Shown here one piece after another: positions 1 to 64,000 of a stretch of 64,000 bases of DNA. A model generated the notes under the pieces. The model was not told the origin of the DNA and ran no database searches. It saw only the letters and a program-made list of their open reading frames with translations. Source of the DNA: Polyangia bacterium (GTDB lineage: Bacteria > Myxococcota_A > Polyangia > JAAYKL01); the NCBI GenBank assembly GCA_050287845.1, contig JBNKCR010000018.1, positions 15,268 to 79,267 of the forward strand, in the 5' to 3' direction. Both the position numbers and the translations under genes were made by a program. Numbering within the stretch: the stretch's first letter is position 1; each line of letters starts with the position of its first letter.

Positions 1-300
1 GGACTTTCTATTTCGTATTCCATCATTGTGAAAGAACATAACTGGAAAATGCATTTTTGAAAGAGGTGCAGCGGGCGGTGCGAACTTTGTTATTGAACTG
101 CCCGTGTGCGATTCGTTGAACGATGGCCCTACTGAATATACCGCCGATGGTTGATTCGGGCGTGGGAGACATCCTCCCATCCAGATGCAGTCTCGCGTAT
201 TTAAAGCAAATGATCCCTTGTACCGATTGATGTCTCGTTTTATAACGCCTCCCTGTTGATGGAATCCCGGCGGGAAGGCCGGTTGTGATGGAGTATATAT

Positions 301-2922
301 ATGGCAGCGAAGTATCAACCGAATGAAATCGAATCCAGGTGGCAGCAGTACTGGGAAAAAGAGCGTACGTTCTACACCCGAGAGGAATCGGATGCCCCCA
401 AATTCTACATGCTGGAAATGTTTCCCTATCCTTCCGGCAGACTGCATATGGGGCACGTTCGCAATTACTCCATTGGCGATGTGGTGGCCCGCTACAAAGT
501 GAAATGCGGTTACCACGTGATGCATCCGTTTGGTTGGGATGCATTCGGTTTACCTGCGGAAAACGCCGCTATAGAGCGGGGGGTTCACCCGGCCGGATGG
601 ACTTATGCAAATATTAAAGACATGCGGGGCCAGCTTCAGAAGCTCGGTCTGGGGTATGACTGGGATCGCGAAATTGCCACGTGTCATCCCGATTATTACC
701 GATGGGAACAGCTCATTTTTATACGGGCCTACGAAAAAGGGCTTGTTTACCGCAAAAAGGCGCTGGTGAACTGGTCAGAAAAAATGCAGACCGTGCTGGC
801 CAATGAGCAGGTAATTGATGGGGTGGACTATCGCTATGGATTGCCGGTGATTCAGAAGGAGTTGACCCAGTGGTTCTTTAAAACCACCGCATATGCCGAG
901 GAATTGCTCGACGGTATCGACAATGTGCTGGAAGAAAACTGGCCCAGGCGGGTGGTACTGGAGCAGCGCTCCCGAATCGGAAAGAGCCACGGCGCCCGGG
1001 TGGAATTCAAGCTGGAAGAGCCGGTCGACGGGGAAACTTTGCTGCCGGTATTTACCACCCGCCCCGATACCCTGTGGGGGGTTACATTCATGAGTCTTGC
1101 GGCGGAGCATCCAATGGCACTCAAACTCGCCGCCGGTACGGAACGGCAGGAAGTGGTGCATGGCTTTGTGCAGAAAGTGCTGGCTGAGGACAAGCGAAAG
1201 CGAGGGTCAGAGGATTATGAAAAGCAAGGGGTATTTACGGGAAAATATTGCATTAATCCGGTAAATGGCGTTCGGGTTCCCGTGTATATCGCCAACTTTG
1301 TGCTGATGGACTACGGAACCGGGGCAGTGATGGCCGTACCAGCCCACGATCAGCGCGATTTTGAATTCGCCCGGAAGTATGGTTTGCCGGTGGAGGCGGT
1401 TATTCAGCCGGATGCAAATACAGCACTCAATCCCGCTGACATGACTGAAGCGTACGTGGACGATGGCGTTATGGTGAATTCTGCGCAGTTCACTGGCCGC
1501 AATAATCGGGAAGCCATTGAATCCATTGCCGACTACCTGGCGGAAAAGGGATGGGGCGGAAAAACCATCAATTACCGCCTCCGCGATTGGTGTGTATCCA
1601 GACAGCGATACTGGGGCGCGCCCATTCCGGTGGTGTACTGCGACAAATGTGATGTGGTGCCGGTTCCTGAAGACCAGCTTCCCGTGACGTTGCCCGAAGA
1701 TGTGAAGTTCGAAGCAGAAGGGGGTTCGCCCCTTGCAAAGTGTGAGTCGTTCGTGCACACCGTCTGTCCCGGATGTGGTGGCCCGGCCAGAAGGGAAACC
1801 GATACGTTCGATACATTCATGGAATCATCGTGGTATCAGTTGCGATACGCATCTCCCAGATATGAAGGTGGTCCGGTGGATCCGGCAGCCATCGAAAAGT
1901 GGTTACCGGTAGATCAGTACATCGGTGGAATTGAACATGCGGTGGGCCATCTGATGTATAGCCGGTTTTACCATCGACTGATGCAGGATTTGGGCTTTTT
2001 TCCTGAAACGGTGTCGCCGGAACCATTTCACCGGCTGTTGACCCAGGGCATGGTATGCAAGGAAACCCGGTTCACCCGGGACGAAAATGGCAATCCGGTG
2101 TGGCACACCGATGACGATATCGATGAAAACGGACTGAGTCGCAAGAATGGCAGGAAGGTGCTTACCGGGCGGGTGGAGAAAATGTCGAAGTCTAAATACA
2201 ACGGCGTTGACCCCGAAGCCATCATGAAAAAGTATGGAGTGGATTCGGCGCGAATGTTTGTTCTGTTTGCAGCGCCGCCGGAAAATGATCTGGTGTGGAA
2301 GGATGAGGGCGTCGATGGCGTGCATCGGTTCCTTACCCGGGTGTGGAACATGGTACAACAGCGCATGGACGAGCTGAAGAATGCTGCGGTGTTCGACGGA
2401 AATGCAGCCGCCCTGAGTGATGCCGGACAGGAACTTCGCAAGCTGACGCATCAGACCATCAAGGGAGTGACAGAAGATGTTCATGAACGATTCCATTTCA
2501 ATACGGCAATTGCCAAAATCATGGAGTTCATGAACGCCATTTCGAAGTTCCGTGTGGACGGGAAAAATGATGCGGACGCGGCGGTCCAGAAAGAAGCGGT
2601 GCTGGCCCTGACAAATCTGTTGTCTCCATTTGCCCCCCATATCTGTGAAGAAATATGGCAATTGCTGGGACAATCCGGCAATGTGGCCACAACGGCATGG
2701 CCCTCTTTTGATGAAGAAGCAATCAAAGAAAATACGATCACTATCGCCATTCAGGTGATGGGCAAGATGCGGGGTACCGTTGAGGCGCCAGCCGGTTGCT
2801 CAAAAGAGGAGATGGAAAAACTCGCCCTTGCACACGAAAACATTCAAAAGCATATTGAAGGTAAGACCATCCGGAAGGTCATTGTGGTCCCCGGCAAGCT
2901 GGTCAACATCGTTGCGAATTGA
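301..2922 (+). CDS. leuS: Leucyl-tRNA synthetase
   Basis: 873 aa; MFPYPSGRLHMGH (HIGH motif), KMSKS, editing-domain motifs FTTRPDT and GTGAVMAVPAHDQRD, C-terminal KVIVVPGKLVNIV; GGAG RBS upstream. Confidence 0.98.
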   Translation: MAAKYQPNEIESRWQQYWEKERTFYTREESDAPKFYMLEMFPYPSGRLHMGHVRNYSIGDVVARYKVKCGYHVMHPFGWDAFGLPAENAAIERGVHPAGWTYANIKDMRGQLQKLGLGYDWDREIATCHPDYYRWEQLIFIRAYEKGLVYRKKALVNWSEKMQTVLANEQVIDGVDYRYGLPVIQKELTQWFFKTTAYAEELLDGIDNVLEENWPRRVVLEQRSRIGKSHGARVEFKLEEPVDGETLLPVFTTRPDTLWGVTFMSLAAEHPMALKLAAGTERQEVVHGFVQKVLAEDKRKRGSEDYEKQGVFTGKYCINPVNGVRVPVYIANFVLMDYGTGAVMAVPAHDQRDFEFARKYGLPVEAVIQPDANTALNPADMTEAYVDDGVMVNSAQFTGRNNREAIESIADYLAEKGWGGKTINYRLRDWCVSRQRYWGAPIPVVYCDKCDVVPVPEDQLPVTLPEDVKFEAEGGSPLAKCESFVHTVCPGCGGPARRETDTFDTFMESSWYQLRYASPRYEGGPVDPAAIEKWLPVDQYIGGIEHAVGHLMYSRFYHRLMQDLGFFPETVSPEPFHRLLTQGMVCKETRFTRDENGNPVWHTDDDIDENGLSRKNGRKVLTGRVEKMSKSKYNGVDPEAIMKKYGVDSARMFVLFAAPPENDLVWKDEGVDGVHRFLTRVWNMVQQRMDELKNAAVFDGNAAALSDAGQELRKLTHQTIKGVTEDVHERFHFNTAIAKIMEFMNAISKFRVDGKNDADAAVQKEAVLALTNLLSPFAPHICEEIWQLLGQSGNVATTAWPSFDEEAIKENTITIAIQVMGKMRGTVEAPAGCSKEEMEKLALAHENIQKHIEGKTIRKVIVVPGKLVNIVAN

Positions 2923-2944
2923 GCGCGGATAATACGGAGAATCA

Positions 2945-3730
2945 ATGTCGAACATTGTCATTAAAAGTGAAGCAGATCTGGTGGAAATGCGAAAGGCCTG
3001 CAAGCTGGCAGCCAGAACCCTGGTGGAAGCGGCCAAATTAATTGCACCAGGCGTTACGACAGACGAAATTAATCGATTTGTGCATGACTACACCATTAAA
3101 CACAATGCCACGCCCGCCCCGCTGGGATATCGCGGATATCCCAAAAGTGTATGTACATCCGTCAATGAGGTGATTTGCCACGGGATTCCCAGTGATCGAA
3201 AGCTGAATGAAGGCGACATCATCAACGTGGATGTGACGTCCATTCTGAACGGCTGGCACGGGGATGTCTCTGCCACATTTTATGTGGGCAACGTTTCTGA
3301 TGAAGTGCGTAATCTGGTGGAAGTCACCCGGGAGTGTCTGAAAAGAGGCATAGAAAAAGTGAAGCCCAAAACCCGGCTGGGAGATATTGGCGCGGTGATT
3401 CAGCAATACGCGGAGTCCAACGGTTTTTCAGTGGTGCAGGATTTTGTGGGGCATGGCATTGGTCGCAATTTTCATGAAGGGCCGCAGGTGTTGCACTTTG
3501 GTAAGGCAGGCCGGGGACAGCGGCTGATTCAGGGAATGACTTTCACCATTGAGCCCATGATCAACCAGGGCGATTACCGTTCTGTCATTCTGGACGACGA
3601 CTGGACGGCGGTCACCGTTGACGGCAAGTTGTCCGCGCAATTCGAGCATACCATTGCGGTGACGAATGACGGCGTTGAAATTATGACGGCGTTCGACGAA
3701 CCGCTCCTTAACAGCGAAGTTTTCAAGTAA
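2945..3730 (+). CDS. map: Methionine aminopeptidase, type I
   Basis: SVNEVICHGIP, metal ligands in DVT..GWHGD, GHGIG..FHE, TIEPM, QFEHT. Confidence 0.97.
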   Translation: MSNIVIKSEADLVEMRKACKLAARTLVEAAKLIAPGVTTDEINRFVHDYTIKHNATPAPLGYRGYPKSVCTSVNEVICHGIPSDRKLNEGDIINVDVTSILNGWHGDVSATFYVGNVSDEVRNLVEVTRECLKRGIEKVKPKTRLGDIGAVIQQYAESNGFSVVQDFVGHGIGRNFHEGPQVLHFGKAGRGQRLIQGMTFTIEPMINQGDYRSVILDDDWTAVTVDGKLSAQFEHTIAVTNDGVEIMTAFDEPLLNSEVFK

Positions 3731-3731
3731 T

Positions 3732-4901
3732 TCAATGGGCGCAGTGATGGTGCGCAATCACATCATCGTAGATGGATTCCAGCTGTTTCACCCGCGAAAC
3801 GATGTTGTACTCCGATTCCATTTTGATTCGTGCGGCAATGCCCATCTGCGCGCGGAGATCCCGATTGTTCAGCAGCGCAATCAGATGTTTTGCAATGGAT
3901 GCTGCGTCACGTTCCGGCACCAGAAATCCCGTTTCGCCATGGTCGATAATATCCGGGATACCACCATGCAGGGTGCCGATTCCCGGAACACCTGAGGCAG
4001 CGGCTTCCTTGAGGACAATGATGCCGGATTCCCGGTCTAGATTTTTCGCAATGACGCTCGGGGCCATTACCACAAACGCCTGATTCATGAGATCCCGCAC
4101 GTCATTGTGGGGAAGGGGGCCGGTGAAGCGCACGTGGGACGACAGGTTCAGCTCGGAAACCAACCGTTCGCATTCCATGCGCAGCGGTCCATCTCCCACC
4201 AGCACCAGCTTAAAGTTACACCCTGCATCCCGGGCCATGGCGGCAGCCCGGATGCCGTAGATATGACCTTTTTTTTCTACAAATCTACCCACCATCAGTA
4301 CGATGGGCGCCGTTCCGGCAAGGGGGGTGTTGGTGGGCTGAAACATGTCAAGGTCGATACCCAACGGATTGACAATCACTTTTTCGGCAGGACATCCAAT
4401 CTGTTCCATCAGTTGCTTCAGTTCCGTGGATGCAGCAAGGAACAGATTGGCGTCGCGGAACAATGTCCGAAAACCGGAAAGGTATTTCCAGTACCCGGGA
4501 TGAAACCGATCGTTGCCAAGCAGGATGGTGACGTCTCTGCCATGAAGGGAAACCACCAGCGGCAGCTTGAAGGCCCTGGCGTATGGAAGCGCGTACAGGC
4601 CATTGTGGCCAAAATGGGCGTGGAGAATATCCGGCTGCAGCTTATGGATTGATTCGAAAAACCGTTTGTTTCGTCCGGTCAGTCCATACCAGAGCGATGC
4701 CAGCGGGTGTCGCTCCTCTGGCAGTTTTTCCACATACTCCACCTGATGTCCCGGGAACTGTGCGTGGTTTTTCCACTGCCGGGTAAAAACCGTTGCCTCA
4801 TATCGTTCGTGATGACGAAGCTCATCGTGAATGAAGGTTTCTGAATAGTGCAAAAATACATTGCGAAAGAGTCCAACATGTCGCTTCTCTGTGTCGGTCA
4901 C
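3732..4901 (-). CDS. GT4 family glycosyltransferase (WcaL/AmsK-like)
   Basis: SETFI, HAHFG, VGRFVEKKG, ESGIIVLKEAAASGVP, HGGIPD; GT-B retaining motifs; GTG start. Confidence 0.9.
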   Translation of the reverse strand: MTDTEKRHVGLFRNVFLHYSETFIHDELRHHERYEATVFTRQWKNHAQFPGHQVEYVEKLPEERHPLASLWYGLTGRNKRFFESIHKLQPDILHAHFGHNGLYALPYARAFKLPLVVSLHGRDVTILLGNDRFHPGYWKYLSGFRTLFRDANLFLAASTELKQLMEQIGCPAEKVIVNPLGIDLDMFQPTNTPLAGTAPIVLMVGRFVEKKGHIYGIRAAAMARDAGCNFKLVLVGDGPLRMECERLVSELNLSSHVRFTGPLPHNDVRDLMNQAFVVMAPSVIAKNLDRESGIIVLKEAAASGVPGIGTLHGGIPDIIDHGETGFLVPERDAASIAKHLIALLNNRDLRAQMGIAARIKMESEYNIVSRVKQLESIYDDVIAHHHCAH

Positions 4902-5044
4902 CCGTGGTTTCTCCTTCTCGGTTTAATTTCACCAGTCGCGTATTCAACCGGCACATTGGCACCTGGCTGCGGCTTTACCATATCCGGGCACAAAAGAGCA
5001 GGAGAATGTTCCGCCTCGAAAAATTTTTCATGGACCCCGGGACG

Positions 5045-5488
5045 TCACCCCGGCAACGTGCTCTCCACCCACTGAACGATGCGGTTGGCGTCCATTGCGC
5101 CGGAGGCTCTGTTGACTTCCTTACCATCCCGGAACAACGCCATAGTGGGAATGGAGCGAATATTGTACATGGCCGAAATCTGCGGTTCCTTTTCGGTGTT
5201 GAGCTTGAGGTACACAACTTTGCCTGAATGACGGCTGGCGGCGCCTTCGAATTGAGGCGCCATCATCCGGCAGGGTCCACACCAGGGGGCCCAGAAATCG
5301 ACAAGGACCGGCAGATTGCTTCGGGCGATAATCCGGGAAAATATTTCTCCATTCACTTCGCTGGGCTTCGGGGAAATCAACGGCAGGTGGCACTTTCCGC
5401 ATTTGCCATCGATGACATCCTTTGTGGGTGGAATCGCGTTCGCGGCGCCACAGTGGGTACAGACAACGAGTTTGTTGTTATCACTCAT
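5045..5488 (-). CDS. trxC: Thioredoxin 2 (Zn-finger thioredoxin)
   Basis: N-terminal CTHC and CGKC Zn ligands plus WCGPC active site; start moved to MSDNNK, which has a GGAGGT RBS. Confidence 0.93.
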   Translation of the reverse strand: MSDNNKLVVCTHCGAANAIPPTKDVIDGKCGKCHLPLISPKPSEVNGEIFSRIIARSNLPVLVDFWAPWCGPCRMMAPQFEGAASRHSGKVVYLKLNTEKEPQISAMYNIRSIPTMALFRDGKEVNRASGAMDANRIVQWVESTLPG

Positions 5489-5771
5489 GTTTACCTCCCT
5501 CTCACAAACTTTATGCCCCAATCGGTGGCGGTCAAGGAGAAGTGATTTGGTTTGCACGCCATCCGTTTCATCGTTATAATTTCTGTGGAGGTTTGCCTGG
5601 CCCAAATGCGAAAAATCAGAAAAAGTCGTCGCCCAATCCGGTCTTCAATTCATCACATTCTCACTGTTTCAAATCACGACGAACCCATGGCGGCAATAGC
5701 GCCTCGACAATAGCGTGGCACGCCGTCCAACGTGTTGGCGGTAAACCGAATTAACAAAATGGAGGTTCGCA

Positions 5772-6377
5772 ATGGAGTATTATCCGGAACATCATTTTAA
5801 GTTGCCAACCAGTCAGGATCTGGCAGTGCGACAACCCAGAGTGAATACAGATCTGAATCGGTTCCACGAATTTGTCTGTACAATGCCCGGTTTCCGAAAA
5901 AACTATTTTCGATACGATGTGTCTGATTTTGACCGGTGTCGCGATGAATTGAGCAGCTACAACGGACACGAACGCTGGGCGCTCCTCGCCGAAATGGATG
6001 GTGATATTGTGGCAACCGGTTCCATCGATCGCCAACCGTTCGCATGGTCTCATCATGTGGCGGAACTGCGCTGTACCGTCGCACCCCTGTTCAACCATCT
6101 GGGAATTGGCCGGATTCTGTTACATCAACTGGTGGAACTGGCCACGAACCAGGGAATTGAGCGCCTGTTTGTAGAAGTCCTCAAGGAACACCGGGGGGCA
6201 CAGACCAAGCTGACCCGTGAAGGATTTTCCCGGGAAGCGGTTCGTCCCAAATATATCCGGGATGTGTACGGGAATCTCCACGACGTGGTTGTCATGTCCA
6301 TTCATTTACAGGACGTCTGGGGCAGATTCGAAGAAATGCTCTATGAGATGGACTGCCATTTTTCCGCCGGATTGTAG
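5772..6377 (+). CDS. GNAT family N-acetyltransferase
   Basis: Acetyl-CoA motif VAPLFNHLGIG, C-terminal GFSREAV..HDVVVM; strong GGAGG RBS. Confidence 0.85.
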   Translation: MEYYPEHHFKLPTSQDLAVRQPRVNTDLNRFHEFVCTMPGFRKNYFRYDVSDFDRCRDELSSYNGHERWALLAEMDGDIVATGSIDRQPFAWSHHVAELRCTVAPLFNHLGIGRILLHQLVELATNQGIERLFVEVLKEHRGAQTKLTREGFSREAVRPKYIRDVYGNLHDVVVMSIHLQDVWGRFEEMLYEMDCHFSAGL

Positions 6378-6467
6378 ATTGCATTCCATCGCACTGCCCC
6401 ACCCGGTTCAGCGAGATCACGCCGTTTTTATTTTGTGATTTTTACAGACAGTAGTATTTGTATATGA

Positions 6468-6881
6468 ATGATAGATTCTCGCTGGACACAGAAGGACGAG
6501 TTAATCGACATACTGCTCGATTTAAAGCATGACCTCGGAAAATACCTGTTTCTCCATTTGTCCCATCTGACCGTTGATTCCCCGCCGGATATGGTGAAAG
6601 AAGCGTTGAAGACTGCCCTTTTCGAGACCCGGAAAGTGGGGGGACGCGTGCAGACCGCGCGGGAAATCTGGGATCGGTATCACAGTGAAATAGACGCTCT
6701 GAATTATGCGTTTTCAAGCTATGAGTTGTTGCGCGCAGCCATTGCAGAGGCATTGGAAATGCGGCGTTTCCTGGACGCCGAGGATAGCGCTCCCGCTCCC
6801 CACGTCGGGCAAATCCAGAAGATTGCCAGACAGGTGTCAGAAACCATTCAGCAGATTATTGGGGAGGAAAGCGATGAGTGA
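6468..6881 (+). CDS. Small helical protein with an H-box-like motif (stand-alone DHp/phosphotransfer candidate)
   Basis: DLKHDLGKYL resembles an HisKA H-box; looks all-helical; stop overlaps the next start (ATGAGTGA). Confidence 0.7.
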   Translation: MIDSRWTQKDELIDILLDLKHDLGKYLFLHLSHLTVDSPPDMVKEALKTALFETRKVGGRVQTAREIWDRYHSEIDALNYAFSSYELLRAAIAEALEMRRFLDAEDSAPAPHVGQIQKIARQVSETIQQIIGEESDE

Positions 6882-8526
6882 TCGGATTCGTATACTGCTC
6901 GTGGACGATGGTGACACGTATGCGGAGCTTATCCACAGACACATGCCGGAATGTGAGCTGATTGTCGATAATCGGAAGGGGGATGCCCGCACCTGTATCG
7001 GAGATGGCCCATCTGCCATTTCATTTCTTGAGACCTACCGGGGCCCCCTTGATGCCGTGTTGCTGGATATGCATTTTGACATTCCCGAGGACCGCCTGTT
7101 TACGCTGGATGAAGGAGCCAGTCTTCGCCGAACCAAACGATTTCAGGGGGTGGCTATTCTGCGGGAGATCCATGAGCGTTTTCCGGCGCTGCCAGTGGTC
7201 CTTCTGACGTCACTCGAAGATTTGTCCCTGGTGGATGCCGCCAAAGATCTGATTTCCCAATCCATGACCTATGTTTTGGACGGCCAGGATTTGGATGCCC
7301 TGCGTGTTCGGATTGCGTCTGCCACCCGGCGATCCAGGGTGGAGGATGACAGTAGCCGGGTGTTGTGGGGAAACAACAGCGCCATGAAATCCATTCAGCG
7401 CCGACTGACGGTATTGGCCAGGGGGAGTATGCCGGTGATCCTGGAAGGGGAGACAGGTACCGGGAAATCATGGCTGGCTGAACAGTTTGTACACTTGAAC
7501 AGTCGGCGAACCGGCCCCTTCGTGGTGCTGGATCTCTCCACCATCCCGGAGAATCTGTTATCGGCGCATCTGTTTGGCGCGGTGAAAGGTGCATATACGG
7601 GAGCGGTGGAAAATCGCAAGGGCGTCTTCGAAATGGCAAATGAAGGGACGCTGTTTATCGATGAAATCCAGAATGCGCCTTTAGAAGTGCAGAAGCAGTT
7701 GCTGCTGGTGCTCCAGGATCGAAAGGTGCGGCCGCTGGGCAGTCCACGGGAGATTCTCGTGGACGTGAAAGTGGTGGCGGCCAGCAACCGACCGCTGGAT
7801 CAGGCAGTGGCCTCCGGTTCGTTTCGCCCGGATTTGTACATGCGCCTGTCTCCGGCCACCCGCGTTCAGATTCCGCCCCTGCGCCATCGACTGGAAGATT
7901 TGCATTATCTGGCTGATCGGTTTACCCGCCGCGCTATGCAGAACAACGACATCGCCGCAATGGTCAAAGAAGTGGCCGATGCTATCGGCAACAGAACCGT
8001 TTCGGATATTCGCCTGGTGGTCGGACGAAATTCGCGTCCCGGAGATGATGACGCTGTTCATCTGGTGGTGCCCAATCCGGTGTGGAAACTGCTCGAGAGT
8101 CACTCGTGGCCCGGAAACATCAGAGAACTTGAAATGCTCATTTACAATCTTATCACGTTCACGCTGGTTGATACTATCGATACACTTCGCCGGGGAATTC
8201 CGATTTCAACCAGCAATCTGCAGGTGGACGCCGGCCTTGTGGGCAATCTCATTCAGAGTGCGCGGGTGCTTCCGCTGCCGGATAGCCGGCAACCGGGACA
8301 AAACACAGACGACAATGCCATTTCGGTGACGCTGAAATCCGCCACCACCCTCAACGACGTGGCCAACGATGTAGAACGCCAGTATTTTCTGTCGCTGTTT
8401 CGCTCCTGTAAACGGGATTTTTCCATGATGGCCCGCGTTCTTCTCGGGGATACGGCTAAAGCACGCGCGGTGCGGCTGCGATTTAACCAGCTGGGGTTGC
8501 GCGTCAGAGAAATCGAGCCGCGATGA
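6874..8526 (+). CDS. Sigma54-dependent enhancer-binding protein (atypical REC + AAA+ + Fis-like HTH)
   Basis: REC ILLVDD..LLDM; Walker A GETGTGKS; GAYTGA; Walker B LFIDEI; FRPDLYMRL; WPGNIRELE; start at MSDRIR after GGAGG. Confidence 0.93.
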   Translation: MSDRIRILLVDDGDTYAELIHRHMPECELIVDNRKGDARTCIGDGPSAISFLETYRGPLDAVLLDMHFDIPEDRLFTLDEGASLRRTKRFQGVAILREIHERFPALPVVLLTSLEDLSLVDAAKDLISQSMTYVLDGQDLDALRVRIASATRRSRVEDDSSRVLWGNNSAMKSIQRRLTVLARGSMPVILEGETGTGKSWLAEQFVHLNSRRTGPFVVLDLSTIPENLLSAHLFGAVKGAYTGAVENRKGVFEMANEGTLFIDEIQNAPLEVQKQLLLVLQDRKVRPLGSPREILVDVKVVAASNRPLDQAVASGSFRPDLYMRLSPATRVQIPPLRHRLEDLHYLADRFTRRAMQNNDIAAMVKEVADAIGNRTVSDIRLVVGRNSRPGDDDAVHLVVPNPVWKLLESHSWPGNIRELEMLIYNLITFTLVDTIDTLRRGIPISTSNLQVDAGLVGNLIQSARVLPLPDSRQPGQNTDDNAISVTLKSATTLNDVANDVERQYFLSLFRSCKRDFSMMARVLLGDTAKARAVRLRFNQLGLRVREIEPR

Positions 8527-11396
8527 CACAGCTTTCGGCATATCTCCTGCTGATGATGCTGGCACAGAGCGCAGCACCTCTCGAAGACAACGACACCGAT
8601 CAGGCTGCCGACGTGCCGGTTCCAATGATGCCGAACATTATGGCCCCGGCGGAGGGGATGGATTCTGAAGTCGCTGAAGATTTGAAGGCCGCGATTGCGA
8701 ATCTGGCCAGAGAAAAGAATGAGCAGGGCAAGAAACTGCTGAAAAGATTCAAGTATCCCGAGGCATTGGCATCGTTTCGGGAAGCCTATGAATTGGATCC
8801 GCAGAACGCCGAAGTGCTGAATAATTTTGGATATGCCCATGCGCTTCTGGGAAATTTTGAAGATGCGCAGAAATACTACGAAGAATCCATTCTGATCGCA
8901 CCGGATCGCTCGGTGGTATACCTGAATTACAGTGATTTACTGGTAGAATTTTTCCCGGAAGATGAAAAGAGTCTGAGCAATGCGGCGGCACTGCTCATTA
9001 AAGCCAGGGAATTGCTCGGCAACAGCCCCCGGGTGATTATTCGCCAGGCCAGGCTGGAAGTTCTTCGCGGTCAGCTGCCCGAGGCGGAGCGATATTATCG
9101 CGAATATCTGGTACAGCGAAAACCGAACGACAAGCTTAAGATTGAGCTGGGCGACTTCTTTCGCGATATGGGAAAAACAGATGAGGCGATACAATGGTAT
9201 GAATCCGTAAAAGATGAACCGACACTGGCCATTGCCGAAGGGCGTCTCTGGGAGATGGAAGTGGCGGCGCAAAGTGTTCGGCTGGGGTGGCAGGGGGACA
9301 AGGTATCGCCGCAGTCGGAACGGTTGGCCGCCAGCGCGCAGAAACTGTTCAACGCCAAAAAATATGTTCAGTCAGAACGGTTGTATCGCCAGGTTCTCAA
9401 GGAATCCCCCATTTATGCCGGGGCCATGGCCGGCTTTGGCGATTTGCTGTACCGGACAGGAAGAGTGCATGATGCGGAGATGTACTGGCTGAGAGCGCTG
9501 GTTATCGACCGGGACAACCCGTCGCTGTACGCAAAACTGGCGCAAATGTATCTGGACCGAAAGAACCGCGACCAGGCGTCATGGGCTGTGGTCTTTTTGT
9601 CCCGCGCACTGGAACTCCGTCCCCAATGGATCGATTTGGAGCTGGATTTGGCGGTGGCGTTGCGGGAAACCGGAGAGCCGCTGGGGGCGCTGTCCCACGT
9701 TAAACGCTATCTGAATCGTGCTGAAGCCGATGATGCCAAACGGCAGGACGCCATGAAATTGAAACGGGCCCTCGAAACCCTGATTCCCGCGGAGGCACTG
9801 ATTGAGAGTGGTCTGGATGAAGCGGTGCAAATCGATGGCGATGAGCTGAGTCCCGCTCTGTCGGAGTCACTGCGCAAGGCAAAAGCTCATCTGAAACGGG
9901 GAAGTCTGAACGGTGCCATGGCGGCGCTGCGAAACCTGGATGAAAAAGATCGCGGGCCGGTGGTGCTGAATCTGGAGGCGCGGATTCTGATGGGGGCAGG
10001 CAAAATCAGGGATGCGCGGGATGTGATGATCGAGTCGCTGCAGAAGGTGGAAAGCCAGCCCATTATTCATGAGCAGTTGGCCCGGGCCTACATCGAACTC
10101 GGCAATCCCCGAAGGGGACGGATTCACCTGCTGCGTGCGGAACAACTGGGATACACGGGTGCCACCTATCTGCTGGCCAAACTGGATGCCGGAGATTTGG
10201 GCGAAGATTTTATATCGATTCTGAAAGATTTGGCCCGACTTCGGCAACTGATGCTGGCGCAAAAGCGGATTCGGTCGTTTTTGCTGAACGATTCGGCCTC
10301 CATTTATCGGGCGGAAGCGCGGGCATTACGGGATAAACTCGCAGATCGTTTTGATGCGTTCAAATCCATGGCGGCATTGACGCTGCTCTCTCTGGCCCTG
10401 GTGCTGTTCATTCTGTTCCTGCGCATCTGGGGAGGTACGGATTTGCGGCGCCTCATTGCAAAGCATCCGGACGCCGGCATTCAGATTCAACGCACGTTGT
10501 CGGCCATTCGACACGAGGTACTCAAGCACAATACCATGATGCTGGTTGGTCTGGTGGATGCCATCGAATCCGGAGAGGATGTGTCGGCACGGGTAGACCA
10601 TTTTCACAAAAAAATGCTGGGCGAAAATGGCACCGGTGGGGTTCAGGCGCGCCTTCAGCACTATATTTCGGAGTTGAAGCAGATTGGAGATGCCCATAAG
10701 AAACGGTTGAACCTGAAGCGGAAAGATGCCGTGACGTCTCCGCTGCTGCGGGGAATGAAACTGATACAGCGAAACCGTTCAAGACTGCTCAGATACGGGC
10801 AACTTTCGAGTGCGTCAAAAACGGCGTTGAAAAAAGATTTGAAAGCCGCCTCTTCATTGCTCAACATTGAAGGATATGAAGCGGTCCGGGATTTGTTGAA
10901 TCAACTCCGAACCCTGGCAGTGAATGAGGCGCTCTTGCGTTCGGTATATGAACAGTGCATCATGGAACCGGCATTTGCGGGTGTGCCATTCGCACCGCTG
11001 CGCATGACACTGGAAATCGCTGAAAACAGCGCAGTCAACGTGGCACTCCCCAGAGCTGCATTTGAAGATATAGTGACCAACCTGATTCGCAACGCCATTC
11101 AATCCTCGCTGATATATGGCGAAGCCTCCTCGAAGGTGGAAATTGCCCTGGCGCTCCAGACCGAAGTGGATATGGTAACGGGTATCGAGCGGGCAGTGCT
11201 CCTGGTGAAGGACAAGTCGCCCCGGGAGTTGACGGCCGAAATGTTGCGCGGGCGGTATATTGAAGAGGGGTTGGGGCTGACAGCGGATCTGGTGACGCGG
11301 TACGATGGGACGCTCGATGTGTTCAGCGGGGATGACCAATGGCAAAAAGCAGTGGCTGTAAAATTACCCGTGGCCACCTATGGCGATGACACGTGA
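8523..11396 (+). CDS. Signal peptide + multi-TPR + transmembrane helix + atypical histidine-kinase-like cytoplasmic domain
   Basis: N-terminal signal; many TPRs (e.g. AYELDPQNAEVLNNFGYAHALLG); TM AALTLLSLALVLFILFL; IRHEVLKHN H-box-like; NLIRNAIQS N-box; EEGLGLT G2-like; ATGA overlap with upstream gene. Confidence 0.8.
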   Translation: MTQLSAYLLLMMLAQSAAPLEDNDTDQAADVPVPMMPNIMAPAEGMDSEVAEDLKAAIANLAREKNEQGKKLLKRFKYPEALASFREAYELDPQNAEVLNNFGYAHALLGNFEDAQKYYEESILIAPDRSVVYLNYSDLLVEFFPEDEKSLSNAAALLIKARELLGNSPRVIIRQARLEVLRGQLPEAERYYREYLVQRKPNDKLKIELGDFFRDMGKTDEAIQWYESVKDEPTLAIAEGRLWEMEVAAQSVRLGWQGDKVSPQSERLAASAQKLFNAKKYVQSERLYRQVLKESPIYAGAMAGFGDLLYRTGRVHDAEMYWLRALVIDRDNPSLYAKLAQMYLDRKNRDQASWAVVFLSRALELRPQWIDLELDLAVALRETGEPLGALSHVKRYLNRAEADDAKRQDAMKLKRALETLIPAEALIESGLDEAVQIDGDELSPALSESLRKAKAHLKRGSLNGAMAALRNLDEKDRGPVVLNLEARILMGAGKIRDARDVMIESLQKVESQPIIHEQLARAYIELGNPRRGRIHLLRAEQLGYTGATYLLAKLDAGDLGEDFISILKDLARLRQLMLAQKRIRSFLLNDSASIYRAEARALRDKLADRFDAFKSMAALTLLSLALVLFILFLRIWGGTDLRRLIAKHPDAGIQIQRTLSAIRHEVLKHNTMMLVGLVDAIESGEDVSARVDHFHKKMLGENGTGGVQARLQHYISELKQIGDAHKKRLNLKRKDAVTSPLLRGMKLIQRNRSRLLRYGQLSSASKTALKKDLKAASSLLNIEGYEAVRDLLNQLRTLAVNEALLRSVYEQCIMEPAFAGVPFAPLRMTLEIAENSAVNVALPRAAFEDIVTNLIRNAIQSSLIYGEASSKVEIALALQTEVDMVTGIERAVLLVKDKSPRELTAEMLRGRYIEEGLGLTADLVTRYDGTLDVFSGDDQWQKAVAVKLPVATYGDDT

Positions 11397-11878
11397 TGGA
11401 GGTGAACACGATGGACACGGTAGTACTGATAATTGAAGATGGGGATGAATACCTCGACAGTCTGAGTCAGTTCGTGCAGGGACCGGAATATCTGCAAGCC
11501 AAAAGTGGCGAACAGGCGGTGGAGATTCTCCAGACGCGAATGGTCGATTTGATTTACCTCGACATGCGGTTTGACCGGATTCCCATGACAGATTTGCTCG
11601 GTGATCATGTGAAGGCCACCCGGGAACATAACGGCGATCCGTTGCGGGCATTTAAATTTTTGCAGAATAATCAGGGACTGTTTATTCTGGAAAAGCTGCG
11701 CAAGGAGAATCTGGTCCATATTCCGGTGATCCTGGCGTATGATTTTTCGAGGCAACAGAAACGGTACGAGCATTTAAAACGGATACATCAGAGCCTTCGC
11801 TGGGTGCCGGATGCCGTCACACCGACCGAAATTCGAAACCTGATGAACGAATGCATTGTCGAACGGGCAGGGCGGTAA
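11393..11878 (+). CDS. Stand-alone atypical response-regulator receiver
   Basis: VLIIEDG, AKSGEQAV, DLIYLDMRFD, IPVIL; overlaps the upstream stop; exact start uncertain (11393, 11396 or 11411). Confidence 0.85.
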   Translation: MMEVNTMDTVVLIIEDGDEYLDSLSQFVQGPEYLQAKSGEQAVEILQTRMVDLIYLDMRFDRIPMTDLLGDHVKATREHNGDPLRAFKFLQNNQGLFILEKLRKENLVHIPVILAYDFSRQQKRYEHLKRIHQSLRWVPDAVTPTEIRNLMNECIVERAGR

Positions 11879-11879
11879 G

Positions 11880-12578
11880 ATGCCGGTACGTGGCGATCGT
11901 CTCGCATGGCCTTATGTCCCCTGTCTGCTGATGTGCATTCTGATTGTTCAGTCTCCATGCATTGCGAAAACCGATACCGAAGGTCCGCCACGGCCCACCA
12001 CCTGCGACACTCTTTCCGGCGCCACCCGGGTCAAACTGCCTCTGGCGCGCATTGTTGCGTTGGATTTGGCCATGTACGCGGGGTTGGTGATTTTGTGGCC
12101 TTACGCGTTTTCGCCAAGTGAAGGCAGTATTGAGCAGTTCAGGGAGAGCTGGACCGAACGGCCATACATGAACTACAGTAAAATCTTTTTTGAGCTGGAT
12201 GACGATCCGTGGGCGATTAACACGGTCCTTCACGGACTGTACGGTTCAGAAGTGTATCTGGCAGGTCGCACCATCGGCCATTCCGGTCTGGTATCTTTTT
12301 TATATGCCATGTTCGCTTCCGTGACCTGGGAGTATCTGGTGGAGGGATGGTTTCATCAGCCGTCGGCCATCGATTTGGCCTGGACCCCCGTGGCCGGTGC
12401 GGTGATTGGCGAGCTGCGCTTTCAGCTACTCCGCATCATCATGATGCACGTGTCTTCCCGGATGCTGCGTAATATCCTCATGACCACCCTTGACCCCATC
12501 GGCCAACTGGAACGCGCCATCATGGGGTGCACCATCCGATGCGGCTACAGCTTGCGGAGATCGTCCAGTTCTTTCTGA
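11880..12578 (+). CDS. DUF3943-like membrane protein
   Basis: DDDPWAINTVLHGLYGS..GR..G..S..WEYLVE..PSAIDL..G.VIGE matches the DUF3943 pattern as recalled; starts 1 nt after the upstream stop. Confidence 0.75.
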   Translation: MPVRGDRLAWPYVPCLLMCILIVQSPCIAKTDTEGPPRPTTCDTLSGATRVKLPLARIVALDLAMYAGLVILWPYAFSPSEGSIEQFRESWTERPYMNYSKIFFELDDDPWAINTVLHGLYGSEVYLAGRTIGHSGLVSFLYAMFASVTWEYLVEGWFHQPSAIDLAWTPVAGAVIGELRFQLLRIIMMHVSSRMLRNILMTTLDPIGQLERAIMGCTIRCGYSLRRSSSSF

Positions 12579-14500
12579 AATCCGCCGCTGAGGATGGGGA
12601 AGCGGCACCAGGTTTTGGGATCGAGGTTTTCGTCATCCAGATGAAAGGAGGGCGCGTATCGCTCGCGTTTCCATTGATTCCGGGCCCACAGGGTGAAAAA
12701 TCGAATAATCCAGTTTTTCAGCACATCGGTGGGGGCATCCAGTTCAATCTGTAGCAGTTGGAAGATTTGAACCGGGCTCTTTCGGTCGCGAATGGCCAGC
12801 TTTTCAATGGACTCCAGTACGGTATAGGGCATCAAATCAGTTTCATCCGTCTGGGAGCGTTCCAGGGGACGGAGCTCCGCAGTGGGATTCTGTGCGGTAA
12901 TAACGCTCAGGAACGGCAGGGGGGGCAATCCACAGACCCCTTTCAGTTCCACCTCGGACAGCCACTGGAGCAGATATGCCTTGTCGATACCGGCAATGGG
13001 GCTCAATCCACCACTGGTATCTCCATCCATGGTTGCATATCCCACTGCTGCTTCGGAGCGGTTACTGGTGGAAACCAGCAGGGCACCCCGGATATTGGCC
13101 AGCATCCACACCCCCGGTGCGCGCACCCGGGCCTGAATGTTCTGAAGCGCAAGGTCATCCTGTTCCCAGGAGAGCGGTCGGTTCAGGGCATGGCATAGCA
13201 TATCGGTGTACGACGATACTAGACCATCCACATCCCATTGCATGAACCGCGCGCCGATGGACTGGGCCACCGTCCGTGCCGCAGCGAGGGTAATTTCTGA
13301 GCTGTTGCGGGTCCCCTGGTACACACAGGAGAGCAGCTCGTTGACTATCGCCGACGCAGTATCCGCTGCCCCGGTCAGAAACGATGCCCTGGCGCGAATT
13401 CCTTCAGGGCCAATCTCTTTGAGTGCCAACTCCACCATGATTCTTACGAGGACGGCCACTGCCCCGGAATCTGCCCCGCCGCTTAAGGACAGGACAAACC
13501 CTTTTGAATGGCTTTTGGTCATGTAATCCCACAGACCAAGACTGACCGCGCGAGCGAACTCATCGGACTTTACGGACGCCATCTCCCGGATGGGCTTCTG
13601 GGGCAACGGTGTACGTGGCGCTTCAAAATGGGGCGCATCACACACCACCTCCGGGGTTCGCTCACCGGACGAGCCGGACGATCGTTGGGTTTTCTGCATG
13701 CGAGTGAATTCAATATCAACATCGTGGACCAGCAGGTCAACGTCCCGGAATGTGAAACGCGGCCCGCTGGCCACCATTTTGCCGGCGGACGCGATGAGTG
13801 CACCGCCATCATACACGATTCGGCCAGCTTCGTTACCCACCATGTTGGTGTAGATATATGTGGCGGCGAAGGCCCTGGACCCTTCACGAACAAAGGACTG
13901 ACGGGTTTCGTACTTGCCGAAACTGAAATGACTGGCACTGGGATTGAGGATAATATCCACACCGCGTCTGGCCAGCCGGATACCGGGACGTTCGGCGACC
14001 CAGGCGTCTTCGCAGATTTCGAACCCGATGCGAACATTATTGATATTAAAGAACAAATCGCCAAAAGGAACCGGATTTCCATCTATGCGCAGCTCACCCC
14101 GCCGTCCGGCCTTCCATGGTTTGAACCAGCGTGGTTCATAGTGAATGCCATCGCCGGCCAGAAATTGCTTGGCCACTATCCCGCGAATCTGCCCGGTACT
14201 GATTAGTGCGGCAGCGTTATACAGCGCGCTTTCAAAGAATATCGGAAGCCCCACTGCCACAGTGATATCGGTGCAGTCCGCAGTACACGCCAACAGGGTG
14301 GAGAGTGCGGTGTCCTGCACGAAGGGTGAGAGAAAGGCATCTTCGCAGCCATATCCGGTGATAGCCATTTCAGGCAGGCACAGGAGGGAGACCCGTTGTT
14401 CTTTTGCCAGCTGAATTGCCTTGCGGATGTTGTTGAGGTTCCGGCCCCAGTGGAGCGGTGTCTGGTTCAGGGTTGCGGCAGCGACGCGTAATGCCTTCAT
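12545..14500 (-). CDS. nadE: Glutamine-dependent NAD+ synthetase
   Basis: Nitrilase domain (PE, K, EICED) plus synthetase domain (SGGADS, QNIQAR, GYATMDGD, PTAEL, QTDE, NQWKR). Confidence 0.96.
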   Translation of the reverse strand: MKALRVAAATLNQTPLHWGRNLNNIRKAIQLAKEQRVSLLCLPEMAITGYGCEDAFLSPFVQDTALSTLLACTADCTDITVAVGLPIFFESALYNAAALISTGQIRGIVAKQFLAGDGIHYEPRWFKPWKAGRRGELRIDGNPVPFGDLFFNINNVRIGFEICEDAWVAERPGIRLARRGVDIILNPSASHFSFGKYETRQSFVREGSRAFAATYIYTNMVGNEAGRIVYDGGALIASAGKMVASGPRFTFRDVDLLVHDVDIEFTRMQKTQRSSGSSGERTPEVVCDAPHFEAPRTPLPQKPIREMASVKSDEFARAVSLGLWDYMTKSHSKGFVLSLSGGADSGAVAVLVRIMVELALKEIGPEGIRARASFLTGAADTASAIVNELLSCVYQGTRNSSEITLAAARTVAQSIGARFMQWDVDGLVSSYTDMLCHALNRPLSWEQDDLALQNIQARVRAPGVWMLANIRGALLVSTSNRSEAAVGYATMDGDTSGGLSPIAGIDKAYLLQWLSEVELKGVCGLPPLPFLSVITAQNPTAELRPLERSQTDETDLMPYTVLESIEKLAIRDRKSPVQIFQLLQIELDAPTDVLKNWIIRFFTLWARNQWKRERYAPSFHLDDENLDPKTWCRFPILSGGFQKELDDLRKL

Positions 14501-14600
14501 ATCTCACCCAAGTGCGCCGGAATATATTCCGGTCTGCTGATTTCATGGTTTTTCCAGACATGATTTGCATTATTATGAAACGGTGTAAAGGAAGAAAAGA

Positions 14601-15536
14601 ATGCAGGCTACCGGTTTCAATTTCAATTCGCTGTTCCTCATCAACGTGCTTTTGGGGGCCATTTCCCTGGTGGCGTTCGGCTGCGGAGACAGGGCTGCAA
14701 CTGAATTGAATCCCGCTAGTGATTTCGACAACAACGGAACAGTCGCCGTATCGTCTGCGATGGTTCCCGCTGCGGAGAGCGACCTCAGAAGAGGGGGACA
14801 GAATTCCGGGCGCGCCGTTGTGGAAATTTCAGATTCAAACCCCCTGTATCCGCTGACAGAAAGCCCCGAGCGACTGAAAGTCCCCGGTTTCAACCATGCC
14901 GTGTTTGTCTCTCCATCGGCGCAATCCAACACTGCCAGACCGGTAGTGATCGTGCTGCATGGCAATTTCGACCGACCGGAGTGGCAATGCGATATGTGGC
15001 AGTCGGTTGCATCCTGGTATGGCTGGATCCTGTGTCCGCGAGGCGTGAGAACCCCGTGGGCAACAGAGGCGGAAGATCGGTGGACGTATCGAGGTGGTGC
15101 GAAAACAGTAAGTAGCGAAATGATGGCAGCGCTGGCGGCTCTGGAATCCAGATTCCCCGGGGCAGTGACCCGGGAAGGCGCGGTTCTGGTTGGATTTTCC
15201 CTCGGGGCCATATTGATCCCGGAACTGATTCAATTGCATCCGGACTGGTTTGATACGGTATTTTTAATAGAAGGTGGACTGAAACAACTTGATAGACACT
15301 TGCTGAGTATGAAACAAAGAGGAGTTGAACGGATTGGTCTGGCAATGAGCACTGCTGGCAACAGGCAAAAAACATCAGGAATTCAAGTGAAAATTAAGCG
15401 AAAAGGCCTTGTTTCCGTCTATGTTGATATGCGCGGCGCCGGTCACAATTATCGGCAGGATTTCCGTTCAACCGGCCAAAAGGCGTTGCGATATTTACTC
15501 GGGGACACTAACGATCTGACAGTGAGCAACAGATGA
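14601..15536 (+). CDS. Exported alpha/beta hydrolase (probable lipoprotein)
   Basis: Lipobox-like VAFGC; VIVLHG; nucleophile elbow GFSLG; C-terminal GAGH. Confidence 0.75.
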   Translation: MQATGFNFNSLFLINVLLGAISLVAFGCGDRAATELNPASDFDNNGTVAVSSAMVPAAESDLRRGGQNSGRAVVEISDSNPLYPLTESPERLKVPGFNHAVFVSPSAQSNTARPVVIVLHGNFDRPEWQCDMWQSVASWYGWILCPRGVRTPWATEAEDRWTYRGGAKTVSSEMMAALAALESRFPGAVTREGAVLVGFSLGAILIPELIQLHPDWFDTVFLIEGGLKQLDRHLLSMKQRGVERIGLAMSTAGNRQKTSGIQVKIKRKGLVSVYVDMRGAGHNYRQDFRSTGQKALRYLLGDTNDLTVSNR

Positions 15537-16360
15537 ACTCAAAATCGGTTTTCCATCCGTTCCGGCTAATTTCCTGTGCGATACTCATACTGTGCGCAGC
15601 AGGATGCGCAAAACACTCGGATTCCTCGGATTCGGGGGCACGCTTTCATTTGAAGATTCAGGACTGGAACGACGACAGCGGTCAATTTTCGGCGTCTGAT
15701 CTGGCTGTCCGGTTGGCGCCGATAATTCAGAAATTACCTGGACTGACAACCAAAGACACGCCCATGCTGTTTGTTCGCGGCAATATACATACCGATGAGA
15801 CGGGAAGCGTGATGGTGCTCGAGGGGCGGTATCTCTTCAGAGTTTCCAATGCGTCTGCACATTTACCCGTGAAAGTGGTTGTCATGGGCAGTATCGAAGG
15901 AACTACCGTAGCCCGACGGGAAAGTCTGGTGAAAGGTGTTCTTAAAGATCTGAAACAGGCGATCAGCGCGAATATCCGCATCTGCAATGGTTCAAAAAAA
16001 ACGTGGATTGCCGCATTGAAGTCGCCGGAACCGGATGAGCAGATTCTTGCGCTTTCCATTCTCAGAGATCAGAAAGTTGCCGCCGCTGCCCCCGGTGTGA
16101 TTGGCTTATTGGATGACCCCAGAACGGAAGTCGGACAGGCAGCTGCCGAAACCGCTGCCGTACTGGCCAGCCCCGAGCACGTGAGTCGCATCATTCGCAT
16201 CGCGCAGAACGGTGGTCTTGAAGTGGAGGCAAGGTGTATTCAGGTGCTTTCCAGCATTGGCGGTCCGGATGCCATTGCGTGGCTTGAAATGCTTGCGCTT
16301 GGTCATCAGAATTCCCAACTGAGGGAGCTCAGCTTTAATGCATTAAAAAGATTGAAATAA
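15533..16360 (+). CDS. HEAT-repeat lipoprotein
   Basis: Lipobox AAGC; C-terminal HEAT/PBS-like repeats (LLDDPRTEV..AA, LSSIGGPDA). Confidence 0.7.
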   Translation: MNSKSVFHPFRLISCAILILCAAGCAKHSDSSDSGARFHLKIQDWNDDSGQFSASDLAVRLAPIIQKLPGLTTKDTPMLFVRGNIHTDETGSVMVLEGRYLFRVSNASAHLPVKVVVMGSIEGTTVARRESLVKGVLKDLKQAISANIRICNGSKKTWIAALKSPEPDEQILALSILRDQKVAAAAPGVIGLLDDPRTEVGQAAAETAAVLASPEHVSRIIRIAQNGGLEVEARCIQVLSSIGGPDAIAWLEMLALGHQNSQLRELSFNALKRLK

Positions 16361-16484
16361 TCGATACGCCATTTTATAAACGATGACCCGTTGGCCACAA
16401 GGGAATGGATGCAGTAAAAGGTAGCATTGGTACTGCTTTTACCAACGGGAAGAATAGAAAATAGAATATTATTGGAGTACATGG

Positions 16485-17519
16485 ATGCAACGGGTCGCTT
16501 TGGATTGGAAGAATTTGGGATTTACTTATCGGAAGACCGATTACAACATACGGTATACATGGAAAGATGGCGTCTGGGGTGAGGGCGTACTCAGTTCTGA
16601 TGAGTATATTCCAATGCACATGGCAGCGACTTGTCTTCACTATGGTCAGGAAGCCTTCGAAGGTCTGAAGGTTTACGAACAGCAGAACGGAGATGTAGTT
16701 GTCTTTCGCGATGTGGAAAACGCACTGCGCCTCAATCGTTCCTGTAAAAAAATCTTCATGCCGGAAGTTCCCGAAAAAATGTTTCAGGATGCCATCGATA
16801 GAGTTGTTCACGCCAACCGTCATTTTGTACCTCCGTTTGGCACCGGAGCAACCCTGTATGTGCGTCCGCTAATCATTGGTACCGGCGCGCGAATCGGCGT
16901 ACGCCCTGCCGATGAGTACATGTTTATCGTGATGGTGACACCGGTGGGTCCATATTTCAAAGAAGGGTTCAAGCCGGTCACACTGGTTGTGGAAGAAGAG
17001 TTTGACCGAGCTGCGCCCAATGGGGTTGGGGACGTGAAAGTGGGCGGAAATTACGCTGCTGGACTGCGCGCAAGCTTTAAAGCCAAAATGGCAGGATATA
17101 CCGAAGCCCTCTATCTCGACGCCCGGGAAAAGAAGTATCTGGATGAATCCGGTCCTGCGAATTTCTTCGGTGTAACGCGGAATGGTCAATATGTAACACC
17201 GGCCAGCAACTCGGTATTGCCATCGATTACCAACATGTCACTGATTCAGATTGCAGAAGATATGGGAATGCGACCCCAGCGACGCTCCATTGCCGTGGAT
17301 GAGATATTTGATTTTGTGGATGCCGGATGTTGCGGTACTGCGGCAGTGATTACGCCGGTCAAATCGATTACCTGGCGGGATAGAAAAGTGGAATACTGTC
17401 TGGACGACAAGCCCGGAGACTATTGCACCCGGTTATACAACCGGCTCGTCAACATTCAGTTGGGTCTGGAAGCCGACAAGTATGGCTGGATTCGAAAATT
17501 GCCTCTGTTCGAGGGATAA
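16485..17519 (+). CDS. ilvE: Branched-chain amino acid aminotransferase
   Basis: LHYGQEAFEGLK, YVRP, PLP lysine in KVGGNYA, LPSIT, GTAAVITP. Confidence 0.96.
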   Translation: MQRVALDWKNLGFTYRKTDYNIRYTWKDGVWGEGVLSSDEYIPMHMAATCLHYGQEAFEGLKVYEQQNGDVVVFRDVENALRLNRSCKKIFMPEVPEKMFQDAIDRVVHANRHFVPPFGTGATLYVRPLIIGTGARIGVRPADEYMFIVMVTPVGPYFKEGFKPVTLVVEEEFDRAAPNGVGDVKVGGNYAAGLRASFKAKMAGYTEALYLDAREKKYLDESGPANFFGVTRNGQYVTPASNSVLPSITNMSLIQIAEDMGMRPQRRSIAVDEIFDFVDAGCCGTAAVITPVKSITWRDRKVEYCLDDKPGDYCTRLYNRLVNIQLGLEADKYGWIRKLPLFEG

Positions 17520-17622
17520 GCCCAGGCACTGTTCTGTTGGCGAAGAGGCGAGCTCACGGAGACCCTTTGAACGAGTGGGATAACGGGGCTTGTATAACAA
17601 CTGAGAATTGCCGAGTTGTGAC

Positions 17623-18024
17623 TTATTTCTTTGCGGGCATTTTCAGAATTTCAACTTCAACTCTGACAATTCCCTGACGAATCATATCCAGACGGTTGGC
17701 GGCTGCCCGTGACAAATCAATGATTCGTTTTCGATCGCCGAACGGCCCGCGATCATTGATTTTTACAATGACTGTTTTCATATTCGCCAGATTGGTGACC
17801 TTGACCTTTGTACCAAATGGCAATGACTTGTGAGCGGCCGTCAATTTGTTCCGGTCATATACCTCACCGCTGGCGGTCTTTCGGCCATGCAATTTGTCGG
17901 AGTAGTAAGACGCAATTCCAGTGAGACGGCTCCCCGGATGCATCCTGCCGGCACAGGCGGGAACGGTGAAGAATTGCAATGCGACTACCACATAGAGCAG
18001 CGTTCTGGTGCACGCCGGAGTCAT
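17623..18024 (-). CDS. rlpA: RlpA-family lytic transglycosylase (DPBB domain only, no SPOR)
   Basis: [39 protein letters not shown]. Confidence 0.92.
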
Positions 18025-18090
18025 GTTTCACTTATATCACAACACCGGATGTCTGAAACGATAAAGGAAGCGAAAAAGCAATCCGGGATT

Positions 18091-18966
18091 TCAGGGAATA
18101 ATTTTATTGATGGGATATTCGATAATGCCTTCAGCGCCCGCTTCTTTCAGTTTGGGCAGCAGTGTTCGCACGATGGATTCTTCGACAATAATTTCAATCG
18201 CACGCCAACTTTCATCGCTGAGATACGAAACGGTGGGGTTATGCAGTGAGGGCAGTAGCGCGATGATGGTATCCAACGTGTCCACGGAGCAATTCAATTT
18301 CAAACCAACAAAATTTCGCGCCCGGATGGCGGCTTCGAGCATAAGAGCGATTCTCGATATTTTGTTTCTCTTCCACGCATCTTTCATGGCGTCGCGATTG
18401 GCAATCAGTCGCGTGGTTGAAATTTGGATATCGTCAATGATTTTGAGGTTATTGGCGCGCAAGGACGATCCGGTTTCGGTAATTTCCACAATGGCGTCGG
18501 CCAGCTTTGGGGGCTTGACCTCAGTGGCGCCCCATGAGAATTCAACCTTTGCGCTGACACCGTGTTTTTTCAGATATTCTCTGGTAAGATTCACTACTTC
18601 AGTGGCGATGGTCTTTCCTTCGAGATCTTTTGGGCCTTTTATATCAGAATCATTGGGGACGGCCAAAACCCATCGGACATTGCCGTAACTGGCTTTGGCG
18701 TATTCCAGCTCAGCGACCTGTTCAACATCTGAACCGTTTTCAACGATCCAGTCCAATCCGGTCAGTCCAATATCCAGAATCCCGTTCTCAACATATCGGG
18801 ACATTTCCTGGGCACGAATCAGCATGCATTCGATTTCAACATCATCAATGGATGGATAATAACTTCTGGAACGAAAAGTAATATTGTAACCCGCTTTGGC
18901 GAACAATGCGGCGGTGCTTTCCTGCAAACTGCCTTTGGGAATTCCAAGTTTCAATTTCTGGCTCAT
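18091..18966 (-). CDS. hisG: ATP phosphoribosyltransferase (long form)
   Basis: [37 protein letters not shown]-terminal regulatory domain GAEGIIEY. Confidence 0.96.
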
Positions 18967-18978
18967 AGCGACTCTCCC

Positions 18979-19374
18979 TTATTTTTTATATACCTGGCTC
19001 GGATCGAATACGATTTCCTCAACGATATTCAGCTCACCATCATCATCCAGCCGGCGATAAAAACATGAATTATATCCCTTGTGACAAGCCGCGTTGCCGA
19101 TTTGATTCACTTTCACCAGAACGGTGTCTTCATCACAATCCACGTAAATCTCTTTTACTTCCTGAATATTTCCCGAACTCTCTCCTTTGACCCACAACTG
19201 ATCACGGGATCGAGAATAAAAGGTGGCTTTCTTTGTTTTCACGGTATGCGCAAACGCTTCTTCGTTCATAAAGGCAACCATCAGAACTTTACCGGTTTCG
19301 TAGTCCTGAACAATTGCGGGCAATAGGCCGTTTCCAAGTTTGTCAAAGTTTAATTTCATTTTGAATAGCTCCAT
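18979..19374 (-). CDS. hisI: Phosphoribosyl-AMP cyclohydrolase
   Basis: GLLPAIVQD, YSRSR..LWVKGESSGN, DCDED, ACHKG..SCF; no fused HisE domain. Confidence 0.95.
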   Translation of the reverse strand: MELFKMKLNFDKLGNGLLPAIVQDYETGKVLMVAFMNEEAFAHTVKTKKATFYSRSRDQLWVKGESSGNIQEVKEIYVDCDEDTVLVKVNQIGNAACHKGYNSCFYRRLDDDGELNIVEEIVFDPSQVYKK

Positions 19375-19417
19375 CAGTGGCTGGAATTATCGGGTGTTTG
19401 CGACCAGAGACAGGCGG

Positions 19418-19445
19418 ATAATAGAGAATATTTTTTGTTTTGCAA
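19418..19445 (-). promoter_or_regulatory. Putative sigma70 promoter of hisI-hisG
   Basis: Minus strand TTGCAA-N16-TATTAT. Confidence 0.5.
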
Positions 19446-19481
19446 CGCCAGATTGTGTTTTTGGAAGAAAAAAGATGAATG

Positions 19482-19522
19482 AAAAAGATTCAGCGGGAAG
19501 AATCAGATGCGATTTCTGAATC
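19482..19522 (-). terminator. Putative intrinsic terminator of the FKBP gene
   Basis: GATTCAG/CTGAATC inverted repeat just after the stop, followed on the minus strand by TTTTT; AT-rich, weak stem. Confidence 0.4.
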
Positions 19523-19525
19523 GAA

Positions 19526-20413
19526 TTATTCAGCCGAGTTTTCTGCTGGTTTCGCTGCTGCTGCCGGCTTGGCTACCGCTGCTGGTTTAGCCGGTTTGGC
19601 CGCAGGCTTGGCCGCTTTAGCCGGTTTAGCCGCAGGCTTGGCCGCTGCTGCGTCCTGATTTTCTTCGTTGACGATTTCGAGCAGTTCGATTTCGAAAATA
19701 AGTGCGCTATTCGGACCAATTTTCGATCCAGCGCCGCGCTCCCCATAACCCAGATCCGGTGGAATAAACAGCGTCCATTTTGAACCGACTGGCATCAGTT
19801 GAAGCGCTTCGGTCCATCCTTTCACCACACGGCCAACGGGGAAAGTTGCCGGACGGTTGCGTTTGTAGGAGCTGTCAAACTCTGAACCGTCAATCAGCGT
19901 CCCTTTGTAGTGAACAGATACGCGATCTTCCGCAGTGGGTTTGGGACCATCGCCTTCTTTTTCGATTTTATACTGAAGTCCGGATTCCGTTGTAACAACG
20001 CCTTCCTTCTTTTTATTTTCTTCAAGGAATTCATCGGCCTTCTTTTTATTTTCAGCGGCAGAAGCTTCACGCTCTTTGCGTTCTTCCTCTCGTCTGATTT
20101 TTGAATGCTCGCGTTTCACTTCGATGCGCGCTTTATCATCCAGAAGCCCCGCCTCGGGGTCGTCCTTGTCGGCCATACCATCAACAACGCCTTTCAGAAA
20201 GACGTCGTTTTTCAGTTCCATTCGATTGCGGGACGCGGAACGTCCCACATCATATCCGACCGCATAGTTCAATTTGTCGTTCAGGTCCTTCAGATCCTTT
20301 TTCGTGACTTCAGCTTTCTTGGGCGCCTCCGGTTCTTTACATTCGGGGCAGGGCTTATTATTGCATGCAACAAACAGCAGAGTTACGGCACAGGTTGCAA
20401 TCACTTTGTACAT
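19526..20413 (-). CDS. FKBP-type peptidyl-prolyl isomerase (FkpA/Mip-like lipoprotein) with an AKPA-repeat tail
   Basis: Lipobox FVAC; NYAVG; TTESGLQY; VHYKG..FDSS; VVKGWTEAL; GYGERG; start at MYKV after GGAG. Confidence 0.93.
   Translation of the reverse strand: MYKVIATCAVTLLFVACNNKPCPECKEPEAPKKAEVTKKDLKDLNDKLNYAVGYDVGRSASRNRMELKNDVFLKGVVDGMADKDDPEAGLLDDKARIEVKREHSKIRREEERKEREASAAENKKKADEFLEENKKKEGVVTTESGLQYKIEKEGDGPKPTAEDRVSVHYKGTLIDGSEFDSSYKRNRPATFPVGRVVKGWTEALQLMPVGSKWTLFIPPDLGYGERGAGSKIGPNSALIFEIELLEIVNEENQDAAAAKPAAKPAKAAKPAAKPAKPAAVAKPAAAAKPAENSAE
19545..19652 (-). repeat. Coding tandem repeat (AKPA/AAKP)
   Basis: Near-duplicated unit TTTAGCCGGTTT(G/A)GCCGCAGGCTTGGCCGC; encodes AAAAKPAAKPAKAAKPAAKPAKPAAVAKPAAAAKPA. 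Confidence 0.85.
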
Positions 20414-20616
20414 GGCTTTCTCCTTTTCATTATTGAATCTAATCAAATAACGTATGTCTCACCGGGGACCATATTGCGGTGTTTCTGATTTTCATCGCAG
20501 AATTCCGTATTCTTCGTTCAATCAGACATCCACCGATGTGGTCCAGTGAACGGGATATTTTCAGTTCGATCGCATTCCGTCAATCCCGAAAACTGTTTTT
20601 TTTAATGACAGTAAGA

Positions 20617-22710
20617 TTATTTACGAAATATCACTCGCTGCATTTTCTTGCGAACACCGAGATATTTCTGCACAAGAGTCCTATATTCCGTAGAAATCTT
20701 TCCTGTCGGATTGTAAATATTATTCATTTCTCTTCGATCCTTTTTCAGATTGAAAAGTTCATAGTATTTTGATGCGAAATCATAGTGAATGCGCAAATCA
20801 CCTTTTTGCAATGCCACCTCTGACCGTTTCACACCAAGCAGTTCAACAATAACCGCGTTATCCGTATTCTTCATCATCGGACCGAAATCATTTCTGATCC
20901 GGTTGGCAGCAGCTGCGAACAGCGGTTTGGGACCTTTGAGGAATAGCCATGGGAACAGATACATGGTCGACGTGGGTTCGGAAATGATGTGTCCATTGAC
21001 ACCGGGAATACGGATGATCAGGGCGACATTTGATCCTTCCACGTAGATGCAGTTGTGTCCATCCCGACCGTGTTCTTTGAATTCTTCCCCATGGTCACCC
21101 ATGACGATGACAATTGTTGATTTGTCCAGCTGTTGTTTCTTCAGATGTGCAAGTATTCTGGAAAGTTGCTCGTCTGAATAGCGGATTTCCTGCCGAAAGC
21201 GCTGTATATCAGTTTCATCGGGCATGTCCTTATAATGAGTCAGATAGCTGGCATGCGGCGCACTGAGGAACACCCAACCGAAAAATGGCTTCTTGTCTTC
21301 CAGTGAATGGTCAATTTCCTGAATGGCTTTATCGGCAATAAGGCGATCGCATTTGCTGCTTTTCGTGCTTCGACAAATCAGATGGTTCCGCTCGAATCCC
21401 TGTTCGAAACCGTGATTCAGCTTTGAAAATACTCTGGCAAAATTGTGCGAAACCCGGAATGTCTGATATCCGGCTTTTTGCAGAAGCTCGGCAACGGTGA
21501 TTTCAGATTCTTCCAAACTTCCAAATGCCGGATTCCGGCTCAGTCGAAGTCTGGTGAACGAAGGGTATGTCATGGACATGAGCGATGAAAGGGAAACCAT
21601 TGTCTTCATTGATGATGAAAATGCGAACTCGAACGAGTAGGCCCCGTCTTTTCGCATTTTTTCAAGTGTCGGAGTGTTTCGCCATTTCCTGTTGTACAGC
21701 GAGGTCTGATCGTAACGAAGTGATTCCACTGTGACCAGTAAGATGTTGTAGTCCTTAAGAGAAAAAGTCGGGGGGAGGGTCGGGAACTGAGTCGCTTTGA
21801 GGAAATCATGCTGATGCAGTTTTCCAGCAGCAAGATTCACCGTTGTATCCGCTTCGGGGGCGACAATATCACGATCGATCATATTGGCCTGTCCCAGAAG
21901 GGTATACCGCTCATACAGAGGGGTTGTCGTGGAAAACTGATTCGCAGATGAAAAGTGCGGAACCAGAAAGAAAACGTGGGCAAAAATGAGTAGCCAGATG
22001 CTCTGGAACACACGGAATCCCCGCGACTGAGATGTGAGTCGGGAGAGCAACAATCCGAGTCCGAGGGTAAACAGGATGAAGGTGAACGACAGTATACTCA
22101 GATGCAGGGTGGGATAGACATCCGGATAGAGAATAAAATTGAGATAGTGCAATATAGCGGCCGCTGCGATTACCACAGACGGCGGCAGAAATTTACGCAT
22201 CATGTGTTGCCGGCGATGCTTCCATGTGTCTGAGACAGGCGCCAACATCTCGAGATATATCACTGAAAGGAATATTCCCCCCAGAACAAATACGACGGCA
22301 AACAGCCAGTATCCCTGAAAGCGTATATAACTCGTTAAACAGTTATATATCATCAAGGTGATCAGCACACACCATGCGAGGCCAATACATGCAATGACAG
22401 GCCGGTGCCCTGGCACCCGTTGATATGCGTAAAGAGTCAGTGCGATTTGTCCCAGATAAATGATGTCGTATCGCAAGTGATGCAGTGCGCCGTTCAATGA
22501 CAAGGTGAGCACATGAAACCAGCGACCGGGTTTCAGCAGCAGCATATCTCCTGGGATATGCAATATTTCCAGCGCAGCCAGCAGTATCAGCGCTATTGAA
22601 AACGCAAAGAATATGTGAAGAATGCCCGGTGGGGAAAGCTGCTCGGGGGGAAAGAAAAACTTTCCTGATAATGTTGAGAGATATCGACGGAAATTGGATT
22701 GTGAAAGCAT
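20617..22710 (-). CDS. Multi-TM membrane protein with alkaline-phosphatase-superfamily (sulfatase-like) domain
   Basis: About 7 hydrophobic segments, then NILLVTVESLRYD, NTPTL, KPFFGWV, PHASY, GDHGEEF..HG..GH; start uncertain. Confidence 0.85.
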   Translation of the reverse strand: MLSQSNFRRYLSTLSGKFFFPPEQLSPPGILHIFFAFSIALILLAALEILHIPGDMLLLKPGRWFHVLTLSLNGALHHLRYDIIYLGQIALTLYAYQRVPGHRPVIACIGLAWCVLITLMIYNCLTSYIRFQGYWLFAVVFVLGGIFLSVIYLEMLAPVSDTWKHRRQHMMRKFLPPSVVIAAAAILHYLNFILYPDVYPTLHLSILSFTFILFTLGLGLLLSRLTSQSRGFRVFQSIWLLIFAHVFFLVPHFSSANQFSTTTPLYERYTLLGQANMIDRDIVAPEADTTVNLAAGKLHQHDFLKATQFPTLPPTFSLKDYNILLVTVESLRYDQTSLYNRKWRNTPTLEKMRKDGAYSFEFAFSSSMKTMVSLSSLMSMTYPSFTRLRLSRNPAFGSLEESEITVAELLQKAGYQTFRVSHNFARVFSKLNHGFEQGFERNHLICRSTKSSKCDRLIADKAIQEIDHSLEDKKPFFGWVFLSAPHASYLTHYKDMPDETDIQRFRQEIRYSDEQLSRILAHLKKQQLDKSTIVIVMGDHGEEFKEHGRDGHNCIYVEGSNVALIIRIPGVNGHIISEPTSTMYLFPWLFLKGPKPLFAAAANRIRNDFGPMMKNTDNAVIVELLGVKRSEVALQKGDLRIHYDFASKYYELFNLKKDRREMNNIYNPTGKISTEYRTLVQKYLGVRKKMQRVIFRK

Positions 22711-22841
22711 TGACACCGACCCGTGAGCTTTTCACCATGGCGAAAAGGGCATTCGTGTTGAAAAACCGGTTATAGAAGCATAGGGCTCAAAATCAAGTGC
22801 ATTTTGCAATGGTGGGAACAAATGTCGCTGTCTGAGCACAC

Positions 22842-23465
22842 TCACATTCGACGATAAACGCCCATGACCACCCCCAGCAATTGCATGGGGAGAAAATCCT
22901 GGCGACGTACCATCACAGGAGCACAATTGCTGTTTGCGGGAACAAACCGGATATGATCACGCTCGGGATGATAGTACCGAACCGCTGCGTTGTCGCCGAG
23001 CAGCGCCACAACGACATCGCCTTTTTCGGCAAACATCTGTTTTTTCACAAAAATAAAATCGCCGTTGTGAATTCCGGCCTGAAGCATGGCATCGCCGTTT
23101 ACCCACATGCCAAAAACTTCTTTGGTGTTGCCAAGAAGGAATCGGTCAACCGTAATGTAGTCTTCAATATTCTGTTCGGCCAGAACAGGTTGTCCGGCTG
23201 TGACCCGACTCACAACAGGAATCTTCACGGTATCCACCTGCTTTTTTTCTTCCATGTTCACAGGTCGGAGTGCCCGGGATTTCATATCTTCCCGTTTGAG
23301 ATACCCCTTTCGTTCCAATGCGCGGAGATGATCGTTCACGCCATTGGTTGAACGAATCCCCATGTGACGTCCAATTTCTCTCAGTGTTGGGGGATAGCCA
23401 CGATCTGCAATGGAACTGGTGATATAATCGAGAACTTTTTCCTGTCTCTTGGTCAATCCTTGCAT
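22842..23465 (-). CDS. lexA: LexA repressor, Myxococcus-type; both catalytic dyad residues substituted
   Basis: LTKRQ, GYPPTLREIG, STNGVNDHL, RVTAGQP, S24-like C-terminal domain; GGAGGAG RBS before MQGL. Confidence 0.95.
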   Translation of the reverse strand: MQGLTKRQEKVLDYITSSIADRGYPPTLREIGRHMGIRSTNGVNDHLRALERKGYLKREDMKSRALRPVNMEEKKQVDTVKIPVVSRVTAGQPVLAEQNIEDYITVDRFLLGNTKEVFGMWVNGDAMLQAGIHNGDFIFVKKQMFAEKGDVVVALLGDNAAVRYYHPERDHIRFVPANSNCAPVMVRRQDFLPMQLLGVVMGVYRRM

Positions 23466-23521
23466 ATAAAATACTCCTCCACAAAAAGACAACCTGTTAT
23501 TTGGTGCAGTAATTGATTGTT

Positions 23522-23551
23522 ATACTACTGAACAGCCGGTTACGGAGTCAA
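23522..23551 (-). promoter_or_regulatory. Putative sigma70 promoter of lexA with a LexA-box-like site in the spacer
   Basis: Minus strand TTGACT-N18-TAGTAT; the spacer holds GTTCAG (CTGAAC at 23528-23533 on +), resembling the Myxococcus LexA half-site as recalled. Confidence 0.55.
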
Positions 23552-23597
23552 ATAAGTGACCATTTTAGGTGAATTTCATGAAAATATCTGATGGATA

Positions 23598-26500
23598 CTA
23601 ACGGATATCAATTTGTCCACTGTTCATATGTTCGGTTGTCCGCAGGAATTGCTGATAATCGGAATAGTGTTCCGGAGAAACGCGGTCGATGTGAATATCA
23701 GCGGTCATCTCCACCGTTAATTGTTGATTCCCTTGCGAAAACTGCTGACAGTAGCCGGCTTGCGGCGTTGTGATACGGATGCATGCATCCTGGGGAGTCT
23801 TTTTCACTTTCATTGATGATGGCAGTGATATGTGCACGATTCGACGTGTTTTCTGGTAGGCAGCCAGCACCAGCGGCAGCATTCTCGAGGATTCGCCGCT
23901 GGAAAACTGCGTGAAATCCACCGACAGTGGCAGGTTTAAATGTTGCCCATCATCCGTGAACTGTACTATATCAGGTACGTCTATATTACATTCAACAATG
24001 AGCGGTTCCTGAAGTGCCGACTCATTACGTATGGTGTACGTATTGAGAACCGCTTCGGGAAAGTAGCCGCTGAGCAGATGGGTTTCAATCAGTTTTCGCC
24101 GTTGTGACGAGGGTTTCTGCAGTTCTTCGCGAAGATATGCCGCCTCGTCTCCCTTGAGTGACAGGGTAACAGTACCGGTCGCATTGCCATCAACCGAAAC
24201 CTTCAGTGATGCGTCCACTGTTGTTTCGTCTTCTGGAATCTGTCCCTTATCCATTTTTTCAATACTGCAACTTTGTGGAAGCAAAGTGGATTGATTTCGC
24301 AGGTGGGTGGGTATCAGACCAATTGGTCCGTATTTCTGATCGAGACTTATCCATCGGTTGTCTGAAAGCTTCACAACGGGAACGGTGTATCGGTTCAATT
24401 GGGCAACATTTGCCTGGGTGCTGTCGTCCCATGGGGTACTCGCGATGCCCAATTCGGCTGTCAGACCTGAAAGCCTGGCCATATATACAAAAAGTCGCGC
24501 TCTGTTTCCCCGTCGTCGACTGAATATATGGGAGGCTGGCTCAAACCACTGCATATCATCTGCTATGTTCGTCATAATCCAGTTGTATATTGCCGCTGCC
24601 TTTGCATCAGGATCCGGGCCTACATCTCTGAGAATATGGGTGTTGATAAACCGGATAATCTCCGGGTCCGGCTGGGATTTGCCATGAAGCTGTCTGTTCA
24701 GCCATTGGCAATATTCATTCATGGATGCATTGGCGGTGACACGCACGGATGGCAGATACTCCACCGGATCCGGTGCACTCGGTTCGCTGGATAAAGGGGG
24801 AATATTCCTGGCCCGAAAGGTGACAGTCTGTATTCCATCGAAATGGTTTTCTTCCGGTTGAGGTGCATTTCCCCGAATATCGTATTGCATTCGCGCCCCT
24901 GCCGGCGCGACAACAATCAGTTCAGAACGAACGAAGGTGGACTGAAAATCCCGGAAGAAAAAAGGTTCCGTGTCAAAACCACCGGGAAAGATTGAATGGG
25001 GCGGCGCATGGGTGAGGCTTTCAAACTCGATGAAATCTCCAACCGCCAGATGGGGCAGGGAGATACTGGATTTATACTCAACAGAAGTGGGATACAGAAT
25101 TTCGAGATTGGGTTTGATCACTCGGGCCGTCAGGATTTCCGCCCCTGGCGGTACGTCCAGTTCACCGTGGGTATCCACCGCATCTACGGAGTTCACTTTT
25201 CCAATCCAATGGGTCAGCTGCATGCCCGAACCGAAATCATCCACGAGATACACCATCCGGTCGAGAATCCACGCAAAATCGGTGGATACATCGGGATTCT
25301 CCGCAAGGTGCGCGCGGATGGTCTGAAGGCCGTCGATACGATAGGATTCAATTGCTGATTTTCCGGTGACGAGTTCGCATGTGTTAAAAAAGTCCGGATT
25401 CATTGGCCAGAGTGTCATTCTCCCACAGATTTTCCTGGCCTTTTTCACTTCTCCCGCTGCCAGGTAGGCATCAAGAAGCAGGATTTGGGTTTGAATGTCC
25501 AGAGGGAATTTCGATGCGGTTTCTTCAAGCTTGGAAATACTTTTCTGCAGGTGGCCGGCGTTTGACAATGTGCTGGCCACATTCAATTGCAAATCAAGGT
25601 TGTCGGGCTGCAAGGCCGCGATTTGGCGAATCCGGTTGGCCGCTTCGCTGAACTTTCCGTTCCGAGCCAATTCCGTGGCAAAAACCGATGATGCGGCCGC
25701 GCATTGAGAAATGTTTCTGGAAGCGCGTTCTGCAAGATCGTAGTTCTCATCGCCAAGGGCAAGGGCATATTCCCAGTTATGCACTGCACAGTTGGCGCCC
25801 ACCAGTTTCTTCAATTCATCCAGTGTGTGGTGTGCAGATTTCTTCCATTGATTGTCACGATAGTAATCCAGCAGGGTGAAATACAGGATCGGCTCCGTGG
25901 GCACCGTCGCAATCGCTTGTTCCAGCATCGCAATGGCATCTGCTGTTCTGCCATTCCGTTGTTCGTGCTCCGCGAGAAACACTGCGGCTCTGGCAAAATG
26001 GGCATTCTGTTCCAGGGCACCCCGATACAGCGAGCGCGCATTTTCCATACCGGTTTCAAACGCATTGAAGGGTGTCATCAGCTCGTATTCCGCACGACGC
26101 AACTGTAGCCGGGCAACGACGTGTTTACGAGGCACACGCGGATTGAGCCATGACACAGGGTCGACATTCCAGATATCGTATTGCATTTTGGCCAACGTGG
26201 CAGATTCGGTCTGCGGTACGGGAACCGGCATTGTATGAGTGGCGCCCGGCGCGGTATGATGGGCAGAGAGGCGCCAGACTGTACCCGAAGCGACAGCTTC
26301 CATCCCGTCGGTGAGCACAGAGAGGGAAAACGCCGGGGTATATTCCGGAGAATACGCTTCAATCCGTACTTCGTGGACCCCCTGTATCAATGGAACAGAA
26401 AACCACCTGTTCTCTGGAAGCCACCGGGCCTCAGACCTCTGTGCCCACGCCTCATGGCCATTAATCCATACGCGCATGTCCGCGGTGCCATGAAGACGAA

Positions 26501-27251
26501 AATAGAAGGTGCCGGACTGGTCTGCCCGAATGGTTGTTCTGGCCACCACTGTGCCGGAAAACTGATTCATCGGCGGGTCAGCGGTGATGTGACATACGGA
26601 ATACTCTCTGTCATGCACTGGCAATGAGGGGCGACCACCGCCACCTTCCAGCGCTTGGGGCCAGACATCCAGACGCCTCAGCGCTTCAACAGATTGCTGT
26701 CCCTTTCTATCCGCACCAAATGTTCCCGCGATGGTCCAGGAGGTGATGCAGCCGGTACTTGCCAGTACTGCAGCAGATTCCCCGGGATTCCCGCTGTTCT
26801 GGAGAAATGAAAAATGCAGGGTTTTCAGTTGAAACACGGCTTCTGGCGCCAACTCGCCAGGACGGTTGGACCAGCTGGTGAGCCATGGTGTGAGGCGGTC
26901 TTCGAAATCCCGGACCCTGTTGCGGATTTCCACAATCGCCACAGCCGCCGCCAGACCTTCCCAATGAAGCGCCCTGGATTTTCGCGCCGCTTCCACCGTC
27001 TCGATATAGCGCTCCAGTGCCAACTCCGGTCGGCCGGTGTCATTATATACAGTGGCGAGCAGAAACCGGTCTCCGGGGGTGTCGCGTTTTATCAGCTTCT
27101 GTTCGAGGTCGGCATCCTCTATGTCTGAGAAATACAGCGGCAAGACTTTTTCAGACAACGTTTTTGAATGCTTCAACCCTGATGCGCACCCGCAACAGAG
27201 CAGAAGGGGGGAAAGAATTATCCATACTGATTTCAGAGTTTGTTTCATCAT
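23598..27251 (-). CDS. Large lipoprotein: TPR + DUF3857-like + degenerate transglutaminase-like domain
   Basis: Lipobox-like CCGC; TPR-rich middle; LPHLAVGDFIEF (DUF3857-like); AIYNWI..I followed by RRGNR instead of the GDC catalytic motif. Confidence 0.8.
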   Translation of the reverse strand: MMKQTLKSVWIILSPLLLCCGCASGLKHSKTLSEKVLPLYFSDIEDADLEQKLIKRDTPGDRFLLATVYNDTGRPELALERYIETVEAARKSRALHWEGLAAAVAIVEIRNRVRDFEDRLTPWLTSWSNRPGELAPEAVFQLKTLHFSFLQNSGNPGESAAVLASTGCITSWTIAGTFGADRKGQQSVEALRRLDVWPQALEGGGGRPSLPVHDREYSVCHITADPPMNQFSGTVVARTTIRADQSGTFYFRLHGTADMRVWINGHEAWAQRSEARWLPENRWFSVPLIQGVHEVRIEAYSPEYTPAFSLSVLTDGMEAVASGTVWRLSAHHTAPGATHTMPVPVPQTESATLAKMQYDIWNVDPVSWLNPRVPRKHVVARLQLRRAEYELMTPFNAFETGMENARSLYRGALEQNAHFARAAVFLAEHEQRNGRTADAIAMLEQAIATVPTEPILYFTLLDYYRDNQWKKSAHHTLDELKKLVGANCAVHNWEYALALGDENYDLAERASRNISQCAAASSVFATELARNGKFSEAANRIRQIAALQPDNLDLQLNVASTLSNAGHLQKSISKLEETASKFPLDIQTQILLLDAYLAAGEVKKARKICGRMTLWPMNPDFFNTCELVTGKSAIESYRIDGLQTIRAHLAENPDVSTDFAWILDRMVYLVDDFGSGMQLTHWIGKVNSVDAVDTHGELDVPPGAEILTARVIKPNLEILYPTSVEYKSSISLPHLAVGDFIEFESLTHAPPHSIFPGGFDTEPFFFRDFQSTFVRSELIVVAPAGARMQYDIRGNAPQPEENHFDGIQTVTFRARNIPPLSSEPSAPDPVEYLPSVRVTANASMNEYCQWLNRQLHGKSQPDPEIIRFINTHILRDVGPDPDAKAAAIYNWIMTNIADDMQWFEPASHIFSRRRGNRARLFVYMARLSGLTAELGIASTPWDDSTQANVAQLNRYTVPVVKLSDNRWISLDQKYGPIGLIPTHLRNQSTLLPQSCSIEKMDKGQIPEDETTVDASLKVSVDGNATGTVTLSLKGDEAAYLREELQKPSSQRRKLIETHLLSGYFPEAVLNTYTIRNESALQEPLIVECNIDVPDIVQFTDDGQHLNLPLSVDFTQFSSGESSRMLPLVLAAYQKTRRIVHISLPSSMKVKKTPQDACIRITTPQAGYCQQFSQGNQQLTVEMTADIHIDRVSPEHYSDYQQFLRTTEHMNSGQIDIR

Positions 27252-30200
27252 GGCCGTTCATTCCGGAGATGGAGAGTAATCTGTCGGCGTTCCATGGCAT
27301 CGATTTTCAGAATAAAATCCATAAATGCATTGTACTGCTCTGGCAGCACAACCTGTTGCCTGAAAATCAAGGAACGGGTCACCGCAGCGCCTTCCGGGGT
27401 GGCACGGACGATTCGGCGATAAACGCCAAACTCGGATTCCATCACCAATTCACCAACTGGAATTCTGGCTGTCATTTCTTTGGGAACAACGTATTGCACG
27501 TCGAGCGAACTCGTTCTGGCCGGTCCGAGAACAAGAGGATGAACCCGCTTTTTCAGTTGAGCATACTTGCGTTTCAGATAGAGCGGCGGAAGCAGGCGAA
27601 AGGTGGCGACATTTTTATTGATGTGGCAGAAATTTGCGACCGATGCGTCAAAATGGATTTCCGGGGGCGCCTCCAGGTCATTCATCAAACGGAAATCCGC
27701 ACGATCCACATGAAGTCCAGGATACTTTTCAGTGAACTGTTCCTCCAGTATATCGCGGTTCTGAGCCGTGGAATAATTTTTGCGCAGCCATGGCGCAAAC
27801 AATGGGCCACGAGCGATGATGTCTGTCGTCATTTTCATGCTGCAGTCCGATTCAATCCGCAGCACTGACGATTCGTTGAAAACCGACTGGGTTTCGCCGG
27901 TCACTGGCGTTTTACGCAGCGCCACTTCAGTGGTTCCGATAACCAGCGCACTGATACCCTGATCTTCAAATGGCAAATCTCCGGTTCCGTGAAACGTTGC
28001 GGTGCCATCCAGCCACAAATCATCATCCGGCAAGTAGGCAATGGCATGATTGAACAATGCCAGCGACGGATACTTCATCTTGAGTTCTCCGGCGGAACGC
28101 GTTCGAACCAGAGCGAGATGAGCTCTGATGCCTGCTTCCCTCAACATGGCTACCAGAAGAGAGGCGGTATCTTTGCAGTCTCCGAATCCCCGGGCAAGCA
28201 CCCGGGGGGTACTGTAGGGTTTGTACCCATGAATGCCGAATTCCAGTCCCACATACCGGATGTTGGTGGTGACCCAGTTGTAAATAGCCGCTATCTTCTG
28301 TTTTTTACTTTTCAGTTTTGCGGTGAGTTCCCTGACCAGTTGCTGAACCGCGTCTCCTCCCAGCAGTTGTGGGCGAATCAGATCTCGATACCACCGTTCC
28401 ATATCGGTGAAGGATTCCCAGGACGTTGCATGAATCACCTTTACCAGTGACATGCTTCCCGGTATACCGGGCTCTTCGGGGATGGCTGGCAGGTCGCTGG
28501 CAGTATATACATTTGTGACAGTGCTGCTATTTTGTATCACCCGTGGCGGCGCAAGGAAATCCGCTTCAATCCGAATATTGAAATCCGCAGGACGTATCAG
28601 TACAAACTGAAACTGCTCCACCGGCATGTCTCCATTGACTGGCACAATCGCACCGAAGTACCGGCCGAACATGCGCTCTCTCCGGATGTCATCAATCCGA
28701 AACTGATACTCCACAACGTCACCAATTGCAGGTTTGGGCACTTCAATCACTTCGGCGTCAATATCGTAGTACAGACGATACCAGGGTTCTGAAACCGGGA
28801 ATGTACCGCGTGCTGTGGCTTCAAGTGTCCGTCCATCCGCGCGGTACAGTCGTGCTTTCTGAATACGGACAGACTGATCTGATGAAAACTGCTCACTGTA
28901 TTGTTGCCATTGTCGCGCTCCATCTTCAGTGGCAATAGCCACCGCCACCTGGGTCACGGTGGAGGACAACCCGGATGCATGGACCCGCGTGATGGTATTG
29001 TTCACCAGGTAGCAGTCCTTCCGTTGCTGCAGACAGCGTTCCTTCCGCTTTTTCAACTCCGTTTCCCCGATGAGATACGGCGTGTCAAAAGAATCAGAAG
29101 GACGTAGATGTTCAAGCAGGTCGCGCAGTGCTTTATCGCCCGGATTCTGCTGAAGTGCTTCGCGGTAATGACGGATTGCCAGTGCTTCATTGGTTTTGAG
29201 GTAGTATTCTCCCGCAAGTTTCCGGAACTCACTTACTCCCGGCGCCTCCAGGAGTAGAGCACTCAATAATTTTTCCTGTGCGTGACCAGGAGCCGCCATT
29301 CGCAGACGCAACAGCTCAGTCAGCATCTCCACGGGGGGAGCGCCAATTTTTTTCCACTGCGCCAGAACAGCCCGGGATCTGGATTCCATTCCTTTGCCTG
29401 TGATGTGAAGTTTGCGCAAATGAATGCTGAAGTCTGAATACGCCGATTCGATGGCGTTTGAAAAAATTTGCGTTGAGTAGATGTCAGCAACTGTTCCCAC
29501 CAAACTTTCGGCTGCACATTGTTTTTCCATGGGGGTCGCGTCCGGTCGACTCAATTCATTTCGCAGTTTCCGGGCCGATTCCGGCAGGGTATGGGCGTAC
29601 AGCCCGAGCAGTGCACAGCGGGCTTCTGGCTGGGATGGATTCTTTTTCAATATCTTCTGGAGCCGCACGATATTCTCCCGGTCGGGTCGGGTATCCAGAC
29701 TCAACAGCAACAGTTGTATCGCCGCGACGTTCCGGGAGGCGTCATCTATGTTCACTTGACGGTACGCCTGTCTTTTTTCGTTTACATCATCGGAGAGGGA
29801 CGCCCATGTTTTGCATGGGGAGAGGGTTCCCAACGTTTCACACGCGGTCTGGGCGGCATCTTTTACTTCGGTATCTTTACCAACGCTTCCTGTAAGTTGC
29901 GCGTATTCAGCATAATTGCCCAGATGGGTGGGGCGCACATTTCTTTTCCCGGGACGGGGACGCAACATGTCGAGCAATGTACGATGTGGTACGATGGCTG
30001 TCCGGATGTGGTCGTAGGTTCTGAATCCCTGTGCCTGCGATGAAACCGAATGCAGGGGCTCGCCCGATGGCGAGAGAATTCGAGCGAAGAATTCTGACGT
30101 TCCCGATTCATTGCTGCAAATCTTTACCGTGAGAAGATTTTCTCCAGCAGGCAGATTCAATGGGACGTCGTGACGATTGATGTCAGCCCGATACCAGTTT

Positions 30201-30853
30201 GTATCTTCGAGTATCAGGGTGTCGTTCAAGAAAACCCGGGCCTGACCGCCCGCACCGAACAACAGGTGATGACGACCGCCCCGGGGGGATGCCACGGTGG
30301 TCTGCGCCATGACACAGATATTTTCTGTTGCTGAGAACACCGACTCAAATGTTACTTTCCCCAGTCGTCGCGTCAGCCAGCTCGATGGAAATACACATGG
30401 TGCATCGATTTCAGATGGTACGCAATTGGGCGATATTTCCGGTTGGCTCATATGATAAGCGCTGGAAAGAAACTTCTCGGTCAGTCCGATGGATGACTCA
30501 TTGGGAAACGGACCTGTGATTTGCCAATCGGTTAAAAAACCCATATCCGCAACCGCGGCATTGGCTTTTGCTGGGTGGCCGGTGAGCAGATTCAGTTTGG
30601 CCAACAAGTATTGGATGCGCGTCCTGGCAGCCGGATGCAGTCCTTTCAGTTGCATTGTTCCTGTCAGCACCTGATGGATCATGTCTTTTCCAACTATTGG
30701 ATATTCTTCGAAAATTTTCAAAACGTACAGGTCAGCGAATCGGGACCCGGGGGAGAGTGCAAGCATTTCAGCGGGGCGGGATTCCCCGCGAGCCGACGCG
30801 ACACTGCCGACGAACGGGATGAGTATGATCAGAAAAATAATAAAATGTTTCAT
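27248..30853 (-). CDS. Large secreted protein: TPR + DUF3857-like + transglutaminase domain
   Basis: Signal peptide MKHFIIFLII; WQITGPF; IGDVVEY; IRYVGLEFG; catalytic GDCKD, FNHAI, WLDGT; start moved from the ORF-track start. Confidence 0.88.
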   Translation of the reverse strand: MKHFIIFLIILIPFVGSVASARGESRPAEMLALSPGSRFADLYVLKIFEEYPIVGKDMIHQVLTGTMQLKGLHPAARTRIQYLLAKLNLLTGHPAKANAAVADMGFLTDWQITGPFPNESSIGLTEKFLSSAYHMSQPEISPNCVPSEIDAPCVFPSSWLTRRLGKVTFESVFSATENICVMAQTTVASPRGGRHHLLFGAGGQARVFLNDTLILEDTNWYRADINRHDVPLNLPAGENLLTVKICSNESGTSEFFARILSPSGEPLHSVSSQAQGFRTYDHIRTAIVPHRTLLDMLRPRPGKRNVRPTHLGNYAEYAQLTGSVGKDTEVKDAAQTACETLGTLSPCKTWASLSDDVNEKRQAYRQVNIDDASRNVAAIQLLLLSLDTRPDRENIVRLQKILKKNPSQPEARCALLGLYAHTLPESARKLRNELSRPDATPMEKQCAAESLVGTVADIYSTQIFSNAIESAYSDFSIHLRKLHITGKGMESRSRAVLAQWKKIGAPPVEMLTELLRLRMAAPGHAQEKLLSALLLEAPGVSEFRKLAGEYYLKTNEALAIRHYREALQQNPGDKALRDLLEHLRPSDSFDTPYLIGETELKKRKERCLQQRKDCYLVNNTITRVHASGLSSTVTQVAVAIATEDGARQWQQYSEQFSSDQSVRIQKARLYRADGRTLEATARGTFPVSEPWYRLYYDIDAEVIEVPKPAIGDVVEYQFRIDDIRRERMFGRYFGAIVPVNGDMPVEQFQFVLIRPADFNIRIEADFLAPPRVIQNSSTVTNVYTASDLPAIPEEPGIPGSMSLVKVIHATSWESFTDMERWYRDLIRPQLLGGDAVQQLVRELTAKLKSKKQKIAAIYNWVTTNIRYVGLEFGIHGYKPYSTPRVLARGFGDCKDTASLLVAMLREAGIRAHLALVRTRSAGELKMKYPSLALFNHAIAYLPDDDLWLDGTATFHGTGDLPFEDQGISALVIGTTEVALRKTPVTGETQSVFNESSVLRIESDCSMKMTTDIIARGPLFAPWLRKNYSTAQNRDILEEQFTEKYPGLHVDRADFRLMNDLEAPPEIHFDASVANFCHINKNVATFRLLPPLYLKRKYAQLKKRVHPLVLGPARTSSLDVQYVVPKEMTARIPVGELVMESEFGVYRRIVRATPEGAAVTRSLIFRQQVVLPEQYNAFMDFILKIDAMERRQITLHLRNERP

Positions 30854-31139
30854 TGCTGGCAAGTATATGAGGCTGCTGTTGAAAAGCAAATTGCATCTGC
30901 TGCAGACAATGGCGAATGATGTGATTTTGACGGGTATATCCCATTTCTTTTTTCTGCAATGCATTCTATTCTGATGACATCCGGCGACGACCGAAGTTCC
31001 CGAGCAACCGCTGGATTGCGAAACGCCTGAGACTGACACATTGAAATTCCCGCTATTCAAACCACCCCGGCAGGTTGAATTTCGGGGAAACAATGTGGTA
31101 GGACCGGTTCGATAAATTCTCGAAAAAAAGGAATCCCCC

Positions 31140-31829
31140 ATGAAACCATGGATTAAAATCGATGAAAAGCAGACTGCCGATGGCATGCTTCAGCTGATGC
31201 GCCGGGGAAAAAAGGATTTCATTATCAAACTGGATAACCAGATTCTGATGAACAGCCATCTCAGTTTGACTGAGCAGGCGCTGGCGACCAGTGCTGTCGG
31301 TCGATTGCAGAATCCGAACGGTGCGCGGATTCTGATTAGCGGGCTGGGAATGGGGTACACGCTTAAGTCGGCATTAGATGTATTACCATCAAGGTGCAGC
31401 GTTACCGTAGCGGAACTCAATCCCATTGTTGTTGAGTGGTGCAGGGGAGAACTGGGATCACTGACGGAATACCCGCTGAATGACCATCGGGTGAGGGTAG
31501 TCACCGGCGATGTGAAGGAAGTTATCATGGATGCTGCCTATCTCGCCCAAAATCCGTTCGACGCCATTATTCTGGACCTCTACGAAGGAACTTCGGAAGC
31601 CAATTTCGATGATATGCACGACCACTACGGTCTGGAAGCATTGCAGCGAACAAAGGACGCCCTGAAAAACAACGGTGTGCTGGCGGTGTGGACCGAGGGC
31701 GAGGACCGGGGATTTGAAAGACGCCTTGGACGCGCCGGGTTTACTGTTGAACAGACCCGTCCCGGCAAGGGTGGACCGCGTCATGTGGTCTATGTTGCGG
31801 CAAAGAAATCGAACCGTCGGGGCAAATGA
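31140..31829 (+). CDS. Spermidine-synthase-like SAM-dependent methyltransferase
   Basis: LMNS, ILISGLGMGYT, VAELNP, GDV, FDAIILDL, GVLAVW. Confidence 0.88.
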   Translation: MKPWIKIDEKQTADGMLQLMRRGKKDFIIKLDNQILMNSHLSLTEQALATSAVGRLQNPNGARILISGLGMGYTLKSALDVLPSRCSVTVAELNPIVVEWCRGELGSLTEYPLNDHRVRVVTGDVKEVIMDAAYLAQNPFDAIILDLYEGTSEANFDDMHDHYGLEALQRTKDALKNNGVLAVWTEGEDRGFERRLGRAGFTVEQTRPGKGGPRHVVYVAAKKSNRRGK

Positions 31830-31988
31830 ATCTCACCGGCAACGTGTTGTATATATTTAACTTATGACCACCTCTTACAAGTTGAGTGTCGGTTTTTTTT
31901 GTGGCGTGTTTATTTTTTCGCTTTAAATAAAAGTTGAATAACACAAATACATCGTTTGCTATTGAACAACATAGGAAAGGGCAGCATC

Positions 31989-32675
31989 ATGTCACACGAT
32001 CTGAGTCTCCAGTCAATGCCTTTGGTTTTTGCATTTATTCTACTTGTCAGTTGTTCCGCAGTGCGCTCTCCCATTCAACAGGTGCCGGTCAAAAGTCGTC
32101 AAACGATAGAAGAGACAGATGGCCGTGCTGTGGCCGTTCGCCTGACACAGGCGACCACCGTGGCAGGCATTTCTGTGCCCGCGGGATCAATCATGCGACA
32201 GACCAGCGATACGCAGTGCAGTGTATTTCCGGCGGAGACAGTATTGATTGGCAACGTACAGATTCCGGCGGCGTCAGAAATTGAACTGGTGTTGTCCGGA
32301 GATGTGTATGCGTGGAATGGTATGGTGAAGGTGGGGGACACCACAACGTATCATGAACTAAACCTGGCGGCAGGCGATACAATACGTTTTACTGGAGATT
32401 TGGCGGTTCAACCCATTCTGGCGCAGCTACGTCTGGGGTCGCACAGGGAATTTGCGGGTCAGTGGTATCCTGCACAGACCGTTATTCATCTGGATGCAAA
32501 CCGAAAAGTCGTGCAGATATCGCCCTCTTTGCCTCTGGATGCGCTGACGACGCAACAGGAATCGTACTGGAAACAGAAAGCAGAGCACGAATCGCGGTGC
32601 GTTGAGATCTGTGCCAACCATAAAAAGAAATCTCCCGAGCACAAGAGCTGCATGGAATATTGCATGAACCGATAA
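31989..32675 (+). CDS. Hypothetical lipoprotein (beta-rich, C-terminal CxxxC..CxxxC)
   Basis: Lipobox LVSC; internal G..(V/I/Y)PA.(S/T) pseudo-repeats; AGGAAAGG upstream. Confidence 0.6.
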   Translation: MSHDLSLQSMPLVFAFILLVSCSAVRSPIQQVPVKSRQTIEETDGRAVAVRLTQATTVAGISVPAGSIMRQTSDTQCSVFPAETVLIGNVQIPAASEIELVLSGDVYAWNGMVKVGDTTTYHELNLAAGDTIRFTGDLAVQPILAQLRLGSHREFAGQWYPAQTVIHLDANRKVVQISPSLPLDALTTQQESYWKQKAEHESRCVEICANHKKKSPEHKSCMEYCMNR

Positions 32676-32774
32676 TTCATGGACGGACCAGCTTTGTCAA
32701 CGAAGACGCTACAGGTATATTGACCAGTGATTCTGGCAATTTTCGAGTTACAACCAAAAAAAGAAGCGCCCCGC

Positions 32775-32801
32775 TCAAGAACCCATCCGGAATGCCGACA
32801 T
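32775..32801 (+). promoter_or_regulatory. Sigma28 (FliA) promoter of flaG-fliD-fliS
   Basis: TCAA-N15-GCCGACAT versus consensus TAAA-N15-GCCGATAA, upstream of late flagellar genes. Confidence 0.7.
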
Positions 32802-32958
32802 AACAAGTGTAGTCATGGAAGATAAATTCAGGCTGCACAGTGTACGAATATCTGACGCCTCTTCCATGTATTGCCGTTGACAACAATTGGCGCGGGAACA
32901 GGATGAACATTCCACCGCGCCGACTATCCGGACGGAACCGGATAAGTGAGGTGGTAAG

Positions 32959-33306
32959 ATGCCAAATACAAAAACGATTGCGGGAATCCAGCGCGGGCCG
33001 GACTTTGAACGGGAAGTTCACGAAGTTCATCATGTGAAACGGCTTGATAACGAGGTGAAGAACAACTCTAAAGCGGAGGTGAATGAGCCACTTATCAAGG
33101 CAGCGGTAGACGCGGGAAAGGAGGTTGCGTCTTCGATGGGACAATGGGTGGACGTGACCTATGACCGGGAGAATGAGATGATCATCATGAAAATCCGAGA
33201 TATTAACGGAGACGAAGTGGTGCGTCAGATTCCCCCGGAGGAAATGATTCGAACCGCTCAGAGAGTCAAACAGCAGCAGTCGCAGTTTCTGAACAGTGTG
33301 GTTTGA
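32959..33306 (+). CDS. flaG: Flagellar protein FlaG
   Basis: Signature D..GDEVVRQIPPEEM; directly upstream of fliD; GAGGT RBS. Confidence 0.9.
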   Translation: MPNTKTIAGIQRGPDFEREVHEVHHVKRLDNEVKNNSKAEVNEPLIKAAVDAGKEVASSMGQWVDVTYDRENEMIIMKIRDINGDEVVRQIPPEEMIRTAQRVKQQQSQFLNSVV

Positions 33307-33335
33307 AGACGTTTTACAGATAAGGAGCAGCTAAC

Positions 33336-34637
33336 ATGGGAATCACATTCTCGGGAATCGCTTCCGGTATTGATACCGGCGCCATCGTTGAGTCGTTTGT
33401 TTATTCGGAACGGGCGCCGATCCGTGCCATGGAAGCGCAGAAAAAGGACTACAACAGTCAGCTGGATAATGTTCGTACGCTGAACTCCAGGATGCAGGCG
33501 CTTCAGAAGACCATGCAGGGACTGAGCAGCATCGGCGATTTTCTGTCTTTTTCTGCGGAATACTCGGAGAAAGATGCCATGTCGGTGTCAGCCAATGGCG
33601 ACGCATCACCCGGTGTGTACACCGTCAACGTGGACCGGCTGGCTAGAGCGGAAAGAGACTATTCCACCGCAACCTTCAGCAGCAAGGACACGAAGGGAGT
33701 CGCCGGTACCGGGACGCTTTCAATCACAGTTGGCGCCAATGACGCCGTGGATATTGATGTTACCGATTCGATGACACTTGAAGATATTGTTAATAAGATC
33801 AACGGATCGGAAGCCGAGGTGTCCGCAAGTCTCGTATTCGATGGCAGTGAATATCACGTGCAGATTTCAGGGTCAAAGACCGGAACAGTGGCTGAGGCCG
33901 GCATTTCATTCGGTGAAAGTGGCACCTTGAACTTCGGATTTGCGGAGTACCAGGGGGCGCAGGACGCCCAGATGACCATTGATGGGATTACTGTCAGCAG
34001 TTCAACCAATACGTTCGAGGATGTCCTCACCGGAGTCACTATTAATATTAATGAAGAGACGACGGATTCATTTCAGATGGAAATCAAGGCGGACAACTCC
34101 AGCATCAAAGAAACGTTGGAGGGCTTTGTCGACAGTTATAATGAAATTCTGGGGCTGGTGAAAAAGGATACCACATCGAATTCAACGTTGCGTTCACTGC
34201 GATTACAGATGGGGACAATGATTGCCAATGCGCTTGGGGATGTGGGGGGCACCTACACCGCTTTATCTCAAATTGGAATTTCGACCAACAATGACGGCAC
34301 TTTGAAGCTGGATGGGTCTGATTTGGAAGACGCCCTTGCCCGGGATACGCGAGGTGTGGCTCAACTTTTCTCCGGAAGTGACGATGGTACTGTCGATGGG
34401 ATGGGGGATTTGCTCGATGAGTTTATCGATCGGTATGTGTCCAGTGTGGATGGCGTGCTGAAAACTCAGGAAAGTGGTCTGCAGAGAATGATCACCAATA
34501 TCGACGATTCCATATTGCAGGCAGAAGATCGGGTGACGGCTTACGAGCAGGGTCTTACGACCAAATTCACTGCGATGGAAATCAGTATGAACGAGCTGCA
34601 GTCTCAGATGAGCTATATGAACATGATGGGCTTTTAA
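33336..34637 (+). CDS. fliD: Flagellar filament cap protein
   Basis: ITFSGIASGIDT, YTVNVDRLA, AQDAQMTIDG..SSTN, FVDSYN, LSQIGI..DGTLKLD, KFTAME. Confidence 0.96.
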   Translation: MGITFSGIASGIDTGAIVESFVYSERAPIRAMEAQKKDYNSQLDNVRTLNSRMQALQKTMQGLSSIGDFLSFSAEYSEKDAMSVSANGDASPGVYTVNVDRLARAERDYSTATFSSKDTKGVAGTGTLSITVGANDAVDIDVTDSMTLEDIVNKINGSEAEVSASLVFDGSEYHVQISGSKTGTVAEAGISFGESGTLNFGFAEYQGAQDAQMTIDGITVSSSTNTFEDVLTGVTININEETTDSFQMEIKADNSSIKETLEGFVDSYNEILGLVKKDTTSNSTLRSLRLQMGTMIANALGDVGGTYTALSQIGISTNNDGTLKLDGSDLEDALARDTRGVAQLFSGSDDGTVDGMGDLLDEFIDRYVSSVDGVLKTQESGLQRMITNIDDSILQAEDRVTAYEQGLTTKFTAMEISMNELQSQMSYMNMMGF

Positions 34638-34662
34638 CTGAATTTCGACGAGGAGATGCTGT

Positions 34663-35088
34663 ATGCAAAATCTAATGGGGTATCGGCAACAGGCGTACAA
34701 GAAAGTGCATGTGGAGACCGCCAATCCGGGACGCGTTCTGCTTCAATTGTACGATGCCGCAATTCGCTTTGTTGAACAGGCGCAGGTTCAGATTGATTCA
34801 GGTCAGGCAGGCCCCAAAGGAGAAAGTCTACGAAAGGCCCATGCAATTGTTGCAGAGTTCATTAATGCGCTCGATCATCAGATGTCTCCGCAACTGTGCT
34901 CCAATCTGGAGCAGATTTATGGTTTCATGCTGGAGAAGATGGCAGAGGCAAATGTGAACATGGATTCCGGCGCGCTGGTGCCGGTTCTCAAGCATTTGCG
35001 GGAAATGCGCGGCACCTGGCAAATCGCAGTGGATCAGTCCGTGGCGGAGTCATCTGCAAACACGGGCGGCATCGGAAGCGCACTATGA
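34663..35088 (+). CDS. fliS: Flagellin export chaperone FliS (copy 1)
   Basis: VETANP..LYDAAIRF, KAHAIV, ALD, NLEQIYGFM, W. Confidence 0.93.
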   Translation: MQNLMGYRQQAYKKVHVETANPGRVLLQLYDAAIRFVEQAQVQIDSGQAGPKGESLRKAHAIVAEFINALDHQMSPQLCSNLEQIYGFMLEKMAEANVNMDSGALVPVLKHLREMRGTWQIAVDQSVAESSANTGGIGSAL

Positions 35089-35510
35089 ACCAGCACGCCA
35101 TATTAAAAACATTAAAAGACTGGCTGGCCAATCTTGAGTCGATGAACCGACTTCCCGTCCGCTTTTCGGAGGATCAACAAACTATTGACGCCCGTCTCGC
35201 TGAGCGTCAACAAATTATTGACTCCCTTCAGCTTCTTGACGGTAAGCTGACGGAAATCCGAGCTCTCCGGGCATCCAAATGGACTGATTTTTCCCCTTCA
35301 ACAGTAAAAAAATTTGAACGTTTGATTCAAAAAGGCAATGTGATTTTAGCTACTTGCGCAGCGAGAGACAAGGAAAGCCTTGATATTGCAACGAATTTGC
35401 GAAAAGAGGTTTCCGGCAACATATCTAACCTACGAAAATCAAAGGGATATCTCGTAACATCCCACGTGGTCAAAAAGTCCTCCTCGGTCATCGTCGACAG
35501 TCACGCATAA
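35085..35510 (+). CDS. Hypothetical coiled-coil protein in the FliT position
   Basis: ATGA overlap with fliS; LAERQQIID..L..LD and a C-terminal KGY..VDS resemble flagellar chaperones (FliT/FlgN class); weak similarity. Confidence 0.6.
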   Translation: MNQHAILKTLKDWLANLESMNRLPVRFSEDQQTIDARLAERQQIIDSLQLLDGKLTEIRALRASKWTDFSPSTVKKFERLIQKGNVILATCAARDKESLDIATNLRKEVSGNISNLRKSKGYLVTSHVVKKSSSVIVDSHA

Positions 35511-35513
35511 AAC

Positions 35514-35528
35514 TGGCATCGCTTTTGC
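35514..35528 (+). promoter_or_regulatory. Sigma54 -24/-12 promoter upstream of the flagellin unit
   Basis: TGGCAT-CGCTT-TTGC with exact GG/GC spacing, starting 4 nt after the upstream stop. Confidence 0.75.
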
Positions 35529-35565
35529 GATAACACCTGTCAGGCCAATGAATGGCAGGTGAAAA

Positions 35566-35841
35566 GTGACTGAAACTCAATTAGCAAAAAAAGAAAATAG
35601 AAAGAAAGCGGACGTTGTTCTCAAAGAGAGATTCATTCGCAGGGACAACCGTGAGTATCCCGGCAACAGTGTCTTTCTCGCGGATCCTGATGAGATAATC
35701 GCTCAACTGTCCGCTCACTTCATGCTGAACAGGCTGAACAGTTGCGTCCTGCCCGCTGGCGTTGATGACGCAGAGTCAGACGATTTGCCGCGTTTCCAAC
35801 AATCGCATAGGGACGGGCTTCAAGTACCCAAGGAGGGATAA
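35566..35841 (+). CDS. Possible 91-aa protein of unknown function, coupled to flagellin (alternatively a long 5' UTR)
   Basis: GTG start with AGGT RBS about 26 nt after the predicted sigma54 start; ORF spans the flagellin RBS and stops 1 nt before its ATG. Confidence 0.45.
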   Translation: MTETQLAKKENRKKADVVLKERFIRRDNREYPGNSVFLADPDEIIAQLSAHFMLNRLNSCVLPAGVDDAESDDLPRFQQSHRDGLQVPKEG

Positions 35842-35842
35842 G

Positions 35843-36673
35843 ATGGGACTGGTAATTAATACCAATATTGCTTCTATGAACGCTCAACGGAATTTGAGCA
35901 GGACTGAAGATTCACTCAACACCAGTATGGCGCGATTGTCTTCGGGAATGCGTATTACGGCATCCAAGGATGATGCGGCGGGGTTGGCAATTTCAGAAAA
36001 ATTACGAGCCCAGATTCGTGGTCTGGCCCAGGCGGAACGGAATTCCCATGACGGAATCTCCCTGGTCCAGGTCGCAGAGGGTGCTTTGAACGAGGTGGGC
36101 AACATCCTTATCCGACTTCGGGAACTGGCAGTGCAGTCAGCAACGGGAACACTCGGCTCAGAGGAACGCGGTTATCTCAATAACGAATTGAATGAATTGA
36201 TGGAAGAGATGGACCGTATCGCCGGCGTCACAGACTTTAACGGCATGCAGCTGCTGGACGGCAGCGCGTCTTTCGATTTGCAGGTGGGGATTCGGAATCA
36301 CCCGGATGATCGGATTCAGGTGGTGATCAGCACGATGAGTACGGTGGGTATCGGACTGGAGGGGGTTCAGATTGATGGCGCTACGGGTTCAAATGCGCGA
36401 CTGGCGCTGGATGCCATTGACGTTGCCATCAATAGCGTGTCTGAGATTCGAGGTGAACTGGGTGCCATTCAGAATCGACTGGCAAGTACCATTAAGAACC
36501 TTGCGACACAGCGCGAAAATCTTTCAGCCGCAAACAGCCGAATCCGGGATGTGGATGTGGCGGACGAGACAGTGCGGCAGACCCGGGCACAGATTCTGAT
36601 GCAGGCAGGCATTTCAGTACTGTCTCAGGCAAATCAGTTGCCACAGATGGCCTTGCAGCTGATTGGCGGCTAG
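35843..36673 (+). CDS. fliC: Flagellin (short, 276 aa)
   Basis: INTNIASMNAQRNL, RLSSGMRI..DDAAGLAISE, RGELGAIQNRL, SRIRDVDVA, QANQLPQ; AGGAGG RBS. Confidence 0.98.
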   Translation: MGLVINTNIASMNAQRNLSRTEDSLNTSMARLSSGMRITASKDDAAGLAISEKLRAQIRGLAQAERNSHDGISLVQVAEGALNEVGNILIRLRELAVQSATGTLGSEERGYLNNELNELMEEMDRIAGVTDFNGMQLLDGSASFDLQVGIRNHPDDRIQVVISTMSTVGIGLEGVQIDGATGSNARLALDAIDVAINSVSEIRGELGAIQNRLASTIKNLATQRENLSAANSRIRDVDVADETVRQTRAQILMQAGISVLSQANQLPQMALQLIGG

Positions 36674-36740
36674 ACCGAATAAATTCTGAGAAGAACGACA
36701 ACCGGACTGTGTTGTCCTGACAAACAACGGAGAGAAATAA

Positions 36741-37151
36741 ATGTTGCATGAACACCTGAATGTTGAGCAGACGCCTGTTGTGCAGGTGCCGGAAGAAGTG
36801 GATCGAAAAGAACTTCTTGTAGCGCTTTACGCCAGTGCGATTCGGAATGTCCAGCAGGCGAAAGAGGAAATTGATGCCGGTGCAAAGAAGGCGGAAGAGC
36901 TGCTGACCCTCGGAAAAGCGTATTGGATCGTTGAGTATTTCATTGATTCACTCGACTTTGAAGTTGCGCCGGAACTCTGTGCCGACCTCCAGTCATTGTA
37001 TCATTCCATGATGGAGAAAATGACCGAGGCCTATCAGACAATGAAGAGTGAGCCTCTGATACCGGTTATCGCGGCATTGAAAGAACTGCACATGACCTGG
37101 CAGGAAGCGGTTGCCATTGTCTCCGGTGAACAGACCATTGGTCAGGCGTAA
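36741..37151 (+). CDS. fliS: FliS paralog (copy 2)
   Basis: LYASAIR, KAYWIVEYFIDSLDFE..ELCADLQSLY, L..TWQEA; aligns with copy 1. Confidence 0.8.
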   Translation: MLHEHLNVEQTPVVQVPEEVDRKELLVALYASAIRNVQQAKEEIDAGAKKAEELLTLGKAYWIVEYFIDSLDFEVAPELCADLQSLYHSMMEKMTEAYQTMKSEPLIPVIAALKELHMTWQEAVAIVSGEQTIGQA

Positions 37152-37207
37152 CAGGCAGTATTAACAATTCAGTAGACGTCGCACCGTGACGCCGACCATG
37201 AAAAATC

Positions 37208-37996
37208 ATGACCGACGAACGGGGCGGTGCGCAAAAAAAAGGGGTCGATACCATGACGCTTAAAACCATCACCATCAATACTTCAACAACAATCGCATCC
37301 CCTGAGATCAGGTTGGCGGAGGTTCCGTATGCCGGAATCTGGCAGTACGTGGGGAGTTGTATCGACTACTCGACCGACGCTACCAGTGGGGTTATCAGGG
37401 ATTTGAATCACGCGACGCAGGCAGCGGCGAATCGGCTTGCCAAAAAGTTGTCTCTCCGCAACATCTCAATAGAGGTCGTGATCGATCCACTGATTCCGCC
37501 CACCAGTCTGTCCTTTGCACAGATGGTTCCACTGATTGAGGAAATCGGCGAAAACGCATCTGCATCTGTTGAGCCGGGACCGGGGACTGTGGTGTTGAGA
37601 ACCTGGTGGCGCGGCGGGTATGCGGGGGTGGACGCCATCGGCAGAGACGCCACCGTTCCGGACGTGATCAAACAGAACCTGATGATGCCCGGCTTTTCGA
37701 CCAAGGCAGGAGAATGGGATACGGGCTTTGGCCTGCACTCTGCTTCTCAACGGGCGAAAGCCCTCAACGGCATGATCGAATTCTTTGACAGTGAGGATGA
37801 AGGTCCTGCTTTCCGATTTGCGATTCCGGTAAAAATGGCGTCATCCGCGGGTTCGCCGGAAGCCCGGGTGGAAGTACCGGAATACGCGGTCCGGGAAGTA
37901 CCTGCCGCGATTGATTTTAACTGGTATTTTCCCGCCGTTGGGGATTCTGCCGAAATAACCGGAAATACAACCGAAGCACGTCTGTTCAAGGCCTGA
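37208..37996 (+). CDS. Degenerate histidine-kinase-like protein (HATPase_c fold)
   Basis: GENA (N-box), PGFSTK (F-box), DTGFGL (G2), LNGMIEF; H-box-like GVIRDLNH lacks the canonical His; start may be 37253. Confidence 0.7.
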   Translation: MTDERGGAQKKGVDTMTLKTITINTSTTIASPEIRLAEVPYAGIWQYVGSCIDYSTDATSGVIRDLNHATQAAANRLAKKLSLRNISIEVVIDPLIPPTSLSFAQMVPLIEEIGENASASVEPGPGTVVLRTWWRGGYAGVDAIGRDATVPDVIKQNLMMPGFSTKAGEWDTGFGLHSASQRAKALNGMIEFFDSEDEGPAFRFAIPVKMASSAGSPEARVEVPEYAVREVPAAIDFNWYFPAVGDSAEITGNTTEARLFKA

Positions 37997-38022
37997 TTCA
38001 AAACTGAGCGTGAGATGGTGAT

Positions 38023-39066
38023 ATGTTACGTCTGGAAATGATAAACAAGGTGGCGGATGTCAAAGGTACGGTCGTGGAAGTGCTATCCTGGCCCAATGGT
38101 GAACCGGCGGGATATCACTGGGACAATGGCCGGGACTTTGCGAATGGCGGCGCACCGGTCGCATTTGATTTCAGGAAGTCCAGTAGCGAGCTGCCCTGGA
38201 AGGATAAAATTCACGCTGTGATTTGGTTCTTCGGACCGTCGAAAGTGAAATCTCCGCAATCTGTTCTCGCATGGCTGCATGCACGCATGTCCGATGATGG
38301 TATGATTCATCTGACAAACGAGATTCCATGGCATGGTAAGACGTCGCAGACTCAGGAGTTTGCCCTGTACAATAATGAGGAAATTCACGCACTGCTGGTG
38401 CGCAATGGTTTTAATTGCATTGAGCACCTCGAAGAAGGGCTGTATTTCAGACATTGGCGCGCCCGCAAATCCACCAACGTTGTGCCAGAGCGCTTTATGA
38501 AAGTGGAAACCGAACTCACAAACGGCGATTGGCAGGCAGCGGTGGCGGCATTGGGGAAATTGGACGATCAGTTGGATTCGCTTCCCGCGGTGAGAGAATA
38601 TGCATTGCTGCTGGCGGCCTGTCATGATTTGGCGGGTAACACGGCACGCAGCTATGCGGCGTTGACCGAAGCGCTCCGACTGGACCCCCGTTGCGGCCGT
38701 GCGTTGTGCGGGTTGGGCAGGTTGGCAGCGCTGAATGACGATTTGGATGGCGCATTGCTGTTTTTTGATTCTGCGTTGAGAAAATCGCCGTATCTGGTTG
38801 CTGCGCTGGAAGGCCGGGCAACCGTAAACGAAATGTTGGGGAATTACCGTTCGGCATATGAAGACCTGCTGGATGCCACCAGTTTTCGTCCCGGAGACAG
38901 AGAATTGCTTCTGGATGTGATTCGGGTGGGAAATCAGCTGGGGTTGCACGAAGAAGTTACTTCGTTGCTCTTTACCCGAGCGGACACGGGTACGGACTGG
39001 GACAGTTTTCAACTCACGCCGGAACATACAGCCGACGACCCGCGCATCGAGCATGTGATCGGCTGA
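38023..39066 (+). CDS. Degenerate methyltransferase-like N-domain + TPR protein
   Basis: PQSVL..L..MSDDGMIHL..LLVRNGF pattern resembles class I MTase C-halves; TPRs ALRLDPRCGRALCGLG, ALRKSPYLVAALEG. Confidence 0.65.
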   Translation: MLRLEMINKVADVKGTVVEVLSWPNGEPAGYHWDNGRDFANGGAPVAFDFRKSSSELPWKDKIHAVIWFFGPSKVKSPQSVLAWLHARMSDDGMIHLTNEIPWHGKTSQTQEFALYNNEEIHALLVRNGFNCIEHLEEGLYFRHWRARKSTNVVPERFMKVETELTNGDWQAAVAALGKLDDQLDSLPAVREYALLLAACHDLAGNTARSYAALTEALRLDPRCGRALCGLGRLAALNDDLDGALLFFDSALRKSPYLVAALEGRATVNEMLGNYRSAYEDLLDATSFRPGDRELLLDVIRVGNQLGLHEEVTSLLFTRADTGTDWDSFQLTPEHTADDPRIEHVIG

Positions 39067-39279
39067 TACCGCGATCATTGGGTTGCCCACTTCGCGAATC
39101 ATTCATTTCAGCACAACAATATTCATTGAGATAACCGGTCCGGGACTGGACGCAGAGGGTGTTTGACGCTATGCTTTTTCCTGCGATTCTGACCATCCAC
39201 TTCGGCGGAAAACGATTTTTGAAGCTGGGAAAAAGGATTTATGACAGTTCCATTGGTGCACTTTTATACTGGTTACCGA

Positions 39280-39963
39280 ATGAAAACTTTCGAAAAAATC
39301 TTCCCGTTTTTATTCCCCACTTTTTTCATCTTCGCATGCCAGACCAGTCCGCTTGATTTTGAATTGGCCGACTCCGCCTCTGCGACGGCAACAACAGATA
39401 CAGATACGGGAACGGCTAATTATGTGATGGATTCAGATTCACACATTGTCGATTGGCAATACGATACAGGCGACGGAACAGGGGGACAGGATGAATCATG
39501 TTACCTGCGTACGGGAAGCGATGGACCGGTTGCCTGGTGCGATTCACCGGATTTGCATGCGCAGGCTTGCGATACCTTTGAGTCGAAGTGCTGTTGTCGG
39601 CTGGCGTGCTCTCCAGCGATATGTGCAAGCGGAGTGGACTTCAATACGCCGTGTCAATACTTCGATGTTGTCGAAAAGAACGGATATTGCAGTCACCCTG
39701 CGGATAATATTCCTGTGGACTACACATGCATGGGCCAATGTACGCCGCGCAGCGACTGCAGTCAGGTGGATGACGACGGCAGCTGCATGGACACCGATGC
39801 ACCGAAGTCAGGTATGTGTCTGATTTATGACACAGAAAACAATCCGGTATTCTGTCAGAAAAACTGTGAGATGACATTCTGCGACACATCCCATATGTGT
39901 GCTCCTCTTTTTGATTCCGCTGGGCAATTCAGTCAAAAAGGCGCTTGCGTTCCGGTGAATTGA
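39280..39963 (+). CDS. Cys-rich lipoprotein
   Basis: MKTFEK..FIFAC lipobox; S/T/D-rich linker (TTDTDTGT); 20 further cysteines. Confidence 0.75.
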   Translation: MKTFEKIFPFLFPTFFIFACQTSPLDFELADSASATATTDTDTGTANYVMDSDSHIVDWQYDTGDGTGGQDESCYLRTGSDGPVAWCDSPDLHAQACDTFESKCCCRLACSPAICASGVDFNTPCQYFDVVEKNGYCSHPADNIPVDYTCMGQCTPRSDCSQVDDDGSCMDTDAPKSGMCLIYDTENNPVFCQKNCEMTFCDTSHMCAPLFDSAGQFSQKGACVPVN

Positions 39964-40219
39964 CTGGCAAAGTAACTATCCGTAATTTCAGAGTAAATCA
40001 TTGGTGTTTCACTCCCCATGAGTGGGTCGTGAACGCGCATTCTGAAAGCATATTTTTATGACAATATTGTGACAGATATTTGCTAGAGCGAATCCTGTCA
40101 GCGTTGATTGTAAAGCGAAATGGATATGTGAGCGTTTCAGTTGGACAGAACGTTCGGAGTCGGGCAACCGGGAATGGTGTGAGTCCAGCACCGATAAGAT
40201 TTAAAGACACGATTGAAAT

Positions 40220-41032
40220 ATGCATTCTGGAAAAACAGAAGTGAACATCACGATCAAAGACGGGCTGAAAGTCGCGGGCACTACCAGTACCGGTGGATTC
40301 ATTGTTCCCCCGCGCCCCCTGAACATCATTGTGGGGGCGTTTGGCAGTGGCAAAACAGAAGTCGCTGTGAACTGGTCCATTGCGCTGGCCAGAGACGGAT
40401 ATGGCGTTCGACTGGCCGATTTGGATGTTGCGAATCCGTATTTCCGCTCACGGGAAGCGCAGGGGGAATTGCGACAGAATGGCGTGGAACCGGTAATTCC
40501 GGCGGGAGAAGTGCAGTTTTCAGATTTACCCGTGCTCATTCCTCAGATTAAAGGGATGCTGCAGCGGGAAACCGGGGATTTTTCTTTTTTTGATGTGGGC
40601 GGTGATGAAGCCGGCGCCAAAGTTCTGGCTTCCCTTCGCAACGCATTCCCCAATACGCCATACGCCCTGTATCAGGTCATCAACAGCCGACGACCGTTCA
40701 CCGACAGCGTTGCCGGGTGCATTGAAATGAAAAAAGCGCTTGAACGAACCTCGGGGCTGCGAATTACTTCGTATATCATTAATTCCCATCTGATGTCGTT
40801 GACTACCCTGGATGTTGTGGCCGAAGGGATGGATTTCGGCGAAAAATTGGAAGCCGAAACCGGGGTTCCGGTGTCATTTGTCACCGTCATGCACGATGCG
40901 GTGGATGTTACAAAGTTGAAAAAAATCGCAAGGTATCCTATTGCTGAGATGACACGACGGATGCTGCCTCCCTGGTTAACGAGAAATGCTGCCCAGGCCT
41001 GGCCGCTTTCCGCCGGGGACAGACGAGGTTGA
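40220..41032 (+). CDS. P-loop ATPase (MinD/ParA/CobQ-like) of the type that precedes VOR operons
   Basis: GAFGSGKTE, DLDVANPYFRSRE, DVGGD..GA, N.RRPFT, NSHL. Confidence 0.85.
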   Translation: MHSGKTEVNITIKDGLKVAGTTSTGGFIVPPRPLNIIVGAFGSGKTEVAVNWSIALARDGYGVRLADLDVANPYFRSREAQGELRQNGVEPVIPAGEVQFSDLPVLIPQIKGMLQRETGDFSFFDVGGDEAGAKVLASLRNAFPNTPYALYQVINSRRPFTDSVAGCIEMKKALERTSGLRITSYIINSHLMSLTTLDVVAEGMDFGEKLEAETGVPVSFVTVMHDAVDVTKLKKIARYPIAEMTRRMLPPWLTRNAAQAWPLSAGDRRG

Positions 41033-41034
41033 AC

Positions 41035-41289
41035 ATGCCGCTGATAAAAGTAGAGAACGACAAATGCAAGGGATGTGAACTGTGTATCAGCGCATGTCCG
41101 CAGCAAATTATCAAACTGTCGGATGACATTAACTCGCAGGGATTTCGCTTTGCGGTGGTGGATGATAAATCCCGTTGTATTGGTTGTAAACTGTGCGCCA
41201 TATCCTGCCCCGATCTGGCTATCGAGGTATTTGCGGAAGGCTGCTATTATCAATTTTATCCATACGAAGTCCTGGAAAAACGCTCATGA
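41035..41289 (+). CDS. 2x[4Fe-4S] ferredoxin (oxidoreductase delta subunit)
   Basis: CKGCELCISACP and CIGCKLCAISCP; GAGGT RBS. Confidence 0.92.
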   Translation: MPLIKVENDKCKGCELCISACPQQIIKLSDDINSQGFRFAVVDDKSRCIGCKLCAISCPDLAIEVFAEGCYYQFYPYEVLEKRS

Positions 41290-42359
41290 CGAAAATTCTG
41301 ATGAAAGGCAATGAAGCAATTGGCGAAGCCGCTATCAAGGCGGGTTGTCTTCATTTTTTCGGATATCCGATCACGCCTCAGAACGAATTGCCCGAATATC
41401 TGTCACGGCGGTTACCGCAAGTGGGGGGGCGGTACGTTCAGACCGAAAGCGAAGTGGCCACCAGCAATATGATATTCGGCGCTGCGGGCGTCGGGGTCCG
41501 GGTGATGACGTCATCATCGTCTCCGGGCATCAGTTTAATGTCCGAGGGATTGTCTTATCTCGCCGGTGCGGATTTACCCGTGGTGGTGGTGAATATGATG
41601 CGTGCCGGTCCCGGATTGGCCGGAATTTTGCCCGCGCAGAGCGATTATGCCCACGCAACCCGGGGCACGGCACATGGTGATTTTAAATTATTGGTCCTGG
41701 CACCGGCATCTGTTCAGGAAGCCGTGGATTTGACCATGCTCAGCTTTGAACTGGCCGACCGATACCGCATGCCGGTGATGCTGCTGGGCGATGGAATGAT
41801 TGGTCAGATGATGGAGCCGGTATCGTTTCCGGACGTGGAAGTGGGGCCTCCCATGGACGCATCGGATTGGGCGCTCACCGGATGTCGGGGCAGGGAACCG
41901 CGTCTGGTCAGTTCCCTTTTTCTTGATCCGGTGGAACTCAACGAAAAGAATCACGAACGTTTTCGAAGATATGATATAGTCGCACAGAACGAAACGCGAT
42001 TTGAGCTGTATAACTGTGATGAACCATACGATATTCTGATTACTGCCTTCGGGGTGATGAGTCGGGTGTGCAAATCAGCGATCACGGAATTGACCAACCA
42101 GGGTATCCGGGTTGGTCTGTTTCGGCCCATCACGGTGAGCCCATTTCCCGCTGATGCGTTGTCCAGGGCAATTTTCAGTGCAAAGCGCGTTCTCGATGTA
42201 GAAATGAACATGGGCCAAATGCTTGTGGATGTCCAACTGGCAGCAAAGGGTAGAGTGGAAGTGGATTTTCTCGGTAAGTGCGGTGGTCTCACACCATCCA
42301 TCGAGGACATTGTGGACGGGGTAATGGAAAGTGTGGCCCGGGCACAGGGGGTAATGTGA
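41286..42359 (+). CDS. vorB: 2-oxoacid (2-ketoisovalerate-type):ferredoxin oxidoreductase alpha subunit
   Basis: LMKGNEAIGEAAI, GYPITPQ, ESE, TSSSSPGISL, RAGPGL, EMNMGQM. Confidence 0.92.
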   Translation: MTKILMKGNEAIGEAAIKAGCLHFFGYPITPQNELPEYLSRRLPQVGGRYVQTESEVATSNMIFGAAGVGVRVMTSSSSPGISLMSEGLSYLAGADLPVVVVNMMRAGPGLAGILPAQSDYAHATRGTAHGDFKLLVLAPASVQEAVDLTMLSFELADRYRMPVMLLGDGMIGQMMEPVSFPDVEVGPPMDASDWALTGCRGREPRLVSSLFLDPVELNEKNHERFRRYDIVAQNETRFELYNCDEPYDILITAFGVMSRVCKSAITELTNQGIRVGLFRPITVSPFPADALSRAIFSAKRVLDVEMNMGQMLVDVQLAAKGRVEVDFLGKCGGLTPSIEDIVDGVMESVARAQGVM

Positions 42360-43114
42360 AAAGGATATTCGCACATACCGAAGGCATGATTACCGATCCG
42401 ATGCATTATTGCCCCGGATGCACCCACGGCATTATTCATCGTCTGGTAGGCGAAACGCTCATTGAACTCGGCATTCGCGAGCAGGCGGTAGGGATCTCTC
42501 CGGTTGGATGTTCGGTATTTACCTACAAGTATTTCCGCTGCGATATGTTTCAGGCTTCCCATGGCCGGGCGCCGGCGGTAGCCACAGGGGCCAAACGATG
42601 TCGCCCCGATTTGATTGTGTTCTGCTATCAGGGAGATGGCGATTTGGCGGCAATTGGTACATCGGAAATCATTCACGCGGCCAATCGGGGCGAAAAGATC
42701 ACATGCATTTTTGTAAATAACGCTATCTATGGAATGACCGGTGGTCAGATGGCGCCAACGACAGTTCCCGGCCAGCGTACGTCGACAACACCAGGCGGCC
42801 GAAAAGTGGAAGAAGACGGTTTTCCGTTGAAAATGTCAGAAATTCTGGCTCAACTTCAGACTCCGGGGTATATTGCCCGGGTTTCCATGCATTCACCAGC
42901 TGAAATAATCAGGGCAAGGCAAATTGTCCGCAAAGCGTTTGAATACCAGGTGAATAATACCTGTTTCAGTTTTGTCGAGTTCCTCTCGACATGTCCGACG
43001 AACTGGGGACTTTCTCCAGTGGATTCACTGAACTGGATTAAAAACAATATGCTGCCTTATTATCCGCTTGGAGAACATAAAGTTCCTGAGCAGGAAACGG
43101 GAGGTGTTCAATGA
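42356..43114 (+). CDS. 2-oxoacid:ferredoxin oxidoreductase beta (TPP-binding) subunit
   Basis: YCPGCTHG, PVGC, HGRA, GDGD..NNAIYGMTGGQ, CPTNW; GTG start overlapping the alpha stop. Confidence 0.92.
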   Translation: MKRIFAHTEGMITDPMHYCPGCTHGIIHRLVGETLIELGIREQAVGISPVGCSVFTYKYFRCDMFQASHGRAPAVATGAKRCRPDLIVFCYQGDGDLAAIGTSEIIHAANRGEKITCIFVNNAIYGMTGGQMAPTTVPGQRTSTTPGGRKVEEDGFPLKMSEILAQLQTPGYIARVSMHSPAEIIRARQIVRKAFEYQVNNTCFSFVEFLSTCPTNWGLSPVDSLNWIKNNMLPYYPLGEHKVPEQETGGVQ

Positions 43115-43734
43115 GGTGTACGGATGTGCTGTTTGCCGGCTTCGGTGGCCACGGGATGTTGATGGCCGGAAAGCTTTTGGCTCAATCCATGATCAAACAG
43201 GGACGGCAAGTTTCATGGCTTCCTGCCTACGGTGCGGAAATGCGAGGGGGAACCGCAAACGTGACAGTCTGCATTTCAGATGGAGAGGTCATGTCGCCGT
43301 ATATTGAACGGCCCAACGCGCTGGTCGTTATGAATACGCCATCACTGAACAAGTTTGGTCCCCGCGTGAAACCGGGCGGTTTGATTCTACTGAACTCCAC
43401 ATTGATCAGAGAACCGTTCGAGCGGTTGGATTGTCCGGTGATGAGCCTGCCTGCCAGTCGAATTGCCATGGATATGGGAAATGCAAAAGCGACAAATCTG
43501 ATTTTACTGGGCGCATATGCAGGCATTACACAAATCACAACACAGAGCGAAATGACCGAAGTGATTCAGGAAACATTTACCCGAAAGCCCAAATTCATTC
43601 CAATAAATGTGTCCGCCTTTGTTGCCGGATGGAAAGAGGGAAATCGCCTGCGTCAGGAATTCGGTTTTGAGATCACCGCGGATGAAGAAGATGAAAATGA
43701 GTTGAATTCTTCGTATGCGTATTCAAACGGATAA
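43111..43734 (+). CDS. 2-oxoacid:ferredoxin oxidoreductase gamma subunit
   Basis: AGFGGHG, PAYGAEMRGG, NLILLGA, IN..AF..G. Confidence 0.92.
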   Translation: MRCTDVLFAGFGGHGMLMAGKLLAQSMIKQGRQVSWLPAYGAEMRGGTANVTVCISDGEVMSPYIERPNALVVMNTPSLNKFGPRVKPGGLILLNSTLIREPFERLDCPVMSLPASRIAMDMGNAKATNLILLGAYAGITQITTQSEMTEVIQETFTRKPKFIPINVSAFVAGWKEGNRLRQEFGFEITADEEDENELNSSYAYSNG

Positions 43735-43800
43735 CCAGACTGGCACGCAGATGATGCCATTCTGTCAAGTTGATGGAATACCCGATTTTATGATTGAGTT

Positions 43801-44565
43801 ATGTACATTCGTATAGATGGAAAGCAAGTAGAAGCAAAAAAATGGGATACCGTACTCACCGCAGCCCGTCGGGCCGGTATCGACATCCCATCGTTGTGTT
43901 ATCATCCGGCACTGGAAACCGCTGCCGCCTGTCGCATGTGTGTGGTGGAGGTATTTCACGTTGGATGGTCCGATCCCCAGATAGTAGCTTCATGCGATTA
44001 TAAAGTCTCTGAAGGACTTGAAGTATCGACACACACCGAAAAGATACAGAAATTGCGACAGTCCACCATCGAGTTGCTGCTGGCCCGTGCTCCCGCAAGC
44101 CCGGCACTTCAGAGATTGGCGGAAGATTTCAATTTATCACCCCGGTCACTGCCTCTGGTTCCCGATGCCGGAAATTGCATTCTCTGTCTGTTGTGCACCC
44201 GGGTATGTGAGCAAATGGGATGCCATGCGATTTCTGTGGCTGGCCGAGGTGAGAAGCGATTTATATCAACGCCATACAACGGCCCCGCTGACACATGCAT
44301 CGGTTGTGGCGCATGTGCGCGAATCTGCCCCACCAATTGCATTGAAATGACAGAAACGTCGACCACGATTACCATCTGGGGAAAAGAATTTGAGAGAGTT
44401 CAGTGTGACGCCTGTGGCTCTCCCCTTATTTCAAAGGCCTATCGCGAATATGCCATTGCCAGCCGCGAATTGTCCGATGATTATTATTCGCAGTGCCCTG
44501 AATGCAAGCGAAATGAAACCGCGCAGAAATTTTCGGGTCTTCTGTTGAAGGTGCACCATGGATAA
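43801..44565 (+). CDS. [2Fe-2S] + 2x[4Fe-4S] protein (NuoG/HydA N-terminus-like, no catalytic domain)
   Basis: IPSLCYH..CRMCVVE..ASC; CILCLLCTRVC; CIGCGACARICP; C-terminal CDAC..CPEC. Confidence 0.88.
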   Translation: MYIRIDGKQVEAKKWDTVLTAARRAGIDIPSLCYHPALETAAACRMCVVEVFHVGWSDPQIVASCDYKVSEGLEVSTHTEKIQKLRQSTIELLLARAPASPALQRLAEDFNLSPRSLPLVPDAGNCILCLLCTRVCEQMGCHAISVAGRGEKRFISTPYNGPADTCIGCGACARICPTNCIEMTETSTTITIWGKEFERVQCDACGSPLISKAYREYAIASRELSDDYYSQCPECKRNETAQKFSGLLLKVHHG

Positions 44566-44959
44566 GTCGCTGGTTGTCATCCCGTCAAGATGTGTTGGTT
44601 GCGGCACCTGTAAACTGGCCTGTTCTATGGTGAAGGGAAAAGGGGAGGGAATTGCCCGGCACAGAATTCATATTTACACCTCTTCTCCGGATACCCATGT
44701 GCAGGTTGCCTGTTTGCAATGTGTTGAAGCGGCCTGTATGAAAGTGTGTACTTCGGGCGCGCTGGTACGAAATCCCGATACGGGCGCGATCGAAGTAAAC
44801 GAAAGCAGATGCATTGGCTGCGGGCTGTGTGAAATTGCCTGCCCATTTGGACATATGCATTTTTCCACACAACGGCAGAAACCTGAAAAATGTGACCTTT
44901 GCGCCGGCGACCCTGCCTGCGTCCGGTTCTGTCCACACGGTGCACTCGAATACCGATAA
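44558..44959 (+). CDS. Four-cluster Fe-S protein (DmsB/CooF/AOR-small-subunit-like)
   Basis: CVGCGTCKLAC, CLQCVEAACMKVC, CIGCGLCEIACP, CDLC..PACVRFCP. Confidence 0.9.
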   Translation: MDKSLVVIPSRCVGCGTCKLACSMVKGKGEGIARHRIHIYTSSPDTHVQVACLQCVEAACMKVCTSGALVRNPDTGAIEVNESRCIGCGLCEIACPFGHMHFSTQRQKPEKCDLCAGDPACVRFCPHGALEYR

Positions 44960-45008
44960 TTCGAATCAATATCGAAACAATCATGTGATAGAAACAATAA
45001 GGTAATAG

Positions 45009-46229
45009 ATGATGAAAAAAGCGCTGATTTATTTTCGCAGATGGTCGTTCTGGGCATTGAGTCGCCTGTTCAGTTTTGTGTATCTGCGTCCAAAATTCCG
45101 TCTGGAAATACGCGACAAGGACAAGCGAATTCCCAAACGCCCGTTTATCATGGTCTCCAATCATGGCACTTTTTTCGATCCATGGCTGATTGGACATTTG
45201 AGTCCATATCCACTGTCCATCATGATGAATGAGGAAGGATTCAAAGCGCCGTCCTTCACTCAATGGTACCTGAAAAATATCGGTGCCTTCCCCAAGAAAA
45301 AAGGGGAATCGGACATCGCGGCCATGAAGTATACACTGAAAACTCTCAAGGAAGGCTATCCGGTGCTGATTTTCCCGGAGGGGCAAACCACGTGGGATGG
45401 AAAAACCCAACCGATTTATGGTGGCATCGAAAGTATTATCAAGCGTTCCAAACTGCCATTGGTGATGATGCGGATTACCGGGAATTTTATCAGCAAACCC
45501 TGGTGGTCCGAAGCGTTCCGGAAGGGCAGGGTTATCATTCACAGAGATATTCTGTACCCCGAGCAGCTTGCGCAGATGAGTAAAAGTGAAATTCGAGACA
45601 CCATCATTGGCTTCATTGCCAATAACGACCTTGAAGATGAAGACATGAAACAGACAACGTTTGTCGGTCCGCCGGCAACGGAAGGCATCAACCGTTTTGT
45701 CTGGATGTGTCCAGCCTGTGGCGTGGAAGATCACATGACAGGAATAGAAGACCAGGTGAGCTGCACCGGTTGTTCAGCATCATGGAAAATGGATTCCCAC
45801 TTCAGGCTGGCACCGTCGAATGACAAAGCGACGCCGGTTGGAAGTCTGCTGGACTGGGCTAATTGGCATAAAAAACAGGTCAAAGAAAAAATTGCAGGCA
45901 CAAAAGACAGCGAATGTCTGACATCAAACGAGCAGGTCCACTATTGCGATGTGACTGATCATGGTGAATACCCCACCATCTCTGTCGGAAGGCTGTCATT
46001 AACCCCCCATACGCTTTCGTTTGTACCAACGGATGCCGCCATTGCCCCCTTTGAACTGCCGGTAGAAAAAATCAATGATTACGTTTTTCAGATGAAAACC
46101 ATTTTTGAATGCCGCTCAGAAGGCAAATTGTACAAGTTTCGTTTCGAAGACGACAGCCCCATGAAATGGGTGTACTATTTCAGATATCTCAATAACTACG
46201 CGGAATGCGAAGAACGCGGATATATCTGA
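45009..46229 (+). CDS. Lysophospholipid (PlsC-family) acyltransferase with a C-terminal CxxC-containing extension
   Basis: NHGTFFD (HX4D), FPEGQTTWDG; CPAC..CTGC. Confidence 0.88.
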   Translation: MMKKALIYFRRWSFWALSRLFSFVYLRPKFRLEIRDKDKRIPKRPFIMVSNHGTFFDPWLIGHLSPYPLSIMMNEEGFKAPSFTQWYLKNIGAFPKKKGESDIAAMKYTLKTLKEGYPVLIFPEGQTTWDGKTQPIYGGIESIIKRSKLPLVMMRITGNFISKPWWSEAFRKGRVIIHRDILYPEQLAQMSKSEIRDTIIGFIANNDLEDEDMKQTTFVGPPATEGINRFVWMCPACGVEDHMTGIEDQVSCTGCSASWKMDSHFRLAPSNDKATPVGSLLDWANWHKKQVKEKIAGTKDSECLTSNEQVHYCDVTDHGEYPTISVGRLSLTPHTLSFVPTDAAIAPFELPVEKINDYVFQMKTIFECRSEGKLYKFRFEDDSPMKWVYYFRYLNNYAECEERGYI

Positions 46230-46272
46230 ACAGAATCCACACCGCATTGGCAACCGAACATTGACTCCGGGG

Positions 46273-48075
46273 TTACAGCAGTGTTTCCAACTGATCAATG
46301 AGGGAATCCAGTCGCTTTATGAGGGCCACAATCGGCGCCGGAGTGGAGAGATCGGCACCGGCTCGCTGAAGAAGTTCCAATGGAAATAGAGATGATCCGG
46401 ACTTTAGGAAATTGAGATACGCATCGCGCTGCGCTTTGTTCCCATGGAGTACTTTCTGACTCAATGCCGTGGCGGCAGCGAGTCCGGTTGCATATTTATA
46501 CACGTAAAATGCGCTGTAAAAATGGGGAATTCTCGCCCATTCCATGGAAAGCAATTCATCGAAAACCAGGGTCGGACCAAAGTATGCTTTCACCAGTTCT
46601 GAATATTCGGCCTTCAGCCGTTCCACTGTCAGTGCCTCTCCGGATTCTATGATTTCGTGGGAAATCTTTTCAAACTCGGCAAACATCGTCTGTCTGATCA
46701 CGGTTGCCCTCAGTTGATTGATTTCCCTGTCGATAATGTATGCCTTCATCTGGTCATCCGTGGCGGTTTTCAGCAGATGGTCAGTAAGCAGCTGTTCGTT
46801 GAAGGTGGAGGCAACCTCGGCAACGAAAATCGTATAATCATAATTTGCGAAGTGTTGATTCCGGGCACTGAACCAGGTATGCATCGAATGTCCGGCTTCG
46901 TGAGCCAGGGTATACAGGCTCAGCAGCGAATCCGTTTTGTAATTCATCAGAATGTACGGTGGCACATCGTAACCACCGGCCGAAAAGGCGCCGCTTCTTT
47001 TTCCCCTGTTCTCATATCGGTCCACCCAGCGATCGCTGGTCAGCCCTTTTTTCAGGATTTTAAGATATCCGGATCCCAGGGGAACAAGGGCCTCTCCAAT
47101 GATGTCAACGGCTTCATCATAACCGCACTTCCAGTTCACCGATGAAATCAACGGCACATAGGTATCGAAAAAATGGAGTTCCCGCAGTTTCAGATGTTTT
47201 TTATGCAACTGCAGGTATCGATGATTGGTGTGCAAGTGCTCCCGCACAGTGTGAATCAGATTGTCGTACACCGATATCGGTACATCGTCTGCAAATAGCG
47301 AACGCTCTCTGGCGGAGGCGAAATTTCGGACCCTGGCCTGATACACATCCTGCTGTACTGACGCACTATAGGTTTCTGCCAAAGTGTTTTCGAATTCAGC
47401 GTATCTGGTAAACAGCTGTTGAAACGCGGCTTTTCGAACTGCGCGGTGGGGATTTTCCAACAACAGTCCGTAGCTGCTCTGAGTGAGCGTTACCGATTTG
47501 CCATCCACTTTCACGTCGCCGAATTTAAAGTCAGTATCGTTTAACTTTCGAAAGATATCTCCGGCGCTTCCGGATATTTCTCCCTGCATCGCGAGAATCC
47601 GCTCTTCCTTGTGACTCAGAATATGACGTTTCTGCCGCAGTATTTTTTGTATGGTGATTACGTAATCGGCCAGACACTCACTTTTGAGGAACTGTTCAAT
47701 TTTACGTCCGGGAATGGCCAATATCGCCGGCGTAATAAAACTCGACGCCTCTTCGATTCGGGTCGCCAGACGCGTGTACTGCGCTACCAGTTCCTGGCTT
47801 TCGCTGCTCGCGAGATCCACTGACTGGGTCAGAAACGCATAAGAACCCAGACGCTCGAGCCGACGTCCGATCTCCACATCAAAATCGAGCAACGCTGCCA
47901 GTTTCTGAGCGTCCCGGGTCATTGATTTCTGATGTTCGGCATACTGGGGATACAAATTTTCCAGCTTGGTGAATGCCCGTTTCCATGCAGCGCGTGTCTT
48001 AAAAATCTTTTCGAGATTCCATGTGTCCGCGGTGGGAATCTCTGCCCGGGGTTCAACCTGTTGTTTTCTGGCCAT
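46273..48075 (-). CDS. pepF: Oligoendopeptidase F (M3B)
   Basis: TWNL..IF, WVDRYENRGKRSGAFS, HEAGHSMH, AEVAS, RQTMFAEFE, WARIPHFY..YVYKYATG. Confidence 0.95.
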   Translation of the reverse strand: MARKQQVEPRAEIPTADTWNLEKIFKTRAAWKRAFTKLENLYPQYAEHQKSMTRDAQKLAALLDFDVEIGRRLERLGSYAFLTQSVDLASSESQELVAQYTRLATRIEEASSFITPAILAIPGRKIEQFLKSECLADYVITIQKILRQKRHILSHKEERILAMQGEISGSAGDIFRKLNDTDFKFGDVKVDGKSVTLTQSSYGLLLENPHRAVRKAAFQQLFTRYAEFENTLAETYSASVQQDVYQARVRNFASARERSLFADDVPISVYDNLIHTVREHLHTNHRYLQLHKKHLKLRELHFFDTYVPLISSVNWKCGYDEAVDIIGEALVPLGSGYLKILKKGLTSDRWVDRYENRGKRSGAFSAGGYDVPPYILMNYKTDSLLSLYTLAHEAGHSMHTWFSARNQHFANYDYTIFVAEVASTFNEQLLTDHLLKTATDDQMKAYIIDREINQLRATVIRQTMFAEFEKISHEIIESGEALTVERLKAEYSELVKAYFGPTLVFDELLSMEWARIPHFYSAFYVYKYATGLAAATALSQKVLHGNKAQRDAYLNFLKSGSSLFPLELLQRAGADLSTPAPIVALIKRLDSLIDQLETLL

Positions 48076-48104
48076 GAGGCTTCCTTCCATTTTCTTCGTT
48101 GAAA

Positions 48105-49832
48105 TCAGTCGAGGGGTATCAGACTGTCCCGACTGGCTTGTATATAAATTGAAAATACGGTTTCTTTGCCAGGGTCAGATGCTACATCCACTGAACCGCC
48201 ATGGGCAAAGGCAATATTATAGACCATCGACAGGCCGATGCCCGTGCCCTGATCTTTTTCCTTGGTCGTAAAAAATGGGTCAAATATTTTTTGCAGAGTC
48301 GCCGGATTCATTCCCGGTCCATCGTCTTTCACCCGAATGCAGATATAATCCTGGCCCTTGTCAGTGCTCAGGTCTTCGGGAATCCGATCTTTTTTAACCG
48401 GTGAAGCGGAAAGTTCAATCGTGCCCTCGTTGGTACCAATGGCGTCCCGAGCATTGATGCACAGATTCAGAAGCGCCTGGGTCAGGGAGGTCCGGTCCGC
48501 TTTCACGGTCAGGGGGGTTGTATCGCGGATGTGAATGCGGATATTGTCGGGGAGTGTATTCCGCATGATAGATACCGTGTCGTTCAATATTTCAAGCAAA
48601 TCTATCGCCGACGTTTCCACCAGCGCACTTCGTGAGAAAGTACTCAACCGGTCCAGAATATGAGATGCGGTCTGTCCGCAATCCGATATAGTGTCCAGAT
48701 AGGTGGCGATAGACCGGATGTCTCTGGTTTCTCCGTTTCTTTCGAGACGTTGAATGGAGCGCCGCATCAGAGACACACCACCAAAAATTCCGGCTAGAAT
48801 ATTGTTGAAATCATGAGCCAGGCCACCCGCCAGTTTCCCGACGGTCTGCATTTTGTGTGATCGCGCAAGGGCCAGCTCAAGCTCATACCGTTCACTCATG
48901 TCCCGGACACTGAGCTCAAGACATTTCTGCCCGTTCCAGTCGATGGGGGTCTGGGTGACATGCACCGGCAGACTGCCCCCCGCCCCGTGCAGACGCGAAA
49001 AGGGACTTTCGTCGAACCGGTCGGCGTTCAGCCGCAAAGAAAATGTTGAGGCATCTCCCGCAAAGAAATGCTGCAGGGGTTTGCCCACAATATCCACTGT
49101 TTCAATGCCGACCATTTCCTGGAATTTCCGATTGATGGCAAGAATGCACATTCGCGATGAAACAATCACAACTCCGTCTGGAATGCCGTTGAACAGGGCG
49201 AGATAGTGGTTTTCTGATTCAATGAGTTCCCGGGTTGCCAAACCAACCAGGTAACCGAACAGAGCCATTCCCAGGGAAATGATCACATCGTTTGCGATTT
49301 GCCATGTCAGCGGAAGGGATGCCGCGTTGTGCAGTTCGAATGAAGGCGGGATATCCTGAAAAATGTAACATCCCCCGACAATTGAAATGTGCACAGCGGC
49401 GCAAAGGATGCCGGTCAATAGAACCAGACGCGCATTGTGTCGCAATGATGCCGTAGCAATAATCATGAAATATAATGCCACCAGTGGTCCGGAAACGAAA
49501 TTGAGCGGGGATTGCCGCAATACCGCGAGATCGAGAGACGCTATAAATAGGATGTCCAGCAACATGGTCGTTGCAGCGACAACGGGAACCCATCGGCTTT
49601 GCCGCACTGTCAACAGCACCACAATATTGACCATTGACCATGTTACAAAAACGACAGTGACACGAATCAGCATGGGATAGAAATCGTATGACTTTTCTTT
49701 CAGCCACAGAAGGGTAACAATAGTACCCAGGCACGCGATGCCGATTTTAATCAGGGCAATATGACGCTCATTCTGTACATCCGCCGGATACTCGGTTCCT
49801 GAAAAGAACGACCTGAATTTACGGGAAATCAC
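48105..49832 (-). CDS. Multi-TM PAS sensor histidine kinase
   Basis: About 5-6 TMs; PAS LFNGIPDG; H-box AHDFNN; NLCINARDA; DDGPGM; FDPFFTTK; GTGIGL. Confidence 0.93.
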   Translation of the reverse strand: MISRKFRSFFSGTEYPADVQNERHIALIKIGIACLGTIVTLLWLKEKSYDFYPMLIRVTVVFVTWSMVNIVVLLTVRQSRWVPVVAATTMLLDILFIASLDLAVLRQSPLNFVSGPLVALYFMIIATASLRHNARLVLLTGILCAAVHISIVGGCYIFQDIPPSFELHNAASLPLTWQIANDVIISLGMALFGYLVGLATRELIESENHYLALFNGIPDGVVIVSSRMCILAINRKFQEMVGIETVDIVGKPLQHFFAGDASTFSLRLNADRFDESPFSRLHGAGGSLPVHVTQTPIDWNGQKCLELSVRDMSERYELELALARSHKMQTVGKLAGGLAHDFNNILAGIFGGVSLMRRSIQRLERNGETRDIRSIATYLDTISDCGQTASHILDRLSTFSRSALVETSAIDLLEILNDTVSIMRNTLPDNIRIHIRDTTPLTVKADRTSLTQALLNLCINARDAIGTNEGTIELSASPVKKDRIPEDLSTDKGQDYICIRVKDDGPGMNPATLQKIFDPFFTTKEKDQGTGIGLSMVYNIAFAHGGSVDVASDPGKETVFSIYIQASRDSLIPLD

Positions 49833-51532
49833 AACGGACGCTCCATGAAATTTGAAAATGGTAAATACACCGACACGCTGGTTCCGCGATCTCTACTGGA
49901 CGTTATATTCATGGATCCATTGTGGTGTCTGATAATGGTATGCGCAATCGACAGTCCAAGACCGGCTCCCCGCCGGGTGGTTTCCTTGGTGGAGAAAAAC
50001 GGTTCCATGCAGCGCAGGAGAACGCGGGGTTCCATCCCATGTCCATGATCCGAAATGGTGATGGATAAAAAACGGATATCCGCCATATCTGTGGCGAGCC
50101 GCATATACGGTGGCAACTCAACCAGTTCGGACGCCGGGGGCGTCTGGGCCTGGATTGTGATTTCGCCACCGTCGCTCATGGCTTCTTTGGCATTCAGACA
50201 GATATTGAGTAATGCCTGAAAAATATTGGCTTCATCACCTTCAATCAATATGGGGGTGTCTAGGGACAACGTCAGTTGAATTCTATGCATTTCCCCAAAT
50301 GTTTTACGTGTAAAATTCTGCAGCTCCTTGAGCAATTTTCGAATTTCAAAACTGCTGGTGCTTCTTCCCTGAGCCCTGGACAGTGCCAGTAGACTCTTCA
50401 GTACGTCTCGTGCGTTTTCTGCACACTCCTGTATCACTTTTGCGTTCCGATGCAACTTGGTGTACTCAATGGATTCCGGTGCCCGATAAAGGCGGTTGCG
50501 AATGAGGGATACAGCGCCAAGGATCCCCCCCAGCAGATTGTTGAAATCATGCGCCATACCACGGGCAATCTGACCAAGTGCCTCGGTTTTCTGCGCCAGA
50601 AAAATTTGTTCCCGCAGCCCCTCCTGTTCGGACATATTCCGGACACTGAGGATTTTTTTAGGAATCGGTTTGTCTGATTCAAGCAGCGATTCGGTGATAC
50701 TGACCGGAATCTTCGTTTCAGTGGTTCGCTGGGTAACGATTCTGTTGTCGGCGTTTGCCCTGTACTCAGACTCAAATATACCGCTGATGGATCGGTCGAT
50801 AATATCGGGAAGCGCTTGCTGCAGCATATCGGCAAATGACTGATTTACCGTTTCGATTTTTCCCGCTGTTCCGGTGAGCACAATCCCATCAGGAACATTG
50901 TTGAAGAGAGTGGCGTAATTTTTACGGGCGGCTCTGATTCTGGAGGTCACATGCCCCACGGTCCATGCAACCACAGCCAGGGCCAGCGATTTGGCCAGTT
51001 GGTTGAGCTCGGCGATTTCACCCACGCGTCTTGCTCCCATGTAAAGAGCATCACATGAGGTCTCGTGCAGGGTCTGTTGAAAATAGTAGCTTAACAGCAG
51101 ATAGCTGATTGCAGATGATAGGCCGACCGTATAGACCATCCACACATTCTTTCGGACAGCTGCCAGTGCAATGGCAATGAAGTACAGTGAAAAAACGAGA
51201 TTGTCGGAATAATTAAGGGCACACAGATACTGCGACGCGAAAACCAGTCCAGTGACGGTACTGACATCCGCCAGGGCTGACGCTACCGACATCCAGTGAG
51301 AATATCTGTAAAGAAAAAAGACCAGGCGCAACACTACATTGAACAGAAGCCATCCTGTGGCCACCAGGAACATGGGCGCCAGAACGAAAACGGATGTATT
51401 TTTAAGCCATATGTGAAAAATCCCGAAATAGGCGATAAACACCAGATAAATTAAAATTCTGATGCTGCAAATCCGCTTTTCACACCAGAGCGCTGATTCC
51501 ATGCGTGGCAACGGATTGCTTTTTTCATGCAT
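49829..51532 (-). CDS. Multi-TM PAS sensor histidine kinase (paralog of 48105-49832)
   Basis: About 5-6 TMs; PAS LFNNVPDG; AHDFNN; NICLNAKEA; DHGHGM; EPFFSTK; GAGLGL; start 51532 or 51544. Confidence 0.93.
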   Translation of the reverse strand: MHEKSNPLPRMESALWCEKRICSIRILIYLVFIAYFGIFHIWLKNTSVFVLAPMFLVATGWLLFNVVLRLVFFLYRYSHWMSVASALADVSTVTGLVFASQYLCALNYSDNLVFSLYFIAIALAAVRKNVWMVYTVGLSSAISYLLLSYYFQQTLHETSCDALYMGARRVGEIAELNQLAKSLALAVVAWTVGHVTSRIRAARKNYATLFNNVPDGIVLTGTAGKIETVNQSFADMLQQALPDIIDRSISGIFESEYRANADNRIVTQRTTETKIPVSITESLLESDKPIPKKILSVRNMSEQEGLREQIFLAQKTEALGQIARGMAHDFNNLLGGILGAVSLIRNRLYRAPESIEYTKLHRNAKVIQECAENARDVLKSLLALSRAQGRSTSSFEIRKLLKELQNFTRKTFGEMHRIQLTLSLDTPILIEGDEANIFQALLNICLNAKEAMSDGGEITIQAQTPPASELVELPPYMRLATDMADIRFLSITISDHGHGMEPRVLLRCMEPFFSTKETTRRGAGLGLSIAHTIIRHHNGSMNITSSRDRGTSVSVYLPFSNFMERPL

Positions 51533-51551
51533 TGTATCCCCCATTTCGAAT

Positions 51552-52718
51552 TCAACTCCGTGCCAGCTTCTCTTTCACGAATGCAATTACCTGTGCAGCT
51601 CTTCCATCCCAGGTGTATTGCGTGGCATCCTGTCTGGCGTTGTTGCTCAACTGCCTTGCAAGTGACGGAGAGGATAAAATGCTCCGGATAGCGACGGCGG
51701 TCGCCGAAGGCATATCGGGTGGTACGGTCAGACAGTTGCGTTCATGAATGAGCACGCCACGGGTATCCGGCTGTTCCGGCGCGACAATCGGCTTGCCGGC
51801 GGCCATGTAAGTGAATGTTTTCATCGGCAACACGGTTGCAGACTTCAACGGCAATGACGAAGGGGGCAGGATGAGAATATCCGCAGCCGCCAGGTACGTT
51901 GGGACTTCGCGAATGGGGACCTGGCTGACCAGTCGAACATTCGATAACTGCCGCTGCGCTGCCATCTTCTGCAATTCAGCAACCTCCGACACGGAGCCGC
52001 CCACAATCAGCATTGTCGTTTCCGGGCAGACTTGAGCTGTGTCCAGCAACGCGTCCACTCCCTTATCAGGGCGAATCTGCCCTGTATACGCAATGATCTT
52101 CTCGTCCGCCGTAAGGTTCAGGATACTTCGTGCCGCATCTTTGTCCGGCAACTGCGCATGCTCCCGGGGATCGTAGCCGTTGGGAATGGTTTTAATTTTC
52201 TCAGCGGCGATGCCATTGTCCACCATCACTTGTCTGGCATACTCTGAATGGGTTGAAAGCCCAATGAACCCACGCTTCAGCGATGCCTTTTTCACAATGC
52301 GAAATATCTTCGGATTGGTATCCGGCAGGGCCCGATACGTTTCAAACAGGGTCGGCACACCCAATCGCGAAGTTAGAAACAGCGGAATGATATTTCGTGT
52401 GTACACTGCGTCGTAGTTGCCCATCAGTGCTTTCACCGGGGCGAGAATGCCATGAAACAGTTTTTCGGCCCGCAAATCAGATGCGGGCCAGAAAGGAATA
52501 TCCCGTATCTGGAAATGACCTTCAATATTATAATATTCGCAGATGTCCCGCATACGGGCATCATTCGATTTTCCCCAATGCTGCCACTTGCGCGGTTGAA
52601 TTAAATCCACATGGGAGCCGGCTCTGCCCAGCGCATCAATGGTTTTCATGACCTGTTGGGTGTCCGTGTGTATCGACGGAAATCTTTCATCGGAAATATA
52701 GGCTATTTTTAAACTCAC
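51552..52718 (-). CDS. GT4 family glycosyltransferase
   Basis: KIAYIS, PNGYD, YTGQIRPDKGVD, AADILILP, PMKTFTYMAAGKPIV, YTWDGRA; GTG start inferred. Confidence 0.88.
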   Translation of the reverse strand: MSLKIAYISDERFPSIHTDTQQVMKTIDALGRAGSHVDLIQPRKWQHWGKSNDARMRDICEYYNIEGHFQIRDIPFWPASDLRAEKLFHGILAPVKALMGNYDAVYTRNIIPLFLTSRLGVPTLFETYRALPDTNPKIFRIVKKASLKRGFIGLSTHSEYARQVMVDNGIAAEKIKTIPNGYDPREHAQLPDKDAARSILNLTADEKIIAYTGQIRPDKGVDALLDTAQVCPETTMLIVGGSVSEVAELQKMAAQRQLSNVRLVSQVPIREVPTYLAAADILILPPSSLPLKSATVLPMKTFTYMAAGKPIVAPEQPDTRGVLIHERNCLTVPPDMPSATAVAIRSILSSPSLARQLSNNARQDATQYTWDGRAAQVIAFVKEKLARS

Positions 52719-52847
52719 TTTATTCGCTTTCTCCCACCTGACAGAAGGTCTATCAGAATGTAGAACACAATCAACCGAATTCCTGTACTGAAATCCGCGA
52801 TACCGACGAACAATCAACCGGACACTGATTTGGTGTGGTTTGGCGCA

Positions 52848-54518
52848 CTACGCACTGGGAAAGATATTCTTTTCGAGGGCATTCAGCAGTTGGGAAAATG
52901 CGTAGGGTTTGGGAATGCAATTCTGAATGCCCAGTCGCTGGCACCTGGCTCGCACATTCAGATCACAGATAGCCGACATAGCGATAATGGGGATGTGATG
53001 ATTTTTTACCGCTGAAATGGGGCTGCGAATCACGCCTGCGGTTTCCAGCCCACCCATTTCCCCCAAATCCAGATCGAGTAGCAGTACGTCGAAATTCTCC
53101 TCTTCCAGAAATTCCAGAACCTGGGTGCTTGTCATCGCGGTTTTATACAGGCATCCGAGTCGCTTTAAAAAGGCGGTCCCCACCAGCTGTGCATCGCGAT
53201 TCTTGTCTGCCAGCAGAATTCTGAGGATGCCGGATGGCGGATGGGAAATTGCGGCAGGCAGTCGGCCGAATTCGGTATCGTCCAGCATTTGCTGGGGTGG
53301 TTGTTTGTACAGTTTAACAGTGAACCAGAAAGTGGATCCTTTCCCCACCGCGCTGTTGACGCCGATTTGGCCGTCCATCATCAAGGTAATCTGTTTGGCC
53401 AGCGCCAGGCCCAGACCAATTCCGGAATACGCACCGGCAAAGTCATCTGCCTGGGTGAACGCATCGAACAGGCTTGCCAGAGATTCCCTGCTGATTCCGA
53501 TTCCAGTGTCGGAAATCATGACCTTCAGAGGCAGGGTGGTGTCCGTCTCATCACCTTTCGCAACCACCACGGCAATGGTACCGTTGCGTGTGAATTTATA
53601 GGCATTTTCGAGCAGTATGTAGAGCAGCTGCCCCAGACGCCACGGATCCCCCTGCAGATACAGCGGAATTCCCTGTTCCAGGCGTTTCTCAAACATCACA
53701 TCAGTGTTGTTTTTGTTTGTATATCGAAACTGAACTCTGGAAATCACGTCGTCAATCAATGTCTGCAGATTGAAATTCACTTTTTCCAAATCAAGTGTAC
53801 CGGTTTCAATTCGAGAGTAGTCGAGCAGCTCCGTAAGGGAATTGCTCAGGCTCAGAATATTGGACTGAATCACACGGGCGTAATGGTGCTGATCTTCCGT
53901 CAACTCTGTATCCAGTAAAATATCGATCATTGATTCCACACCCAGGGCTGGAATACGCAATTCGTTGGTCATTTTTTTGAGAAATTCACTTTTCGCCTTA
54001 TTGGCTTTTTCGGCGACCAGTCGCGCTTCGGTGGCCTCTGCAACGGCCGTCCGCAGTTTGGCATTCGCTGCTGTCAATTGCGTCAGATGCATCTGATTTT
54101 CTTTTTCCAGACGCATTTTGCCAAACGCCCGATCCACCACATGTCGCAATATGTCCAGATCGAGCACGGGCTTTTTCAGATAATCCCATGCGCCGTGCCG
54201 AATGGCATTCACCGCATCGTCAATGCTACCCATTCCGGAAATCATGACCACTGGAACCTGGCTGTTTCTATCGTTGATAAATTTGAGAACATCGATACCG
54301 TCCGCTTTTCCGGGAATCCGAATATCCAGCAACACCACATCCGGCTGAATTTCATCAAACGTCTCCATCGCTTTCGCGCCATCCTGACAGGTGGTCACTT
54401 CATAGTTGCAATCTCTCAAATAGATGGCAAACGAATCGCAAATCATGCGGTCGTCATCCACAATCAGCACTTTGCCCGGCGGCGAAAAGCTCACTGGTAT
54501 ATCGGTAATATCATTCAT
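52848..54518 (-). CDS. Hybrid REC-HisKA-HATPase-REC protein lacking the phosphoacceptor His
   Basis: N-terminal REC (VDDD, LLDI, KP); AKSEFLKKMTNELRIP; ENAYKFT, DTGIGI, GIGLGL; C-terminal REC (LLDL, AMS, KP). Confidence 0.9.
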   Translation of the reverse strand: MNDITDIPVSFSPPGKVLIVDDDRMICDSFAIYLRDCNYEVTTCQDGAKAMETFDEIQPDVVLLDIRIPGKADGIDVLKFINDRNSQVPVVMISGMGSIDDAVNAIRHGAWDYLKKPVLDLDILRHVVDRAFGKMRLEKENQMHLTQLTAANAKLRTAVAEATEARLVAEKANKAKSEFLKKMTNELRIPALGVESMIDILLDTELTEDQHHYARVIQSNILSLSNSLTELLDYSRIETGTLDLEKVNFNLQTLIDDVISRVQFRYTNKNNTDVMFEKRLEQGIPLYLQGDPWRLGQLLYILLENAYKFTRNGTIAVVVAKGDETDTTLPLKVMISDTGIGISRESLASLFDAFTQADDFAGAYSGIGLGLALAKQITLMMDGQIGVNSAVGKGSTFWFTVKLYKQPPQQMLDDTEFGRLPAAISHPPSGILRILLADKNRDAQLVGTAFLKRLGCLYKTAMTSTQVLEFLEEENFDVLLLDLDLGEMGGLETAGVIRSPISAVKNHHIPIIAMSAICDLNVRARCQRLGIQNCIPKPYAFSQLLNALEKNIFPSA

Positions 54519-54660
54519 GCTTCGGAGCCCCCTGAAGAATACGTCTGAAGATATCAGTACTTTTTTACAACGAAGATACCGGCACAAATTTAAGTGGAAA
54601 AGCACACACGGGCAAGGTGGGGCGCAATATATATCAACGGATCCTTTTCTGACAACCGAA

Positions 54661-57087
54661 TCAGAGTTGGGAAATGAGCACTTCCCTTTTGTTTACACCG
54701 TTGGCAGGCCCGACCACACCTTCCTTCTCCATAATCTCCACGATTCGTGCGGAACGATTGTAGCCGATTCGAAGCTTTCTTTGCAACATGGAAATGGAAC
54801 AGGTTTGCGCTTCTGCCACGATGGCCACCGCCTGATCGTACATCTCGTCTTTTTCTTCGTCATCAATATCGCTGCCACCCTCATCATCACGGGGTTTCAG
54901 GATTTCTTCGTCGTATTGCGGGAGAGCCTGTTTTTTCAGAAAACCAACCACGTCCGTTACTTCTTCCTCACTGACAAACGCTCCCTGCACCCGTATCGCA
55001 TCCGATGTACCCGGAGGAATAATCAGCATATCCCCGTTGCCCAGAAGATGCTCCGCACCGTTGGTTCCCAGAATGGTCCGGGAATCGATACCACACGACA
55101 CCTGGCAGCTCAATCGCGCCGGGAAGTTCGCCTTGATGAGCCCCGTAACCACGTCCGTGGAGGGACGCTGGGTCGCCACGATGAGATGGATACCCGAAGC
55201 CCTGGCTTTCTGCGCAAGGCGGGCAATTGAATTTTCGACATCTTTGGCCGCCACCATCATGAGGTCCGCCAACTCATCAATACAAATCACGATGAGCGGC
55301 AATTTCTCGGGCAGTTTCTCCGGGGGAACAGTTCGTTCCGCTTCACCGAATTCCACCACATGACCGTCTTCTGTGACAGCCGTCATTGCCGGGTCGGGAT
55401 TGTCCGCCTTTTCTTTGGCCAGCTGCAATATTTTTTCCACTCGCCGATTGTACGATTCGAGATTTTTGGACCCCATGTCCGCGAACAACTGATACCGGCG
55501 TTCCATTTCATCCACCCCCCATTTCAGCGCCAGACACGCCTGGCTCATATCTGTCACCACCGGCAACAACAGGTGAGGGATGTGGTTGTACGGCTGGAAC
55601 TCAATCATTTTCGGGTCAATCAGCAGCAGTCGCAGCTCTTCGGGCGTATGGGTATACAGAAAGCTGAGCAGCATGGTATTGACCGATACCGATTTCCCCG
55701 AGCCGGTAGTACCGGCCATCAGCAGGTGCGGCATTTTGGCCAGGTCCACGCAATACGGTGCGCCGGAAATATCTTTTCCCAACGCCATTGGCAGTTTCGC
55801 ACGGGTCCGGGTGAAACAATCATCTTCAAATATTTCGCGCAACCGAACCATTTCGCGTTCTTTGTTGGGCAATTCAAATCCCACCGCATTCTTGCCGGGA
55901 ATCGGCGCCACAATGCGCACGCGTGTGACTTCAAGCGCCATGGCGATTTCATTTGAAAGACCGCCAATTTTCGACAACTTGGTGCCGGAACGGGGTTGAA
56001 ATTCAAACATGGTCACCACCGGTCCGGGATGGATTTCCTTCACTTCCCCGGTAATACCGAAGTCGGACAGCACTTCCATCAGTTTGACCGCATTCTGCTG
56101 AAGATATGTTTCGTCCACATTGGCAGTTGATATTTCCGGCGCTTCCAGCATTGAAAGTGGCGGAAGCATAAAATTCCCTTTGGCCTGCTGTTCGATGGGG
56201 GGCAGTTCGGATGCCGGCGATGCAGAGGCGGCGGGTTTATTTTTTTTCACAATCCGAGGCTGAACCGCCAAAGCATCCGACGAGTTCTCTGAAACATCAA
56301 CGGCAACATTCAGCTCGTCAGGCGGAGGAGACACAACCTCTTCGCTTGACGATTTATTTGTTCCCGTTCCGGATCTTTTTTGTTTTTTTACAACATCAGT
56401 CGTATTTGATGGAGCCGCGTCGGCCAGGTCGATTTCCTCATCTTCGGGCAATTCCTTTCTCCATGCTTCAATAACACGCCAGAAAAATGTGCCGATAATC
56501 TGCAGTCCCGACAGGAACAACAGACTGATGGAACGACCGACCAGAAAGAGGGAGATATCGGTAATCACCAGAAGCGTGAGAACAATGGCGCCCAGGGAAA
56601 CGATGAATGTCCCCGCGCGGGACAGTATGGAGTTGAGTAATTCTCCCAGCACACCGCCCAGTGCACCGCCACTGGGATGCCCGCCAGCCACCGGTTCGCT
56701 CAGAATCATATGCAGCATAACCGCAGAGAACACCACAATCACCAGACAGCCAGCCGTGCCTTTAACGGTGACCTTATGCGCATAACCGGTAAACAGACAG
56801 CCTGCATACACCCATAGGCATAGATTCACCATGTACGCCGCTGCGCCAAAGGCGCTGAACGTGAAATACGCCAGCCATGTTCCGAACGGACCAACGATGT
56901 TGCCGCCGGCAACGGGGCCACCATCCACTGTCAGACCGTCGTAGGAGAACAGCGCCAGCGCCATCACCAGTGCCGTCAGGGTGACCAGTACGCCGACAAC
57001 CTCGTGTCGTCGGGAGGGCACATCCAGTACGGTGTCATCGGGCAGCTCAAATTCTTCTGAAACCGGGGTCGCGCTACGTTTACTCAT
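54661..57087 (-). CDS. ftsK: DNA translocase FtsK
   Basis: N-terminal TM domain; GPVVT, PIPGK, MPHLLMAGTTGSGKS, IDPK, IDELADLMM, ATQRPS, gamma domain LQRKLRIGYNRSARI. Confidence 0.97.
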   Translation of the reverse strand: MSKRSATPVSEEFELPDDTVLDVPSRRHEVVGVLVTLTALVMALALFSYDGLTVDGGPVAGGNIVGPFGTWLAYFTFSAFGAAAYMVNLCLWVYAGCLFTGYAHKVTVKGTAGCLVIVVFSAVMLHMILSEPVAGGHPSGGALGGVLGELLNSILSRAGTFIVSLGAIVLTLLVITDISLFLVGRSISLLFLSGLQIIGTFFWRVIEAWRKELPEDEEIDLADAAPSNTTDVVKKQKRSGTGTNKSSSEEVVSPPPDELNVAVDVSENSSDALAVQPRIVKKNKPAASASPASELPPIEQQAKGNFMLPPLSMLEAPEISTANVDETYLQQNAVKLMEVLSDFGITGEVKEIHPGPVVTMFEFQPRSGTKLSKIGGLSNEIAMALEVTRVRIVAPIPGKNAVGFELPNKEREMVRLREIFEDDCFTRTRAKLPMALGKDISGAPYCVDLAKMPHLLMAGTTGSGKSVSVNTMLLSFLYTHTPEELRLLLIDPKMIEFQPYNHIPHLLLPVVTDMSQACLALKWGVDEMERRYQLFADMGSKNLESYNRRVEKILQLAKEKADNPDPAMTAVTEDGHVVEFGEAERTVPPEKLPEKLPLIVICIDELADLMMVAAKDVENSIARLAQKARASGIHLIVATQRPSTDVVTGLIKANFPARLSCQVSCGIDSRTILGTNGAEHLLGNGDMLIIPPGTSDAIRVQGAFVSEEEVTDVVGFLKKQALPQYDEEILKPRDDEGGSDIDDEEKDEMYDQAVAIVAEAQTCSISMLQRKLRIGYNRSARIVEIMEKEGVVGPANGVNKREVLISQL

Positions 57088-57333
57088 TTTTTTTCTCCTA
57101 TATCAGAGACAAAATAACGACCAACGAGCATCGAAGTCAAAAAAACGGACGTACGTGTCGGAATATGTATTAAAATATCACACTGAAACCCACACAGGGA
57201 CCGAAGTGAATGATCAAGGGAGCGATTTCCCCATTTATATTTTCTGTGTCGCAGAAGATATATTATGTCAACTGAAATGGAGAGCGAAAAAGTTAAGTGG
57301 ACGCTTTATCCCTGATAACCTATCTGTCCGATT

Positions 57334-58314
57334 TTATTTGAATATTGAGAACAGCTCAAAACTGACGAGACCGCCAATAATGAATTCATCCCGTTCGTCA
57401 TGACGTGTCCAGTCGCTGTACACGGAAATTCGAAATTCCCGGGAAATATGAAACAGATGCTCTCCCAATTCCAGACCGATTGACAATCCGGTCATGAAGC
57501 CCGGATCGATACCCACGTTACTGGATACGGTTTTTCGGGAACTTTGAATGAGCGTTGTTTCAATGCTGTACACCATGAACCCGGCACCCATCTGTGCGTT
57601 CACAAAAAATGCTTTGCGATAAAATTCAGCGAAAGCCATGCAATGGAGTCGATTTTTTTTCGACAGGACCTTGATCACGGCGCTTTTTCGGGTGTTTTCA
57701 CTTGAAAAATACACATACCCCAGATTCAACCCGAATCTGAATGAACTCAGTTCAACAACGCGAGTCATCAGCCCCAGGCCCAGTGAAACACCCGTATCAA
57801 ACGTGTTGCGCACATCGGCTTTCTCATGAAAACCACCCCCAATCAATGCATTGGCCGCCAATGCTATTCCCAGTACCGAACTCGACCGGGGTTCCTGTGC
57901 CGTAGCCACCGTTTCGGTCTGACTGCCCGGGTCAGAAGCTTCTGCGGAGACAGCCGTTGGCACTGGCGGACTGGTGTCTGAAGCAGGAACCTCGCTCTGG
58001 ACAATTGTTTCCGAATCGGTATCCGGCTCCTCCGAATTCACCGGAGACAACGCTGATTCATCGGTGGATGCAGTATCAGTGACAGATGCGGTATCTGCTT
58101 CGGATGCCTCTGGAGATATACCGGATTGCAACTCGCCTTCACCATTCTGAGTATTTATATCGTCTTTTGAAGCGGTGACGCCTGCATCTGATGTCGCTGC
58201 ATCATCTCCCTCTGTCAAACGGGATCCATCTTCGGTCTGTGCCATGGCAACGAAAGGAGAACTCAGAATAATAATTAATAATGGCAATAAATTACAGGGT
58301 AAATTCACAGGCAC
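57334..58314 (-). CDS. Secreted protein: acidic low-complexity N-region + probable outer-membrane beta-barrel
   Basis: Signal peptide ending AMA; D/E/S/T/P-rich linker; alternating beta-strand pattern with terminal aromatic residues. Confidence 0.65.
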   Translation of the reverse strand: MPVNLPCNLLPLLIIILSSPFVAMAQTEDGSRLTEGDDAATSDAGVTASKDDINTQNGEGELQSGISPEASEADTASVTDTASTDESALSPVNSEEPDTDSETIVQSEVPASDTSPPVPTAVSAEASDPGSQTETVATAQEPRSSSVLGIALAANALIGGGFHEKADVRNTFDTGVSLGLGLMTRVVELSSFRFGLNLGYVYFSSENTRKSAVIKVLSKKNRLHCMAFAEFYRKAFFVNAQMGAGFMVYSIETTLIQSSRKTVSSNVGIDPGFMTGLSIGLELGEHLFHISREFRISVYSDWTRHDERDEFIIGGLVSFELFSIFK

Positions 58315-59474
58315 CCTTCCACTTCGTCGTAATGAATCGCAAAACGTTCAAGCAAAACATCGCAGGCGATTTGTTTTTGTGCAGGAGTAAGCTGGATCAT
58401 TAATTCGCTGAAGAAATCCGCCGGTTCAAAAAACTTGACCGTCCCGGCCCCCAGCTGAAACAGCGCGTTGTAAGTGAATCGGGCCATGGCTTTACGCATG
58501 GCGGGACCGGGAATTGCGGAGCCATTCGGATCAAACCCCTGAAACCGACGCCCTATTTCATATACCGCCGCCGAAATAAACGCACCGATTTCGTATGGAT
58601 CCAGAGATCCGCCCCATACTGTGTTCATAATGTTCTCATCAAATGATGCGGTATAGAGGATTACTTCAGATGCATCCCGGGTGACCGCCCAGTGCTGGAT
58701 GGACGACGTGATGAAATCCGGATCGCCGGTCAGCGCCACCGCAAAAATATCCGCGATTCCTTCGTTCAACGCCCACAGATAATTATCGTATATTGTTGTC
58801 TGGTTCGTTGTGGCCGGTGGCATTTTATCGTAAATCAACTCCTGGAAAACCGCATGGGAGTACTCATGGGCAATCACCCCCGGATTCATTGACAGGGGGA
58901 CACCATCCACCAGCGCGTAGGACAGGTCGAACGGCAGTACGTAGAATCCCCGGTCCGTTTCGGATATGGGGAGGTAAAACGCGTTATCCACGCTTTTTTC
59001 ATTTTGTGTCCAATCATCACTGTATATTTCAAGAACATCGGCCCGATAATAGGTATCAAGGTCGCCGAGGGCTCCCTTCGGCATACCGATGGATTCGAAA
59101 AACAGCATGGATTGCTCAATGTTATAATACACCGACACCATCGCCAGCGAATCGAAATCCACCGGATAATACACATTATCCGCCTGTATGGCGTTGAATG
59201 CCACCGGCGTTCCGACGCGGTTCCAGCGGACCATTCCCGAGAGATAGTCGAGCTCAATGGACACGCCGCCGAGCAATGTTGTCGCCCTGCCTTCGAGCTT
59301 TCCGACATTTTCCAGGGTGTGAATGGTTTCAACCTTCAGCACCATCTCATCGGACACCGGATCGTAGGACAGAATTTCAACCTTGTATGGTGTTTCGTCG
59401 CAGGACAGTTGCCACAGTGCCAATACAATGAATGAAAAAGCATGTAATATGGTATGTAGGCTCATCAGTTTCAT
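58305..59474 (-). CDS. Zinc metallopeptidase lipoprotein (thermolysin/M4-M36-like gluzincin)
   Basis: Lipobox-like QLSC; DNAFY; IAHEYSH; ALNEGIAD. Confidence 0.8.
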   Translation of the reverse strand: MKLMSLHTILHAFSFIVLALWQLSCDETPYKVEILSYDPVSDEMVLKVETIHTLENVGKLEGRATTLLGGVSIELDYLSGMVRWNRVGTPVAFNAIQADNVYYPVDFDSLAMVSVYYNIEQSMLFFESIGMPKGALGDLDTYYRADVLEIYSDDWTQNEKSVDNAFYLPISETDRGFYVLPFDLSYALVDGVPLSMNPGVIAHEYSHAVFQELIYDKMPPATTNQTTIYDNYLWALNEGIADIFAVALTGDPDFITSSIQHWAVTRDASEVILYTASFDENIMNTVWGGSLDPYEIGAFISAAVYEIGRRFQGFDPNGSAIPGPAMRKAMARFTYNALFQLGAGTVKFFEPADFFSELMIQLTPAQKQIACDVLLERFAIHYDEVEGCL

Positions 59475-59541
59475 AGTAAGTATTTCCTAATCCAATTTCT
59501 CGAATATGAAAACGAAAAGGTGCTTTTCCTTCACTAATTAA

Positions 59542-59569
59542 TTTACATTCGAGTCGCCATGACTAAAAT
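59542..59569 (+). promoter_or_regulatory. Putative sigma70 promoter of lepA
   Basis: TTTACA-N16-TAAAAT in the divergent intergenic region. Confidence 0.4.
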
Positions 59570-59617
59570 CGCTGCGGCTTCACGGCCCACCGCTGTGTAA
59601 CAGCAAGGAGATCTTCA

Positions 59618-61423
59618 TTGAAATTATCATTAACCAGGAACTTCTGCATCATTGCACATATTGATCATGGCAAATCCACGCTCGCGGACCGGATTCTAGA
59701 AAAAACCGGCGCGGTCGATGAGCGCAGTCGGAAAGATCAGTACCTAGATAAAATGGATTTGGAGAGGGAACGCGGAATCACCATTAAGGCGCAGACTGCA
59801 CGACTCCAGTACCGCGCTCTGGATGGCCAGACATACACATTGAACCTCATCGATACACCCGGTCATGTGGATTTCAATTATGAGGTTGAACGCGCCCTGG
59901 AAGCCTGTGAGGGCGCCCTTCTTCTGGTGGATGCCACCCAGGGAGTTCAGGCCCAGACCCTGGCCAACGCCTATCTGGCCATTAATTCAAATCTCGAAGT
60001 CATTCCAGTGCTTAACAAAATCGACGTCAATGGGGCCGATGTGGATGGTTCCCTCCAGCAGATAGAAGAAGTGCTCGGACTGGAAACCGAAGGCGCGCTG
60101 AAGATTTCAGCCAAGACCGGTGAAGGTGTTGAAGACGTTCTCGAGGCCATTGTAAAACGCATGCCACCACCGGTGGCGCACGAAGATGAAGAGCATGTCC
60201 GCGCACTGATATTTGACTCCTGGTATGACACCTATAGAGGGGCGGTTGTGCTGGTTCGCCTTTTCAGCGGCGAGCTGCGCAAGGGAATGAAAGTGGACTT
60301 CATGGCCACCGGCAAACGCTATGAAATATCTGAAGTGGGCGCCTTCAGTCCTGAGCCGGTGAAGCTGAACGTGTTGACCAGCGGTGACGTGGGGTATGTC
60401 ATCTGCACCATTAAATCGGTACATGAAACAAAAATCGGCGATACAATTACTGCATCCGATAAGCCCGTGGACAAGCCATTGGCCGGATTCAGAGAGAGCA
60501 AGCCGATGGTATTCTGCGGCGTATTCCCCACGGATCCGGGGCAATATGATGAACTGCGCGACTCCATGGACAAGCTCATCCTGAATGATTCCTCGTTCGT
60601 GTTTGAACCCGAGACTTCCGAGGCGCTGGGATTTGGATTCCGATGCGGATTTCTCGGGCTGCTGCACATGGAAATCATTCAGGAACGCCTTGAACGCGAA
60701 TACGATCTGGACATTGTGACCACGGCGCCAACCGTAGTGTACAAAGTTTCTCACAAGGATGGACGTGTCATTGAAATTGACAACCCGGCGCACCTGCCGC
60801 CATCCGGAGACATTGTTAAAATAGAAGAACCGTATATCCGGACCTTCATTCACGTCCCCCAGGATTATGTGGGGCCGGTGATGAAATTATGTCAGGACCG
60901 CCGAGGAGAACAGCAGAGTCTGGACTACGCCGGCCCGGGTCGGATTATTCTGGTGTATCTGTTGCCCATGGCCGAAGTTCTTTTTGACTTCTTTGACAAA
61001 TTGAAATCGGTATCCAAAGGGTATGCGTCCATGGATTACGAAATTGTGGGTCATCGGCCCAACGATCTGGTGCGCCTGGATATTCTCGTGAACGGCGATC
61101 CGGTAGATGCCCTGTTTGCCATTGTGCACCGGGACAGCGCCTATCATATTGGCACCGAATTGACCCGGAAATTGAAAGAGCTGATCCCCAGGCAACAGTA
61201 CCAGGTGGCGGTGCAGGCGGCCATCGGTAGCCGGGTCGTTTCGCGAACCAACGTGAAGGCGCTGCGAAAGAATGTGACCGCAAAGTGCTATGGTGGTGAT
61301 ATTTCGCGAAAACGGAAGCTTCTGGAAAAACAGAAAGAAGGAAAGAAGCGAATGAAAGCGGTCGGGAAAGTCGAGATTCCCCAGGAAGCATTTCTTTCTC
61401 TTTTAAAAATCGAAGACCGCTGA
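59618..61423 (+). CDS. lepA: Elongation factor 4 (LepA)
   Basis: [65 protein letters not shown] start with AGGAG RBS. Confidence 0.98.
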
Positions 61424-61500
61424 AATCTATAGCTATTTCCATTGCAATACTGCACTTTTAGGCTACCATGCCTTCTGCCTGCCCCCCAAACCGTGAAAGA

Positions 61501-62841
61501 ATGGAGTATCGCATGCCCCTGGGATTCATCCGCCATCATCTGTTGAATGAGTTGTTGAGTCTGCCCGGACTGATTGAACAGGTACAGTCACTGCCCACTG
61601 AAACGTTTCATCAGATGATTCAGCAAATTGGTCTTGAAGATTGCGGCGAGCTGATTTCACTGGCCACCAACCGTCAGTTGGAGTCGCTTTTCGATGCGGA
61701 TCTGTGGAAGAACAGTGCGCCTGGGGAAACGGAGCATTTTGACAGCACTCGCTTTGCCCTGTGGCTGGAAGTGCTGATGGAAGCCGGAGCTGATATTGCC
61801 GTTGAGAAAATATGCGAAATGGATGAGGAATTGCTTGTCTACGCCCTCTCCAGCGAGCTGCTGGTCATTCCCAGCGAGAGTCTGATGCAATTTTTTCAGG
61901 AGGCAACGGATAATGCAAAACAGGTTGATATTCTGCTCGAAAGTTGCCTGTACGAGGATTTGTACGAATATCAGGTAATTTCCCGCAATCCGGACAGTTG
62001 GGATTCGTTTCTGGAATTGCTCGTTTCAATGGATAAATCGCATCACGATTTGCTGATTGAACTGCTGGATCAATTGTCTTATCTGGGAAATCAGTATGTC
62101 GAAGAGGACACATTACATACCGTGCTGTCTGAAATCGATGCCATGGAAGTGAATCTGCAGGACAAACGGGACTCTCGCAGAACCCGCAAAGGCTATGTGA
62201 ACAGCACGGATGCCAAAGCTTTCCTCGAGCTGGCCCATCATTATTCCGTGGAAGATATTCTGGATTCAACGAATCGCGATGCCATCACCAAATCGTATTT
62301 TCGCACATTTCGCCCCGCTTCGGAGTCAGACGGTTCCGTCTCATCGCCGGTTGTCTCCCGGATTGTGGAGGTGTTGAATCAGTCGTCACCGGAATCTTCA
62401 ACCGTGTCGTCTGAAAGATTGCTGGCAGGCGACGTCGCTGATAATCAAACGATGCTGCTGGTGGCGTTGCGCCGCCTCGCCGCCACTGCCGGAGACCTGT
62501 ATTTCCAACGAATGAGCGAACTGAGCTACCTGGGAAATCTCGTGGCGGCGGGATGTTCCCTGGATGGTCGCCGAATGCGCAGCGTGGAGGCATCCAACGC
62601 CGTGCTGGCTACCTGTGCCCTTGGCCTGGACAAGGCGATGCAGCGAAATGGCACTCCCCTGACAGTTGAAACCGTACAGGCACATCTGGCGCGCGTGGCA
62701 ATGGAAAGGCTGTTTCTTCTCGGATGGAAGCTGCTGCCGACTTCCCCCGGAAAACGCGCGTTTCCCCATAGCCGCCAGGGCACGCACACCAACCAGGTTT
62801 CCTTTATCGACAGTTTGGAGAAGCTCGAATCCCGCAGTTGA
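61501..62841 (+). CDS. DUF6178-like protein (myxobacterial-type, function unknown)
   Basis: VQSLP.E.F..I..IGLEDCGELISLA..Q...LFDADLW; R..R....GYV; ELSYLGN; family assigned from memory; start uncertain. Confidence 0.65.
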   Translation: MEYRMPLGFIRHHLLNELLSLPGLIEQVQSLPTETFHQMIQQIGLEDCGELISLATNRQLESLFDADLWKNSAPGETEHFDSTRFALWLEVLMEAGADIAVEKICEMDEELLVYALSSELLVIPSESLMQFFQEATDNAKQVDILLESCLYEDLYEYQVISRNPDSWDSFLELLVSMDKSHHDLLIELLDQLSYLGNQYVEEDTLHTVLSEIDAMEVNLQDKRDSRRTRKGYVNSTDAKAFLELAHHYSVEDILDSTNRDAITKSYFRTFRPASESDGSVSSPVVSRIVEVLNQSSPESSTVSSERLLAGDVADNQTMLLVALRRLAATAGDLYFQRMSELSYLGNLVAAGCSLDGRRMRSVEASNAVLATCALGLDKAMQRNGTPLTVETVQAHLARVAMERLFLLGWKLLPTSPGKRAFPHSRQGTHTNQVSFIDSLEKLESRS

Positions 62842-62857
62842 CATCCCGTTGTTCGGG

Positions 62858-63625
62858 CTATTCTTCGAAGGGATCTTCCATGAAGCGGATGGCATTGGCG
62901 CCGGTAATCCATTCGGTGCGCGTTTCTTCGTCAGCCAGGCTGTCCATGAGGGTAACCACGATGATTCTGCCGTAGCCTTCTTTATATATCAGTCCGGCGG
63001 ATCCGATTGGTTTATCCGAAAAATCCGTTACAGGCTGAAAGGTGCCGGTGGTGTATTGGGACGCATTGAACCGGGAGGATGCCTCCGAACCGGGATGGTC
63101 CTGAATATCGGACACCAGGTTCGCGCCGTTGAGTCGAATGATGACATTCATCAATTCATTTGCGGTCGATGCGTTTCCGCCATTTTCAGCCGTTCCCACA
63201 TTTTCGCCGGGCAACACCTTGATTCGGACCTCTACCTTACCGGATTTGGCCACCAGACCAATGTTATACTCCCAGTAATTGTTCTGTACCGGTTCCACTT
63301 TTTCAAATTTATCGGGAACAGCAAAATCTATCCGTGTTTCCGCAAGCAACGCTGCCAGTTCCCGGGAGAAGCCCTTATCCAGATAGCCGATGCGCAGCTC
63401 TTCGATGACGGCGAGTTCCAATGATTTTTTTTCTTCAATCTCGTTCACTTCTTCAGCGGCCGGCGATGGGTCATCTTCGGCGGCAGTGCTGGATTGAGTT
63501 GCCTCCGATTCAACTTCAGGTTCGTTTTTCTGTAGCGTGCTGCTCTGTTGGGCCGGTGCACCGCCACAGGCGAACGCCCATGGCAATCCCACAATCAACA
63601 ATAGTATCGTCTTTAAATCTGTCAT
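62858..63625 (-). CDS. Hypothetical lipoprotein
   Basis: MTDLK..WAFAC lipobox; acidic linker; GGGAG upstream. Confidence 0.65.
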   Translation of the reverse strand: MTDLKTILLLIVGLPWAFACGGAPAQQSSTLQKNEPEVESEATQSSTAAEDDPSPAAEEVNEIEEKKSLELAVIEELRIGYLDKGFSRELAALLAETRIDFAVPDKFEKVEPVQNNYWEYNIGLVAKSGKVEVRIKVLPGENVGTAENGGNASTANELMNVIIRLNGANLVSDIQDHPGSEASSRFNASQYTTGTFQPVTDFSDKPIGSAGLIYKEGYGRIIVVTLMDSLADEETRTEWITGANAIRFMEDPFEE

Positions 63626-63810
63626 CGACTCACTCCCTGATGGATATTCTTTCAAGTGCAATACATAGAATTCCCTTCCCGCACATTACGTGAAAGCCAC
63701 CATTTCAGCTACATGAAATTGGGAGAACAGAAGAATTCTCATTCAGGCCGAATCAATGAACCGTTGATGGTGAGGAGAGATTGCGACAATCAAGTCCGAA
63801 TGGCGGGAGG

Positions 63811-63994
63811 CTAGAGCGGCGACCGGTTTGACTCCTTGCTGCAATCGCAGTAATTCGGCATCTTTGCGCTTTCGTCCTCAGTCCCTCGGTCGATGTAGCT
63901 ATGGCTACACCTCGTTCGGGCCTTGCGGGCGCGCAGCAAAGTTGCTCGTATTCCCGCGATTTCGCTGGCGGAACCAAACCGATCGCCGCTCTAG
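63811..63994. repeat. 184-bp palindromic MITE/REP-like element bounded by CTAG
   Basis: Terminal inverted repeat CTAGAGCGGCGA(C/T)CGGTTTG (19/20 match); arms keep pairing imperfectly up to a central TGTAGC-TATG-GCTACA hairpin. Confidence 0.85.
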
Positions 63995-64000
63995 TCGTCA

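Follow-up and report, generated by a model that had tools for sequence, protein, structure and literature searches.

Spo0B, the histidine protein of the Bacillus KinA-Spo0F-Spo0B-Spo0A relay, is a dimeric DHp protein with a dead ATP-like domain, and the kinase EL346 carries an in-chain four-helix DHp-like domain. Organisms with many kinases and activators need to avoid cross-talk, for which the known answers are interface residues. PMC12471899 describes precedents both for relays of four steps and for relays that end in a sigma-54 activator: the Bacillus system distributes a kinase, a single-domain receiver, a histidine protein and a regulator over four polypeptides, and Vibrio LuxN/LuxQ-LuxU-LuxO passes through a small free histidine protein, the HPt LuxU, to a sigma-54 activator, its first receiver being fused to the kinase. 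In typical kinases a two-helix hairpin dimerises, and EL346 is presented as a monomeric kinase (both PMC10359499); HisKA kinases require an acid directly after the histidine (H+1) for autophosphorylation, and their Thr/Asn at H+4 acts in receiver dephosphorylation (PMC3510030). The beta-5 lysine of receivers is described as universal, its loss marking receivers thought to be unphosphorylated (PMC4125116), and kinase-independent receivers have been reported in other contexts (PMC8195603).

The locus described here lies in a window of 64,000 nt, the whole stretch of DNA that was analysed, from the genome of a Polyangia bacterium (G000). Like the Bacillus relay, it places a kinase, a single-domain receiver, a histidine protein (hereafter mini) and a regulator on four polypeptides; unlike it, the output is a sigma-54 activator and the receivers lack the lysine (Table 1). 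We read the four genes as a His-Asp-His-Asp relay that would have arisen from a duplicated non-canonical donor/receiver pair and would drive promoters of exported proteins, a proposal that we consider evenly balanced. The cassette itself is real and widespread, and it is undescribed in the open literature searched, in which the four-gene arrangement was not found described; supplements of myxobacterial two-component surveys might list the genes.

Table 1 Features of the cassette, in window coordinates
Feature	Position	Strand	Characteristics
Palindrome copy, predicted operator for self-regulation	6461..6475	.	overlaps first start codon; 14.4 bits
Mini, putative free histidine-donor protein, 137 aa	6468..6881	+	His21-Asp22, Lys25
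Receiver-AAA+ sigma-54 activator, 550 aa	6874..8526	+	Pfam Sigma54_activat E 4e-53
TPR sensor kinase, 957 aa	8523..11396	+	Pfam TPR families; invariant His664
Free receiver, 161 aa	11393..11878	+	E15/D16, D57; no beta-5 Lys
DUF3943 membrane protein, local passenger	11880..12578	+	Pfam E 6e-26

All five open reading frames of the preliminary description, joined by overlaps and one 1-nt gap, are present in the sequence, as are the DLKHDLGKY, GAYTGA and AHLFG motifs and the AAA+ insert that it had read as departures from consensus; a weak Pfam Response_reg match is also found. GAYTGA itself turned out to be ordinary, being carried by 2 of the 37 activator-like proteins of G000, which has one RpoN, and being a tolerated variant of the sigma-54 activator loop (PMC6615313). 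A sigma-70 scan returned 3 sites where 4.4 were expected, none of them at the operon start.

The conserved unit is one of four genes rather than five. Among 401 genomes of the host's phylum, searched with profiles from alignments A1-A4, 89 have at least one of mini, kinase and free receiver, and 83 of these have all three; the profiles derive in large part from these same genomes, and related genomes are non-independent. Individually, the mini profile matched 87 genomes and the kinase profile 86, while the free-receiver profile matched 115 at E ≤ 0.001, of which 85 were kept at E ≤ 1.4e-9 and the 30 weaker ones set aside as generic receivers. The profile search found a kinase and no mini in G144 and G390. 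Plasmid sequences gave no match when searched for the kinase domain. The activator was scored for presence in the fetched loci, and loci and genome searches together show that two histidine donors and two aspartate receivers are co-inherited.

After exclusion of 10 unrelated or duplicate loci, gene order was scored in 104, some of which are fragments of one genome or truncated by contig ends. The order of the window, mini-activator-kinase-receiver, is found in 52 of them, many others ending at a contig edge, and the order kinase-receiver-mini-activator, that of the proposed phosphate flow, in 4. Mini is immediately 5' of the activator in 77/85 loci and the kinase immediately 5' of the free receiver in 63/74; moreover, these pairs persist when the cluster splits, lying 2.4 Mb apart in the single-contig genome G152. 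DUF3943, by comparison, directly follows the free receiver in 3 of 64 loci (the window, L003 and L004 only) and follows the cassette in 0 of 80 metagenome loci, many of them short, which rules it out as a core part within the reach of a three-sequence profile that distant copies could escape.

The kinase consists of a TPR array (about aa 60-540), a membrane helix (aa 615-633), an in-chain histidine bundle of ~150 aa containing His664 (about aa 648-797) and a GHKL ATP-binding domain (about aa 795-953). The TPR array, the single membrane helix and the kinase-like tail are present as first proposed, the tail being of the GHKL type. From the single helix that precedes the kinase part, the array would probably be extracytoplasmic. 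Such a helix, at most 70 aa before the histidine, is present in 60/60 kinase homologues scored; a signal peptide is presumed by eye, and a hydropathy scan of the N-terminus gave no clear hydrophobic window. The sensor part is variable, one clade having short kinases without Pfam TPR matches.

In all 61 family members H664, H669, N853, R856, N857, D897 and G916 are invariant, as is the H+1 acid, and H+4 is Lys in 60 and Arg in one; the N box, Asp897 and G2 are kept, and the G1 glycines (DxGxG) are absent. Pfam HATPase_c is matched by 42 of the 61, the tail of the window kinase giving no significant match, and HisKA is absent among the best 25 of 33 Pfam families for these members. In its predicted model (pLDDT 93.7), the GHKL domain superposes on solved kinase domains (Z 16.1, rmsd 3.0, 139 aligned), and the histidine domain is a single-chain, multi-helix element of ~150 aa rather than a two-helix HisKA hairpin. 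By sequence, the best PDB matches are NtrB (E 1e-5) and ZraS (E 2e-4), and the NtrB-NtrC and ZraS-ZraR systems share with the cassette a GHKL domain, a receiver-AAA+ activator and a palindromic upstream site; the cassette differs in lacking the HisKA DHp hairpin and the G1 DxGxG glycines, in having Lys instead of Thr/Asn at H+4, and in its two extra proteins. EL346 likewise has its histidine in a one-chain helical bundle, but the alignment is confined to the ATP domain (4r3a_B, Z 13.1, model residues 154-314) and the family motifs differ. HisKin-conflict (PF22561), the top Atlas look-alike (cosine 0.94), was rejected, as the window kinase gives no Pfam match to it at E ≤ 1 and PF22561 is absent among the best 25 of 33 families for the 61 members, the remaining ones being single weak matches.

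Mini carries a comparable histidine motif on a separate polypeptide: H21 and D22 are invariant in 57/57 homologues, and H+4 is K or R in 57/57. Its model (pLDDT 94.8) is a helical bundle of five helices and one short hairpin, with no alpha/beta domain, so that it lacks the combination of DHp hairpin and C-terminal alpha/beta domain that characterises Spo0B and ChpT. From Spo0B it differs as an all-helical 137-aa bundle akin to that of its own kinase. It has neither a Pfam HPt match nor a plain DHp hairpin; Pfam Hpt is absent among the best 25 of 31 families, all single-member chance matches, which also sets the cassette apart from LuxU. The mini family comprises 660 clusters at 50% identity, and in the best 150 of these nearly all proteins stand alone at 115-185 aa, with an HDxG(K/R) box in 143. 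No Pfam or NCBIfam family is assigned to mini, no PDB sequence matches it better than E 0.02 and the ESM Atlas gave no usable match; fold searches returned no specific family, the best being generic bundles at Z 11.4 and lower, a null that speaks neither for a new fold nor against kinship. The match to CheA P1 is weak (Foldseek E 0.6, TM 0.25).

At the level of profiles and models, the five-helix domain of mini has probably arisen as a free-standing copy of the ~150-aa histidine bundle found in the kinase. Profile comparisons between the two gave scores of 67% and 85% (the latter run with E 6.5e-6) and still 67% (E 5e-5) with the H box removed, against 0.2% for the HisKA domains of G000, the HisKA and HPt control profiles holding just 5 sequences each. 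The profiles place His21 of mini on His664 of the kinase, the alignment extends beyond the H box, and the two models have the same helix order and the same small hairpin. Both also align end to end with the four-helix bundle 8dt0_B (mini, Z 11.4, rmsd 3.0, 122 aligned; kinase domain, Z 11.8, rmsd 3.3, 135 aligned), a weak argument because four-helix bundles reach Z 8-13 by chance; given this generic match and the shallow controls, homology of the donors is likely and not proven.

The activator combines a receiver (D11/D12, D65 and T112, without beta-5 Lys) with an AAA+ core of the NtrC family. Across 59 homologues Walker A/B, the R finger and sensor II are conserved, the loop (GAYTGA, aa 239-244) reads GAYTGA in 25, GAYTGS in 18 and GAFSGA in 6, and the Glu of ESELFG is replaced by His in 40. 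The LuxO model matches it with E 8e-49, far below the model's cut-off. Its C-terminal helix is conserved across clades and would belong to putative DNA-binding helices; a Fis-type HTH was sought in Pfam with no match at the C-terminus, and comparison with 7 canonical C-termini of G000 gave 51% (E 2e-4) over just 33 columns.

The two receivers are paralogues (profile match 99.6%) that share a helical insert after the phospho-Asp. The acidic pair (E15/D16 in the free receiver) and the phospho-acceptor Asp are invariant in both, D16 and D57 being the invariant residues of the free receiver, whose Thr/Ser position is Ser in 36/67 only. A lysine falls in the beta-5 window of only 2/64 free receivers and 1/58 activator receivers, none of them with a KP. 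In sequence terms the donors could offer a substitute: their H+4 Lys/Arg may complete the receiver active site in trans. Conserved receiver arginines (R59 and R62 in the free receiver, R89 in the activator) are an alternative replacement for the lost lysine.

On this basis the cassette could be a chemically insulated His-Asp branch, in which the donor H+4 Lys serves lysine-less receivers and duplication of one pair has yielded a four-step relay coupling a TPR sensor to an exported vWA/propeller module, a scheme that we put forward tentatively and regard as rather doubtful. If it is true, the lysine being carried by the donor, such receivers would work with their own donors only; this would be a catalytic insulation of the pathway, different from interface residues, and an orthogonal part for engineering. 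A relay would then have been born by duplication of a single two-component pair, the known phosphotransfer families would gain an unnamed one with about 660 clusters, and lysine-less receivers would have to be regarded as possibly alive.

The scarcity of beta-5 lysines and the absence of the G1 glycines could instead point to phosphorylation-independent partner switching, with pseudo-receivers controlled by binding of the histidine bundles and the receiver inserts as possible binding surfaces. This is very improbable, since His, phospho-Asp, the metal pair and the N-box/Asp/G2 residues are invariant across 20-60% identity, and a dead system is not expected to retain all its catalytic residues.

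In the relay that we favour, the TPR kinase would phosphorylate its own His664, from which phosphate would pass to Asp57 of the free receiver, back to a histidine at His21 of mini and finally to Asp65 of the activator. The array would sense an envelope or surface protein, perhaps, as a guess, one of the targets; the activator would recognise a palindrome of 15 bp (consensus TCTACGAWTCGTAGA) and activate the sigma-54 promoters of genes for exported proteins (VIT-vWA, beta-propeller and small Ig-like ones). The parts of the cassette likely work like HisKA, HPt, Spo0B/ChpT and canonical-receiver proteins while falling outside the HisKA, Spo0B/ChpT and canonical-receiver classes and, by Pfam, outside HPt. 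Co-occurrence, invariant residues and models support the original idea of a non-canonical relay with a sigma-54 activator at its end, its DUF3943 core and flagellin target having been abandoned.

The CheA P4 domain phosphorylates P1 in trans, and a branched pathway of this kind is conceivable here: the kinase ATP domain would phosphorylate both its own bundle and mini, mini would pass phosphate to the activator, and the free receiver would be either a sink or a further output. In favour, mini is similar to the domain that the kinase itself uses as substrate, which is an in-chain bundle apart from the ATP domain, and it keeps in 57/57 the H+1 acid needed by HisKA kinases (PMC3510030). Branching is nevertheless unlikely, as the four loci in flow order have the receiver between kinase and mini. 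In addition, Spo0B and ChpT keep an H+1 acid and are not known to autophosphorylate.

A two-step path from kinase to activator, in which mini would be a dedicated phosphatase, a decoy or a drain and the second receiver protein a buffer, would agree with the adjacency of mini and activator (77/85 loci) and, in some clades, with a mini whose gene follows a motif-bearing sigma-54 promoter, as expected of a feedback inhibitor. The Thr/Asn that HisKA phosphatases carry at H+4 is missing from both donors, and signal removal would therefore require another route; yet mini itself also lacks this phosphatase residue and the four phospho-sites are invariant in four co-inherited proteins, which makes such a drain distinctly unlikely.

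Returning to the relay and its output, the fetched loci contain 53 sigma-54-like sites, many of which adjoin the cassette and precede genes for exported proteins: VIT-vWA proteins that end in an Ig-like domain with the PGDP motif, beta-propellers of the Reg_prop type, small, putatively Ig-like proteins, and mini. The palindrome was derived from 23 hand-picked sites of the 53 and two more. Its information content without the G000 site is 15.2 bits, compared with 10.6-11.1 in 6 dinucleotide shuffles, and in leave-one-out scoring 17 of 22 training regions reach at least 10 bits; the scoring matrix uses these 22 regions and leaves out that of G000, because the initial run, from which the seed came, had included the G000 site. 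With this matrix, the copy at the cassette start is the best site in the window and is matched by 12.4-14.3 bits at the equivalent place in L002-L005, although its right half is coding and its conservation is thus confounded.

Among held-out VIT-vWA promoters, a sigma-54-like site accompanied by the motif at 10 bits or better is present in 8/21 cases with the cassette and 1/17 without (Fisher p 0.026, overstated by kinship, some genomes having given other promoters to training). The former derive from 28 further PGDP matches in cassette genomes, of which 23 were taken and two were cut before the promoter; the latter are 17 regions from 16 genomes. In the 80 metagenome loci, counted without de-duplication against the genomes, the motif occurs at 8/21 sigma-54-like sites and in 61/5538 background windows, and PGDP genes adjoin the cassette in 6 of the 80. 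The motif is found upstream of mini in just 7/64 held-out loci and downstream of the free receiver in 1/54, and a general sigma-54 self-promoter of the cassette was dismissed, only 2/84 loci having the strict pattern. From these sequence patterns the activator is predicted to bind the palindrome.

In G000 the predicted target is an operon encoding a vWA and a VIT-vWA-propeller protein (G000:C53:22041-26662, minus strand). Its promoter ranks 2/595 in the genome with the motif matrix and has two palindrome sites of 12.2 and 11.4 bits, placed roughly 110 and 90 bp before the -24 element, the genome containing 145 sites of at least 12 bits; the operon occurs in 3/5 close relatives, with the motif in 3/3 at 9.5, 10.0 and 11.1 bits. 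A VIT-vWA (PGDP) gene is present in 31/80 genomes with the cassette and 16/160 without (80 of the 89 and 160 of the 312 being sampled). The flagellin promoter at 35514, first suggested as a target, has a good -24/-12 match, but with the palindrome matrix it reaches just -0.4 bits and no flagellin match is found in 30 of 80 cassette genomes (80 of the 83 being sampled), and it was discarded as a target.

The relay could be right and the palindrome belong to another regulator, the output then being flagellin, SPFH or still other genes. In G119, motif and promoter are present with no cassette found, the flow-order clade (G240, G220, G360 and G380) has no motif at its VIT-vWA promoters, and G000 has 37 activator-like proteins; flagellin is also somewhat commoner with the cassette (50/80 against 165/401 overall), and in G112 an SPFH gene precedes mini by ~3 kb. 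This division is improbable in view of the motif's presence at cassette-flanking promoters in several families and its overlap with the cassette's own start. SPFH was moreover unmatched in the fetched loci, a weak test with four G000 queries, and its presence is uninformative because it is near-universal (61/62 genomes and 13/14 controls). If the activator is the owner of the palindrome, the PGDP distribution, the clade without motif, the G119 exception and the few mini sites together imply that targets differ by lineage, their common theme being exported surface or envelope proteins.

The predicted targets have both VIT and vWA in common with the marine sortase target model TIGR03788 (E 4e-72, below cut-off), and they differ in an extra C-terminal PGDP-motif Ig-like domain and in being paired or fused with a beta-propeller. 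One VIT-vWA protein is reported in a preprint to be stress-induced and protective in Limnobacter (10.64898/2026.05.23.727404), and the predicted operator and target operon would give bacterial VIT-vWA proteins a regulator. Among the 30 sites unused in deriving the palindrome there is one high scorer, a near-perfect copy before the gene of an exported M1 peptidase in G385, which lies 4 kb from the free receiver.

The genome that contains the window (G000) encodes VIT-vWA, PGDP-motif and beta-propeller modules as a single fused protein of ~1190 aa that is predicted to be exported, and in G401-G403 and other genomes the same modules are split over separate genes. Downstream of the top-ranked motif-bearing sigma-54-like site of G000, on contig C44, lies a gene for a 410-aa membrane-anchored protein with a by-eye resemblance to LytR/CpsA/Psr proteins; it is a second candidate target. 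Small predicted exported proteins adjacent to the cassette form two families, neither of which has a Pfam match. Members of one family look similar to the domain at the C-terminal end of the VIT-vWA protein, and the small proteins are possible feedback partners of the sensor. Within the flagellar region of the window, flagellin follows the -24/-12 match at 35514, and the cassette motif is absent from this promoter.

Features associated with predicted or alternative targets
Feature	Location	Strand	Remarks
VIT-vWA/PGDP-motif/beta-propeller fusion	G000:C53:22041-25886 (locus L116)	-	
Sigma-54-like site with motif	G000:C44:10385	+	Motif scoring, 12.5 bits, rank 1
Small exported proteins	L016:10520-10942; L033:10748-11176; L087:6754-7182; relatives		Sigma-54 promoter upstream; cassette-adjacent
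Sigma-54 -24/-12 matches, flagellar region	Window 35514, 38127, 41617	+	Promoter-pattern scan
Sigma-54 -24/-12 matches, flagellar region	Window 36643, 44225	-	Promoter-pattern scan
SPFH gene with sigma-54-like site	L117:8838-10195 (G112)		~3 kb upstream of mini

At a constant spacing upstream of the mini start, both the window (6452-6470) and loci L002-L004 carry a TAGTAT-like hexamer, and no clear ribosome-binding site is seen there in any of them; the mini mRNA could possibly have a very short leader, its start overlapping the palindrome.

Cassette layout also varies. Family f54 (L073-L075) has a free receiver that is of a similar kind but more distantly related, and neither kinase nor mini was detected there. 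The 376-aa mini-family protein P0041 combines an N-terminal domain that by eye is glutamine amidotransferase-like with a mini domain behind it, a fusion that may be a read-through artefact. Finally, mini no longer neighbors the activator in L081, L082, L091, L021 and L024 (the last two from G144 and G089), and in L021 and L024 the activator and kinase genes lie ~2 kb apart, with other DNA in between.

Follow-up and report, generated by a model that had tools for sequence, protein, structure and literature searches.

The window, meaning the whole 64,000-nt stretch of DNA analysed here, carries an open reading frame whose translation is a 207-residue LexA-like protein, LexA1 (Table 1); the source assembly comprises 7.17 Mb at 96% completeness. 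LexA1 passed the NCBIfam LexA equivalog TIGR00498 (201.8 bits; cut-off, 110.95) and matched PF00717. With a winged-helix N-terminal domain followed by an S24 C-terminal domain, it has the architecture of a full-length LexA (TIGR00498/COG1974). The catalytic Ser is absent, the nucleophile position being occupied by Ala126 (motif GDAM), and the catalytic Lys is absent as well, the general-base position being occupied by Arg163 (motif AAVRY). In an alignment with E. coli LexA chains, Ala126 corresponded to residue 119 and Arg163 to Lys156; translation and alignment together bear out the preliminary description, which had reported both catalytic residues as replaced. The best PDB match, 1JHH, reads GMAM at the nucleophile motif, with Ala at residue 119. 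The Ala-Gly scissile bond is present (Ala90-Gly91, aligned to the E. coli site), and the surroundings of the active site are altered at three further positions (Table 1). An assembled contig from another study (X3) spans lexA1 with 65 differences, none of those listed falling in the dyad codons. Positions 22723-23498 are also spanned by a contig from an RNA library (X6), although this does not prove that lexA1 is transcribed.

Just upstream of lexA1, two large genes with DUF3857 and transglutaminase-like domains stand in tandem. Among 66 lexA loci checked, which include duplicates, 22 gave a match to the gene nearer lexA1. The other window genes named in Table 1 were identified by translation only.

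Table 1 Features of the lexA1 locus and neighbouring genes (window positions).
Feature	Position	Strand	Remark
lexA1 CDS	22842..23465	-	207 aa; orthologue of chromosomal Myxococcota-type LexA, dead dyad
Winged-helix DNA-binding domain, aa 1-70	23256..23465	-	50/51 Ser/Lys-conserved positions kept in Arg-type
Ser86 at E. coli Gly80	23208..23210	-	Gly in 135/137 Ser/Lys relatives
Ala90-Gly91, former scissile bond	23193..23198	-	P1 Ala in only 14/19 Arg-type sequences
Ala126 (GCC), replaces nucleophile Ser119	23088..23090	-	Alignment
Asn159 and Ala161 at E. coli Glu152 and Thr154	22983..22991	-	Glu in 134/137, Thr in 137/137 Ser/Lys relatives
Arg163 (CGG), replaces general base Lys156	22977..22979	-	Alignment
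Shine-Dalgarno-like GGAGGAG	23474..23480	-	Sequence
Sigma70-type promoter TTGACT - 18 nt - TAGTAT	23522..23551	-	Same lexA1 architecture in 21/21 family genomes
Putative LexA1 operator GTAACC-GGCT-GTTCAG, between -35 and -10	23528..23543	-	GTTCAG half (23528-23533) invariant in family
Tandem DUF3857/transglutaminase-like genes	23598-27251 and 27248-31186	-	TPRs in first
Glutamine-dependent NAD synthetase, branched-chain aminotransferase, hisG/hisI, FKBP-type isomerase, flaG/fliD	12545-14500 (-), 16485-17519 (+), 18091-19374 (-), 19526-20446 (-), 32959-34637 (+)		Ordinary-looking; translation only

Distribution and origins of the substituted dyad

We surveyed the family of the source organism, represented by 21 genomes, in which lexA1 is full length in 19 and cut by a contig end in two (G010 and G020). 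The full-length genes encode ten Ser/Lys proteins, eight Ala/Arg proteins (own genome, three congeners, G009, G012, G013 and G014) and one Gly/Arg protein (G016), so that the pair suggested by the preliminary description for an orthologue survey recurs in three congeneric and four other family genomes. Synonymous codons differ among the substituted genomes (GCC, GCG or GCA, and CGG, CGC, CGT or AGA). Independent genomes thus carry the same residues via different codons, and the orthologues rule out a sequencing error, against which the preliminary description had also argued.

Among 164 distinct LexA1 sequences, 143 were Ser/Lys, 17 Ala/Arg, one Gly/Arg and one Ser/Arg, with two truncated; Arg is the residue at the Lys position in all 19 substituted (Arg-type) sequences. 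A profile search added 11 sequences, including three extra Ala/Arg and one extra Ser/Arg. In other families of the class, all 60 sampled sequences (taken from 126 matches) were Ser/Lys with Ala-Gly, as were a further 11 LexA sequences from outside the family, and no Arg-type LexA1 was seen outside the family among the sampled sequences and the profile search. The dyad change is therefore lineage-fixed and, within this sample, restricted to one family.

In a LexA tree computed with the two dyad columns removed, the Arg-type sequences formed a main clade, a G013/G016 pair and one Ser/Arg sequence placed among Ser/Lys proteins. A tree of RpoB, RecA and FtsE recovered the same two groups, clade A (G000, the own genome, to G003, G009, G012 and G014) and clade B (G013 and G016), and forcing the two together was rejected (p-AU 0.039). 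The dyad was apparently lost in two separate lineages of the family; support for two origins is only moderate, since G012 and G016 are without RpoB and fill under 30% of the columns in this tree. Because Lys-to-Arg and Ser-to-Ala are each one base apart, we infer that the convergence on Arg is partly explained by easy single-base mutations. The Ser/Arg sequences P0105 and P0132 suggest that the Lys can change first; both have eroded cleavage loops and are possibly further or intermediate losses.

Selection on LexA1

Within-genus dN/dS was 0.005-0.030 for the N-terminal domain (residues 1-70; six pairs) and 0.014-0.024 for the C-terminal domain (residues 79-207) in four of six pairs, two being saturated; these values are rough, with synonymous sites near saturation and dS above 1. 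Both LexA1 domains are under strong purifying selection. The possibility of a decaying gene, raised in the preliminary description, did not survive: low dN/dS in both domains and full-length reading frames led us to reject pseudogene decay.

We then took the positions that 137 Ser/Lys sequences conserve to 90% or more and scored their retention in the 19 Arg-type sequences. Retention was 50/51 in the DNA-binding domain, 28/41 in the C-terminal core and 2/8 in the cleavage loop, and the P1 residue of the Arg-type sequences was Ala in 14, Pro in three, Ser in one and Thr in one. The intact cleavage site of the preliminary description thus stands for LexA1 itself but not for the lineage, where P1 is not Ala in 5/19. 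Because the cleavage loop is relaxed across Arg-type proteins, the intact Ala-Gly of LexA1 means little, and its retention loses its value as a hint of cleavage in trans. RecA-contact residues of LexA are named in two cryo-EM papers (10.1101/2023.10.30.564768; PMC9926225). Of these positions, Phe118, Lys142 and Asp158 are each kept in 19/19 Arg-type sequences and Val153 in 17/19, and the Leu113 equivalent is Met, Phe or Leu; RecA binding by LexA1 may still be possible, since these residues are mostly kept.

LexA2, the mutagenesis cassette and the recA genes

The preliminary description had pointed to a second lexA and to recA as genes to look for, and the own genome contains an intact lexA2 and two recA genes. 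LexA2 retains Ser, Lys and Ala-Gly and is 30% identical to LexA1; its gene lies directly upstream of imuA-like and imuB-like genes (matches below curated cut-offs). Second-lexA loci were of this imuA-imuB type in 17 of the 20 fetched, from Ser/Lys and Arg-type genomes alike. Eight of nine Arg-type genomes have lexA2, complete with Ser/Lys in six and cut by contig ends in two; in G014 the start is visible at the contig end. No lexA2 was found in G012 (88% complete) or G010.

Most lexA2 genes are preceded by the palindrome CCATACAWWTGTATGG, the LexA2 box, which occurred exactly in 13/21 genomes as against 0/21 for a reversed control. Exact boxes in the own genome precede lexA2, dnaE2 and a DUF763 gene (0.06 exact sites expected by chance), and a box with one mismatch precedes a cytosine methylase gene. 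The genome thus has the two-LexA cassette arrangement, with a second intact lexA ahead of imuA-imuB and its own box, found also at dnaE2. The DUF763 gene (G000:C108:2771) is preceded by a LexA2 box also in G001, and the C5 cytosine methylase gene (C91:56733) also in G002; in G001 a LexA2 box precedes a DUF3795 gene. These three are candidate damage-inducible genes. In G010, where no lexA2 was found, a LexA1-type site lies in the imuA promoter of an imuA-imuB-dnaE2 cassette, which ties this motif to SOS control.

Both recA genes lie inside operons (G000:C115:52399-55447 and C24:11624-14396), with no LexA box nearby. By their motifs, the genes before one of them are cinA-like and 2'-5' RNA ligase-like, and the gene before the other is comM-like. 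The third S24 match in the own genome encodes a short protein that has no DNA-binding domain; other S24 gene types, two LexA-like and one UmuD-like, were seen at L075 (G015), L076 (G011) and L093 (G014).

The putative LexA1 operator and motif searches

The sequence TTGAC-N12-14-GTTCAGT was found at the lexA1 promoter in 21/21 family genomes, with the putative operator between -35 and -10. In Myxococcus xanthus, the LexA box is given as CTRHAMRYBYGTTCAGS, and LexA shifts the lexA and recA2 promoters (PMC9705874). The left half of the lexA1 operator matched a mean of 5.75 of 6 positions in the 12 non-Arg genomes versus 4.1 in the nine Arg-type genomes.

No LexA box was found at recA in 31 loci of either group, or in the promoter-proximal 300 nt of recN and uvrA in 15 loci, where one GTTCAG occurred at -300 inside the upstream gene; distal operon promoters of repair genes were examined in the own genome. 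Operators at DNA-repair genes were accordingly not encountered in the Arg-type genomes. Since recA, recN and uvrA are without a box in both groups, LexA1 of this family seems to have been without most classical targets even prior to dyad loss. Both groups contain WYL/PafBC-like genes, none of which is paired or beside repair genes in the own genome.

A weight-matrix scan of the own genome returned 425 hits, 88 of them intergenic, and was too noisy to define a regulon, and a strict palindromic search for LexA1 boxes gave counts near those of the reversed-pattern control. One site from the palindromic search, common to G002, G004, G017 and G020, was set aside because it falls within the end of a coding sequence. 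In the direct-repeat search, only the nrdJ/ftsE site recurred across genera in the 30 loci examined, and no recurrent new LexA1 target was found among the Arg-type genomes, several candidate loci being without annotation. The preliminary description had considered the repressor either uncoupled from SOS and co-opted or induced in another way. Uncoupling gains support from the lost dyad, the intact lexA2 and the two recA genes; co-option to a new regulon was not found in these searches. The footprints show old operators lost and a few retained.

Apparently lost targets: pyrG and a radical SAM gene

Directly before the pyrG -10 element, GTTCAG was present in 11/11 non-Arg genomes with the promoter in view (nine Ser/Lys and two of unknown dyad) versus 0/8 Arg-type genomes (six clade A and two clade B); G018 (promoter off the contig) and G012 (pyrG not found) were left out of this count. 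The pyrG -35 and -10 elements align throughout, Arg-type genomes included, while GTTCAG is lost in both lineages. Counted by lineage, the association comprises two independent pairs, both concordant (sign test, p 0.5). Operator loss in both lineages matches what an unreleasable repressor predicts, but the order may have been the reverse, with the operators lost first and the dyad drifting afterwards. Left half-sites are weak at both pyrG and nrdJ. In most genomes the pyrG leader (L346-L355 and relatives) has a conserved, short inverted repeat (CCCGTG...CGGG) immediately downstream of the -10, which may represent CTP-sensing control by start-site choice or by a hairpin.

A repair radical SAM gene, whose best match was TIGR03916 at a score under the cut-off, was found in 9/12 non-Arg versus 0/9 Arg-type genomes; it was not found in three Ser/Lys genomes either, and three Arg-type genomes are 71-89% complete. 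The nine non-Arg promoters comprise seven with GTTCAG, one with a mismatched site and one with a LexA2-like box, the last representing an operator swap in G006, as does the LexA1-type site at the cassette of G010. We equate this TIGR03916-like gene with COG4277. In a published list, the putative SOS targets include a COG4277 gene (PMC8565304).

Retained sites at nrdJ/ftsE

The GTTCAG half-site in the nrdJ leader was kept in 11/11 non-Arg genomes, 7/7 of clade A and 0/2 of clade B, and the tandem pair between nrdJ and ftsE was intact in 10/11, 4/7 and 0/2, respectively (G006, where the two genes are not adjacent in the locus, was left out). Three GTTCAG/CTGAAC sites in the divergent region flank two NrdR-like boxes, an arrangement largely kept in clade A. 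The NrdR-like boxes and the DnaA-box-like 9-mers nearby were assigned by consensus. This intergenic region (G000:C80:5900-6400; L169, L143), with its NrdR-like, DnaA-box-like and three LexA1-type sites, is conserved across the family and is possibly a junction of replication, dNTP and division control.

The nrdJ product is the only ribonucleotide reductase found in the own genome in a search of classes I and II. A permanently bound strong repressor at nrdJ is hard to accept; with a sole class I/II reductase and the sites kept, binding may be weak or architectural, release may occur in another way, or another protein may read the sites.

Discussion

LexA1 shares its domain order, TIGR00498 match and Ala-Gly bond with canonical LexA (E. 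coli, M. xanthus), and differs in having both the Ser and the Lys replaced. The family as a whole, Arg-type or Ser/Lys, also departs from canonical LexA in having no box before recA, recN and uvrA. The nearest studied relative, M. xanthus LexA, has the fixed GTTCAG half in common with the LexA1 operator and likewise a small direct regulon (PMC9705874); it is encoded by a single lexA (PMC9705874), whereas the present family mostly has two. LexA-independent damage responses exist in M. xanthus (PMC12288472).

Natural non-cleavable LexA proteins and two-LexA systems have precedents in the literature (PMC1524924; PMC9578287). Synechocystis PCC 6803 Sll1626 is a natural LexA homologue without cleavage determinants that is not DNA-damage inducible (PMC1524924), as LexA1 is predicted to be. 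In Sll1626 the Ser and the Ala-Gly site are both absent, and the protein has acquired non-SOS targets (crhR; PMC1524924); LexA1 lost its cleavage determinants via different changes, with both dyad residues replaced, the ancestral operator kept and targets lost rather than visibly gained. LexA1 differs further in that an intact paralogue coexists and in that the loss seemingly occurred twice, with the same Lys-to-Arg change.

In Pseudomonas putida and Xanthomonas, the second lexA heads a lexA2-imuA-imuB-dnaE2 cassette, and both LexA proteins are cleavable. Two LexA proteins with independent boxes, as here, are described for these systems (PMC9578287); in the own genome, unlike these, the chromosomal LexA1 is dead and Ser/Lys persist only in the cassette LexA2. 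The E. coli S119A and K156A alleles change the same positions as LexA1, but they were made in the laboratory and greatly reduce fitness when DNA is damaged (PMC4980697), whereas the LexA1 change is naturally fixed and conserved. Our literature search, which covered titles and abstract openings of mostly open-access papers, returned no report on this lineage or on K156R, and none naming pyrG or nrdJ as a LexA target in myxobacteria.

We consider it reasonably probable, though well short of settled, that LexA1 acts as a damage-blind repressor of a pruned regulon and that LexA2 keeps mutagenesis inducible. LexA1 would be the vertically inherited chromosomal LexA, and RecA-stimulated self-cleavage and damage induction are predicted to be absent: in E. 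coli, S119A LexA is not cleaved under alkaline or RecA conditions, and G80A LexA is cleaved about 5-fold more slowly (PMC4980697). By analogy with S119A, activated RecA could not destroy a LexA1 unable to cut itself. Dimerisation and binding to GTTCAG-type operators would persist, to judge from the conserved DNA-binding domain, dimer core and sites, and LexA1 would repress lexA1, and probably also the nrdJ/ftsE region, constantly and without regard to damage, or would hold them at a set point. Targets that need damage induction would be gone, since Arg-type genomes have the pyrG operator erased and yielded no boxed radical SAM gene, and the inducible mutagenesis genes imuA-imuB and dnaE2 would be under the separate, intact LexA2 through its own palindromic box. 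Since LexA2 is present across the family, it would have made the loss of LexA1 cheap rather than causing it. The host bacteria are uncultured, and this regulation is read from sequence footprints.

A bolder formulation, which we put forward only tentatively, is that LexA1 turned into a non-proteolytic regulator at least twice within the family along the same path (Ser-to-Ala/Gly and Lys-to-Arg), keeping its operator and dropping damage targets, and that in clade A it contributes to setting nucleotide supply and division through nrdJ/ftsE, with some signal or partner taking the place of self-cleavage in its release. We think it rather unlikely, in turn, that LexA1 is switched by a non-SOS route (a ligand, partner, antirepressor or Clp/Lon) and has been re-wired to couple nrdJ and ftsE to growth, perhaps with NrdR. 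The three sites around the two NrdR-like boxes, largely kept in clade A, would fit such a switch, as would the sole class I/II reductase, the strong selection on the C-terminal domain, the Arg shared by all 19 substituted sequences and the redox link reported for Synechocystis LexA (PMC1524924); G013 and G016, however, lost or eroded all nrdJ sites yet keep LexA1, and neither a recurrent new target nor a linked partner gene was found.

Induction might also proceed without cleavage, with activated RecA filaments reversibly titrating LexA1 off weak operators; a damping effect of LexA1 on RecA is conceivable too. In E. coli, the S119A protein retains binding to activated RecA (PMC3159453), and K156A LexA was used for trapping the RecA complex (10.1101/2023.10.30.564768; PMC9926225). 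Most residues of the RecA pocket and patch are either unchanged or conservatively replaced in Arg-type proteins, and the lexA1 operator is weaker in Arg-type genomes. We nevertheless regard titration as improbable: S119A strains are SOS-inactive in vivo (PMC4980697), the pocket-lining residues of the cleavage loop are relaxed, and, with induction persisting, neither the operator at pyrG nor the radical SAM gene need have disappeared.

LexA and UmuD are known to undergo cleavage between molecules, and LexA2, present in most Arg-type genomes, might cut LexA1 in trans at its retained Ala90-Gly91, in a heterodimer or between molecules, so that damage-inducibility is kept. This is very improbable given the Pro, Ser or Thr at P1 in 5/19 Arg-type proteins, the relaxation of 6/8 conserved loop positions, the distance between LexA1 and LexA2, the missing lexA2 in G012 and the loss of damage-related targets. 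We give hardly any credence to lexA1 as a slowly decaying vestige or to the dyad as an assembly artefact: extra substitutions round the active site, long branches in some members and a residual regulon that may be little beyond lexA1 itself would suit a vestige, but the reading frames are full length, dN/dS is low in both domains and the same residues are reached via different codons.

On our preferred reading of LexA1 as a damage-blind repressor, the findings touch on how a bacterium lives without this switch. A non-cleavable LexA is costly to E. coli under DNA damage, which is the rationale for SOS-inhibitor drugs (PMC4980697). The present family would show how a lineage tolerates such a protein, with LexA2 covering mutagenesis and the operators at induction-requiring genes erased. 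The sites at pyrG and nrdJ, both nucleotide-supply genes, suggest that these are LexA targets in these bacteria. Dead and live LexA1 alleles stand side by side with near-identical DNA-binding domains, Ser/Arg intermediates and two apparent origins, and the family thus offers a natural experiment on regulon pruning after loss of the switch.
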